DNA from: Camelus dromedarius
Lineage: Eukaryota
NCBI RefSeq assembly: GCF_036321535.1
Contig: NC_087460.1
Coordinates: forward strand, 2,356,001-2,420,000
Reading direction: 5' to 3'
DNA length: 64,000 nucleotides
The stretch's first letter is position 1, and every line of letters begins with the position of its first letter. The translations under genes and the position numbers were made by a program. The notes under the pieces are model-generated. The model searched no databases. It was not told the origin of the DNA and saw nothing but the letters and a program-made list of their open reading frames with translations. Shown in pieces: positions 1-64,000 of this stretch.

Positions 1-718
1 AGAGGGCCTGGCAGGGAGTGGCAGCCTCCACCCTCATGTGAGACTTCAGCGGGGCCATTCTCACATCCCAGTCAACCCAGCCTTTATCTCAAGTCTCTCT
101 GGACAGGCCTGATCCTCCCTTACTCCAGGGTCTTATTAGCACTGTCCTCTCTTCGCCAGGGAGCCTCATTTCAGCCCCTCTCAGCAGGAGTAATGGTCCA
201 CAGAGAAACAAGTTATTACCAGGGTCCAGAAGTGAGTTACCAATGCACCCACAGATGTGTGTTTTATAGTCTTCCTGTGCTCCGTGCACAAGTGTGTCTT
301 TACCAGGGCTCTGGCCCCGGAGTGGGCAGGTGGAGCTGCCTTTATGCTGCAGTCCGCCTGCCTGATGGACTGAAAGGGGTGGAAGGCTCTGAAGTCAGGT
401 GGAGCAGGGCTGCCACCTCCCGGCCGGGTGACCTTCGGAGAGTGAATTTGACTCTGAGCTGTTTCCTCAGTATGAAGTAGGAATCCTGTTGCCTGCTTCT
501 TAGGGTTGTCGTGAGCACCATGTCAGGGGGCTCATCTGACAGTCCTCTCTGTGCCTGGTGCCGTGAGAAGTTTGGGGAGAAACGCGGGGGGTTGCTTTCC
601 CCATGTGTCCCGCTGGGTGGAGTCCACAGCTCCTGTGATTTCATCCAGCCTCGCCACTAGGTCTCTTCCTGAAACGGCTCCTGGCTGCCCCTACATCCTC
701 AAGTCCTGCCTTTTACAG

Positions 719-836
719 GGCAATGGGCACGAGGAGGTGGTTGCCTGTGCCTGGGACGGACAGACGTACATCATCGATCACAACCGCACCGTCGTCCGCT
801 TCCAAGTGGATGAGAACATCCGCGCCTTCTGTGCAG
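719..836 (+). CDS. ITFG2: ITFG2 (KICSTOR subunit, integrin alpha FG-GAP repeat containing 2), third-last coding exon; gene begins upstream of window
   Basis: ttttacag|GGC acceptor and GCAG|gtga donor; encodes [39 protein letters not shown], matching the ITFG2 C-terminal region. Confidence 0.96.
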
Positions 837-850
837 GTGACCCAGCCCGG

Positions 851-1102
851 CCCTCCCTGGCCACACCCACCCTCTCACTGCCCCGCCCCGCCCTCCCTGA
901 CCACACCCGCCCTCTCAGGGCCCCGCCCCGCCTCCCTGACCACACCCACCCCTCTCACTGCCCCGCCCTACCCTCCCTGACCACACCCACTCCTCTCACT
1001 GCCCCGCCCCGCCCTCCCTGACCACACCCGCCTTCTCACGGGCCCCGCCCCGCCTCCCTGACCACACCCACCCCTCACTGCCCCTCCCCGCCCTCCCTGA
1101 CC
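851..1102. repeat. C-rich minisatellite, about 6.3 copies of a 40-bp unit, in ITFG2 intron
   Basis: Unit CCCTCCCTGACCACACCCACCCTCTCACTGCCCCGCCCCG; copies start at 851, 891, 931, 971, 1012, 1053, 1091 (partial). Confidence 0.95.
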
Positions 1103-1667
1103 AAGTCTCCGGAAACACAGTTCTTTAGCTCTTTCCTTAGAGGGTGATGAGCGGGTACCAAATTGTCGTCTTACGGTTTTAAGTCAGAAGAAATAAAAGA
1201 CAGCCGGCTGTCCATCTCTGAATATTTTGAAGGATTGGCTGCGGTGGGGGTGTCAGAAAACACTCTGTGAGGAGTGTCTTCCTGATTCCAGATGGGGGAC
1301 CTTGGGAGGCAGCACTAACTCCTGGGGGTGACGTGGGAGTGTTTGTGGTCACTGAAGTGGCAGAATTGAACCTCGCGCTGGCGCACACAGTCCAATGACC
1401 CACAAGCAGCTGCCCGCATCACCTGGCCGTCGCTGAGGCGGGAGAGCCTCAGACACCGCCTCCTGTGTGCTTTTGTCTCGGGCTTTGCTACTGTGGTTTT
1501 CCCGATCTGCAGCGGGCCAGATACTTGACTGCTTTCCCTGCTTGACTGAGTTCCCCACAGAGAAGGGCTAGGAGGAGGGCCCGTAGTCTCCTACCTGATG
1601 TCTGTGGGCGGGTGGGAGCTGCTGATGTGAACGTTTGCCCTGACCTGGGTCTCACTGCCGCCCCCAG

Positions 1668-1841
1668 GCCTGTACGCCTGCAAGGAGGGCCGCAACAGCC
1701 CCTGCCTGGTGTACGTCACCTTCAACCAGAAGATCTACGTGTACTGGGAGGTGCAGCTTGAGCGGATGGAGTCTACCAACCTGCTGAAGCTGCTGGAGGC
1801 CCAGCCGGACTTCCGGGGCCTGCTGCGGGATCTGGGCGTAG
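1668..1841 (+). CDS. ITFG2: ITFG2 penultimate coding exon
   Basis: cccag|GC acceptor, GTAG|gtgagt donor; (G)[57 protein letters not shown]; phase matches previous exon. Confidence 0.96.
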
Positions 1842-1926
1842 GTGAGTCCCTGGCCTGGAGGCCGCGGCTGCAGGCCTGCAGCGGCCCTGGTCCCAGGAGA
1901 CCCACCGGCCTCTTTCTTGCCCTCAG

Positions 1927-2030
1927 GTCCTGACGACCTCCCGGCCGCCCGTGCCCTACTGCACCAAACCCTCTACCACCCGGACCGGCCACTGCAGTGT
2001 GTTCCCACAGGCCTCCAGGATCCCACCTAG
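1927..2030 (+). CDS. ITFG2: ITFG2 last coding exon
   Basis: After an 85-nt intron, ctcag|GT; (G)[33 protein letters not shown]-stop(TAG). Confidence 0.95.
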
Positions 2031-2447
2031 CTGGCCCAGCCCTCTTAGCGGAACCAGGGTCCTCCTGAACTTCCGCACCCCCACAAGGTATCTGTGGTGT
2101 TTGCACGACAGGGATGTCCGTGACAGGAGGGACAGCGGCAACCCCAGGGTGACTGTGAACTGTGGACCTCGTGGTCTGCTGGGGAAAAGATAAAGTGACC
2201 CTCTGCCCATTTCCTCGTGCACTCGCCCATCAGAGCAGGGTCCCCGACCTCACTCCACATTACCTGGCACTGCTCCTCCCCAGAGCTCCCCACTCTTGTT
2301 GTGTGGGAGACAGACTTGTTTGTGAGCTGTAACACACTTTGCTGCAACAGAGCCGTGACAGTAAGGGCTCCGCCGCATCCCACGTGCTGGCTCCACGGCA
2401 CAGCTCCAAGTCACTGACACTAGTGGTTGTCACGGGAGTGGCAGCTA

Positions 2448-2934
2448 CACACTCTCTTCCACTTATTATGGGGTTACATCCTGATAAACCGTCGAGAGTT
2501 GAAAATACCATAAACCAAAAGTGCATTTAACGCACCTCCTCTACTGAATGTCACAGCTTAGCCTTGCCTACCATGAACGTGCTCAGAACACATACATCAG
2601 CCTATGCTTAGGCAAGATCAGCTCCCACAAAGCCTATTTTGTAATAAAGAGTTGAGTACCTCACGGAATTTATTGAATACTGTACTGACAGTGAAAACAG
2701 AGGGTTGTCTGGGTACAGGATGGTTCCGAGTGTGTAGGTGGTTCACCCTCACGGTCAGGGGCTGCCTGGGGGCTGTGCGCTCTGCTGAGCATCACGAGAG
2801 GGGACCGGACCTTGTGTCGCTAGCTGGGGAAGATCAAAACCCATAGTGCCCTTTCTACTGCATTGTGCGTATTGCTTTTGTTCCATCATAAAGTAAAAAA
2901 AAAAAAAAAAAAACCATAGGTCGGGGAACGTCTG
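2448..2934 (+). mobile_element. MER47/Tigger5-like non-autonomous TcMar-Tigger DNA transposon in ITFG2 3' region
   Basis: TA at 2446-2447, then ...ttatggggttacatcctgataaacc...gcttagccttgcctacc...gcctattttgtaataaag...tcggggaacgtctg, resembling the recalled MER47 consensus. Confidence 0.75.
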
Positions 2935-3440
2935 CGTTTGTTTTCTTTCTGAGGGGTCTCTCAGGACAATTTACCATGTCGTCTTACCACATCCCACCGA
3001 CCCTGAGATGATTTTCCTCTCTTCACCTGGGAAACCAGGTCAGCACTTCCTCTTTTTGCTGTGTTCTTCAAGTACCGTGTAGCTTCCCAGGCCTTGCTCC
3101 CATTTCCCCCAAAACTCATCCTTGTCTCTAAGACAGGAGACGTTTACAGCCTGATGCCGGCTTGTAATGCAGGCCACAGTCAGAATCGGGCCGTTCATAT
3201 CCCTTCTGCTTTTGACCCCTGTGCTCTGAATCAGTGGTTTTCAGACTGTAGGTTGGGATCCTTTGGTGGGTGGCGGTTGGCATTTTTTGGATCAGGGAGG
3301 CAGACTGAAGTAAGGTAGAAAACATCAGTATATTGCGCACAGGATGGGGAAGCACTGTTGCGTTCTGCTTGTTGGTGCGCGTGTGTACTGAGTGTGACTT
3401 AGAAGATGCTTTCTGCTGAGAGTTGTGTTTAGGGGAGCTT

Positions 3441-3555
3441 GAGGAGAGGGTAGAACTCGGCGGAGCACGTGCCTAGCATGCATGAGGTCCTGGGTCCAGT
3501 CCTCAGCACCTCTATTAAGTAAGTAAACTAATTATCTCCCCCCAAAAATAAATAT
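3441..3555 (+). mobile_element. tRNA-derived SINE (camelid-type), diverged copy
   Basis: gagcacgtgcctagcatgcatgaggtcctgggtccagtcctcagcacctc core plus A-rich tail; same family as five other copies in window. Confidence 0.8.
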
Positions 3556-3715
3556 AGAGGAGTTTGAAGGCATTGCTCTTGATTATACAGACCCCGAGCC
3601 AGATGGGTCAGCCCAGGGGAAGGTCCACAGTCACATTTCCTTCTGAAAGGGAGTCAGGACGGACTCCTTGTTCAGTGTCTGAGAAGCAGAGGACAGTGGC
3701 TTAGAGAAACAGGTG

Positions 3716-3721
3716 TTTATT
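3716..3721 (-). terminator. Probable NRIP2 polyadenylation signal (AATAAA)
   Basis: TTTATT on + strand, about 1.37 kb past the NRIP2 stop, followed on the minus strand by pyrimidine-rich sequence. Confidence 0.6.
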
Positions 3722-5087
3722 CAAATAGAGAAGCAGAGAAGCGCTGAGCCGAGGCTTCCCTGGGCCTGGGGTCTGCAGCTGCAGAAGCAGCGAGAGGCAG
3801 AAGGGAGAGGAGCAGGGTGAGACCCAGGAGAGCAGAGGGCACAGCCCGGCAGGGAGGGGCCACGCGCTCTCACCCCTGTGCCAGTGAGCCCCTCGCCTGC
3901 CCGTGGGCACAGGGACTCCACTGAGAAAGGTAAGGCCCGGTGTCTCGGGGCCAACCCTGGCTCTTCTCTGATCTGATCTACTCCAGGTCCGAGGGCCCTG
4001 GTTCCCCAGCCAGGTTAGTTCCGCCACTGTCTCCATCTCCCCCTAATCTGTGATTAGAGAGATTCGAACCAGCCAGACGGAAATGCTCGGGGCCTTGGCC
4101 CCTTAAGGTCTGGGCTCTTCTCTTCACCTGCAGTAAAGGTCACAGAGCCTCCTTGTGTGTTTACTGGGCTCAAGGTGGGGGTGGAGGGGTGGGGAGAAAG
4201 CCACGGATGCCAGAGAAGACCAGCTGAAGCTGAGGAGCCCACAGAGAAGGAAGGGGTGGGTCTAATGAGGTGGAACGTCTAGAAATAAAGAGGAATACAG
4301 GTCAGGTTGGGTCTTGGTACTGACGATCCCACCATTCTGTTAGCCCTGGGGGGCGGCTCTTCACATGCACCCCAAAGTGCAGGGGCCCAGCGGCTGAGGA
4401 AGCAGGTGGAGGATGAGTATCTGGCGTAACTTAACGGTACATCCAGTGTTTGTGCAGGGTGATCAAATGACAACCGCTCCAGGTGTGCGCGGCCACAGAG
4501 AAGGCAGCTGGCGAAAGCCCTCGGCCTTTGGGCCTGAGTCCTCCACCGACTCCCTGCCGTGTGCGCTGACCCTTTCTGTCCCACTTGCCTGCGGGCCACC
4601 GTGCACAGATCAGAAAGGGGGCCCCAGCAGGGCCAGGGACCCGGGCAGTGAGGGGCGTCCAGTGGGGACGACCAGCCCCAGAAGGTGGCGTGAGCACGTG
4701 GGGTGAAGGCCTCAAGGGTGTTCGGGTGGATGGGGCAGGAGGGGACAGCCACAGGCTGCAGCTGCGGACTCAGGCCACTCCTACCCTGCCCAGTGCCCAG
4801 CCCAGAACCAGCTCTGGCTCTGCTCTTCTTGGGAGGGGGTGAGACTGAACGGAAACCCGAACCCTGAGGTCACAGGCTGTCTCTAGAGACACTCCTCCCT
4901 GGGGGGTAGGGTGGGCGCTGAGAAGCAGGAGTGTGGCCAGCAGGGCAATGGGACAGCGGGGTCAGGGTGGTGACAAAAGGGACAGACACAGTAGTCCCCA
5001 GCTACCTGGCTCTAGCGATGCCCCATCCCCCTGACAGCTCTTCCCCTAAAGCAAGCAGCTTCCCCCTGGGGACCAGCCGGGCAGCGG

Positions 5088-5180
5088 TCACTGGCCAGGC
5101 TCTGGGTGCAGAGGCAGGAAAGGCAGCTCAGAGAAGGGGGCTCTCAGCCGCAGCACTCCGCGTTCCAGGTCGATGCAGCA
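5088..5180 (-). CDS. NRIP2: NRIP2 exon 6 (last coding)
   Basis: ctgcag|TGC; CCIDLERGVLRLRAPFSELPFLPLHPEPGQ-stop(TGA). Confidence 0.95.
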   Translation of the reverse strand, partial: CCIDLERGVLRLRAPFSELPFLPLHPEPGQ

Positions 5181-5477
5181 CTGCAGGGGGAGGTGCGCTT
5201 ACTGGCGGTTAACCGCCTCCCCTTCCCACCCCCTGCTCCCTGTTCCTCCCCGTTTCCTTTCACCTGGACTGCTGTCTGTCTGGGAGGGACCCAGTTCTCC
5301 GTATCTGTTACTTGTGGGCAAATAAGGAACCTCCAAGGAAGTGAGAGTGAAATCCCACATCTCCAAGTCTCATCAGAGGCCAACCCGTGCATCCACACCT
5401 GTGTCTCCTCTATCTCTTTTTCCCAGCCCTCTGGGTCAGGTCCCCGGTGTGGCTGCCAGTGTAAGCATCCTCCTTAC

Positions 5478-5530
5478 CTTGAGAGCGAGCAGAGTTTGCA
5501 GCCCAAGACAGAGTTCAGGACTCTCCACAT
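5478..5530 (-). CDS. NRIP2: NRIP2 exon 5 (contains LxxLL NR box)
   Basis: ctgcag|AT...AAG|gtaagg; (D)VESPELCLGLQTLLALK. Confidence 0.95.
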
Positions 5531-5768
5531 CTGCAGGAACCATTTGAAAACAAGAAGCTGGAGGGTGCCCCCAGGTCACTGCTGTCCCGTCAGCCCTCGC
5601 CCCCTCTCTGCCCACCCCTCCCAGGCCTGAGAATCTTGAGGATGACGAGCACATCTTTGGGGACATTTCGTCTGGTGCTGGCAGGGGTGAGAGGCTCTGC
5701 CTTTGTCCCCCCAGGAGAGGAACGTAGGAGAGGTGGGACGCTGGGCTGCCAATGGGGAGAGGACTTAC

Positions 5769-5890
5769 CCACCACCCGAGCGGAGCATGCCACAGTCTCC
5801 TGGCCTAGCTGTAGCTCCAGCTGCTCCACCTGGGCTGGGGGCCCAGGGGCCAGGTCCCCACCTGGGGCTTTTAGGGCCCTCTTCCCTAAC
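5769..5890 (-). CDS. NRIP2: NRIP2 exon 4
   Basis: ccacag|G...GTGG|gtaagt; LGKRALKAPGGDLAPGPPAQVEQLELQLGQETVACSARVV. Confidence 0.95.
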
Positions 5891-6205
5891 CTGTGGTCAG
5901 GAAGCAAGGCTTGTGGCCACCACAGCCCCCACCCCCCACCCCCACCCCTCCAGCTAATGTCCCTCCCCACCACACTTGGGTTCTTAGCCAACTGCTGGTC
6001 CCACATGGGGTCTAAATCCTGTCTTCTCTGCCAGAGCCCCATCAATTCTTTTTTTTTTAAATAACAGCTTTATTGAGACACAGTTCATATACCATGAAAG
6101 TCACCCTTTTAAAGTATAAAACAGAGTTAGGAACCATCACTCTAATTTCAGAATATTTTCACCCCAAAAAGAAGCCCCGCATCCATGCTTTTGGGCCTCA
6201 CTCAC

Positions 6206-6288
6206 CCCAGGCGGCTGAGGCATCCCGCGGAGATCTGATTGTAGTCGGTGCCAGTGTCCACGGCCACCCTAAGCACCTGGTCCTGGCA
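6206..6288 (-). CDS. NRIP2: NRIP2 exon 3 (retropepsin-like DTG motif)
   Basis: tttctcag|TGC...CTGGG|gtgagt; CQDQVLRVAVDTGTDYNQISAGCLSRL(G). Confidence 0.95.
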
Positions 6289-7334
6289 CTGAGAAAGGGG
6301 AGGGGGCACTCGGTGAGTCCCCGGGAGAATGGGCTGGGCGCTGGCTCTGTCACCCTTCCCAGCCCCTGATGAGTCCCTTTCAGAAGTGAGTGAAGAGAAG
6401 CAACTGACTCTTTAAAAGTGACGCTTACGGGACTCACGGTTGAGGCAGAGCTCGGTCAGATACCGAATCAGGAAAGGAAGTGGAGCCACACGAGGCGAGT
6501 GCCTGCATCTGGGAAGGGTTCGACTGGAAGTGGAGGGGTGCTTGGGAGGCCCAGGGCCTCCAGTTAAAGGGAACCGGATTGGGAATGAAGGAGGATGGGA
6601 AGGCGTGGTCCCCACTAGAACGTTAGATGCTGGTAGCAGAGGCTCACCCCTGCAGGCAAAGGAAGGCCAGTTGCTTCCTTTTAGATAAATACAGACGTTT
6701 TAGTTTGCACTTGGGTACCACAAACCATGTCATTTTCTCATTGCACTCGTTCGCTGAGCACCCGCTGTGCGGGGACCTGTTGTGGAAGGCTGCTCTCTAG
6801 GAGGGTGGGGGTGTGGTCACTGGTGCACGGGAGGGAGTTGTAAGGTCTGTGGGTTGTGAGTAAAGAGCCTGAGATGTTGAGAGGGAGGAAAGGCTCTTCC
6901 GCTAGGGAAGTCAGGAGAGCTTTCAAGGAGGAGGGGACATCTGAGGCTTGAAGGATCACGGAACGTGGACACAGGATGAAGGTCAGCAGGTGGAGGGGGC
7001 GCTGAGCAAAGACGGGCAGCGGGAGCCGGCTCGTGTCAGGAGGGGCTCTGTGTTGCCTGGGGGGTTGGACAGCTCCCGAGAGCACATGTACTTTCCTGGG
7101 AGGGGCTGCCTTACCCACCTGTGCATGCCCTTGTGTGTGGCACACACTCAACCTTTAAAGATTCTACTTGGATCAAGAGAAGGGAGTCGTGCAAAGGGAA
7201 GGCCCGTGAGGTAAGGAGTGAAAAGATTCTAGACCCAGGCTGGGGGTGGTGGTGCCTTAGCTCCCCGCTCTTCCCCCACTACCAGGCGGGAAGGAGAGTG
7301 GGTGAGGGGAGCCGGTCCCAGGAGGCTGTCTCAC

Positions 7335-7487
7335 CTTGCAGTTGACCAGAAGAGCTGGCCTCTCTGTCTTGCTGGTCCTCCTCCTGCCCTCCTGGCCGTG
7401 AATCAGGGCCTGCACCAGGGGAGACTCCCCCTGAGCATGACTCTGGGTCCCCTCCACCAGGCGTCTCTGGATCACACTGTGTGGCTG
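7335..7487 (-). CDS. NRIP2: NRIP2 exon 2
   Basis: gccag|CAG...AAG|gtgaga; QPHSVIQRRLVEGTQSHAQGESPLVQALIHGQEGRRRTSKTERPALLVNCK; NAGNAG acceptor. Confidence 0.94.
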
Positions 7488-9774
7488 CTGGCTCCATCAG
7501 AAAGCAATGAAGATGCTAAGCGCAGGTGTGCAGGCTGCTCATTCCGCCCCCCTCCCCCGACCCCGCACAAATCCCAGGCTCTTCTCCCCAGCCCTGCCCA
7601 GTCTGGAGTTTCTTGGGAGCGAGATTCCCCGAGGATCCCAGCAGTCAGACCGTTACAGCCGAGTGAACCCCAGTATCAAATCGTGCTGTTTTTCCGGGAC
7701 CCCAATAGATAGCTCAGCAATGGAGAAATGGTCTGTCTAGGTTAGACTGACCTATTGGCTGGCGGGACATTTCAGGCACTAGTATTATGAGGGGAGGTGT
7801 GAGGAATTCTGTCTCGGGTCTACAACACATATTTCTGGGGACACACTTTCTTTTTTTCTTCTTCGGACCCCACCCTTCTGTGGGGTGCAGATCCCAGGGT
7901 TAATGATGTGATGAAAAGAAGTCAAAGTAACAGGAACAAACAATAAAGGAAAAAAGTCCAAGTTTCCTAAACTAAGAAGTCGGGAGTCACCCGCAGTTTC
8001 CTCCCCCCGCAGACCCCCCAGCCCTGTCCAGCCACTTCCTGAATTCCACCAGTTTCACCTCCTGTGGTAATAGTCCTCCCGCCCCTTTCTGTCACTGCTC
8101 TGTTCTCACGTCAGCACAGCTCTCCTGGGTCCCCAGACACCTCCTAAGTACATAAGAACCCGCCTCTCAAATCCACCTGCTCAAAGCAAGTGAGTCCCTA
8201 AAATTCTTTGGACTCTAAGTGCAGCGCTCAAATCAGCACCTTCAGTGTCACTTGAAGGCCTGTTAGCAGTGCAATTCGTGACCTACTGAACCAGAAGCTT
8301 GCTTAGCAAGAGGCCCCGATGGCCCGGGTGCACGCTGAAGTTTGAGGAGCACAAAGAAACACTCCGAACTACGGCGGTCTCTCCCCTGCTTAAAATGCAT
8401 CAGAGCCCCACCTCCCCACCTTGCTTACCTGGTGGTGACAGCCCAGGTGACCTGACCACTGCACATCTGCCCCAGCGCCCCTGCTCGCTCTGCCCGGCCC
8501 AGGCTGCCCTTCGCCTCCACGCCTCTGCCCCTGCTCACCCCTCCTCCTGAAGCCTCTTCTCACCTTTCTCCAGGCCTGACTGGGTGACTGGCTCAACACA
8601 CTTGTTCAGGGTCTGCTCTTTATTTGGAGAGAGGTTTTTCTTTTAAGTCTGACAGTCCAGGTTCATGCTGGGAGTGCCTCATCCAGGAAGCCCGCTCTGA
8701 CCTCTTTGCCCTCTTCCCTCCACACACCAGCAGGGCAGCATCCCATTCATCTCTTGGCCGCCTTTGCCCTGCTTCCCACAGATATAATCTGCCCTTGAGG
8801 TCAGGTCTGCACCTCATCCCTCTTTCTATCCCAGGGCTCGGCTCGGCTTTATAGTAGGCACTCAATACATGCTTACTGAACAGTGACTGTTTCCCCCTGG
8901 CCTCCACGCATGCTTCCCCACCTGCCCTCTCTCCTTGGGAGCCTGGGATTGTTTTTCTACCCTTGGCTTAATGAGGCCCTTGAGGCTGCCAGCAGGGGAT
9001 CCAGCTCTGGGAAAAGGGCAGTGAGCTCTGTGGTTCCCAGCTCTCCTCCCACCTTTCCCACGAAGGATGCAGGCTCAGACCCAGCCCCCCCCCGACCCCC
9101 CCCCAACACACACACTCTGCAGTTTGCCCCAGAGCTGTCCCAGGGACAGGGACTTGGCTCCTCCCAACTGCTGTGTCCTCACTCCCTAAGCCACATAAGG
9201 TGACTACCGGAGTTGGGAGAGCTCAGGGGATGGCAGTGTTGATAGAGCATCTTCCCCAGGGCCACACAGACATAGGATGGGCCCAGGAGGGTGGAGGCTG
9301 TAATTTCCTAGCCACTGAAAGCCAAGGAACCTGCTTCCCAGATCCGTCATTTTCTCAGCTGTGCTGGCTGTTTGCAAGGAGGTTCTCTGAATTGAGATCT
9401 CATTCTGGTCACTTTTCCCCTTGGTGGGGGGCTGCTGGGTGTGTGTGTGGGGGGTGGTTCCTGGGACGAATAAGGAAAGGCAGGGCTGGTTCAGGAAGGC
9501 AGTGAGGGGCTGCATCTGGCTCCAGGTTTCCAGGGAGAGGGCCTGCAGGAGTGGCCGAGGCTCCCGGAAATGGTTCATGCCTCTTAGGTTTCAGGAGTCC
9601 CTCCTCTCAGACCCCTGACCAGGAGATGAAGGAGGGAGTTGGGTGCTCCCAAACCTTCCTGCCAAAGCCTGGCTCCTTGCCTGAGCCAGAGGCCAGAGCC
9701 ATTCCACCTTCTCGGGACCCTGAGGAGCTTACTTTCTCAGGCCAAATGGAATAGAAGCTGGAGGAGTAACTGTC

Positions 9775-9965
9775 TTTAGACGGTGCTTCCTGTTAGCCAG
9801 GCACCGTTCTGAGTCCTTTCCAGGAATCAGCTCCTGCACCCCACAGCAGCCCTACGAGGCAGATGCTGTTCATTTTATCCTCATGTAACAGATGAAGAAA
9901 CCGAGGCTCAGAGACAGAGTTGCATTGTTTCCCACGTTGCTAAAGGCCAGAGCCAGGGTCTGAGC
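9775..9965. mobile_element. MIR SINE remnant
   Basis: tttatcctcatgtaacagatgaagaaaccgaggctcagaga MIR core; boundaries approximate. Confidence 0.7.
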
Positions 9966-10576
9966 CCAAGCACCCTGGCTCCGAAGCAGCCACCTCTCAG
10001 CCCCTCCCTCTCTGCATGGGGAATGAGTAAACGCAGCTGCCCCCAACCCACCCACCCCTCAGCGGCTGTGGCTGCTGCAGGGGGATGAGGGAAAGGAGCT
10101 GGAAGGGCCCCTGCCCCCGGGAGGGAAGGCGCTCCGGGGCCCTCAGGAGGCCCAGCGCCCCAGGCGGGAGCCAGGTGAGACCCTGGGTTCTGGCAAGGAC
10201 GAGGGGGAAAGCAATCAACACCCAGACCTTGTGTTTGGGGACCTGTGGTTTGGGGCAGAGGGAAGCCACAACCCTAAACTGGCCAGTCCTCCAGGCTGCT
10301 CTGCTCCAGGAGGCTCCCAGTCCCCGGAAGCCTCGGCTCTAACCAGCACAGACAAGCCTTGGGCTCTCTGGGGGAGCTGAGCAATGAGAAAGGGTCCGCC
10401 AGAGCCACCAAGCCGAGGGAGCAGCCCCTGTGAGGAGCTTGGCCATGGCCAAGGTGAGCCCTCCAGGCGGGACTGGGCAGGGAGGTGGGTGTGCAGGCTT
10501 GGGGTCTGCACCTTCCTGGGGGAGGAGGTGGGGGGACCCGAGCTTCCCAGGGGTTGGGGGGAGAGGGCTGCCTCAC

Positions 10577-10795
10577 CCAGTCCTTGGAGGTGCCGAGCCT
10601 CTTGAGGCTGTCCAGGGGGAGCAGGTCGGCCGAGTCCTTGTGCAGGAACTGGGTGGCCTGTCTGAGCCGGCGCTGCTGGCTCAGCTGGGCTCGGCCCCGC
10701 AGCTCTGCCTCCCGTCCCCCGCTCCCGGAGTCTCCCTCCTCCCTCGGGGCCTCCGGCCTGGTGCTCATGGCCCCTGCGGTGGTCCTCCCCTCCAT
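10577..10795 (-). CDS. NRIP2: NRIP2 (nuclear receptor interacting protein 2) first coding exon; start at 10795 or at conserved 10768
   Basis: MEGRTTAGA-MSTRPEAPREEGD...QATQFLHKDSADLLPLDSLKRLGTSKDW|gtgagg; six exons sum to 723 nt (240 aa plus stop). Confidence 0.92.
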
Positions 10796-11019
10796 CCTCT
10801 CTGCCTCCCTTCCCCAGCTGCAGCTCTCAACCAGGGGGTCTCAGGCGGCGGTGGGAAGAGAAGAGGAAATAAATAAGTAAGATGCAGGAGCAGCCGCGTC
10901 AGACACCAGTTTCCAGAGATCGCAGCAGAGGGAGCAGGGCTCCGGCTGGAAAAACCCAGCGCTGGAGGAGAGGGAGGGCCGGCGGGCTCTGTGGCGTCTC
11001 CTGACGGGGTCCTGGCAGG

Positions 11020-11162
11020 NNNNNNNNNNNNNNNNNNNNNNNNNNNNNNNNNNNNNNNNNNNNNNNNNNNNNNNNNNNNNNNNNNNNNNNNNNNNNNNNN
11101 NNNNNNNNNNNNNNNNNNNNNNNNNNNNNNNNNNNNNNNNNNNNNNNNNNNNNNNNNNNNNN
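11020..11162. other. Assembly gap (N run) in NRIP2 promoter region
   Basis: 143 N. Confidence 1.
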
Positions 11163-11269
11163 GGCAGCTGTAAACTGTCAGGATGTCCGTGCCAGGTTGT
11201 CTGAAAGGAGGTGTGTGTCAGTGCGCGGGGGCGGCAGCCTGCGTGCCTGGGGCATGTGTGGGATGCAGG

Positions 11270-11310
11270 AGTGTGTGTGTGTGTGTGTGTGCGCGTGTGT
11301 GCGTGCGCAC
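11270..11310. repeat. (GT)n/(GC) microsatellite
   Basis: gtgtgtgtgtgtgtgtgtgtgcgcgtgtgtgcgtgcgcac. Confidence 0.95.
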
Positions 11311-11589
11311 ACCCTCCCAGTCTCCCGGGTTGCCCCACTGTGTCCACCTGGGGTGCTCTTCAGCCCCAGGCTTGGGGTACAGGCCAATACTAGGTTCAAA
11401 ACAGAGAAGGGCAGCCTCACATCTTCTCCCTCAACAGGAGGGCCTCCCCCTTTCTGGGCCTCAGCCTTTCAGTGTCCTTAGCTCATTTATTCTGGGTTCT
11501 GGATTCCAGGGGGCCAGAGCAGCTCTGAATCTCCCCACAAGTAGGGCCCAAGCTTCCCCCTCTCCTTTATGTAAGGCTCCTGGAGTCCT

Positions 11590-11885
11590 GGTGCTTAAAA
11601 AATATGAAAATTCAAACATACAGATTACAGTTACCAAAGGGGAAAGCGTTGGGGAGGGATAAATTATGAGTTTAGGATTAGCAGATAGAAACTACTATGT
11701 ACAGAATAGATAAACAACAAGGTCCTGCTGTAGAGCACAGGGAACTATATTCAGTATCTTGTAAGAACCTGTAATGGAAAAGAATCTGAAAAAGAATATA
11801 TATGTATGTGTATAACTGAATCACTCTGCTGTACATCAGAAACTGACACAACATTGTAAATCAACTCTACTTCAGTAAGAAAGAA
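11590..11885 (+). mobile_element. L1 3' end (artiodactyl-type)
   Basis: ...ataaacaacaaggtcctgctgtagagcacagggaactatattcagtatcttgt...tgtaaatcaactctacttcag, a typical laurasiatherian L1 3'UTR. Confidence 0.8.
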
Positions 11886-12379
11886 AGTGGAGGAGGGAGG
11901 GAGGGAGGAAGGAGGGAAGGGAGGGAGGGAGGAAGGGAGAGACCAGTCCTGCCAACACCTTGATCTTGGACGTCTAATTCTAGATGTTGGACTGTCTAGG
12001 GTAAAGGGCATTGTGTCCTGCTGTGGAGAGAACAGAGCAACTCGTCCACCCCAGGACAGAACCCTTTTCCTTGCTCCCTTGGGCGGTGCTCTTCCTGCCA
12101 GGGGAAACAAGTCATCAAACCCTGCATCTGACAGATGGGGGATCAGGGTTCCCTCTACTGAAAGGGAGCACAGAGCACTGCTGGGTGGGTTCTAGGAATT
12201 GCCGGGGAGGGCAACAGGGAAGGCTGGGAGGCATCCAGAAGGTAAGGCTCTCCTGACCTTCACCCTCATAGGTCCTCAGGCCTTCTAGAGAACTTTCTGC
12301 CTTTAGGTAAAACCAGGCCACACCTTGGATCTGCCATTGGGTGTTGACAGTCTTTAGCAATTTCAGGCTCAGGCTGAGG

Positions 12380-12692
12380 GCTACAGTAGCCACTGGCCAC
12401 AAGTGCTGACTGAGCACCGCAGACGTGGCAGGTTTGAACTGAGACATGCTGTAAGTGTGAAATACACACTTGATTGTGAAAATAATCCCAAAAAACAGTT
12501 TGAACTATCTCATTCATTATTTTTATGTTGATTACAGTATTTTAATATTTATAATATTTTGGATCTGTTGGGTTAAATAAATCATGTTATAAAAATTAAC
12601 ATCACCTGGTTCTTTTTGCCTTTTTAATATGGCAACTAAAACTTTTGAAGTTACATGTATGGCTCCATTATATTTCTGTTGGATTGCACTGA
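12380..12692 (-). mobile_element. MER33 (hAT-Charlie) DNA transposon
   Basis: gtagccactggccacaagtg...atgctgtaagtgtgaaatacac...ggttaaataaa...tatttctgttgga resembles reverse MER33. Confidence 0.75.
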
Positions 12693-13509
12693 TCTAAATA
12701 GATTCATAGCTTGTTCCCTGGGACCTGGCATAATCGACTCCAGCCTCTCTTCACTTTATCAGGAAGTTCTTCCTGATATCTAACCTAAATCCCTGTAGCT
12801 GTATTCAGAATCCCTGCCCTCTTGTCCAATTCTCAGTAGAGATGGAAGTGAATACGGTCCCACCTTCCTAGGGATAACCTTTCATGCCTTTAAATATCTT
12901 TACACGTTTCCAGAAGAAAGAGGCTGAACAGTGCCGTTCTCATCGCTGATGTCAGGGATCGGGTGGAGGGTTCATTTGGCACTGGGAAATCGTCTGGTCA
13001 AAGGCCCTGCCACATAAGGACATTCCCAGAATATTCTTCAGAGTGGGCTATTCAGAGCTAAACAAACAGCTCCCCTGAGCCTGTGGAGGGTGAGGGCAGC
13101 CAGCGCTATTTCAGGCTTTCTCCTCTGGCCCCGTCAGATCTGCTGAAGACAGGAATGAAGCTGTTTTCCAGAATTCTCCTGTCCAGCAAGGCTCCCAGAA
13201 GGCCTGTGCCAGTCTTGAAATGTATCACACTACCTCGGCCCTCAAAAGGCTAGATCTTCTAAAGACCACCAGGCTGGGGCCACCCTCTACATTTGATTTT
13301 CTTCTATTTCATGGACAACAAGACCAAGGCACAGACAGGTGGAGTGTTTGCCTCTGTGGATGAAAGCAGGCTGAGCACAGGATATCGGCCTCAGACAGGC
13401 CCAGTCAGGCGCTCCAGCTCCATCACCTGCTGGCTGGGTGACTGCGTGAGGTGTTGGACCTTTGGAATCCACTTCCTCACCCGTAAAACTGAAACAATGT
13501 GCAATCTGG

Positions 13510-13670
13510 TGGGAGGGTCCGGGGGTAGAGTTCATGCTTAGCATGCACGAGGTCCTGGGTTCAAGTCCCAGTACCCCCATTAAATAAATAAATACATAAA
13601 TTGACATAATTACCTCCCTCCCTGCTAAAAAAATTCCAAAAAAAAAAAAAACCTTAAAAAAAAAAAAAGG
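13510..13670 (+). mobile_element. tRNA-derived SINE (camelid-type)
   Basis: ggtagagttcatgcttagcatgcacgaggtcctgggttcaagtcccagtacc plus (TAAA)n and poly-A. Confidence 0.9.
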
Positions 13671-15019
13671 AAGAAGCCACCGACTGTTGTCCAGGAAGCC
13701 TGTGGTGCTGACTAGGGTCAGTGGTCAGTGGCCGCCCAGTGGAAGCCATACTGGGCTTAGGGAAGCCACACTTCAGAGCTCCCACCTGGAATGTGAGCAG
13801 CGCCAGGAGGCAGCAGCTTCGTCTTACAGGCGGGCCTTTGGGAGGCCCTGCCCCAGGACCTGCAGCGAATGTGTCGGCTTGAGACGAACATGAGCTGGGC
13901 AGTTCTGGGAATAGTCGCAGAAATCACTACATGTAATGGGCAATGGGCAATGGCAGCTATTTCTATTGGGTGAGGAGGTGTATGTGGCTGAGGGGACGGC
14001 ACGACCAGGGGAGGCTCAGAGGTGGAAGAGAAGCAGGAAGGCCAAGGGCTCGAGCAAGTGGGTCAGCGGGGAGTGGAAACCAGAGGCCAGCAGGGCCCGG
14101 GGAGGGCAGAGGTGAATCCGGGCGGCCTGGGCCCCAGGGAGGGACCTGGGCAGAGGATCGTGGCTCTGACTCAGGGAGCAGTGGTAAGGCCCGGCAATTA
14201 GAGGGGACCACCCTGCAGACAGCCAGATGAGATGCATGACTGGCTGGCCCTGCACCTCCCCTAGGGGCTTCCAGACCCCGGCTTACAGCCTCACCAGCCC
14301 CTGCCCTTCCTCAGGCCCCAGCCGCTCAGGAACCTAACCTGGCCTCAGCCACCGACGGGTGAGACCAAGCCTGCTGAGGTAGAGGGAGGTTAAGGAGGGG
14401 AGGGGAGGACCCAGAAGCAACCCTCAAGCCTCTGTGCTGGGATCCGGGAGGCTGGCCTGGGTGGGCAAGGCGGGCGTCTGTGCTTGCCTCTCTGCCCTCC
14501 CAGATCCAGGCCAGAGAGTGGGAGGATTTCTCTGAAGATTCCAATGACCTCCTCCCTCCCACCCCCCAACCCCAAACTTCATATTAACCCTCTTAGTATC
14601 CCCTGGGCTTCTCTTGGCGCGCGTGATGAGACCCAGGCATGACGGGCGGGATGACAGCACATGCCCTGGAGTCCTGGCTGCACCAGGATGGCAGAGACGG
14701 CCTGGCTCCGTGGCCTGGAGCAGATCACCACTCCAGGGGGCTCAGTCACCATTCAAACACTGGCTTCCCAGCGGCCTGCCCCGCTCTGCCCTGCTGGGAC
14801 CCGAGGAAAGGACCCCCTCCTTCCCACTGTCATCCCCAACCCAGCGTGGGGAGAATGGGCGTGTTCCAGCGTCACCCCCAGCCGGAGCTTTCGGGAGACT
14901 CTCCTGCACCCCTCCGCTCCGGGCCTCCCCACCGGCCCCCAAGCCGTGGGGAGAAGGACCGTAGCACAGAATTGTAGATTCGGGACTAGAAGGAACTTTG
15001 GAAACTCTCTATACATACC

Positions 15020-15290
15020 CTATTTACTCTACTTTTAATTGAGATGCAATTCACATGAAACTGACCTCCAGTAAAGTGTACAATCCAGTGGTGTTTTGTT
15101 GTGCGACCACCAGGTCTATCTAGTTCTAGACTATTCGCGTCACCGCAAGAGAAAACCCAGCGCCATGAGGCAGCCAGTGCCGACGATGCCCCCAGCACCT
15201 GGCCACCACTGACTCACCAGTTCACCTTCTGTCTCCACGGATTCGCCTGCTCTGGATGAGTCACAGAAACGGATCACACGATTCGCAGCT
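15020..15290 (-). mobile_element. Old L1M 3' fragment
   Basis: tttaattgagatgcaattcacatgaaa...aaagtgtacaatccagtgg... Confidence 0.6.
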
Positions 15291-16466
15291 TTTTGTGTCC
15301 CGTGTCTTCCACTAGAAGTGTATTCCTTTTTCCCGTGGGTGAAGATGGACAGCTGCGTTTAGGGCGGGCCTACCCTGGGCCGGGCACTTTGCAGCTACTT
15401 CACCTGCTTCTTTCATTTATTCCTCTTCTTTATGCCCCAGGGGCTCCCACGGTGCAGATGAGGACAGGGAAGGACGACCTTCCCATGGGGCACAACTAAT
15501 TCGCAGTTAAACCAGGACTGGAACCTGGTGGTGGTGAGTCCCAGGTGATTCTTGCAGGGCTTGAGAAAGCGGGCAAAGAAGGCAATGGGCCAAGGCCAGG
15601 AGAAGCCCAGCAGTGGCTGTGATGGGGCGGGGGAGGGGAGGCGGGCCCCGGCCACTGCTCCCTCTCTGGACACGCCCCACTGCCCCTCCCCTGGACTCTC
15701 CACCCCAGCTGGACAGCACCCTTCTGACCCCTGAGGCTTGCCTGCCTCCATCTGAGGCCACGTGTCTCTGGTCCCTCTGCCACCAAGGCTGAGGCCTCTG
15801 GGGTCATCAGTCGCACAGGGCCCATGCCCCAAGATGATGCTGTGACTTTTACCTTGAGTCCCACTTTGTTCTCCTGTCCCCTCCACCGAGGCCTAGTGGC
15901 CTCTCTCAGACCTGATGCCCCATCCTCTAGCACAGCCTGGGCCTGAACTCTGCTCCCCCAAGCCCCATTGGGGTTGCTTCTGGTCTTTGTCTGGACATCA
16001 AATGGCCCAGAGAGGGGTGGAATAGAGGTTATTTTTGCCTAAAAAGCTTCCTGTGTTCTGAGCATCTCAGTCTTGCTCCAAATGGGTTACGAGAGCAGAG
16101 GTGACTTTGTCTTGACCACGTTTCTTCCAGCGCCTCCCCCACCCCAACCCTGCACCCCTTCTCCCTCCCCACACCTCGTCTGTCCCTGGGAGCTGGATCC
16201 CCATGCCCTCCCTGCTGAACCCACCACTCTTAGTCCTCCCGCCTGCCATGAGAGGGTCCTCCAAGGAAGACAGAACAACTGAGGCTTTCAGCAGCGTCTC
16301 TGGGAGCCTGGGGTACACATGAAGTTGGGGGCATGGTGGACAGGCTCTGTTCCCCAGAAGGCAGAGTCCTGCAGCCCGCAGAGGCTTCCTGCTGGAGGTG
16401 CATCGGGGAGAACACTGGAGCCCAGGGGTCGTGCCCGCTGCAGCCCTCCATCGGCTGGAGGCTCTC

Positions 16467-16943
<477 letters not shown>

Positions 16944-17289
16944 TTAGGCTGGTGAGACTGTTGTTTGGCTTTTGGACCGTCCTTTGGACATGTGGTCTGT
17001 AAGGGAATCCCCCAGATTCTAGCTGTCCCCCAAGCCCCACCTCCTCCACCAACACGGCGCTCCTTCTCCCCACAGTGAACGCAATGAACCCAGACCTCTT
17101 CCCGCTCTGAACTGCCGCCTTCTGACTGGTTGACAGTTCCCCTTTCTGCAGACCGTCAGTATTTAGTTAAACAGTGGGACGTTCGCTTTTTACAGAACAG
17201 AGGTGAACAGTGGCAAATTCTCTGTGATTCAGTGGCTTTGCCCTGGCTCAGCAGATCTCCACTCCAGGTGCTGACTTTGGTTTCCATCA

Positions 17290-17455
17290 GAGGTTCTCAG
17301 GCGTGGCTGCACTTTAGAATCATCCAGAGGGGCTTTTTACAAACACCAGTGCCCGGCTGCCCCCCAGGCAAGGTAAGTCAGACTCTCCTGGGTGGAGCTC
17401 AAATGTCAACATTTTTATAAAGAGGCCTGGGTGATTCTAATGTCCCCCCAGAGTG
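17290..17455 (+). mobile_element. MER5A-like hAT-Charlie remnant
   Basis: ggttctcag...tagaatcatccagagggctttttacaaacac...ctgggtgattctaatg. Confidence 0.6.
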
Positions 17456-18144
17456 GGGAGCGGCGGGGTTTGCTTATACAGCTTCTATTTCCCCGAAGGA
17501 CCATGAGCATCTTGAAGCCTCAGCCTCGTCTGGTCCTCCGGGTCTCTTGCTCAGAACGCGCATCTCACTGATGGGGGTGGGTTTCTTCTAAGCCCTGAGA
17601 GCTGCTCTGAAGGGGCAGCGGGGCGGGGTGGGCCTCTTCTTGCACTCTTCCTTGCTCCCACCTGGTTAACTTAACACACCCTTCAAGGGCCAGCTCAAAG
17701 CCTGCCTCCTCCGTCCACAGCAGAACCATGTCTGAGACTCATTCCTTCCTCTCCACTCCCAGGCGGGGCTGCAGCTGCAACCAGGGAGACGGGGTCCTTC
17801 TCTCACGGGGACGATATACTGAGCCCCTTCTCCGTGTAGGCACCATGCCTTTGGTCTCCCGACAACCTTGCAGGGTACCAGGTGCATCTCCAAGACACAC
17901 CTGAGGAGAGTGAGGCCCAAGGGATCTGAGGCTGCGGTCGTGCAGCACATGGGAGCTGGTACAGATCCCCGCCGAGATCTGCTCGACTCCAGGGCCAGGC
18001 TGCCTCCACCATCACACACTGACTGTGCGCCAAGCAGGCTGCCAAGCTCTTTTTGTGGATCGTGACTGTGTTTCTCTCCTCCTGCCTTTATATTAGCAGT
18101 GGCTGTGCACTTGTCTGATTCCCTAGTCGGACAGGAGGGGACAG

Positions 18145-18280
18145 GGAGCATGGTGGTCAAGAATGCAGGCCTGGAGCTGTGCTCCCTGTGTTCGAATCCC
18201 AGCCCTGCCACTTACTGGCTGTGCAAACTTGGGCAAGATACTTGACCTCTCTGTGTTTCAGATGCCCCATCTCAAACAGC
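18145..18280. mobile_element. MIR SINE remnant
   Basis: gttcgaatcccagccctgccacttactggctgtgcaaacttgggcaagatacttgacctctctgtg. Confidence 0.75.
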
Positions 18281-19055
18281 CTCTTCACGCTCCTGCTTCT
18301 GCTCACACTGGCCAGTCCTCCAGCCTCTCCTGTCGGCCTTTCTGAAGCCTTCCCTCCTTCCCAGCCTTCATGTGATCTCTTCACGATGGCCTCCGGGGGG
18401 AAGCTCCAGCCTATGCCTACCCCTCCCTCTTCTGAATTTCTGTGATAATGTCTGCTTCTTGTGCAGGGATTTCATGGGTCCATTCACCCTGCTTTACGTT
18501 CACACACTGAGGCAGGCACGACATCTCCCCTCCCCTTCTATCAAGCATGGAACTGAGTCTGAAAAAACTAAGCAATTGGTCAAAGGGACACAGCCTGGAC
18601 TTTAATCCAAGCCCCTGCCTCCAGCTCTCGGCTCCTTCTGTCAATAACTGACATCCTTATGACACCCACTGTCCGTCCCACACTCTGGGCACTGAGCATG
18701 CGTGGGCTTGTGTTGGTAGCTGTCTTTTCACGCGTGTCTAGGTGTCTGCCTTTTGCCAGCTCCTGGCGGGCAAGGACTGAATACACTTCTCTGTATCCCT
18801 GGAGCCTAGCAGGTGTTTTAAGTACACAGTTGTATCCCCTAGATTTTAGCTAAAAAATCAAGCCTTTTTCCCTTGGAGGTCCTTCCCTGGCCTCCACGCC
18901 TTCTCTCATCTCCATCCAGACAGAGTTTAATTTTCAAATGACCAGAGGAGGGCAGGTTAGAGGGCCAGCTGGACATCAGAAAGAGCAATCAGAGAGAGTG
19001 AAGGGTGCCTGGGTGGGAGGGTGGGGTGGGCTCCCCGAGAAAGAAGCTCCTCTTA

Positions 19056-19950
<895 letters not shown>

Positions 19951-20641
19951 CAGCCGGCCGAGGGTAGAAGGGAAATCTTTCTCCAGAGAACGGGGCCGGC
20001 GCTTTTCTGTCCCAGGGACCCTATAACTTGCTTTTCTGGCCTGAGTGCATCTCCCCCATCACTGTCTCGTTAAGATACGAGCAAGTGCAGAAAGCTCCTG
20101 GGATGGAATGTCGGCTCCTTCCATTTCTGGCGCCCCCTCCCCGTGAAATAAACAGTGGAAAATGTGTATTTGACATTTCGCCAAATATTTATCCACATCT
20201 CATTTAACCCTCACAACCTGCGTGCAAGCATGGTTGTTGCTCCAACTCAAAGACGCAGAAGGCAAGAGGGCGGATGAATCTCCCGCGGTGCGCGGTGCTG
20301 CGTGCGGAAGCAGCAGGCCTGGGACCAGCCATGTGCACGTCTAAACCTCTCTCCCCTGTTCCTAGGACTTTTCTGACGCCCCCAAACTCACCTGTTTCTT
20401 GAGCCCCATCCCCTGTCAGTTCTAAACGAGCACTCTGGGGGCAGGTCTGGGAGATGTTAACCAGATGTCATCTCTCCTCTGTCCTGAGCTCCGTGTCACA
20501 AGATTCCAGGACCAAGAGAGGAAGACGGCAGACGGTTCCCGGGCCGGGGCGCTGCAGCCCAGGGGAAAGCATGGCCCACCTGGAGCGGGGGCAGCCCCTC
20601 ACCCAGCGGGGTGCAGAGATGCAGCCCTGGCCCCTCCCTAC

Positions 20642-20713
20642 CTTCAGAAAAGGTTCCCTGACGCGGGATGGGTTACTCTGCCCTGAGGGTGACCTCTGCA
20701 CGTTGCTGGCCAT
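20642..20713 (-). CDS. TEX52: TEX52 (testis expressed 52) exon 1 coding part
   Basis: MASNVQRSPSGQSNPSRVREPFLK|gtaggg, matching recalled human [24 protein letters not shown]; total 303 aa. Confidence 0.9.
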
Positions 20714-20786
20714 TCTTCTGAGTCTGAAAACCAGGAGGGGCAGCTCTGGAGAGAAGTCCTTCTTGGCAGCATTGTTTGCCTCTGCG

Positions 20787-20820
20787 GTTGCCACGGTGAC
20801 ACTTCCTGGGTGGTGACGCA
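20787..20820. promoter_or_regulatory. TEX52 proximal promoter: RFX X-box, ETS core, CRE-like site
   Basis: GTTGCCACGGTGAC 20787-20800; ACTTCCTG 20801-20808; TGACGCA 20814-20820. Confidence 0.6.
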
Positions 20821-21383
20821 GGGAGGAGGTCCTTACCTCTCCCTGGGAGGTCTTTTCAGCGCCTTGGGCCCAGATGCGTCTCGTCTCCGGTGAGGGAGGC
20901 AGGGGATAGGACTCGGAAGGGACTTGCCTAGGAAGGCAGGGGAGGGGAAAGCAGGGCAGGCTGGCTTCTGGGCCTTGGGTGGGGTTGGAGGTGGTCAGGA
21001 GGCATCTGTAACTGGGCCCATCCTTCTGAGGTTGGGGGGTGCCCCTGCGTAGGCCTTTCTCTTACTGGGGAACTCTGAAAGGCCTACATTAGCCAGCAGG
21101 TTCAGAGATTCCCAAAAGAGGCCGGCTGTGCAGGACCAGCACTGGGAAACTGCGGACTGCTGTGTGTGGAGCCGGGGGTGGGGTGGGGGAGTGGGTTTGG
21201 GATTAGGGTAGGGGAGCGGACTGAAGCCCTTCGTGCCCTCTTCCAGGGCTCCGTGTGGGCATCAGGCTGTGCCTCTTCCCCGTCACCACCATCTTCATCG
21301 TCACGCACTTTCCCTTCCACCCCCTCCTCACGCCGCAGGGACCGGACAGCAGCATGCTGCAGACCAGCATCTCCACCCTGGGT

Positions 21384-21389
21384 TTTATT
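21384..21389 (-). terminator. FOXM1 polyadenylation signal (AATAAA)
   Basis: TTTATT on + strand, about 960 nt past the stop codon, similar to the human 3'UTR length. Confidence 0.8.
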
Positions 21390-22350
21390 GAGTAGCTGGT
21401 GGCAGTAGTGTTCTGGAGCTGCTTCCCTGACACGCAGTCAGCTGGGGCCCGGCCTGGCTCTGCGCAGAGCTGAGTTGTGAAAGCTAAGGAAGGCAGGCGG
21501 GGCTGCCCTCCCGCCTCTTGGAGCCTCGGGCCAAGCTCTCTACGTCTCTCTGGCATGATTAGGACCCTGATCCACGAAACGGCTCTCGGACATGCCAGGG
21601 CACTCACTCTGCTCCACCGTCCTCCATTCCCCCCACCCCCATTCGGCTCTTGACCCATCTCGAGGGACATGTTTTACCAGGAATTCTTCCTGCAGGAGAG
21701 CTGAATTGGAAACCCAGGGTGGCGGGAGGGAGGGGTGGTAGGAGGTACCCTGGTGAGCAGAGCCACTCACTCTGGGCACCTACAGTGAGGAACCCGTGGG
21801 GGAGGTACCTGGGCCTTGAAGAAACCGTGCACCCCAGGCCCTCCCTCCCCCAGGAACCACAAGCAAGGAAGAGAAGCAAACAGACCCTTGTCATCCTAGC
21901 CACCTCCTGGCAGTCTCTGGATAACAATCTAAGGAGACAGGCGGACGTTTATAATTAGAGGATAATTCAGAACATATACACTATTTACAAGGGCGGCCCT
22001 GCACAGAGCAGGGAAGGTGGGAGGCTGCCGGGCACAGGTGCAAAGTCTAGGGGGCTCCTCCTCTCTCTTCACCCTTGTTTTTGCTGTTCTCAGCCTCAGC
22101 TCCGAGCAGGGAGTGAGGAGTCGGATTCTCTTGGGGTCTGCGGGTGGCGCAGAGACCAGTCACCGGGACCTTGCTGCTGGCAGAAGGCCCAGTGGCGATT
22201 CCGGCGTGACACCTGCCTTGGTGTTGCTGGGTAAGGTGGGGCTGGAGGGGCGGCCGCTCCCTGCCTGCTGTCCTCACCAGAAGGCTAGAGGGGTCAGCCA
22301 CGTGCGCGCCGGGAGTGGACAGCTGGAGCGGTGAGGGGTAGGCCCTGTCT

Positions 22351-23355
22351 CTACCGCAGCTCGGGGATGAACTGAGCCCAGCTGATGCCGTCAGGGCCCA
22401 GCGGGTCCTCGTCCAGGCCGGGGAAGCTGATGTCCAGCAGGATCTTGCTGAGGCTGTCATTCATCGTGTCCAGCACCAGGCCTTCTGTCAGAGACCGGTT
22501 GGCAGAGAGGCTGGCGACCTGCGGCTCAGTGGAGCTGAGCTTGGGGACTTCCATCTCTGAGGGGGAACAGCTGCTGAAGGGGTCAGAGGTAAGGTCAAAG
22601 GGCTCGGAATTGAGGAGCTCTTGGGGCGAGTCAAAGAGGGGGACGCTTTTCAGCGGGGTGGTGGTGAGATCTGTCAGCTCCAGGGAGTCAGGCAGGGGGC
22701 CAAAGGCACCCTGGGGGGTTCGAACTGGGCTGAAATCGAGCCCCCCCACTTTGGCTGGGGGTGTGAGCACCCAGGACTCAGGGGTCGTGGGGAGGACAGA
22801 TTTGCTCGGGGTGGAGGAGATGGGCAGCGTCTCCTTAACGGGTGTCTTAAAAGGTCCTCTCTCCTCCTGGGAGCAGCCAAGCTGGGGGCCAGGCTGCGAG
22901 GGCTCCAGGGGGGCAGCGAGGTCCGCAGCTTGTCGGGAAGCCCCAGGGCCCTCGGAGAAGAGCAGCTCCGGCTCGTCCAGACAGGGCGGCCGCAAGTGCT
23001 GTTTCCTTCGAGACCGGCTCATCTCCCGCCTCTCCCGCCGTTTAATCACGAGCATGTCGGAGACGCAGCGGGCTGGCGACCGGAGCCCACTGTAGGGCTT
23101 CTTGGGCCTGGGGGTGGGGGAGTGGGGCGATTCCTCCTTGACAGACGGGCAAGGCGAGGGCCACTCTTCCAAGGGCGGGCTCTCGACTTTGATGGGCCTC
23201 CCTAAGTGTGGTGCTTCCTCCCCAGGCTGGATTTCTTCCTCCTTGATGGGCTGGACCGGAAGCAGAGGAGACAGCACCTCTCTGAGCGGGAGTTTCTCCT
23301 CTTTCACTGGTCCTGCAGCGGGCAGGGGGGCCGCCCCGTCGTCCGCCCCCAGCAC
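22351..23355 (-). CDS. FOXM1: FOXM1 last coding exon (transactivation domain)
   Basis: ctttcag|GTG; VLGADDGAAP...KETLPISSTPSKS...LVLDTMNDSLSKILLDISFPGLDEDPLGPDGISWAQFIPELR-stop(TAG). Confidence 0.98.
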   Translation of the reverse strand: MLGADDGAAPLPAAGPVKEEKLPLREVLSPLLPVQPIKEEEIQPGEEAPHLGRPIKVESPPLEEWPSPCPSVKEESPHSPTPRPKKPYSGLRSPARCVSDMLVIKRRERREMSRSRRKQHLRPPCLDEPELLFSEGPGASRQAADLAAPLEPSQPGPQLGCSQEERGPFKTPVKETLPISSTPSKSVLPTTPESWVLTPPAKVGGLDFSPVRTPQGAFGPLPDSLELTDLTTTPLKSVPLFDSPQELLNSEPFDLTSDPFSSCSPSEMEVPKLSSTEPQVASLSANRSLTEGLVLDTMNDSLSKILLDISFPGLDEDPLGPDGISWAQFIPELR

Positions 23356-23999
23356 CTGAAAGGGGGGCAGGAGGAGGTGAAGGCGGGGCGCCGAGATTCA
23401 GTCAGACCGCCGCTAAAATGAGTGACGTGCTGGTGCTGATCCCCTTCTGTCTTTTTAAAAAGTCTCAAAAACAATTAAATATGAGACTATATGATGAAGG
23501 TGGTAATTCAATTCCAGGAGTAAAAGACAGAGCATTTAACATGGTTAGTATCCACCTGAGGGAAAACGAAGCGGGAGGCCTGTTCCATACCGTATACAAA
23601 GGTCATAGCAGAGAACCCAAAACCGCACGAATCCTAAAAGGGAACCTAGGAGACTGCGTGCACAGTCTGAGGGTGGGGGCTGACCTGCTTTACCAAGACT
23701 GGAAACCCAGAAGCTGCAGAAGAGAAGAGACACATATCTGACCACGTAAAAATTTAAACTCTCCCCGTGGCAAGGGATACCATAAACATTGTTAAGAAAC
23801 AAACGATAGAAGTAAAAAGTATCTTCAGCCTAAAAGACAGGTTAATATTTGAATAACAAAGGACTCTCACAAAAGAACAGAAGCCTGTAAAAGAGAGGCC
23901 ACGCCCACAAACCAGCATCTCATGGTGAGCAAGTCCAAGGACCAGACTCCGTGGGAAGGCACTCACCTGCCAACAAGCAAAGAAAGACAAAGGAAACAA

Positions 24000-24925
24000 G
24001 GAGACACCCCTCATACCGTAGGTGGGCAAATATTTAAAAGGCTGCTAATATCAACTGCTGGCAGACATAGGTCTTGCTGGTGGATATGTGAATTATCACA
24101 GACTTTTTTGGGAACCCATCTTGCAATATTTAATAAAATTTAAAATGCCTGTCCACTCAGCAATCTCATGTCTGGTTTTCTGTCCTATAGAAGTAAAAGT
24201 GCTAGGAAGAAAAATACATGCAAAGATATTCATTGCAGTTTTGATCACAGGGCATAAAAACTAGAAGCAAAATGTGCCCATAGAAGCAAAACGATTGGAA
24301 AATTTTTGGCAGAGCCACACCATGGAATCTTACATGGCCATTAAAAAACAATGAATCTAGAGTGATGCCAAGGTGACTTAGAAGAATTCCCACGGGACAG
24401 TGAGTGTGTGTAACATGTTCCCATTTTCAACCTTCTGTGTGATGTGTGTGTGTGCATAAAATGGCTGTGGGCAGGGAGGGTGCAGCTCAGTGGTAGAGCG
24501 TGTGCTTGGCATGCATGAGGTCCTGGGTTCAATCCCCAGTCCCTCCATCAAATAAATAAATAAATAAGTAAATAAACCTGAATACCTCCCTGCAAAGAAA
24601 CAAACAAAAGACTTAAAAAATTTTTTTTAAAAATGGCTGTGGGGATTTGTGTGTGCAGCTTACACTAAAAGCATGGGCAAATCCTGGAAAAAAGCATGCT
24701 AAGTTGTCGACGTGGGTTGTCACAGGGAGCAGAGGTGACGTGGGGGGGAGGGGAGGGAAGGGGAGGGGATCCAAAAAGAAGAAAAGGGGAAAAAAAGATT
24801 GCATTGAAGCAGAAACAGTTTACATGACACCATCACATTAATGCATTTATGTGAAATCGCATATAGTGGTATGTACACCTTTATGTATCTTAAAACTTTT
24901 TTTTAACAAAAATTTAAAAAAGAAA
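24000..24925 (+). mobile_element. Old L1M fragments in FOXM1 last intron, interrupted by a SINE
   Basis: aaatacatgcaaagatattcattgcag...catggaatcttacatggccattaaaaaacaatg resembles L1 ORF2/3' remnants; boundaries approximate. Confidence 0.55.
24472..24629 (+). mobile_element. tRNA-derived SINE with 14-bp target-site duplication
   Basis: agggagggtgcagctcagtggtagagcg...ggttcaatccccag (A/B-box-like); TSD AAAATGGCTGTGGG at 24458-24471 and 24630-24643. Confidence 0.93.
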
Positions 24926-25615
24926 AGCAAAGCCAAGTCTGTCTGGATTCCAGAGCCCCTGCTCCCATCTCCACGAAGGGGGCAGAGGGGCCCTTCCTCT
25001 GCTTGTCACAGGTCGGCTCTTGCTCACAAATCCTCCTCTACATCACGGTATGGTCTGAACTTACCCTTCTCTTCTTCCTCTGCCAGCTGGACCACTGATG
25101 CTCAACTGGGAGCAACTCCCTCCAGGAGGGGGCGCTCCTGGCATCTAGCGAGGAGGGACCAGGGTGCTGCTAAATGTCAATTCAGGGCCCAGGAGAGCCT
25201 CCCTCCACCCCCAGGAAAGAATCATCCAGACCCAAACGGCAGCTGGACCGAGGTGAAGACACCCTGAGTTAGACAGACCCACACCTCACACGCCCTTATG
25301 TGCTCTCTCCACACCTGTCTGCTCACCCAGATCTACTTCTTTCTAGAGCCTGCTTCCCTTGTGAGGGCTTCCTGAACCAGCCCAGCCCATCTGCCATAAG
25401 CACCCCATCCGAATTCCTAGACTCACCAGGCATTTGTAAGCCTCCCAACACCGCGAATGTCGGATAATGAGGGCCCTTTCATCTCTCATCGTGCCATGGA
25501 GTTCTATGTATTTACACCACGTTTTCCCAGCTAGATTTACAGGCTTCTCAAGGGACACTCAGCAGAACTCTTAATGGACTGGAGCCTCTCCTCGGAGGAA
25601 ACCAGAAGCACTGAC

Positions 25616-25791
25616 CTTGGGCGCGATGCGGACTCGCTTGCCATGCCGGGCGAGCTCCGAGCTCATGAGGGAGGCTGCCAGGGGCAACGGCACCTTGACT
25701 GAGGGCTGCAGCACCAGGGACTGGTTCACGGGGAACTGGATGGGCACCAGGTATGAGCTGACCCGTGGCAGCAGCGGCTTCATCCTCCGCC
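25616..25791 (-). CDS. FOXM1: FOXM1 coding exon
   Basis: cccag|GG...AAG|gtcagt; RRMKPLLPRVSSYLVPIQFPVNQSLVLQPSVKVPLPLAASLMSSELARHGKRVRIAPK (176 nt). Confidence 0.97.
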
Positions 25792-25942
25792 CTGGGAGGA
25801 AGCGGGAGGGGTCAGGAGCCAGGGTCTGAACACGAGCCCCTTCTCATACCCAGGATCTTCAGGCTTGGATCCCCGAGTTCCCACTCCCCAAAGGTATGTC
25901 CCCAGGACAGGGCCTGCCTGGGGCCCGCTCCCCCATACTAAC

Positions 25943-26012
25943 GTGCACCCAATGGGAGTTCAGTTTTGATGGTCACGTTCCGGCGGAGCTCAGGGTTGGG
26001 TCGTTTCTGCTG
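25943..26012 (-). CDS. FOXM1: FOXM1 coding exon (tandem NAG acceptors)
   Basis: QQKRPNPELRRNVTIKTELPLGA(R)|gttagt; 70 nt; acceptor run aag-cag-cag-cag. Confidence 0.93.
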
Positions 26013-26590
26013 CTGCTTGTGGCAGAGACGGAGAGAAAGAGGCCTGGGTTAGGAAGGCAGGGGGGAAGGCAGGAGACCCACCAGCTGCTCCGGGACCCTG
26101 CACGGAGCTGAGCGACCGCCTGCTGGTGGGAAGGGGGTGGTACAGACACACTGAGGGAGGCGGGGGTCCTACCACCTCATCCAGGTGTCCTCACGCCTGG
26201 GATGCAAAGCATGGAGCACTAGGAGGGGCAAAGAAAAGCCAAGTAGAGAAGTGAGAGAAGGAACTGCCGCCTGCCAGGCCCAGGCCATGTGCTGTGGCTG
26301 CGGCCTCGCATGGAGCCTGTGGCCTGTCCCCTGCCACACCCACTATGCTCGGGCACTGAGCCTGTGGGAGGGGGAGGAGCAGCAGGTGTGAGCCCCCATT
26401 CGGGGGAGAGGAGGTGGCCGGCACCAGGGTTCTCACTCCCGGAAGCCCGGGGTGCCCTGCATCGGGGGCCGGCAGGCACACAGCCACAGGCTCCCTTCCC
26501 CTGCTTAACGCCTTGCCCCGTTCACCGAAGCCATGCTGAGCGTGGGAGGGAAACCAGGCCGAGCCCCGAGCCGGAGGGGAAGAACCTTAC

Positions 26591-26635
26591 TGATTCCGAG
26601 TGCCCGGGAGACTGTGGAGACCCTGGGTCCAGTGG
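26591..26635 (-). CDS. FOXM1: FOXM1 alternative exon A1 (Va), defines the c-type isoform
   Basis: caccag|CCA...TCA|gtaagg; PLDPGSPQSPGHSES, 45 nt. Confidence 0.93.
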
Positions 26636-26878
26636 CTGGTGGCGGTCAGGCAACGCGGGAGAGAAACAAGACGAAGTTACCGCCGGCGCAGCCAGTCTGA
26701 GCAGGCCAGGCAAAGGCCTGCTCCTGACTGATGCTGAGGGCCGCCCCGGACGGTGGGCCCCCCAGGACAGCGGGCACAGTTAGCAGCAGCCTTAGGGGCA
26801 CTCTGAGATCCTAAAGCAGTTGCTTCAGAAAAGATATTCTGGTGGCTCCGCTTCTGCTCTCCAGCCTAAAGGAGGGCT

Positions 26879-27012
26879 ATTTATTTATTTATTTTATATA
26901 TTTTTAAATTATTTATTATTATCATTTTTTGTTAATAGAGGTACTGAGGATTGAACCCAGGACCTCGTGCATGCTAAGCATGTGCTCTACCTCTGAGCTA
27001 CACCCTCCCCTC
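26879..27012 (-). mobile_element. tRNA-derived SINE
   Basis: gaggtactgaggattgaacccaggacctcgtgcatgctaagcatgtgctctacctctgagctacaccctcccc with T-rich tail; imperfect TSD aagRagggct. Confidence 0.92.
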
Positions 27013-27034
27013 CAAGAAGGGCTTTTTAAAAACA

Positions 27035-27180
27035 AGGTTTTCCAGACTTTTTCTGTAAGGATCACCTGAGATGTCTGCTAAAAATACATATTCCCAGGCG
27101 CATCCCAGACCTACTGAGTCAGAAGCCCCATGGGAGGGGCCTGGGAAGCTGTATTTTAAAAAGCATTCCAGCAATTCTTG
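27035..27180 (+). mobile_element. MER5-like hAT-Charlie remnant
   Basis: aggatcacctgagatgtctgctaaaaatacatattcccagg...cccagacctactgagtcagaa. Confidence 0.55.
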
Positions 27181-27398
27181 TCACAGGGCAGTTAGGGCAG
27201 CACTGCCCCAGGAAGGCCTCTGTTTGGATCAGAGAGCCTTCTCCACGGCCTGGCCTAGCACAGTGGCTTGTCGTCCCTGTGGGCTGGCCGGCCCCCAGCT
27301 GAGCAGTTAAGACCATCCCAAGGAGGACTTGTTTCCTTCTGAGACGGAAATCACGACCCCCACCGCTGGCCCTATTCGGACAAGACCAGGACGCTCAC

Positions 27399-27527
27399 CT
27401 TAAACACCTGGTCCAGCGTCAAGTAGCGATTGGCACTGGGGTGAATGGTCCAGAAGGAGACCTTGCCATTGGCAGACGTCTCACGGACAAACATGTCGTG
27501 AAGAGAGAGGTTGTGGCGAATGGAATT
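27399..27527 (-). CDS. FOXM1: FOXM1 coding exon (forkhead domain, C-terminal half)
   Basis: tttcag|AAT...AAG|gtgagc; NSIRHNLSLHDMFVRETSANGKVSFWTIHPSANRYLTLDQVFK. Confidence 0.98.
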
Positions 27528-28424
27528 CTGAAAGGGGAGGAGGACACCACGGATCAGCTACTTTGGCTTTGGAAACATCACCTTTAATGCCGCCCCCCCC
27601 CCACAAGGAATTCAGCCCCAGGCTCTGTGTCCTTGGAACCCTGCCTATTGGCAGCTCTCTTCCAGACACTGCACCTGGCAAAGCCATAAACCTGAGCCAT
27701 AAACCCCTCCATCCCAGGAGAACAGAGACCAGCCAGTCCTGAGAGCTGACACGGACTGGGAAAGGGGACTGAAGCTGTGAGCAATAATTAGAAGCAAGAG
27801 AGGTGAGTGAAGAAGGGAAGAAGCTAGGGAATTTAGTTGAGGTGAGAGTATGAAGTTCAGTTCTGCTGTGAGGGAAACAATACAAAAACCCCCTTGGCCC
27901 GGGATTAAGGGTCTGTCGAGAGACCTAAACTGTGGCTCTGAGCCTCGCGTGAGCTACGGGTCCCAGACATCCCAGTGTTCCTGTGACTATGAGGAAGAGA
28001 AGCTCCCTGCCTTCTGGAGAAGAGATACGACTTTACAGGAGGTGAGTCTTGGGTCATGAGGCTCACAGGTTTTTTTTCTTTCTTTCCCCCCTTTTTTCAT
28101 TAATGTCTTTTCACAAAGCTCCTTAATCACTCCAGCTGCTGTTCAGTGTAGCACAAAAGTGGGCTTGGTGCTGCACTGGAGTTTCCATTAACCCGAGGCA
28201 GTTAACGGAGTCAGACGAATGACTGCAGAGCTCTGATTGATGATTTTGCCTGAATTCAGCAGGATCGAGTCACAATCCACAAGACACAACTGTTTACAGT
28301 TCTAGCATCCTTTGCATTTAACTGTTCCTTCCCCACCAGACACAGACTGAGGCACTTCTGTGCAGATAAGCTGTCTACACAGGGCCACAGCGACCTCGAC
28401 CGCAGTTGTTAAGGGACACAGTAC

Positions 28425-28616
28425 CTTCCAGCCTGGCTTGGCTATGTGCTTAAAATAGGGGAAGTGGTCCTCAATCCAAGTATAGATGTCTTTCAAGGTC
28501 ATGCGCTTCCTCTCCGTGCTGTTGATGGCAAATTGGATCATGGCCATGTAAGAGTACGGTGGCCGCTCAGACACAGAGTCCTGCCAGGACGTCGATGCTC
28601 CCGGGGGCCCCTCCAC
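28425..28616 (-). CDS. FOXM1: FOXM1 coding exon (forkhead domain, N-terminal half)
   Basis: tcag|GTG...AAG|gtactg; ...SERPPYSYMAMIQFAINSTERKRMTLKDIYTWIEDHFPYFKHIAKPGWK. Confidence 0.98.
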
Positions 28617-29747
28617 CTGAGGGTTCTGAGAAGCCAAAGGGAAGGAGAAAAGGCAATGACTGGGCAGAGTTCACATGACCTCCCCGGCTCCCCACCCCAA
28701 CCCCTAGAGAGAGATTTTATCCCGTAAAAAGTTACTGGAAACCAACTCATCCGAGACCACTATTCCACAGAATAAAACTTTAGGATTAGGAAGGGTCTCA
28801 GAGATGATGTGCTCTAACCCCCAGACACTGTAGAACCACTGCTGTCATTGGTCATTTTGTTGACGATATTGCCTGATGGTAAGCCTGGCCTGTTAGCTGA
28901 AACTCCTAGGAAAGTTTGGGATATATTATGACTCTTAAAGCATCCATTTTATGTTAAAACTATACCCATTCTTCAGATCTGGGAGTTGAGGGACCTAGGT
29001 CTTAGTCCAGTTCCTACTCCTGATGTGATGTGAATAAACCCATCTCCTTTCAATGTCTGTGCAAGAGAAATATTCCCAAGAGTATGGGACAGATAAATGT
29101 CCGCAAAGCACACATCTGGCTGAGTCTCAGGCAAAGATCTGATCATTCACATTTTAAGAAATTGAACTATAACTTTATAAAGTACACGTTTTAAGTGAAC
29201 AGCTCAGTTTTTACTTATGTATACTTCCATGTAACTTCTCACTTTTAATGACGGAATAAAGGGTGCACCCAGAAGGATCCAGGAACGGCAGCTGTGAAAA
29301 ACCACCCCAGGCCACACAACTGGGTCACATCAATTTTGATTGCTGAAGTATTTAAAATTCACACCTAACTCATTTTATTTGGCACTAACGTATCTTCTAA
29401 TAAAACAATCTCACTAAAAACGCTGTTCCTTTAATACTGTTGGGGTGCCTCTTTAAAGTTCAATGGCTTTCCAAACTAAGACATCTTCCTGAAGACCTGC
29501 TAAGTACCTGCTGCTAAAGCACTGAAGCCAGTGCTGAGGGCATACTGAGTGAGCCAGAGGAATCTGCCCTCAAGGAGATTTCACAGATGGGGGGAAAGAG
29601 ATCCCAAGCAGAAAGAGAGCTCTAAATCAAGTGAATTGCTAATACCAGGACTTGGAAATTCTGCTCTACAGGCCACTTCATCTATCCCCTTCTTAGAAAT
29701 TCCCTGCCCCTGCTCTGACTGCCCTAGCAAGTGGCGGAACCGTTCAC

Positions 29748-29899
29748 CTTGGCCTGACTCTGCTCCAGGTGACGGTTCTCCTTTTCCTCCGTCTCTTGCT
29801 TGATGCTGCAGGAGCCCAGCCCATCAGAAGTCATCTTCCCAAGCCACTGGATGTTGGTCAAGCTGTTGTCTAGAGTGCAGCCTGCTGCCTCACCACCAG
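29748..29899 (-). CDS. FOXM1: FOXM1 coding exon (KEN box)
   Basis: ctgcag|CT...AAG|gtgaac; GGEAAGCTLDNSLTNIQWLGKMTSDGLGSCSIKQETEEKENRHLEQSQAK. Confidence 0.97.
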
Positions 29900-30479
29900 C
29901 TGCAGGGAAGCAACCCAAGATGCCAGTTAGCCGCCTGATCCATGCCCAGCAGGCCCAGCAAAACTGGTGGTTAGGGACCATCTCTCCAGACCTCTGCCCT
30001 TAGGGACACGGGCCCTCAGGTACTCTCCCCATTAGGATTTCATGGGAGAAACTGAGGAGCACAATTTAAGTTGCATTTCAGTCTGAGCCACACTGAGCCT
30101 TAGAGAAGGGTCAAGGCAACCTTACAAAAGCAACATTGAGCATCTGCACAGAGAAAGTCATTTTTCCTCCTCATGCTTTCTCCTTTATTCAGATGGAGAA
30201 AGATTCCTACTTCCTTATATGGTCAATGCAAAGGATAAAGAGAAACAACAAAAAAATCCTTTCCCAGTATAAAGAAGGCAATTGGAATGCTAAATCAGAT
30301 TGCAACCCTTTCGACAGTGCCCAAATGATCTGGGTCAGGTTTCAGGATGAAGACAGACAAGACTATTCCCCGGTTCAGGCAGATGCCTGTCTGTCCTAAG
30401 TGTCAGCATGGCTGACTGCAGTCCCGGCCACAGAGAGGGAAGCCTGGCTCCTCACCCCTTTGCTTTGCAGAGCACATAC

Positions 30480-30981
30480 CACAGCTTTCCCATCTCCGCC
30501 CAGGAAGGGCTCCAGGTGGCCTCGGAAGATCCACATCCGGAACTGCAGACTTTGGCCCCAGGGTCTCGGTGATCACTTCTGTCCTCTTGGGCGCGTTGCT
30601 GGTTTGGGCTTGAGGCTGGGGCCCTGGAGGGTGGGTGGGGGCTCCCCCACAGCTGATGAGGATGAATTTGTTGGGCCCACTGCTGCCACTCTCCTTTCCC
30701 TTGGCCGTCAGTGCTGTGATGATGTTCTGGATGTTGGCATTGTTGGGGACGGCCACCACTTGGGTGTTGGGCATGGTGGGATGGTTAATAATCTTGATTC
30801 CAGCTGGAAACTTGCGAGGGTTGGACTCTGCCACCTCCTCGGAGGCCTGCGCTCGACCAGGCTCCTGTTGGGCAGGGGGCCTCTTAGGCTCCTCTTCTGA
30901 TGTTTCAGCCGGGGCATTTTGGACAGGAAGGGGCAGCCTCCGTCTTTTGAGAATCAGTGGCCGACGGGGGCTGGTTTTCAT
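30480..30981 (-). CDS. FOXM1: FOXM1 first coding exon (exon 2 begins at 31028)
   Basis: MKTSPRRPLILKRRRLPLPVQNAP...GPNKFILISCGG...ESC G|gtatgt; all exons total 2271 nt (756 aa plus stop). Confidence 0.98.
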
Positions 30982-32716
30982 TATGAATCTGGGCTTTCAC
31001 TCTCCATTGAGAATCATGAGCGTGGACCCTGGGAAGTGCAAGGGGCAGCAGGCTGTTAGAGATATGTTAGGCTGAGAAGGAGGTTCTGTTAGAGGGGTTC
31101 CTCATCATGTGACCAGCAGCACCAGCGCACAGGCCCAGGAGGATGCTCCCTGGGCTTTTGGAAAGACGGCAGACAAATCAGGAGACGAGTTCTATTGATG
31201 GAAGTTAAAACTGAAACAAACAGAAGCAATTCAAAAGGGGGAAGTGGGACTGTGTTGGCTGTAGGTCAACATAGCCAAAGGTTTGGAAGCTTAAGAATGT
31301 TTGGCTACAGAAACAAGTAAGGAAGCTACAAAAATGCGGAAATGTCTATTATTGTCTAAATATGGATCGGAGTGACTGCAGGGATGGGAACGCTGGAATA
31401 GGACATCCTGACAAAACTCTGATTCCATACTCCATTCTAGCATAGAGCATTTCTATTTTTTAACATCATCCTAGTCTATCAGTTAAAGGATCTATGCCCA
31501 CGGAATCATAGGAAAAAGGCAGACTGTACTATTGCCCTGTTGTCACACACACATGAAGACGTCAGATCAAAAGGAAATTGCTCTATTCAAGGCCCAGGGT
31601 AAAGCTGTGCGGGTCATGTGTTGACACTACGTATGGGGTGACAGTCACTTCACCGGCCGTTATCCTTGTACAGATTTTAAAAAATACGTTTTTCTTTCAC
31701 AATTTGCAAAATATTTACACAGTGATATTTTAGTACTTGCATGTGCTTATTCATATTTTGACCTTCTAAGCGTGTTACTGCGTTGCTTAATTTCTCTTCC
31801 AGAACCAAGACTGTAATCCCTATTTCCTGACCAATCGAATGTGCTCTCATCACTGTGCTAAGGTGGTTTTGTAATAGTAAGGAAAATAGTTTTATCTTTT
31901 AAAAATTGTGCTTTGTTGATTTTAACAGATGCATGGACTACTCTACCATTGTGTAAAATTGTGTAAGTCTACTGAGAGGTACTTGGAGAGACAGACAGAG
32001 GAATGGGCTGTCCCTTTTTTAGGATATCTGCTACCTCCCTAAAACGGACTGTCACACTCGTGACATTTGCCATCTGCTTAGAGTTCACAGACCCTCCCCC
32101 TCTGCCTCCTCCCCTTCCTTTATATCCAGGATTCCTCTACCTTCAAATCTCAGTTTTACTTCCACCTCCTATCTCTTCCAGCCTCCCTCCCTCCACCCAT
32201 CAATCACTGGACTCTAGCATTCCCTCCCCACCCCCAAAAGGTATCTTCCTGGTCTAAAGCGTAATTTTTCCTTCCACTCTGACCAGCCTCTTGCTACCAC
32301 GGCCAACACTTTCTAGCCTAGTCTTCGGAGCGACTCCAGGGTCCCCAACCCCACCCAGACCAGGACAAAACTGCGCGCGCGGGGGGGGGGGGGTGTCCCA
32401 GAACCAGGAGGAGGGCCCTGGGAAAGGGCGGAGTGGAGGCAGTGCTGCCTAATGGTGAGAGTACCTGGGCGCAGGGGAGGGTGCGAGCAGGTCGGTCTCG
32501 GCTGGAAGCGGAGTGAACTCAGCCTGGATCCCGGCCAGCGGGCCGCCCCTTCCCCCCGAGGGAAGGCCCAGGGGCGCTTCGCTAAAGAGGTGAGGACGCG
32601 GCCGGGCGGTGGGATGCAGGCGCGCTGCGCACCCTCGCCAGCCTCCGGCCGCGCTCAGCCCCTCCGCGCCGCGCCCGCCGCGCCCCCGGCCTCCAGCCCG
32701 CCCGCCGCCCGCTCAC

Positions 32717-32950
32717 CTCGCTGCACCGCCGGCCGCGCCGGGCTCCGGGCGGCTCCGCGCTGCTCCCGCCTGCGGGCCGGGCCGCGTCCCGGGCGGCACT
32801 CGCGCCGGCGGCGGGTCCCCGGGCTGCGGGGCGGGGAATCCCGGGATCCCGGGGTGGGGGGCGGTCCCGGGCCGGGGCCGGGGGTGGGGTCCCGCTCCGG
32901 CGCTTTCAGTTTGTTCCGCTGTTTGAAATTGGCGCCGGCGGAGCGTTGCG
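32717..32950 (-). other. FOXM1: FOXM1 non-coding exon 1 (TSS approximate)
   Basis: gcgccaatttcaaacagcggaacaaactgaaagc matches the recalled human 5'UTR; donor CGAG|gtgagc at 32717. Confidence 0.8.
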
Positions 32951-32984
32951 GTCACGTGACGGGCGTCGCCAATCGGCGCCGGTC

Positions 32985-33086
32985 TTGTCTCCGCGTTCGG
33001 GCCGGAACCCGGGCGGCGGGCGGAGCGGCGGCCGGGCGGGCCCCGCCGGGCAGGAGAGACGGGCGGAGCGGCGGCGGGAAGGGCAG
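32985..33086 (+). other. RHNO1: RHNO1 putative non-coding exon 1
   Basis: First strong + strand donor after the promoter core: GGCAG|gtgagg; start approximate; other donors lie downstream. Confidence 0.5.
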
Positions 33087-34304
33087 GTGAGGCGGGCGGG
33101 GCGGGCGGGGCGGCGGCGGGTGAGGCGGCCGAGGCGGGCGGAGCGGGCGGATGAGGTGAGTGAGGCGGACGAACCGGGCGGGCGGGCGGGCAGGCAGATG
33201 AGGCGAGTGAGGCGTGTGGACCTGGCGGGCGGAGCGGCGGCGGGTGAAGCGGGAGGATGAGGCGAGTGAGCCGGGCGGGCCGGGCAGAGCGGGCAGGTGG
33301 GCCGGCGGGCGAGGCGGGCGGGCCGGCGGCTCGTGGGGAGGGCGCAGGGAGGCCCCGCGGGGGCGGGACGCGGGGACCCTGGGGACCCCGGGGACCCCGG
33401 GGCCGGCCCCCGGCTGCTCTCTGGCCCCCGGCGCCCCTCCGCGCTGCTCGCGTGTCCCGGGGTCTTCCTCCCGCGCTGGTTTCCTCGCTGGGGGGCCGGA
33501 GTGGTGGGGGTACTGCCCTCCGTTGACCTCCTACCAGCGACCATCCGGGCCCCCGACTATCCTGGCGGCCCCTGGAGCGCAGCTTCTGGCCTCGTTCAAG
33601 TTCCCTCCGTAAATTACACGCACAGCGCGAATCCCGCCTCGGCTCTGGGTCCTCTCCCTCCCCGCCCCTGCAACCCTTTACCGGTAATGAAGTACTTGAT
33701 TTATTAACTTGGTCACACGGTGAGTTGAGCATCTGCTCTGTGCCAGGCCGCGCTAGGATGCAGTGGCAGAGTGGGTCTTTCTTCTGATGGGCGGAGGGAG
33801 GAGCTCATTTCCGAAGTAAACTAGTTTATTTAAGCAATAAACTTAAGAAGAGAAATATAGCTGTGAAGTGATGAATCAGAGGTCAGGGATAGCTTCGCGT
33901 ATCTACAGGAGGGAGACCTTGCGTTCCTTAATGTAGGTGAGAAAGGCTTTTCTGCTGCACTACAGCCGGGGCTTTATGCAGACGAGGGAGACCTCAGAAG
34001 GGACTGAGGTGTGCAGGTCCACGCGGCAGGAGACGAAGCTGGACGTGGAGCAACAGGCCCGTAGCCACCACTGAGGCTTTTGGTTCTTATCCAGAAATCA
34101 AAAATGAGTCTTAAGCAGAAGTGAGCCAAGATCAGATTTGCATTTTAAAAAGGTCCCCCTGCAGGGGGTGCCAGAGTGGGTTAGGGTAGACCAGTTAGGC
34201 TATTGCACTACCCCAGGACAGAGCCGGAGCTTGAAGGGCGGTGGGAGAGGAGGGGAGGGAGGGAGGGAAGAAGGGGAGGGATATTCTTTTTCTTTTGGGG
34301 GGAG

Positions 34305-34395
34305 GGGATTAGGTTTCTTTCTTTTTTTAATGGAGGTACTGGGGATTGAACCCAGAACCTCGTGCATGCTAGGCAGGCGAGCTACCCCCCCCCCC
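34305..34395 (-). mobile_element. tRNA-derived SINE
   Basis: aatggaggtactggggattgaacccagaacctcgtgcatgctaggc. Confidence 0.88.
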
Positions 34396-34534
34396 CATAT
34401 TATTATTTTTCGCAAAGGAAGAATGTTTTTTATCACGTTTTGAGTTGAATCTAATAAAGTCTTTAAAAAAAATTACCGCTGATTCTGATCCCACGTTTAA
34501 TACTGAACTGTCACTAAAAACCATGATTGTAAGT

Positions 34535-34850
34535 TTTTTCCCCAACTGAAGTATAAGTGACATAACACGTTATTTCAGTTTCAGGTGGACAACATGATTT
34601 GCTTATGTCTTATACATCGTGAAGTGATGTATAAGTAAGTCTAATTAACCATCTGTCACTATACAGAGTTTTTTTTTCTTGTGATGAGAACTTTAATGAT
34701 TTACTTCCTTGGCAACTTTCAAATTTGAAATACAATATTATGGACTTTCATCACCATGCTGTACATTATACCCCATACTGTATTTGCTTTATAACCGGAA
34801 GTTTGTACCTCTTGATCCTTTTTGCCCATCTTGCCCATCCCCCAACCACC
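34535..34850 (-). mobile_element. L1 3' end fragment
   Basis: aactgaagtataagtgacataacacg...aaatacaatattatggactttcatcaccatgctgtacatt...ggaagtttgtacctcttgatcc. Confidence 0.7.
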
Positions 34851-35629
34851 CTCCCGGAAAGAGGGGTATTACTGAAGCCACAGGAGGTAGGATTGACAGG
34901 GCTTGCTAATTGGGTTGGGTGGGAGGTGGGGGAAGTGTCAAGGTCTCTGGCTGCGTCGCTGGGTGACTGAGGATACCATTGCCTGAGCACAGGCCCTGGA
35001 GATAGTCACTTTTATGGAGGGGGTGCGGGGGAAGCGATGGTGAATTCCGTTGTAAACGTGCTGAGTTTGAGGTGTTGGAGGCATCTAGTTGCTGTCAAGT
35101 AGGTGGTGGAATACATGGGTGTGAGTGTGGAGGAATTCTAAGCTGACTATATAGACACTTGACTCATCTACTTGTAGGTGGTTATTGAAAACTGGCCTAA
35201 GAAAAGCGTGTAGAATTAAGAGGGCTCCAGAGCACAGCCAGGGAGGGACAGGCCATGGAGAGCTAAAGGGATGGACCTCTAGTTACAGCGGAAGGAAAGG
35301 ATGGATGCAGGTAGACTTAGGTTTAGATGTTTGCTTTCTGGAAAATGAGAGTATTTCCTTTGATGTCTCCTGTATTCTTTGTGAAGTAGGGATTAAAGCA
35401 ATTTGTTTGGCGAGAAGAGGAGTTCTAAAGTGTTAAGATAATCTTTATGGAAAATGAGTTGATCAGGGAAACAGTAGGCCTGCCGAGCAAGGCGGGGTTC
35501 ACGGGAGGCAGAGGGCTTTGAGCAAGGGGTGTGTGGCAGCCATAGTTACCACTGTCACCTGGCTCCTGGGCTCCTGCAGGAGCCTTCTCACTGGGTTCCC
35601 TGCCTCCTTTCTCCTTCATCTCTCCCCAG

Positions 35630-36135
35630 CCCACCTTTTCTCACAAAGCACTTATAAGGCTAAATCAGATTATGTTACGACCCTGCCTGGACCCTGCAGT
35701 GGCTGCCTAGTGAAGAATAATTCAACCCCGAGTCCTTAGCCTGGCCTTAACCCTACATTCTCATCTCCCACCCCCCAGCTCAGCCATGCTGCCTGTACTG
35801 TTTCTTGACCAAGTCAAACACGCTCCCATCTCACAGTTCAGTCTGGAATATCCTTTCTCACATCTTTCTCTTGTCTGCTTGCTCTCCTTTCTTTGTTCAG
35901 GTCTTTGCTCAAATACACTTTTCAGAGAGGCCCTCCCTGACGACCCTGGCTAAAACAGCAGCCCCTTTACGCTGTTTCACTTTTCTCTGTACCTCTGATC
36001 ACTTCCCGTCTAGACTAGATGTAAGGGCCTCGAGGGCAGGGATTTAATTTTGTAACCTAGTATATATTTCCAGCACCTGTAACAGTGCCCAAAACACAGC
36101 AGGCACTCAGTAGACGTGTGCTGAATAAATTGATG
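35630..36135 (+). mobile_element. L2 LINE 3' end
   Basis: aaatcagattatgttac...tagactagatgtaagggcctcgagggcaggg...caggcactcagtagacgtgtgctgaataaattgatgaa, the L2 terminal signature. Confidence 0.75.
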
Positions 36136-37746
36136 AACAATTGGAGGTGTTTATTACCTGCCTTCTACCTAAAATGTCGGTTCCTTGAGGGTAAAGACTT
36201 TGTCCTTATTTTTCCTCTCCTTCATCTCCACTGTCTAGTGACATAAATCAGAGTCTGTTGCTCTTTTGTTGGTGACTGAATGAATGAATCAGGACTGTTC
36301 AGTGGGACCGGTCTGCCCTGTTGTGTGACCCTCCGGGATGCCAAGTGGCATCTCCCCTTCACCTCCACCTGCTGCATTCAAACTTCTGTCCCACCAACCC
36401 GTGGACAAAAGCTCTTATTAAAACTGATCTGGGTACTGGATTCACTGGACACTTTTGCAGACTTTTTATTACTTTGTGGGGCCTGCTGTCCCTGCCTCTC
36501 TCTCCAGCCTCCCGTCTCTGCCGACACAGCCCAGGTTCCGGCCTCATCGGCTCCCAGGTGGCACAGAACCTTCTGCCTGGTCCGCCTGCTTCCGGGGCAC
36601 TTGTTCTCTCCTTTCACACTGTCGCCAGGACCATCTGCCTAAGAGTCAAAACAAAGGAAAAACAATTGCGCTACTTATGAGACAACTGAAATTTGAACAC
36701 AGGACATTTGGTATTTAATATTTAAGGAAACACACACGTTACTATATGCTAATGTATGTATAAGTACATACAGTATATAAGTATGTATATTTGTATATGT
36801 TAGTTGTGTTCATGGGAACGGTATCATGACTGGGAATATATCGTCAAAATAATAAAGGGGTGGGGAAGTGGGTGGGGTGTGGATGGATCCTGACTGGCCA
36901 TGGGTTGATGGTTGTTGGAGCTGGGTGATGGGCATTTGGGGGCTCATTATACTGTTAACTATATTTTTGTATATTCAAAATTATCTGGCGTAAAGGTTTA
37001 AAAAAAATCCAAGTGTGATCATATCCGTCTGCTTCAAAATTTTCAGTGACTACTTAGGTCAAAGTCCAAACTCAGACGGTACACCTGGTTTTCTGACCTG
37101 ACCCGGACACTGTCCCACCTCAGTCCCTGCAAGTTGTCTTTTCACGCCCTGTGTCCAGCTACGTGGAGTCTGGTCCTGAGTCTGCAGTGCTCTTGTCTCT
37201 CCTGTGTGTGTGCTTGGAGCGCCCTCCCTGTTCTTTGGCTTTTCCCAGCCCTCCTGTACCGAGGCTGTCACCCTCTCCAGAAAGCCTCCCTTGGTGGGGT
37301 GGAAGCACTGTTCTCATTGTTGTAATTGTCTCCCTCTGCTAGACTCTCAGCTCTTTGAAGACAGGGACAGCCTGTGTCCCCGCAGGTGCTTGGCACTCAA
37401 TGGTTGTGGAGTAAGTGGTTATTCATCTTTAAATTCCCAACACCCAGAGTGGTGCTGGCAGGTGCTCGATAAATGTTCATGGGATGAACGTCGTTGAGTA
37501 TGAGCTCCTGTGTATTGAGCTGGTGGTGTGGGTACAGGAAGCCGGTGCGGGTACAGACGCCGGCAGGGCTGCAGGCCCGTAGGGGAACCGGCTGGCAGAG
37601 TGTGCAGGAGTGCTGGGGAGTCACCGGATTATCTTCTCCCCACTTGTGTTTCCTCTCTGCAGGCATGGGTTGGAACTGGAGTCTCTCCCCAGACCTGACT
37701 GCAGCCAGCATCATGCAGTTACTCACTGCTCTTCACTCACCTGTTG

Positions 37747-37914
37747 ATGCCTCCCAGAAAAAAACGCTGCCAGACGGCCCAGAAACCCCAGCTGCTATTC
37801 CACCAACAACCACTAGAGGGCCCCAGACACCGCCAAGGATCTCCCCAGCTTCCTGTCACCCACGCTAGACAGGTGCCCAGCAAGCCCATTGACCACACCA
37901 TCGTCACTTCCTGG
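37747..37914 (+). CDS. RHNO1: RHNO1 (RAD9-HUS1-RAD1 interacting nuclear orphan 1) first coding exon; exon starts at 37663
   Basis: MPPRKKRCQTAQKPQLLFHQQPLEGPRH...QVPSKPIDHTIVTSW|gtaggc. Confidence 0.96.
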
Positions 37915-38761
37915 GTAGGCCATGGGAGTCTTACAGTGACTTTTACTTTCTTAGGGTTCTCAGTGCTGACTCTGCCCAGCAAACCAGGGCTTCCAGAGAA
38001 CAAGGAGACTCCTGGGGGCGGAGACAAGGAGACAGTGTCCTCTTTCTGCCTGTCCTCGGTCATCTTCTCTGGCTTATCTTTTTCCCTAAGTTCAAACTGA
38101 GGTGTGGGTTGCTTGGAATTGGAGTCTCTCTCCCCCGCTGTCCCCTGAAAGAGCTGAGCACGAAGTCTTCACTCCCCAGTAGCTGGGTGAGAAAGCCAGA
38201 TAAATGGCTCAACGAGTCAAAAATGAGCTTGTTCCCAGAGCTTCATGTGTGAGGTGGGGTATTTAGCTAAGTCTTCTCTTTACTGCTTAGTGGATAGAAT
38301 ATGGAAGGAAAGTCCTCAGAAATGGTGTGTGTTATATTCTGACAGTTGAAAAGCCCTGGGAAGAGAACACAGCTCCTGTATGTCAGGGAAGTAGTGTAGC
38401 GAAGGAGCCAGACAGAAGCCTATGCCCTGCCTCAGAGAGCTCTGCCAGGTGCTGGGGGCGACGGTGGCCAGGACAGCCGGGCCCTGCCGTCAGCGTCCAG
38501 AGCGAGACGCTTAGCTGTCCTGCAGCCGTGTGATGAAGTGACAGAGGCGTTGTCCCCTTTCTTGCACACGAGGAAACTGAAAGCCAGGGAGATGGAGTGA
38601 CTTGCCCAAAGCTCATACCCCTTTCCGCCTTCATCCAGTTAGACAGCTTATCTCAGGCCCATTCCTGTAGCGGGCTCCTGCTTGGGATCCTGGCCATTGG
38701 ACGCAGTTTCCTTCGGTTTGGATGTGGCTCTCCCTCACCTTTTCTCACTCCCAATCCTTAG

Positions 38762-39316
38762 GTATCACCTCAGTTTGATACAACAGCAGAAAGCTGGTTC
38801 CCAGCCAACCATAAACGTCATCTCCGAGCCCAGGCCAGGCATTCAAGTCGGAAATCTGCCACCTGCAAGTTTCCACGTCTAACATTTGAGAGTCCACCGT
38901 CTTCCTCCAGGTCAGCCACACCCGGGACCCCCTTAATCAGGGGCTGCCCCAACCAACCAGAAAAGGACATTGCCAGAAGGGCCTTAGTTCCCATGCTCAG
39001 TCCCCAAAGCTGCGGGGAGCTGTCAGCACCTGCACTTCAAAACCTACCTTACGTGTTCACCCCACCTGATATCCAGACCCCAGAGTCGTCCATGAGGGGA
39101 GGGCTCGTGCCCCCAGAGCAGAGGGGAAACAGCCTTCCGAGCGGCTCCCTTCACAGCAGCACTCCCGAGAGCCCCGAGCCCGGGCCCGTTCTGGTTACAG
39201 ACACCCCCGAGGAGAAGTATGGAATAAAGGTCACCTGGAGGAGGCGACGACACCTGTTCATGTACCTCAGGGAGAGAGGGAAGCTGAGCAGAAGCCAGTT
39301 TCTTGTGAAAAACTGA
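38762..39316 (+). CDS. RHNO1: RHNO1 last coding exon
   Basis: ccttag|GTA; VSPQFDTTAESWFP...VLVTDTPEEKYGIKVTWRRRRHLFMYLRERGKLSRSQFLVKN-stop(TGA); total 240 aa. Confidence 0.96.
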   Translation, partial: VSPQFDTTAESWFPANHKRHLRAQARHSSRKSATCKFPRLTFESPPSSSRSATPGTPLIRGCPNQPEKDIARRALVPMLSPQSCGELSAPALQNLPYVFTPPDIQTPESSMRGGLVPPEQRGNSLPSGSLHSSTPESPEPGPVLVTDTPEEKYGIKVTWRRRRHLFMYLRERGKLSRSQFLVKN

Positions 39317-39627
39317 CGGGATTTCTCAGACATCAGGCGTCCCAAGAAACTGATGGCTGGTTTTCATCCAGTTGCTCACATCACTTGTCTAGCTCACAAG
39401 CAAGGACGTCAGTAGGGTAAAATGGAAGCAACACCAGGAACACCAGTAGAAAAAAGATATTTTAACTAGAGCTGTGAAGTCATGAGGGAATTCAATTTCC
39501 AGACTTGCTTTTTAAAATATCCGGTGCCATAAACAGTTTTTAGTGTCATAAACAGTTCACTTCATGTTTTCCTTGTATTAACTGTTTTAAAATTTTAAAT
39601 ATTTTAAAACTGCTTAAAATGTATGTA

Positions 39628-39633
39628 AATAAA
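39628..39633 (+). terminator. RHNO1 proximal poly(A) signal candidate
   Basis: AATAAA preceded by TGTATGT. Confidence 0.55.
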
Positions 39634-40060
39634 TGGCTGCAGAAAGTTTTCACAGAAGCCTGCTCCTGACACTAATGCAGCAATACAGCCTCCTTCACAA
39701 AGGGGTTTCTTAGTTGTTCCCTGTAACCACTGCTTTTTCAGCCTTCTAATCGCTTCCTTCAAACTAACTCATTCCACGTGTTTGAGTGCCAGCTCTGTGT
39801 ACAGCTCCCTCCGTGACATGAGGCATGGAAAAACTCGAAGCAAAGTGAGTGTTTGTAGCTGCTGCCTCTGCTCGTCTGCTGAAAGGGCAAGGTTCTGAAG
39901 AAAGGGCAGCAAGCCTGTTTTAATGAGTTCAGTGGGATCAGGGGAGATAAGTTACTTCGCGGTGCTATGTTTTCATCTCTTGCTTCCAACTGAAGTAACC
40001 TGTAAAAATTAAATAGGGTGGGAAAATGATTTCTTGTCGTAACTGTTTAAAATGTATGTA

Positions 40061-40066
40061 AATAAA
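40061..40066 (+). terminator. RHNO1 distal poly(A) signal candidate
   Basis: AATAAA preceded by TGTATGT and followed by a GT/T-rich tract. Confidence 0.65.
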
Positions 40067-40479
40067 TGTGTAATGTTTTCAAATACTACTTTTTATTGTA
40101 ATTAATGCAGAAGGACTGCCCGGTCAACAAAATGTCTCGATTGTCCTTTCATCCACACAAATAGCATCTCTCTCATTCAACTCCATTTCGTCAGCTTTCA
40201 GAACCAAATCTGTGTCAGGTCCAGCCTGAGCCAGACAAGCAGAGATTATTTACTTTAAAAATGGGTGGAGGCTGACCAGCGAGCGCAGTGCCAAGTTCTC
40301 TGCCTCTTAGAAACTCAAAACCAGTGTGGAAACACTTGGCCTCGGAATGCTGTAAAGTCAACGTGCGATGACCTTTGACAGGGCGCTCTGTGGAGTCTGT
40401 AATGCTGCGTAAGCAAGACTTACTGGATCCAATAGTGGATCTCAGTAGGATACGGGAGTTTGAAGACGGTCGGTAGGCT

Positions 40480-41620
40480 GCAGAGAGAGGAAGGTGGAAA
40501 AGGTGGTCCGGCGAATGTGCGCGGCCGGTCTAGGACGCTCTAAGACCCTGGGCTGGACCAGGGGAGGCTGTGGGGGGTCCAGTGTGGCTGGGAGCAGACG
40601 CATTTGGTTGGGAAGAAACGCTGGGCCGGGCCAGGGATGGTTCGGGGAAGGCCTGGGTGTTGGGAGGGCTGGCCCGCGCGGGAGTGGGCGGAGGTCTGCC
40701 AGTCCCCCGGGGCGGCGCCCCCAGGAAGCGCGGTGGGTGGTCTCCGGGTAGGGCCTGCAGGGTGCCGGCGGGCCCAGGCGCTCCGCGGTTAGCTGGGGAT
40801 GGGCGGCTCCGCCCTTAGCAACCCGCTCGTAGCAACCCTCCCGCGGCGCCTCCGCCCGTAGCAACCTTCCGGGGGAGCGACGGGCTCATGGGCCAATAGG
40901 CGGGGACCGACGAGCGCGCGGCGGCCAATGGGCGCGGAGCAGCGGGCGCGCGGGCCAATGGGAGGCGGCGACAGTGTGAGGTGCTGTTTCGGGGCGGGGC
41001 GGGGCGGCTACGCCAGGCTGGCCCCCGCCGCAACGTCCCGGGTGTGGACGCGGCAGCAGCTCTCGGAGCGGCGGGATGGAGGCGTCGCGCTGCCGCCCGG
41101 GACCCCGCGGGGACAGGTCAGGAGCGGTGGCGACGGGCAGAAGCCGAAGGGGGTCATGGCGGTCCGGGCGGGAGCCGAGGGGAGCGCGAGGCCTGGGCCG
41201 GGGGCGCGGGGGCGGTGGGAGAGGACCGGGCCTAGCGGCGGAGTGGGGGCGGGGGGCGCCCGCGCCGAGGGCCGGCTCGTGTCCGGTCCCGCTGGGACCC
41301 GCGGGGTCGGTCCCGCCTCGTCGGAACGCGTCAGGCAGGCGGCCTCCCCTTCTGGGCCCGCGCGCGGGGGCGCTCCGGGGTCCAGCAGAGCCCGCTGTGG
41401 CGGCGGCGCTGCGGGCGGTCACGGACCCGGGGTCGCGGAGCGCGGATGCGGGCGGGGCGGAACCGCGGCTGGGTCTCGGCCTGAGCCCGCGCCGCCCGCC
41501 CTCTCTGCCCGGCGGCCCCCCGAGGTGCGGCCGGAGCGGGGTCGGGGCCGGCCGGCGTGGAGACAGCTGTAAACCCTTGAAAGCGCTGCGGTCCGGGAGG
41601 CCTCGGGGTAGAGAACATCC
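40480..41620. promoter_or_regulatory. CpG island; TULP3 promoter
   Basis: TAGCAAC at 40816, 40830, 40859; CCAAT at 40893, 40925, 40955; multiple GC boxes. Confidence 0.9.
41076..41116 (+). CDS. TULP3: TULP3 (tubby-like protein 3) exon 1 coding part
   Basis: gcgggATGG; MEASRCRPGPRGD(S) AG|gtcagg. Confidence 0.93.
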
Positions 41621-44600
41621 CTTTTCCTTTTTCTTCGCCTTTTACTTACAAGAGAGCTGCGCCCTGTGAAGCTGGCTCATTGCCCTTTGTTTTTTTCTCA
41701 AGTCGAGTGGAGAATCTACACTTAAAAGTGTAAATAGGGAGGCGCCAGGAGGAGTTAAAGTTAAAATTCAGGGTCTTGGTTGAATTCTGTGATGCTTGCT
41801 CAGTCATGGGCATTCAGTAAATCCTAAGTGAATGAATTTAAGGTAGTGAACTTCATGGCTGCCAGATGTTTAATAGGAGTCATGATTTTTGGAAAGAAGA
41901 ATGGAATTGACGTTGAAATTGACCAGGGGCGGAATGGTGTTTCATCTCTCAGACCTGTAGTTTAAAGGAATAATTTAAAAGTTTTTCTTTTTTTTTTCTT
42001 CCCAAAGAAACCAGCTCTTTAATTTTAAAATTTACATCAAAGGGGAGTGTGTGAGTCACCAAATGTTTCTCCTGCCCTAGGTAATCCTAGTGCAGTAGAA
42101 ACTGCACTGTGATGGAAGTCACCGGTTAACTCATTTGCTGAGGAGTGGAATAAATGTCTTTTGCTTTGTTTTGGCATCATGTTGTGTGTTTGTGATGTTT
42201 TTGATGAAATACATTGACAGACTTTTTGGTATTAATGCCTTTCAGTGTGAAGGATAACATCTGACTTTGAAGCTTCCTGTGATTTTTTTTCTTCTTCTTT
42301 GAATGATGTGACTGTTCTGATTTATTTTCAACAAAGTAGAAATATTATCAACAAATAGACTTCAAATGTTTTCCTGTATCTGAAATATTTAGTGGAAATC
42401 GGAGATGGAATTTGAAACAGCACTCTCAGGTCCGTGGCTGAGGTCGGCATTTATGTTGTAGAGTCCCCTGGAGATGACAGTGGTTGCCTGGGAACTTGAG
42501 CCTCTCTGGTCTTTTGTTTCTGCTAGAAGATTGAAGATGTGGTGAGAGAGACTTCTCCTTGTGGTGTGACCTTGGGACCCAGAGTTGACAAAGAAAGCCC
42601 TAGTCGGGTTTCTCCTGTGCCATGATTTCTCTGTAGAAACACAAACGGTTGTGGTGGCTGGGGGTCTTGGTGGCTGGAGGTTATGTCTTGGCCAACCTTG
42701 TTATTCTCTCTCATGTTCTCTTTTTCAAATGTTTCATCAGATGAACTAATTGTTGGCAAACAGGCTTATTAAAAATACTCAGGTTAACTAATACAAGCCT
42801 ACAGTACTTTTGGCGATTATCAAAAGTTACAGTAGAAGCCTAGTAACGTTTAACATGCATACATTTCTCCAGATACAAAGGCTACATAGAGACCCAGGAA
42901 GGAAAGAATAATCCCTGTAGTAAGTTTTCTGTCTTCCAAGATCATTCTGTTCCAAGCAGACAGAGGCAGACGTTTTTTGGAAGTTTTCGTTTCTGCCTTC
43001 TCTTATGCTTTCCTGTGGAAACTATTGTTTTGTTTTCCCTGCATTTGTGCCCGTTGAAAGAAAAAGTTAACATTTCTTCTCACCAAGAGGAGACTATGCC
43101 TGAATTACTCAGAGGAAGCGTTGAAGCTGCCTTGCTTGTCCGTGTTGGAGGACTGTAGGACTGGAAGGGGCCCTGGTAATTCCCTTAAGTGTCTTGTTCC
43201 AGAGCAGTGTAGTTGTTAGGGCTTCTTTCAAACTAAAATTTCCTAGTCTGCTTTTCTTTATTTCCTCTGAGGCAGTTCACTAGGAATAAGCTCTCTGTAC
43301 TACTAACTCTGTGCTGCCTCATCAGACAGTCTTACTGTTGGTAAGACTGTGACATTTTACTGGCCTGGTTAAAGCTTGAATCCACTTAAGCCTGAGAAGA
43401 GACACTGTCCACGTTGTGGTGGATGTGCTGTCCCTGTTAACTCTCTTAGCAGTTGTTATGAGTTTGGACTGTCATCTGGGTCGCTTTGCCTTAGAGCTTC
43501 TGTTAAAACAGAAATGACTAGCGTTGTATCATAGCAGTCACCGAGACCCCCGGAAGACCACAGTTCTGAAAGGGATTATAGTAATGCTTTGTTTATCAGA
43601 TGGCCCTTGTGTTTTAACACATGGCATTGTGGTGAGGGGGGAGCCCTGGAAGCTTCCACTGGGCTCCGGAGTTCTGGTCCCAGCCTTTTCACTCTCCCGC
43701 GGTGCGATCTTGAGCTGCTATCTACGTCTTTGGCTTCAGTTTTCTCCTCTGAAATACTAGGGTTTCTTTGGATTCCCTCAGTGATTTGTACCGAATTTAT
43801 GAAACAACATGTATTTTTAAACTGCATGTGGCTCAAATTTCAAAAGGTACAGAATGATATTCAGGGAAAAGTGTGTCTTCTTTTCTCATTGTCTCCATGT
43901 CACTTAGTTAGTTCACTGGTAGGTTTCTTAAGGGGGCCTTGCAGAGATGCTCTGTGTATTACATAATCTCTTAATATTCCTTTCCCACTCTTAAAATGTG
44001 ATGATTTTGAGTTTTCGAGTAGAATATGATAATCCAAACTCTTTTCAGAAGCAAAGGAAATCTTTATTCTTTGATCAAAAAATGGAGAGGTGCAAGATCG
44101 TGCTCTAGAGCACACGCTCTTAATCCAAACTCATATCTACTTTCATCATGGACAAGACAAGATGTATTTTCAGAATATGAACCTTGGTTACTTACAGTTC
44201 TGATTTTTTTCTGTGATAATTAATGTATGGAAAATAAGGCTTGTAAGAAGAAAACAAGAGTTATTTTTCAGATGAGCTTCCTGAAGAATAAATCATTGCT
44301 CTTTAGCTTTACTGGAAGAAACTTCGATATATTTATAGTTTGCCTGTGATTTTAGGCTTTAGAATGAAGCAGGTTTAATAGAGGGTTGACTTGTTTTCCT
44401 ATTGAAATAGAGTGTAATTTTGTTATGGCAATTTGATATGTCACGTAAGCCAGAGGCAAAGTAGAGAGAGGTGTTTTGACTGAGCAAAGTTGGCAAGCTG
44501 TGTTTTTAAAAAGCGAAGATCTGTCAGGATAAAATGATCAGTAACAGTAACTGACATTTGTGTATCCTTTGCAGTGTTCATAGAGCTTTCATGTACCTGA

Positions 44601-46619
44601 CCTTTTCTGAGCTTCACAACTCCAGACAAAGCAGGGCTGGTGTCATTATCTTCGTTTTATAGAAGGGGAAATTAAGGCTCAGAAAGGGTGTGCTACAGCT
44701 AAGGTTGCAGGATGGGTAGATGATGTAGTCAAAGCTAAAATCTGGAAGTAAAACCAGGCTTTTGCCTTCTGGTCTCCTCTCTTCTTCTCACTTATTATCA
44801 GAATATCTGTTGCAGATATTCTGGGTGCCGTTTGTGCACATAAATGATAACAACTGACACTGCTTACATTCTAATTTTAGGGCAAGCAGGTGAAGAAATC
44901 AGACATTTTAGCAGCGCAAATGTCATCCAATGGAAAGGGAGTGGAAATACCTGGTGTTGTTGGGCAAAAGAATATACTTTTATTCCTACACAAGAGAGAA
45001 ATAAGTAACATTACTGGAGAGAAACTGTAACCCCTGAGGGAAGGAGACCCCGGCAAAAGGTGGAGTGAACTTAGATTCTGAGTAATGTCCTTTTTTAAAA
45101 TCTGTAAAGAATAAAGGGTTTTTAAACTGGATCAAGTTAAGACAATTTAAATAACCTTTCTGTTTGGCTCACTTAAAAGAATGCTTTTTGCTTTTGCATG
45201 TGGAGCAGGCAAATGGAGAGTGCTCATCTAAAGCGATTTCCACGCTGCATTCTTGGGGGCCAAATGAGTCATCTGATCAGTTGCCAAGCTTTCCTTTCTC
45301 CTTGCCTCTCTCTGCCCAAGCAATTCTCACTTTTGTCTGATTGCCTCTACTGAATCGGCCTCTTCGGGAATGAATTTTCATTCCTTAGCTTCAGTTAAGC
45401 TAGTTCCAGATTGTGGTGGTTGTTCACATAGAAGGCGGTTGCGCCTAGAATATTCACAGCCGTCCTCAGATGAGTAAGGGTAGGTGTCTACGGGGTCTCC
45501 TCTGGCAGTTCTAATTTGATCGTTATGTGTCTTTTCCCAGAAGCAATGTTTCGTTCCAGCTGGATGTGCTCTTGGGTCTCAGTGCATGTGACAGTACGGC
45601 CTTCCAACATTGACGTTTGGATTTGGGCAAGGTGAATCTATTTGTCAGTTGACTTAGAGGAAATTACTTTACTAATAGCTATCGACTCAGCTACCTGACA
45701 CCATAATCAGTTCGGGCACAATGAAATCTGAGGACGCTTTTCCAATCTTTATACTGTGATCAGCTGCTCCCAAGGGCTTCTTCAAAATCCATTCACTGAC
45801 TTGGAAATTCTGCTACCTAAAAATACCGGTGAACTGGCATTTTGACCAAAAGATTCTTGGCAGACTTACTGAAGTATCATAGTAATGAAATTCCAGACTT
45901 TCTGCCGACCACGTGAGTGTGTATGGTTAGTGGTGCCCTTCTGCACGCTGAGGGGGTGCAGTGAGATTTGTGATTGAGTTCTCGGTCTTGCACTTGTCAG
46001 CTGTCTGACCTGGAGCAGGCAGCTTCATCTCTGAGTCTGATACTCTGTAAAATGGGATTGTAGGTTTGTTGTGAGAATTAGATGAGGTGATAGATAAGTA
46101 TTCAATGTACTTCCTGGCACATAGTAGTTATTTACTAAATGGAACTGTAGTGCACCTGCTAATTTGACAACGTATTAAGGTTTCAATATTAATAAAAATT
46201 CAGATTTCTGAAGATTGATTTAATACAAGGATAATTTTAGAAATGTTTAGGTTTCTAGCATTAGAAAGGCTATGACGAAGTTTTTAAACGGTGATAATAT
46301 CATGGTGAAATTATTAAAGTCTTGTCAGTGAAGACAAGATCAAGGTAATAAATTTGTTTGTAGTATTTAAAAGGTTGTAATGTAGAGCAAAAATTCTTAT
46401 AGCAGTAGTTGCACGTGTTAAGTGCTGACTCGGCTAAATCTCACTTAATCCTCACAGTAACCGTATGATTTAATGCTCACTTTATGGATTAAGTGTCATT
46501 ATCCTCATGTCATAGCTGAGGAGTCACTCTGACCGCACACCTGTTGTGTTTGGAGTCACTCTGACCGCACACCTGTGCTTCTCTAAGTGGGGAATTTGAC
46601 CCTTTTGTTTGATCTTCAC

Positions 46620-46939
46620 CAGGGGTCAGCAAACCTTTTCTGTAAAAAGCCAAATGCTAAATATTTTCTGTTTTGTGGGCCACATGGTCTCTGTCCCACC
46701 TGTGCAGCTTCCACGGGGATTACGTACATGAATGAGCAGTAAATGGGAGAGCATGTTGTTTCAATAAGGCTTTATTTATAGACACTGAAATTTGAATTTG
46801 AAACAACTTTGCATATCATGAAATAATAATATTCTGATTTTTTTAACCTTTTAAAAATAAACCATTCTCAGCTCACAAGCAATATAGAAATAGACAGTTG
46901 GCCAAATTTGACCAATAAGTTGTGGTTTGCAGATCCCTG
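46620..46939 (+). mobile_element. MER58B-like hAT-Charlie DNA transposon
   Basis: TIRs caggggtcagcaaac ... gtttgcagatccctg, internal ttctgtaaaaagccaaatgctaaatatttt. Confidence 0.8.
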
Positions 46940-47629
46940 TGCTAAGTCACAAGATGAGAATATTTCATCCTAGTCAATCATAATTATTCACATTATGAAT
47001 ATTATTATAAGAGAGAAATGGGTTTTTTATGTTAAAATAGAGCCAGTTATGATAGTGTATAGAATGCAAAATTAATTTTCAGGATAAAACTTGAGATTCT
47101 TAAGATACAGTATTCCGTCAGTGGTCTTTGGGCTATACCTCCTTCCTTTCCCCATGAAATCACTCTCTGGCTGTTAGAGGCACTTTGATGGAACTAGTGC
47201 CTGCACAAATCCACATAAACGTCAGTGTGCCAATAATAGATAGTTAGAATTTAAAGGTTATTTATATGTTCGTTAAGTTGGAGGGAAGTTGTGGTTGGTG
47301 ATTGGTCCTGTGAAATCACGCACGTGAGGCCATGTGGGAGATGGGGGGTTCTCCCATTCCTCTGTCCTTGTCTCTGTGATTTACAGCGGCTCTGGTAAGT
47401 ACTGGTTACATTTACAAGTTTATGATTAGTAATACTCGTTTACTCTTGAAAATGTCTGGTTTGGAAAAGAAGTTTTTTGACAGCCGGCCTTTGAGGTAAC
47501 TTGTTAACAGTGTGTGTACATCTGTCTGGAGTTCTGTGCCTGTAGGCAGCACAGACATCTTCCCCCTCCCACCACTTAGAAAAATACGTATAATATTTAT
47601 ATACTGAAAATACAACATATATCCTGAAC

Positions 47630-48660
47630 CTTATTTAAATAACTATATTGAGATATAATTTACATACCAGAAAATATATCCGTTTCAAGTATGCAATTCA
47701 GTAGTTCTTAGCATACTTGCAGAGTTTTACAACTATCATCGAAATCTAATCTTAGAACATTCCCGTCACACCCCCACCCCAACTAAAGAAACCTGCCCAT
47801 TTACAGTCATTCCCTGTCCCCCTCCCCTGCTCCCAGCCTGCTTTCTGCCTCTATAGACTTGCCTGTTCTGGACACTTCATGTAAGTGGAATTATATGATA
47901 CGTGGTATTTTGTGACTGACAGAATGTTTTTGAGGTTCGTTCATGTTGTATGTGGCACATATCAGTGCTTCATTCCTTCTCACTGCTGGGTAGTCTCTTG
48001 TGTGGCTTTACCACATTTTGTTTATCCATTCATTTATTGATGGACATTTGAGTTGTTTCCACTTTTTGGCTATTATGAACGATGCTGCTGTGAACGTTCA
48101 TGTCAAGTCTGTGTGTGAACATATATTTTCACTTCTCTTTCATATACGTCCATGTGGAGTTGTTGGGTCTTGTGGTAACTCCGTTTTACAGCTTGAGGGC
48201 TGTCAAACTGTTTTCCAGAATGGCTACAACATTTTAGATTCCCACCAGCAATGTATGAGGGTTCCAGTTTCTCTACATTCTCACCAATACTTGTTACTGT
48301 CTTTAAATTTATTTTTTAATTTTATCATTATTTTTAATGGAGGGACTGGGGATGGAACACAGGACCTCTTGCCTGCTAAGCACGTGCTTTACCGCTGAGC
48401 CCCACCCGTCGCCCCTCTCTCTGTAATTACGGCTGTCCTAGTGGGTATGAAACAGCATTCCACTGTGGTTTTGATTTGTGTGTGATTATGAATAATGTGA
48501 AGCATTTTTTATGTTTATTGGTCACTCCTGTATCTTTAGAGAAACATCTGTTCATTAATTTTGCCCATTTTTAATTGGGCTATTTGTCTTTTTATTACTT
48601 AGGTGTAAGATTACTCTGTTCTGGATGCAAGTCCCTTTCAGATGAATGATTTGCAGTTCC
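47630..48660 (-). mobile_element. L1M 3' fragment, antisense to TULP3, interrupted by a SINE
   Basis: tattgagatataatttacatacc...gatggacatttgagttgtttccactttttggctattatgaac. Confidence 0.8.
48300..48415 (-). mobile_element. tRNA-derived SINE inserted in L1
   Basis: aatggagggactggggatggaacacaggacctcttgcctgctaagcacgtgctttaccgctgagc. Confidence 0.85.
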
Positions 48661-49741
48661 TATCAATATGAAGTGTGGAAAAGTGTCAGGATTATTTTGG
48701 AAAATCTGGGCTGTGGAGTCACTGTGTTTTTAGTGGAGCGTGACTCGAATCAGTAGGCAGCGTGGTATTATTAAAAATGAGAACAGTTACACTGTAAAGA
48801 GCTGCTGGTTATGCCTGTGACTTTCCTCTCTCAGTGGTCACTTGGCTTTTATTTCATGTATTAATTTTTAATGTACAGATTTAAAATTTTTTGTAATAAA
48901 ATTTGTTCCTCTTTTTCTTGGTGATTTCTCGGCTTTGTGTCTTACACTGAAACATTTTTCCATAGTTCGTATTATAAAGATCTTAGCCTTTATTTTCTCA
49001 AACTTTTTATGTTTAGTTCTTTAACATTGTGTTAAAATACACATAACATTAAACTTATCATCTTAATCATTTTTAAGTTTGCCATTCAGTGGTTATTAAA
49101 GATGCATTGTTGTGCAGCCATCACCACCATCCATCCTTATAACTCTTTTTCATCCTGTAAAATTGAAATTCTATTCTTACTAAATAACTTTCATTCTCTT
49201 CTCCCTCCAGCCTCTAGCAACCGTCATTATAGTTTCTGTCTATGATTTTGATTATTCTAAGTACCTCATGTAAGTGGAATCATACAGTATTTCTCTTTTT
49301 GTGACTGGCTTATTTCCCTTAGCATAATGTCCTCAAGTTTCATTGATGTTGTAGCATGATGCAGAATTTCCTTCCTTTCTAAGGCTGAAACAATATTCCA
49401 TTGTTTGTATACCACAGTTTGACTATCCATTACATTTGTTGGTGGACACCGGGACTGCTTCCACTCTTTAACTGCTGTGCATGAGGCTGCTGTGAATGTG
49501 GGTGTATGCGTGTCTCTTCCAGAGCCTGCTCTCAGTTCTTTCGGGTGTACGCCAGGAGGTGGAGTTGCTGTGTCGTATGGTAATTCTGTTCTTAATTTTT
49601 TGAGAAATACTGTTTTCCGCAGCAGCTGTACCATTTTACATTCCCACAGGTATATAAGGGTTTCCGTTTCTCTACGTCCTTGTCAATACTTGCTGTTTTC
49701 CAGTTTTCGGTTGTTTTTTTTTTTTGGTAGTAGCCGTTCTA

Positions 49742-49887
49742 NNNNNNNNNNNNNNNNNNNNNNNNNNNNNNNNNNNNNNNNNNNNNNNNNNNNNNNNNNN
49801 NNNNNNNNNNNNNNNNNNNNNNNNNNNNNNNNNNNNNNNNNNNNNNNNNNNNNNNNNNNNNNNNNNNNNNNNNNNNNNNNNNNNNNT
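49742..49887. other. Assembly gap
   Basis: 146 N. Confidence 1.
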
Positions 49888-50243
49888 GGATTGCTTGTTT
49901 TTGCTTTTTGTCATTGAGTTGCAGATTGTTTGTTGTTTGTTGCAGAGTTCCCTGTATCTTCTGGATATTAATCCCTTACCAGATACATGATTTGAAAATA
50001 TTTTCTCCTGTTCTGTGGGTTGCATTTTACTCTGCAGTTTCTTTTGATGTGCAGAATTTTTAAATTTTCTTGAATCCATTTTGTCTATTTTTTTCTTTTG
50101 TTACCTGTGCCTCTGGTGTCACAGCCAAGAAATCATTGGTGAATCCAGTGTCATGAAGCTTTTGTCTTATGTTTTCTTCTAAGGGTTTTATTGTTTTAGG
50201 TCTTATTCTTAAGTCCTTGATCCATTTTGAGTTAATTTTTATA

Positions 50244-50517
50244 GAGGCATACCTTGGAGATTGCAGGTTTGGTTCCAGACCACTGTAATAAAGCAAATAT
50301 TTTAACGTGAGTCACATGAATTGTTGGTTCCTCAGTGCGTATGAAGGTTATGTTTATACTATACTGTAGTCTGTTTAGTGTGCAGTAGCATTGTGTTTAA
50401 AAAACAATGTATATACCTTAATTAAAAAGTACTTTATGCTAAAAAAATGCTAATCATCATCTGACCTGGTCACAAACCTTCAATTTGTAAAAATCACAAT
50501 AAAATGAGGTATGCCTG
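50244..50517 (+). mobile_element. Tigger1 internal-deletion derivative (Tigger1a_Art-like) inserted into L1
   Basis: TA TSDs at 50242-50243 and 50518-50519; TIRs gaggcatacct / aggtatgcctg; L1 sequence resumes seamlessly on both sides. Confidence 0.88.
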
Positions 50518-50911
50518 TATATGGTGTAGGGTGAGGGTCCAGCGTTACCCTTTGGCATGTGGAGATCCAGTTTTCCCAGCACGATTTGTTGTAAAGACTG
50601 TCCTTTCCCTGAGTGGTCTTGGCACCCTTGTCAAAAATCACTTGTCCCTGTATGCAGGGGTTTATTCTGGACTCTGTTTTATGCCATTGGTCTGTATGTC
50701 TGTTTTTATGCCAGCATCACACTGTTTTGATTACTGTACCTTTGTAGTAATTTTTGAAATCAGAAAATGTGAGTCCTCCAGTTTTGTTGGTTTTCAGGAT
50801 TGTTTTGGTTCTTCAAGGTTCTTGGAGATTTCATGTGAATTTTAGGATGGGTTTTTCTCTTTTTGCAAAAAAGCATCATTGAGAAATATCAAGTCTTCCA
50901 ATCTGTGACTG

Positions 50912-51097
50912 NNNNNNNNNNNNNNNNNNNNNNNNNNNNNNNNNNNNNNNNNNNNNNNNNNNNNNNNNNNNNNNNNNNNNNNNNNNNNNNNNNNNNNNNN
51001 NNNNNNNNNNNNNNNNNNNNNNNNNNNNNNNNNNNNNNNNNNNNNNNNNNNNNNNNNNNNNNNNNNNNNNNNNNNNNNNNNNNNNNNNNNNNNNNNN
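50912..51097. other. Assembly gap
   Basis: 186 N. Confidence 1.
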
Positions 51098-54000
51098 GCT
51101 GATTTTGTTGTTGTTGACGACTTTGTATCCTTCTGCACCGCTAAATTCTTTTATTAGGTCTAACAGCTTTTTTGTATGAGTCTTTAGGGTGTTCTACATA
51201 CAAGCTGATATAATCTGCAAACAGAGATAATTTTACTTCTTCCTTTCTAACTTGGATGCATTTAGATATTTTTCTTGCTTAATTGCCGTGGCTGGAACTT
51301 CCAGCACTGTGTGGAAAAGAAGTGGTGACAGCGGACTTCCTTGTCTTGCTCCTGCTCTGAGAGGAAATGCTTTCTTTTTTTCACCATTGAATATGGTGTT
51401 TGCTGTTGGTTTTCCATACGTGGCTTTTATTACATGGGGACAGTTTCCTTCTATTCCTCTGTTGTGCGTTTTTATCAGGAAAGGGTATTGGATTTTGTCA
51501 GATGCTTTTTCTGCGTCAGTTAAGATGACCATGTTGGATTTTTCCTTCATTTTGTTAATGTATACCTGTTACTTTGGGGAAGAAGGATGACACAAAGGGA
51601 AGGAACATGGACTATGGTGTGAGACGTATTTGCACAAATTCACTTTTGTTTTTTCCAGTTCAGATAACCTTAAGCTTGGCTCAGTGAGTTGCTTCCTCTC
51701 CTGGGCCACACTTTTTCAACAGTAAAATGAAGGGAACATCACCAACCTCACAAGGTTCACATTAAGAGTAAATAAAATTTGTGTGTGTAAAACCTCAGCA
51801 CTCTCCCCAGCAAATAATGGACCCTTTCTCTTTCCCTTCACTCCATGGCACAGGGCTGTTACTGTTGTGTTTTGGTGGTGGATGCTAGGCTTTTGTTTTA
51901 CCTGGCGTTGGTTGGGTTCATGTTAACGTTATGGAAAGTTTTTGAACTTTTATTTTAAGGAAAATGTGAAGAAACTTGTGGTAGATTTAGAGAAGACAAG
52001 ATGGTTAAATATATTTTTAAATATTTTTAAAGATAAAGTTAAAATATCTTTGGTGTTACAATAGATACGATCAAAGGGTAACTAAACTAAGAATTTATTT
52101 GAAGGATGGTATGTGCAGTGTGTCAAACAAACAAGGGATTTAAATGATCAAGAGAGAGACTTTGGACATTACATTTTTACACCCTTGAACAAGCTACCTA
52201 AGTGCGGACTGCCAAGAAAGGTAATTTTCACCTTACGTCTGGTCAGCACTGCACTGCTGGCGGGATGTGAACTGATGTAGTTTGTTTGGAAAACCTGTGT
52301 GGCAGTAACACTGTACCCTTTGGCCAGTCTTGCTCCAGAAAAGATTTAAGGTCACCCTAATAACCAGCAATCCTGTTTCTGGGAATCTATCTCTGGGAAA
52401 AACACCTTGAAACTGAGATGTAAAATTTTAACGTTTGTTTATTTATTCATTTATTATTGAGGTGTAATTTATATGTGGTATAATACACAGATTTTAAATG
52501 TGCAGCTCAGTGAGGATTTTACATTTGTATCTATTCCGATGTTATAGATACGGAACATTTCCATCACTCAGAAGGTTACCTTGTGCCAGTTTCCGGTTAA
52601 ATCCCTCCTCTCCAAAAGTAAACACTGCTCTGACTTCTGTCACCATGGATTGCTTTTGCCTGTCCTTGAACTTAATGTAAGTGAAACCGCACAGTGTGTA
52701 CTCCTTTGTGTACGGCTGTTTGCAGTCAGCATGGTGTTTTGAGGTTGACCATGTGTACGTTAGGAGTTTGCTCTCTTGCTAAGTGGGACCCCACTGCACA
52801 GGCAGGGTGCTCAGATGACACAGCAGAGGCCTGTAGATGCGCGCTCGTCCTGACTGCCGCGGTGCTGAGCGGGGAGGGGAGGGGAGGGGAAGGAGTGTAA
52901 GCCCGCCTGTGGGGGCAGAGGCTAACTCCTCCTTACTGTCTGTATCCTTGGGGCCCAATGGTGTGCTCACGTGTAGGATGTGCTTGGTGTTCCCGGAGTG
53001 AATGTAATGAAAGGATGAGTGGTAGTTAAGAGTGGAACCAAGGAGTTTTCAGGAAAACAGGAGGAGAGCGTTTCAATAAGGAGCTAGTGGTTATTCTTGT
53101 CACTTTCTTCAGAAACGTCAAGCAGGAGCGAAGAATGAAAATAAGCAGGGTTTTTGGTGATCAGAGGTCTTTATTGAGTATTTCATTGTGATAAGGTGGT
53201 AAAGCCAAATAGCAGTGAGAAGGGAGATGTAGTTGAAATGGTGCCGGTGAGCACTGATTATCCTTGATGTATTCAGTGATGGTGGGAAGTGGAGGTCAGT
53301 TCGCAGCTTTATAAATAGAAAAGGTCTAGGAAGGTATGTTTTTTAGAATGATTGCGAGCTGAAGGAAGAAGCCGCTAGAGATGGAGAGGCCGAGGGTACA
53401 GGAGCAAGTTTATGACTGTCATGCTGAGGTCTGGGCAGGGGCTTACCAGCTGTTTGTGTACCTTCTTCTGTGGAATGATTGTTGAAATCTTTCGTCCAAT
53501 TTTAAATTGGGTTGTATTCTTAGTAATAGATAAGGAAGAGTTCTTTCAGTTAAGTTTTCCATTGGGATATGTATTTGCAAATATTTTTTCCTAGTCTGTG
53601 GCTTGCCTTTTAATTTTAATAACAATGTCTTTTGCAGAACGAAAGCTTTTTGTTTCGAAGTCTGGTTTGTTGATTTTTATTGACTTTTTTAAGTATGTGA
53701 ATCTGAAAGTCATAATCAAACCTACAGGTTTTCTTCCAGAAGGTGGCAGTTAAATCTCAAGCATGAATAACTGACTAGATTGACAAATAAAAGATTCCAT
53801 TATTTTTATAGCTGTTGTCTTGAGGTAAACCTTCTTTTTTCCTTCATCTTTCCTGTAATAACATCTTTCCAGTAATTCTTTGTTACATATAGTGCATTTA
53901 TTTCTGATAGGGTGAGTTGAACCAAATTTTTATAAATTGTATTTATTATAACTTCAAGGAGGCAGCTAATTACTAAAGCTGTAGAATTATGAGGTCCTCT

Positions 54001-54989
54001 AACTAAAATGAGTGAGTTGCCTTCTAAGTTGTCCTCTTCATCAATCCACATTGACATTTATTGAATTCATTTCATAAAATAGGGTAAGCCTTTCCTTCTC
54101 CTTTGTTTCTTAACTATAACTGATTTCTGAGACTGAAGAGTCCCATTTGTCATGTTGTGAAGCAGTATTATAGTCAGAAAAGGAAGCGTTCCCTCAGATT
54201 ACTATTAGGAGAGCCACGGGCTGCTCACAGCCTGCATTTTTCAAGTCCTGTCCTACTACGTCTCTCGCGAGGCTGGCGTTTGCTCCCTCTGGTTCCATGG
54301 AAGGAGCCTGCGTAGCCTCCTGCATCTCCGGCGGAACTGCAGCCCAGTGCTGATGGCAGCACCCTCGCCGTCTGGCCCCGAGCAGGGTGCAGCGGAGAGC
54401 ATCCCTGACTGCACAGCAGCAGTGGTTTCTGTGTTATGGCAGCTAGAAAAATATATCCTTTTTTTTTTTTGCAGGCTGATAGAACTTGACAGGACTGTTG
54501 AAAATGTAGAATAATCATGGAATCTAGCAGGTCATTGATACATTATTAAATGTATCAATTTAAATTATTTGGCAGCGTGGTCTGTTAGGTACAGCTCCAG
54601 GCCAGCAGTCAAGTGAGTAATGCTTTGAAGTGGGCCCTACATTTCTCAGGTATTTGATCTTGGGCAAATTTCTTTATTGTTTCATATCATCTCCATTCCT
54701 TAGAAATACTGTGTGTGTAATTTAGGTGCTAGAATAAAGGGCATGTAGATTTTTAAGAATACTCAGTCCGTGTCTGTGAAATAGATATTTAGCAAAATGT
54801 CTGCTTTCTTTTTTCCTCGAATTTCTTATGTTGCAAAAATGTGAATTTGCCAGAAAGTTGCGAGAGAAGTCCACCTGGATTCATCGCTTGTTAACAGTGC
54901 TTTTAGTATCTCTCTTAGAACATCTTTTTTGTTAGAGAAGTTGTCAGGAATTTAAGAGGACTTCTGTCTGGCCTTCACCAAGCTTTGCC

Positions 54990-56760
54990 CAGTGTTAATA
55001 TCTTACATAAGCGTAGTACGGTTGTCTAAACAGCAAGTTAATACTGGTTCAGGACTGTTAACTAATCCACAGGCCTGGTTTGAATTTTGCCCGTTTTCCC
55101 ACTAATGTCCCTCTTCTCGTCCAGGATCCAAATCCAGGATCCTGTAGCACACGCAGTTTTCAAGTCTCTGTAGTCTTCCCCAACCTACAATTTCTTAATC
55201 TGTCTTTGGCTCTCCTGGCCTTGACACTGTGGAAGAATACTGGCCAGTTATTTTGCAGACTGTCCCTCACTGTGCGTTTGTCTGGTGTTTCACCACAGTT
55301 AAATCCAGATCATGCATTTTGGGCCAGAATCCACAGGTGTGGTGCCAGGGCTTCCAGGCCTTCTCATTTCCGGAGGAACACGGTGCTACTGAGTCTTGTG
55401 ACTGGTGATGCCAGCCTCGATCATGCAGTCAGGGCGCTGTTTCCCAGGCTTCTCCACCGTGAAGTGGCTGTTTTCCCGTTGTAGTCAGTGCTATCCTGTG
55501 GGCAGATAATCTGAGACGGTGCATGTTCTCAGCACACTTTGACCTGCCAGTTTTAGAGTCCTTTGATGGTTCTCGCTTGCAACAGTTATTACTGCGGTAT
55601 TTCCTAATGGTGATTTTCTGTTTCTGTTATTCTTTCTATCTTTATTCATTGGATTTTTTTTTTCCTGAAAGGAAGAGCTGTCCTTTCTTCCTCATTCATT
55701 CATTCATTCATTCATTTATTTGTAATCATTATGGACTCATGGATACGCAGAGAAGAGTGGCTCCCCCATGCTTACTGCCTGTCCCCAGTCTCGCACTGTG
55801 TCTACCCCACGCCCCCCGGAAGGGCACCCTCCTGCGTGACCACAGTGCTGTTACCTCGCGCGGGACCCTTGCCTTAGTTCTCTCAGCTGGAGCTCCTGGG
55901 CACATCTCAGTGCACCTGGGATAGTCTTTACTGTGTGTATGTTTTGGTTCAGAATTCAATGATTATGTGCCATGTTTGGTTTCCAGAAATCTCTTAAATT
56001 TCTTCTATTTTAACCTAGAACAGTTCTCCAGCCTTTTTGGGGGGGAGGGTCTTTCTTGATATTGATGTTTTTGGAGAGTCCGGACAGCTGACCTGCAGAA
56101 TTTCCCCCTGAATAGATGCAGGCTACATGCTGTCGGCCAGACCACCACATACATCGTGTCATGCTCCCCCAGGGCCTTACGCCGGGGGAGCCTGCTGTCG
56201 GCTCTCCTTCCGTGGCTGCTGTGGCCTGTCACTTGGTTAAGGCGACGTCTGCCAGGTTTCTTCACTGTCAAGTTACCTTTTCCTCTTTGTAATTAATATA
56301 ATATGTGGGGAGATACTTGAGATTGTGCTGAATATCCTATTTCACTCAGTGATTATCTATCAGCATCTCTTGCAAAAGTCAGTTATTAATCTGGTAGTTA
56401 TAAAATGGTGATGTTCTGTTTCATCATTCATTCTGTATTTATTTAGCTGGCATTATTCTGTAAAGATAATCTTTGTTGTGACTTTTATTTCTTTGTGTAT
56501 TTACTTATTTAGAATCAGTATGGATTCGTGGATTCCGTTTTTAATGACAGCTTTATGAGATATGGCTCATACATCATGCAGTTCACCCATTTAAAGTATG
56601 CACGCTTGTTTTGCTTATTGGTACATTTACAAAGATGTGCAGCCGTCACCACGATCAATTTTTAGGACATTTTCATCATCTCAAAGCTACTTTATACCTT
56701 GTAGCTATCATCCCTCAACTCCATTCCCCAGCCCTAAACAGTCACTAATTTGCACACCCA
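54990..56760 (-). mobile_element. Old L1MC/L1MB-like 3' fragments
   Basis: ccaggatccaaatccaggatcc...gaagaatactggccagttattttgcagactgtccc...; boundaries approximate. Confidence 0.65.
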
Positions 56761-58121
56761 GATGAGGGCCACAGAGTCAAGGTGAAAGGTTTAACACGTC
56801 TGACATTGCTGTTCGTCTTTTTGTCCCTCTTTGGAGCTAGGGAAAAAACGAGATGATTTATTTAACACTCGCTGTTGTTATTTTTAAACATAAAGTTTAT
56901 AAAGAATTAATAGAGGGCACTGTCAGACTCAGGATATGCTTCTGCGTCTGTGTCTAAGGGGTTATGAGACGTGCTTCCAGGTTCGCGCAGGCAGGAAGAG
57001 TCTTGGAATAGTGTACAAATTCCAAGTTGCTATGCGTTATAAAAATGCATAAAACTGCCCAAAATGTAGAAATGTCGTGGTCAGCCATTAAACCATAGAA
57101 AGATGCTTTTGATGTGTTCACCCCAAGTGCAGAAAAAGCAATGCTTCTCTGTAGCTGTGGAGTTTGTCTTCTTAAATAAGGCCTTGTATTTGTAGTTTCT
57201 TTCTGGCAATATACTCCTAGTAAAAATTTATAATACAAATAATTGGAAACCACTTCTGCCTTGTTTTGTACTTCATTCTTTCTAAAAATGCTGAGAATCA
57301 CGAAATCTTAAATTAGGAAATTGTCAGAAATATAAAACGCTTCAGATGGTTTAAAAGCATTCAGAAGGGTTTGGTTTATCAGTTGAAGACAGTAATTTGG
57401 TTCCATTTTTGTTGTTGATTTCTTCCATCAAGTGAATCTGTCTCCTAATGGTATTAAATCTTGTCTGTTCATCCACACTTAGAGTCTCCTATGATGACTG
57501 GCATAATGTTTTATTAATGGCAAACTTGAAGAGTAAGTTAAATGACTTGCTAAATCTTAAGGAAATCAGTGGCCACAGTAGGGTGCAATACGCTGTCTAG
57601 TTTTCTCTCTCCCAGAATTTGCTCCAAAAGAGAAGTAAAATATATTTTATTTTTAGTTGAAATTCAGACTCTGGAAGAGGTATGAAGGTCTGTTTCTGCT
57701 GTTTAACCTTATGTACGGCTCTCCAGGTCTGTTTCTTCATCTTCAAAGTGGGAAAAAGAATAGTACCTAATTCATAGCGTTGTTTTGAAGAATAAATAAA
57801 ATAGTACATTTGAAATATTTATCACTGTGTCTGAGATATAGTGAGTACTCAGTATGTGATTTTAAATAGAAAGAAAACCCCTGCGTGCATGGGGACCTGT
57901 GTTCTACATCTTTTTCTTTTTTGGGTATTTCAGCCTCAGGTCCTCTGTGGAATAAGTGTGGTGTTAGGATGGCAGGTCCCCATCTAGAAACTGATGCTTC
58001 CCCCAGGGCAGAATTAATTGGTTCCAAACAGCCCAAAGGATAGATGCATGGAAAAGCTGAGATTGACATAGTTTGAAAGGATTTCCTCTTTACATGCTGT
58101 CTTTTCTTATTTTCTAAACAG

Positions 58122-58173
58122 TGCCTTTGAGGATGAGACCATGAAGCTTCGGCAGCTGAAACTAGATAATCAG
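58122..58173 (+). CDS. TULP3: TULP3 exon 2; remaining exons presumably lie beyond the window
   Basis: ttttctaaacag|T...CAG|gtgagc; (S)AFEDETMKLRQLKLDNQ; phase matches exon 1. Confidence 0.93.
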
Positions 58174-61100
58174 GTGAGCAGTCTCCTCCGAAAGAAGTGG
58201 GCAGCTGTGCTGTCCCTGAGGCTGGTGGTCTTGCCTGTGAAGCCTTGGCCGAGTCAGGGGCAGGACGAGAAGGAGAAGGCTCTGGCGTGAGGCAGTAAGC
58301 AGTGTCTGGAGTTAGTACTTGCTGAACCAAGGCTCTGGGCTGTGGCAGGACCAAAGTGCTTTGAGGACATCAGCCTTGAACTTGGCGTTGTATTTACAGT
58401 CACTGAGAATCCCTTGTGTAAGAATTAGAAGAATGTTAACGTTGTATTTCTGTGTAGTGATTTGGTCCTGCTGCCTTATTAAACACCTCTCTACGCTGTA
58501 ATTTCATATAATTATTTAAAAATTCATATCTGCAAATGTGCTGCTTAAAAGCCTCTGTTGCCTACAGAGTAATTTTCTGTGTCATTATTATTATTTTTGC
58601 AGTGATTTGAATTGTGTTCATTTCCTCCGTTAGACTAAGTTCCGTGAGACCAGGAGCTCGGTCTGTTGATGACCGTTCTGTCAGATGTTCCCCGCACAGG
58701 GCTGGGCCCGTAATAGGCCGTCATCAAATACTGGAGTGCAGGACGGAATGAATGAACAGTTCTCTGCTGGCGCATACAGTGATCCTTGTGGCTAGTCAGC
58801 TTGGAACCTGTACCTAGCACGTGTTACTTCCATGTGAGTGTTTTCTGATTCAGGAAGTTCTGTAGCTCCGTCTGCCTATGTGGCATGATTAGTAATCGGT
58901 GTCTAGAGGTGGTGGGGACTAGGAATACCTCTAAGATTTTGTCTTGCTTCATTACGTTGCTTTTGGCCTTCATGGCGGGACTTGGAGCTTAGTGAATTAC
59001 TTTAACGATGGAATCGTTACAGACTAGTTACGAGGTCTCCTTGGGGGTGTGCCCAGGACTGCCTGGCCCCCAGGCCACTTTCCAGTCCTAGGTGTCCATG
59101 GTGCCTCTGTGGGGCTTGTCACCGAGACCACTGCCCCTCAGGCCACCACGTGGTGGGGTCCGGCGGCCTCACGTGTGCCCAGATGGAGCACGACTCAGTG
59201 GTCTTCAGGGACTCTCAGCTTCAAGGTGGTGGCAGTCACCTCAGTTGTGTGATCCTGCTCTGCCCGCCACCCTCCCCCACAGCTGGGCTCGGCTTCCTGG
59301 GCCTGGGTGATGGTCACGGCCCCACTGCTCTCGGACGAGGCCTGTTTCCAGATGTCCTCCCAGGGTGGAGGCCAGGCTGGCCCTCAGCTGGTCATGGGCT
59401 TCGGGATCCCTCAGGTCACAGGGGGACCTCGGTGGGGGTGTCCCAGCCCGAGCACCCAACAACAGCGGGCTCATGGAAAGACAGTCTTCCTTGAAACCAT
59501 TGTGAGGCTACTGTGCCAGCGGCAGCCTCCCTCCAGCTGACGACGTCCTTTAAGGAGACTGCGGCACATTTTAAGCAAATCTGGGGCTGCACAGCAGGGT
59601 AGGGAGTGGCCGCAAAGGTCTCAGCAGTCACAGGAGGCTGCCTCATGTCTCCCTCTGTGGGGCGCGCGGCCTCTCAGTGGAGGCCCAGCGCGGGCTCTGC
59701 ACCCGGTGTGGCTGCTGGGAGGGTGCGGAACACGCAGTTCTAATGCTGAGAAAACAAGTAAAAATAGAAAAGAAATGAATCTTCCTGGACTTACGGGGAA
59801 AATTCTGATTAGATATAGATTTATCTCCCACCAAGATCAGAATAATTGTGAATAATTTTGATGAGACCTTTGCTTTTCAGTCCATTGCATAGCAAACTGT
59901 ATTTAGGGAGAAGTGACCACAAGATTTTGGATATTTATTTGATTTACTCTTATAAGGCTAAATGGTACATCCCTAAACTAACATCAAATGAAATCCACGG
60001 TCATCTACCAAGTAGTGCTGTAAGACATAAGCTTTTAAATTTTATGTAGTTCTTGAGTTTTGTATATAGATACACTTTCTGGATTTTTGAAAAAGATGGC
60101 CCAACTATTTTGTAATTTTTATTCTTTTCAATGAGAATGCTACATGTGGTAGGTATGTGGTGTAAATGTTGGGATTTTGTAAGCCCTTTTTTTTTACAGT
60201 ATAAAAATTTTTTAATTATGTTTTTATATAGGCAATTAAAGCATATGGTAAGAATTCAAATAATACGAAAGGGTGTTTGAACGAAGGTCTCCTTCTACTT
60301 GGCTCAGTTCTTTATCAGAGGCTGTCACTGACTTACAGTGTATCTTTCCAGAGATAGTCAGTGAGTGTGATTATGAAGGATAAACTTTGGTGCTAAATGG
60401 CGCATGAGAATACTGGCAGAGCCCTGAAGTGCTGCCCCAGCGTAGGAGGAGGTTACTCAGCCGGGGGTACGGAAATTTTCCACCAGTGCCGGCGGGCGTG
60501 CAGGTGGCCTGTAGCCAGAAAGGCAGCGCCACAGGACGAACAGAACACTGGGCCCATATCAGAAGCCTTGGTTCCCTGTGCCTTTAATTAGCTGTGATTT
60601 TAAGTAAGATCCTCAGACTCTGTGGGCCCTAGTTATTTCATCTGTAAAGTGAGGTCAGACTGGATAAAACAGTAGGCTGTTGGAAAGGGTCTTAGAGGAT
60701 GGAAGTTGTCGCTGGGATGGAGTGCACTGAGGAAGGCTCTGTTGCTGCTCACCCTGGGCCTCGTAGGCTGGCAGCGACTTGTGGGGAGGCATGTCGGCCG
60801 ACCCGGGGGACACAGTGCACTGTCGTCAGTGACAGTGAGTGTCAGCGGGGGCAGAGGGGAGGCTGGGGAACCTGCCTCCCCACCCCTGCCTGAGGCAGAC
60901 AGTACGTTAAGCTCCTAGGAATTCTGCTGTGGGAATGTCCCCATGGTCCTGAGCTTTGTAGAATGAGCAGCAGTTTGTTGAGAGCAACCAAAGTTTATCA
61001 GTCTCACGAGGATTGGTTCATACTAACCAGTATCGTAAGTGGTGAATCTCAATCAGGGGATTAATTTATTAATTGCTAGTGAACTGTATACCACGATCAG

Positions 61101-61489
61101 CTGGTCATCACATTTTCATTAGAAGAGTCTGTGGGGACTTTGCCTGGTAAGTTTGAAATCAGAGCAAATAGAGTTTGTAAAACGAACTTTGTGGTAGTTC
61201 TCATTGTGCGTTGGTAGAATTAATTCATCTCTGCTAGAGGGAGGGCACACCCGGGACTTCCGACCGGGACGCTCCCTGCCTTGGACCGTTCGCACCCGAG
61301 ACGCAAGGTGGATCTTGCTCTGTAGTTCTGCTCACCTGATTCCCACAGAGACCGTTCCCCTTCTCTTAAAGCATTCTTTCGTCGTCCGTTACAGCATTCT
61401 TGATTTGATTACATTTGTTTCTCTCATGGCTGTTCTGTTTCTGATAGTATGATCTTTGAGTGTAATGTTTAAAAATCCTAGATTTTCAG

Positions 61490-62215
61490 ATGACTTACAC
61501 ATGGCTGTTTTTGTCCTGTATAGATTTTTGAACAGCTTTTCTGAGCTATATAGTTCACATGTAACTACCAGTAGCGCCTCTGTTAAAGCGTACAGGTGAT
61601 TTTTAGATCTTGGGTAAATGGAATCATGCAGTATGTAGTCTTCTGTGCCTGGCTTGTTTGGCTTAGCAAAAGGCTCACCCATGTTGTAGCATATATCAGA
61701 ATTCACTCCTTTTGACTGTTGAATACTTTTCCATTTTGTGGAGAGGCCACATTTTGTTTCTCCACTCATCAGTTGATGGACGTTTGGGTTGTTTCCACAT
61801 TACAAATGATGCTTCTCTGAACATTTGTGTGCAAGTTTTTGTGCAGAAATGTTTTCATTTTGCTTGGGTAATATAGCCAAGTATAATTATGCCAAGGTTT
61901 ACCTAATACACCTTGGGAAAAGGAGTGGAATTGCTGGGTCATACAGTAGCTCTATGGTTAATATTTCAAGGAGCTGCCAGACTGTTTTCCAAAGTCACTG
62001 AACCATTTTACATACCCACCCGCGATGTGTGAGGCTCCCGGTTTCTCCACCTTCCTGCCAGCACTCACTACTGCCGTCTCTGATTAGAGCCGTCTTAGTG
62101 GGTGTGAGTGGGTGCTCATTGTAGCCTTGACTTGCATTTCCCTGGTGGCTGACGATGCTGAGCATTTACAGTGGCCATCTGAACGTTCTCTTTGGAGAAA
62201 TGTCTACCCAGATCC
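61490..62215 (-). mobile_element. L1M 3' fragment, antisense to TULP3
   Basis: gttgatggacgtttgggttgtttccac...aggagtggaattgctgggtcatacagtagctctatg...ccagactgttttccaaag. Confidence 0.75.
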
Positions 62216-64000
62216 CTTACAGTGAGAACTCTCTTCCAGTGTGTGTTCCTGGCTGGTCACGATTCTCGTTCCTGAGAACACGATGCTCGAGAAGTTAAAC
62301 TGAAGATGAGCAGGCTGAGCGGTAAGCCAGGAGTCAGAGGAAACAGAGTGAGGGAGGCCCGAGGGGCAGTTCGTCCAGGCCATGGATTCCTGTCCTCAGA
62401 GCAAGCGAGCTCCCCGGGAAGCAGGTGCTCTGCTCTCCAGAGTCACTGTCTCTCTTTCAAGGACAGGCGGCCACATTTTTTGCACTATGGCTGCCCTTTT
62501 CTGGACCACAAGCAGAATACTCCTTTTCTGTAGAACTCTTTTTTCTTTACATGTGTTAATAAAGTGGATTCTGCAGCTTGTGTTTTGTTCCGTCGGTTGT
62601 TTCACGGTTCCGAGGCTGTTTGAGGCTGGATAGCTGCGGCCGTGGGGTAAGCTGGGCCTGTCCCTCGTGTCTGTGTTCTTCCTGTGTCTGCAGGCAGGTC
62701 ACTTCATGTCCGTCACACAGGACTTCTTTGTTGCTAGACCCTCATCAACAGCTTCTGTGGGAGGACTCATTACGGCTGCCTGTGTGTTCTGTGTTCCTGG
62801 TGCACTGAGGCCCGCTGTGCGCGGTAATTCATGGGTCTCAGAACAATCTCAGAACCTCCAGTTATTCCTTTCCACTTGCTCTAAGCTTTCTCTTCATTCT
62901 TGACAGTATAATCCATTCGGCACATTATTTTAGCTCCCCAGTCTTTTTCCTTACGTACGAGGTTGGGTGAAAAAGAATAGTAATATTTTTTGTCTTCTGA
63001 ATTTATCTGCAAGCTTTCATCAGCCTGGTTCTGGGGAGAAACACTTCCTTTCCGTGAACAGTCTCACCCCTTGGATTAGCTCCTCTTCTTAGTGGCACTT
63101 TTTAAAAGCAATATCAATGAAGAAAGTCAGTATATGGCTTCTTGCCTAAGAAATCATTACACAGGTTATGGTATCTTTGCTTTTAAATCATGGCTTACTT
63201 TTAGCTTGGGGCTTGGCATGCTCCTGTACTGAGACATCCCAGATCCATAGTGGTTTCTGTGTATTATAAAATCTTACTTGCCAAGGCTTAAAGATAGTGC
63301 ATACGTGCTGGTATCTTCCTTTCCATCTTGTTGGATTTTTTCCTCTTAGTCTTTCATGCTTTTTCCTGACTTTTCTTGCAACCTTGTTTATCTTACTTGT
63401 ATCCATAGAGTTGATTACTTTATAATTGGAATGTTCCAGCTGCCTTTCTTTCCCGTTCTACCCTTGGCCCTAATTTGTTTGATTACTGATTATGTAAAAC
63501 TGAGCAAGAAAGCCAAACTTACTGCTCTTCAGCTGATTAAAACATGAAAATATTTTAGGGTTTAGAGGAAAAAATGTTTTTTTTTTCCTTCCAATTACAG
63601 AAGTAAGAAAATTTAGAAACTACAGAAAAGTAGAAAAAGGAAAAATAATAACCCCTGTTCTACCACCCGGGGAACTCACCGTTACCGTGTCTCTTCACCT
63701 TTTCTCCTGCTCGTGTGTGTTTGTATATTTTAAACTTGTGATTGTGCTTTTGTAATAATATGTTAATTACTATGTATTTTTAGTAGACTTGGATCATGGT
63801 ATTGGCTTGGCTAAAAATGTATTTGTATCATTGTAAATAGATCTTTATAGGTGTTTAGTAAACATGTATTAAGTGAAGTGAATGAATCCTTACCCCTCTC
63901 TGTGCCTCGATTTCCCTATATCTTAAGTGGGAAAGTCTAATTTACAAGAGGTTTTGTAAGGATCCGTGAGAAACTGTGTGTTTGAAGAGCTGGCTCTCAT

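Follow-up and report, generated by a model that had tools for sequence, protein, structure and literature searches.

An upstream overlapping reading frame with conserved start codons in dromedary RHNO1, orthologous to a translated human ORF and a probable damper of RHINO synthesis

The RHNO1 gene of the dromedary carries, at the very beginning of its exon 2, an upstream overlapping open reading frame (uoORF) of 67 codons that corresponds to an ORF translated in human, and that probably, with a probability that we put at roughly 0.7, acts in cis as a translational damper of RHINO, the peptide being a by-product. It was analysed in a window of 64,000 nucleotides, the whole stretch of DNA under study (Camelus dromedarius, contig NC_087460.1, positions 2,356,001 to 2,420,000 of the forward strand), in which a first-pass annotation made from the letters alone had pointed out an ORF crossing the weak RHNO1 start codon. 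Two upstream AUG codons in the same frame, here named uAUG1 and uAUG2, precede the RHINO start, and it is the conservation of these codons and of their frame, rather than the length of the ORF, that goes beyond chance. ORF length was in fact rejected as evidence, given that a frame of at least 67 codons follows 9.5% of the ATGs of the whole window and 15.7% of those in similar G+C.

The RHNO1 locus, found on the + strand of the window, was recovered from two dromedary assemblies, between which the uoORF sequence is identical. The translation of the last coding exon was 100% identical to that of P0001, the Camelus dromedarius RHINO protein (240 aa, PF15319), and when exon 2 and the last exon were spliced in silico the resulting translation equalled P0001. 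The coordinates of the features discussed here are collected in Table 1. The part of exon 1 that could be placed by alignment sits in the FOXM1/RHNO1 CpG island, where the best donor by homology would be GGGCAG/GT, at 33086/33087, with a G as last exon base that would become position -3 of uAUG1; no ATG occurs in camel 32960-33086. The RHNO1 side of this island (window 33010-33329) also holds an array of GGCGGGCGGAGCGGCGGCGGGTGAGG-like units, with periods of 9, 33, 42 and 47, which places several repeated GTGAG donors downstream of the candidate exon 1 donor.

Table 1. Features of the dromedary RHNO1 5' region and of the overlapping reading frame (window coordinates)
Feature	Position	Strand	Basis or remark
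RHNO1 exon 1, non-coding, inferred 3' part	33039..33086	+	aligned locally with exon 1 of L005, the closest mRNA contig; homology only
Exon 2 pyrimidine tract and acceptor AG (37661-62)	37630..37662	+	sequence; homology
RHNO1 exon 2: 84 nt leader and RHINO codons 1-56; donor GT 37915-16	37663..37914	+	
uoORF, 67 codons and TAG	37665..37868	+	sequence; orthologue of human c12riboseqorf5
uAUG1, -82 from RHINO AUG, context G(-3)..AUGG (G at -3 by homology); first AUG of the predicted mRNA	37665..37667	+	
uAUG2, -34, A at -3, in the frame of uAUG1	37713..37715	+	
TTGATGCC block with RHINO AUG (37747-49), weak context (T at -3, C at +4)	37744..37751	+	invariant
uoORF stop TAG, +120..+122 in RHINO CDS, 46 nt before the exon 2 donor	37866..37868	+	
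Last coding exon of RHNO1: RHINO codons 57-240 and TGA	38762..39316	+	

Intron 2 (37915-38761) is short, with 847 nt in camel. The annotated blue whale isoform X1 (P0004, 269 aa) reads from exon 2 into this intron (SWVGHG...) and then rejoins exon 3, and the camel frame likewise continues into intron 2 as SWVGHGSLTV.... Additionally, a conserved alternative donor, CAG/GTGCCC, is found within exon 2 at 37872/37873 (window 37870-37875), 4 nt past the camel uoORF stop. This donor fits the 'isoform X2' proteins annotated with 226-229 aa in primates, hippo, lemur and bats, from which the PSKPIDH..TSW segment is missing, and splicing at this site would alter the C-terminus of the uoORF in those species in which it reaches +146.

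The junction between exons 1 and 2 was taken from Logan mRNA contigs encoding full-length RHINO in four non-camel mammals (clusters P0007, P0022, P0023 and P0109) and from an intronless retrocopy of the sloth. In the contigs of 4/4 species, as well as in the retrocopy, exon 1 ended in G and was joined to an identical GCATGG acceptor, and the ...TCTCTGCAG/GCATGG junction was kept in every genomic locus compared. For three of these species (leaders of L005, L009 and L016), the contig has uAUG1 as its first AUG. Given this homologous junction and the ATG-free stretch in the camel CpG island, the predicted camel mRNA would also meet G..AUGG as its first AUG. The exon 2 start that had been proposed at 37663 (GC ATG G) was verified in the sequence, where it follows a pyrimidine tract and an AG and has the G at +4, and homology supports its use as the camel exon boundary. 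The G at -3 of uAUG1, which had been made conditional on an upstream exon ending in G, is supplied by exon 1 in all the mRNA contigs and in the retrocopy, and would by homology be supplied in camel as well. The sloth retrocopy itself (L027:5840-6717, record CM026695.1) has an intact 238-codon ORF whose translation is exactly that of the parental protein, and its leader is likewise that of the parent gene, the exon 1-2 junction, the two uAUGs and the entire uoORF included; the parent RHNO1 gene is located on a separate chromosome record (L026).

RNA-run assemblies contained 0.57-0.83 of the sequence words of the exon-containing stretch 37500-38000, and, since 0.41-0.66 of the words of the upstream intron were present too, they do not define the exon boundary. 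Such intron 1 sequence in RNA-run assemblies, together with the repeated GTGAG donors of the CpG island, would be compatible with main RHNO1 transcripts that start in intron 1 or exon 2, or that use another acceptor, so that the camel ORF would be bypassed. However, all mRNA-derived sequences, from the four species and the retrocopy, join exon 1 to the same acceptor and carry both uAUGs, and the camel acceptor and its pyrimidine tract are intact and conserved; a bypass of the camel ORF is therefore regarded as very improbable.

With respect to the anatomy of the ORF, examination of the sequence bore out the initial description. The frame opened at 37665 encodes the 67-residue peptide that had been quoted and ends at the TAG of 37866-37868; a second ATG in the same frame, with A at -3, lies 48 nt past the first; and the RHINO ATG, 82 nt downstream of the first one, is crossed out of frame and has the poor context that had been ascribed to it. 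The three start contexts in camel are gcATGg (37665), agcAtcATGc (37713) and ctgTtgATGc (37747). Thus, the ORF starts in the leader, whose boundary in camel is set by homology, is read in frame 2 with respect to the RHINO ATG and terminates within the CDS at +122, which is the position and frame of a uoORF.

The conservation of this arrangement was evaluated in an exon 2 alignment of 12 eutherian sequences and one marsupial, the Tasmanian devil. The first start codon, uAUG1 (-82), was present in 10/11 eutherians, including camel, a bovid, the P0007 and P0022 species, a carnivore-like species, donkey, rabbit, a rodent and sloth; it is replaced by ATT in elephant and by CTG in the Tasmanian devil. 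The second one, uAUG2, was present in 13/13 therians, had A at -3 in all of them and was always in frame 2, i.e., out of frame with RHINO. It is placed at -34, except for the carnivore, in which 6 additional nt bring it to -40, and the devil, in which 3 additional nt bring it to -37; the frame is kept because these two leader indels are of +6 and +3 nt. No stop codon between the uAUG and the RHINO AUG was found in any of the 13 species. The two tiers of start codons differ in age, with uAUG2 shared with the marsupial, whereas uAUG1 is eutherian and was lost in elephant, and the uAUG2 arrangement is at least as old as Theria. The elephant lineage (L022:5917-5925), in which uAUG1 reads ATT and neither uAUG2 nor the weak main start is damaged, is a natural 'uAUG1 knock-out'. 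The main-start block TTGATGCC was invariant across all aligned species, marsupial included, which indicates that the weak RHINO context is itself conserved. Therefore, the conservation that the first-pass annotation had put forward as a check was found for the upstream ATGs, both of which are conserved in eutherians and uAUG2 in all therians, but not for the position of the TAG, which moves from +89 to +185.

Some variation at the two ends of RHINO was also seen in the sequences compared. In P0106, a rodent Logan cluster, the called protein has MLFIYLL before MPPKK, owing to a third upstream ATG that is in the RHINO frame, seven codons 5' of the usual start. In carnivores (P0015, P0018 and P0023), RHINO has a 14-residue C-terminal extension, with 254-255 aa in total, and in P0044, which is probably a pangolin judging from its match to Manis P0043, the protein has 273 aa with a longer C-terminal extension, which suggests that the ancestral RHINO stop after LVKN was lost in carnivores and in P0044.

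The camel uoORF is the counterpart of human c12riboseqorf5, which is listed by Sandmann et al. (2023, Table S1) as a uoORF of RHNO1 with a single exon of 228 nt, encoding 75 aa that start with MGWNWSLSP. Both ORFs share the host gene, the position at the start of exon 2, the frame relative to RHINO and the single-exon structure, and their peptides are alignable, with intermediate species linking the two. Both peptides begin with MGWNWSLSP and have an internal Met at residue 17, and about 46/67 residues are identical by hand alignment, which is no more than the identity of RHINO between camel and primates (~70%). They differ in their stop, which falls at +122 in camel (67 aa) and at +146 in human (75 aa). 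The human ORF was classified in tier 1B (PeptideAtlas/TransCODE, Table S5), which demands two non-nested HLA-I peptides in addition to Ribo-seq. Of the two peptides, SPNPKANSI has 26 spectra and SQKKTPPAF has 3, 29 in total, and the Ribo-seq support comes from Ji 2015, Raj 2016 and Chen 2020; GWIPS inspection was rated 'Excellent', with an in-frame fraction of 0.82 and a uniformity of 0.89. As SPNPKANSI maps between uAUG1 and uAUG2, human ribosomes initiate at uAUG1. Translation and HLA peptides are documented for the human ORF only, and it is by orthology that we infer translation of the camel ORF. Hence, the overlapping uORF proposed on RHNO1 exon 2, with well-placed AUGs ahead of a weak start, is conserved in mammals, and in human its orthologue is translated, starting at the first AUG. 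The proposal that it was 'undescribed' was mistaken, given that the human orthologue is catalogued as GENCODE Ribo-seq ORF c12riboseqorf5; public catalogues, that of Mudge et al. among them, already list the uoORF as translated and as 'conserved'.

A frame that stays open from the uAUG over the RHINO start in 13/13 species, with leader indels that are both multiples of three, and a human peptide that is made and presented on HLA-I, with its N-terminal MGWNWSLSP common to camel and human, could be taken as signs of a dual-coding gene, in which a functional microprotein of 67-75 residues is what selection holds the frame open for. Nevertheless, no signal of purifying selection was found on the alternative-frame peptide. 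In the 27 leader codons of 10 species, the minimum number of changes per codon position was 20/25/27, evenly spread, and the NG86 dN/dS was 0.57 in the ORF frame, compared with control values of 0.72 and 0.47 in the other two frames, i.e., not below the others. The synonymous rate of RHINO, compared in 11 species, was 0.46 in the overlap (codons 2-40) versus 0.50 in codons 41-240, so that synonymous sites are not suppressed there and the second frame imposes no visible extra constraint. The C-terminus shifts along with the stop, which is found at +89 in the rodent, at +122 in camel, carnivore, donkey, sloth and elephant, at +125 in the bovid, at +146 in several others and at +185, already in exon 3, in the devil. 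This position follows the RHINO codons, the TAG arising in the alternative frame from THARQ in camel or THTRQ in other species, and where RHINO has V or L at the R position that TAG is missing and the uoORF continues to +146. Additionally, the elephant and the marsupial do without the first 16 residues, a Pfam scan of the 67-residue peptide matched no family, and the published record of c12riboseqorf5 labels it 'conserved' and gives a PhyloCSF of -130 in primates and of -1680 in mammals and 0 MS studies (Sandmann et al. 2023, Table S1). Altogether, the codon-position, dN/dS and synonymous-rate tests and the strongly negative PhyloCSF lend no support to the dual-coded microprotein that had been suggested, and a peptide-level function is deemed improbable.

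The leader could also have been conserved as a nucleic acid. Invariant columns represented 37% of the 84-nt leader, 44% of the coding part and 25% of the RHINO third positions, and, since the leader shows fair conservation throughout, at about the level of the coding part, the AUGs taken alone stand out only modestly from their surroundings, and a non-translational element could have a share in this. Such an element, acting in splicing, transcription or RNA binding, would carry the AUGs along, with the ORF as a tolerated by-product of little effect on RHINO. Indeed, a sequence resembling a branch point, TACTAAC (in camel TACTCAC), is conserved within the exon (window 37720-37757), together with a pyrimidine run and, just past the RHINO ATG, a CAG; these could make up an alternative or cryptic 3' splice site, and an alternative 3' splice-site event in RHNO1 has been reported in SF3B1-mutant cells. 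However, when the devil was added to the alignment, most of the leader diverged and only about 1/5 of its columns remained invariant, the uAUG2 ATG and the TTGATGCC block among them, and the frame relation survived the two indels. RNA structure in the leader was rejected, with an MFE z-score of +0.67, a covariation term of 0.03 in the alignment fold and a 6-bp pairing between uAUG2 and the main AUG that is broken in some species and shows no compensatory changes. Moreover, human ribosomes initiate at this site and, under the scanning model, are necessarily removed from the RHINO start. An element of this kind, with an ORF that matters little to RHINO, is considered unlikely.

Thus, a cis-acting translational damper is the reading that we favor. 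According to this mechanism, uAUG1, located two bases into exon 2 and in a strong context, with G at both -3 and +4, would be the first AUG met by scanning ribosomes. Initiation at uAUG1 or uAUG2 would take the ribosome out of frame over the weak RHINO AUG, with termination some 120 nt within the RHINO CDS, and ribosomes that start at either codon would be unable to make RHINO. The RHINO start would then be reached only by those that leak past both uAUGs, which would keep RHINO scarce. In the usual NMD rule, the limit is set at 50-55 nt before an exon junction; as the camel uoORF stop lies 46 nt before the junction, termination there should not trigger NMD. A damper would suit the low abundance of RHINO, which links 9-1-1 with TOPBP1 and brings in polymerase theta for mitotic end-joining. 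The level of this protein is tightly limited: it is restricted to mitosis and degraded by APC/C, with a half-life of ~1 h unless phosphorylated. Counted against the damper, besides the general conservation of the leader, are that the known control of RHINO abundance is post-translational, through APC/C degradation and through stabilization by ATR/Chk1-dependent phosphorylation, and that elephant and marsupial do without uAUG1.

Comparison with known uORF systems helps to place the RHNO1 arrangement. In ATF4, uORF2 is an inhibitory upstream ORF that runs over the main start out of frame, and its switch needs a short permissive uORF1 upstream, after which delayed re-initiation skips uORF2. By analogy, the RHNO1 uoORF resembles uORF2 in that it, too, would be inhibitory and lies over the main start in another frame. 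However, an ATF4-type re-initiation switch was rejected, since there is no AUG before uAUG1 either in the leaders of L005, L009 and L016 or in camel 32960-33086, and this mechanism is thus not open to RHNO1 in the leaders examined. With no short upstream uORF that would allow such a bypass, RHINO synthesis is expected to rely on ribosomes that leak past two good AUGs and reach a poor one. RHNO1 was absent from the supplements of the PRRC2 leaky-scanning paper.

The POLG uoORF starts at a CUG codon and encodes a conserved peptide. POLG/POLGARF (Khan 2020, Loughran 2020) is like RHNO1 in that a long ORF from the leader overlaps the main CDS in another frame and the main ORF relies on leaky scanning, and the GENCODE roadmap presents the POLG ORF as identifiable with PhyloCSF. 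The RHNO1 ORF, unlike POLGARF, starts at an AUG and shows no peptide constraint, and none of the marks of dual coding of the POLGARF type, i.e., peptide selection, depressed main-frame dS and a conserved stop and length, was found in it. With the general repressive uoORFs of vertebrates (Johnstone, Bazzini and Giraldez 2016) it shares a leader AUG that is out of frame and a stop in the CDS, with a conserved start and a non-conserved peptide. As relayed by the GENCODE roadmap, uoORFs repress the CDS more than other uORFs (Johnstone 2016), because they terminate past the CDS start. RHNO1 differs from these general uoORFs in having two stacked AUGs in good context, in one frame, before an invariably weak main AUG.

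It had further been suggested that the ORF is a stress- or cell-cycle-tunable brake. In this respect, the stacked uAUGs could form a gate in which RHINO synthesis rises when the stringency of initiation or the extent of leaky scanning changes, be it at G2/M or during replication stress, a possibility that is doubtful at present. If it were tunable, the gate would add a translational layer to the mitosis-restricted presence of RHINO, whose rise at mitotic entry was called unexplained by its discoverers. A literature search retrieved no paper addressing a stress- or cell-cycle-tunable brake on RHINO through a uoORF, and none on the function of an RHNO1 uORF or on the effect of the uAUGs on RHINO by reporter or editing.

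As a discovery, these findings are modest. To the existing catalogue entry they add the two age tiers of the uAUGs, the invariant weak RHINO start and the lack of any sign of peptide selection in targeted tests. Nonetheless, a conserved uoORF that intercepts most of the scanning ribosomes would represent a further, so far unstudied, layer limiting RHINO and, if so, 5'UTR variants in this region could shift RHINO dosage.
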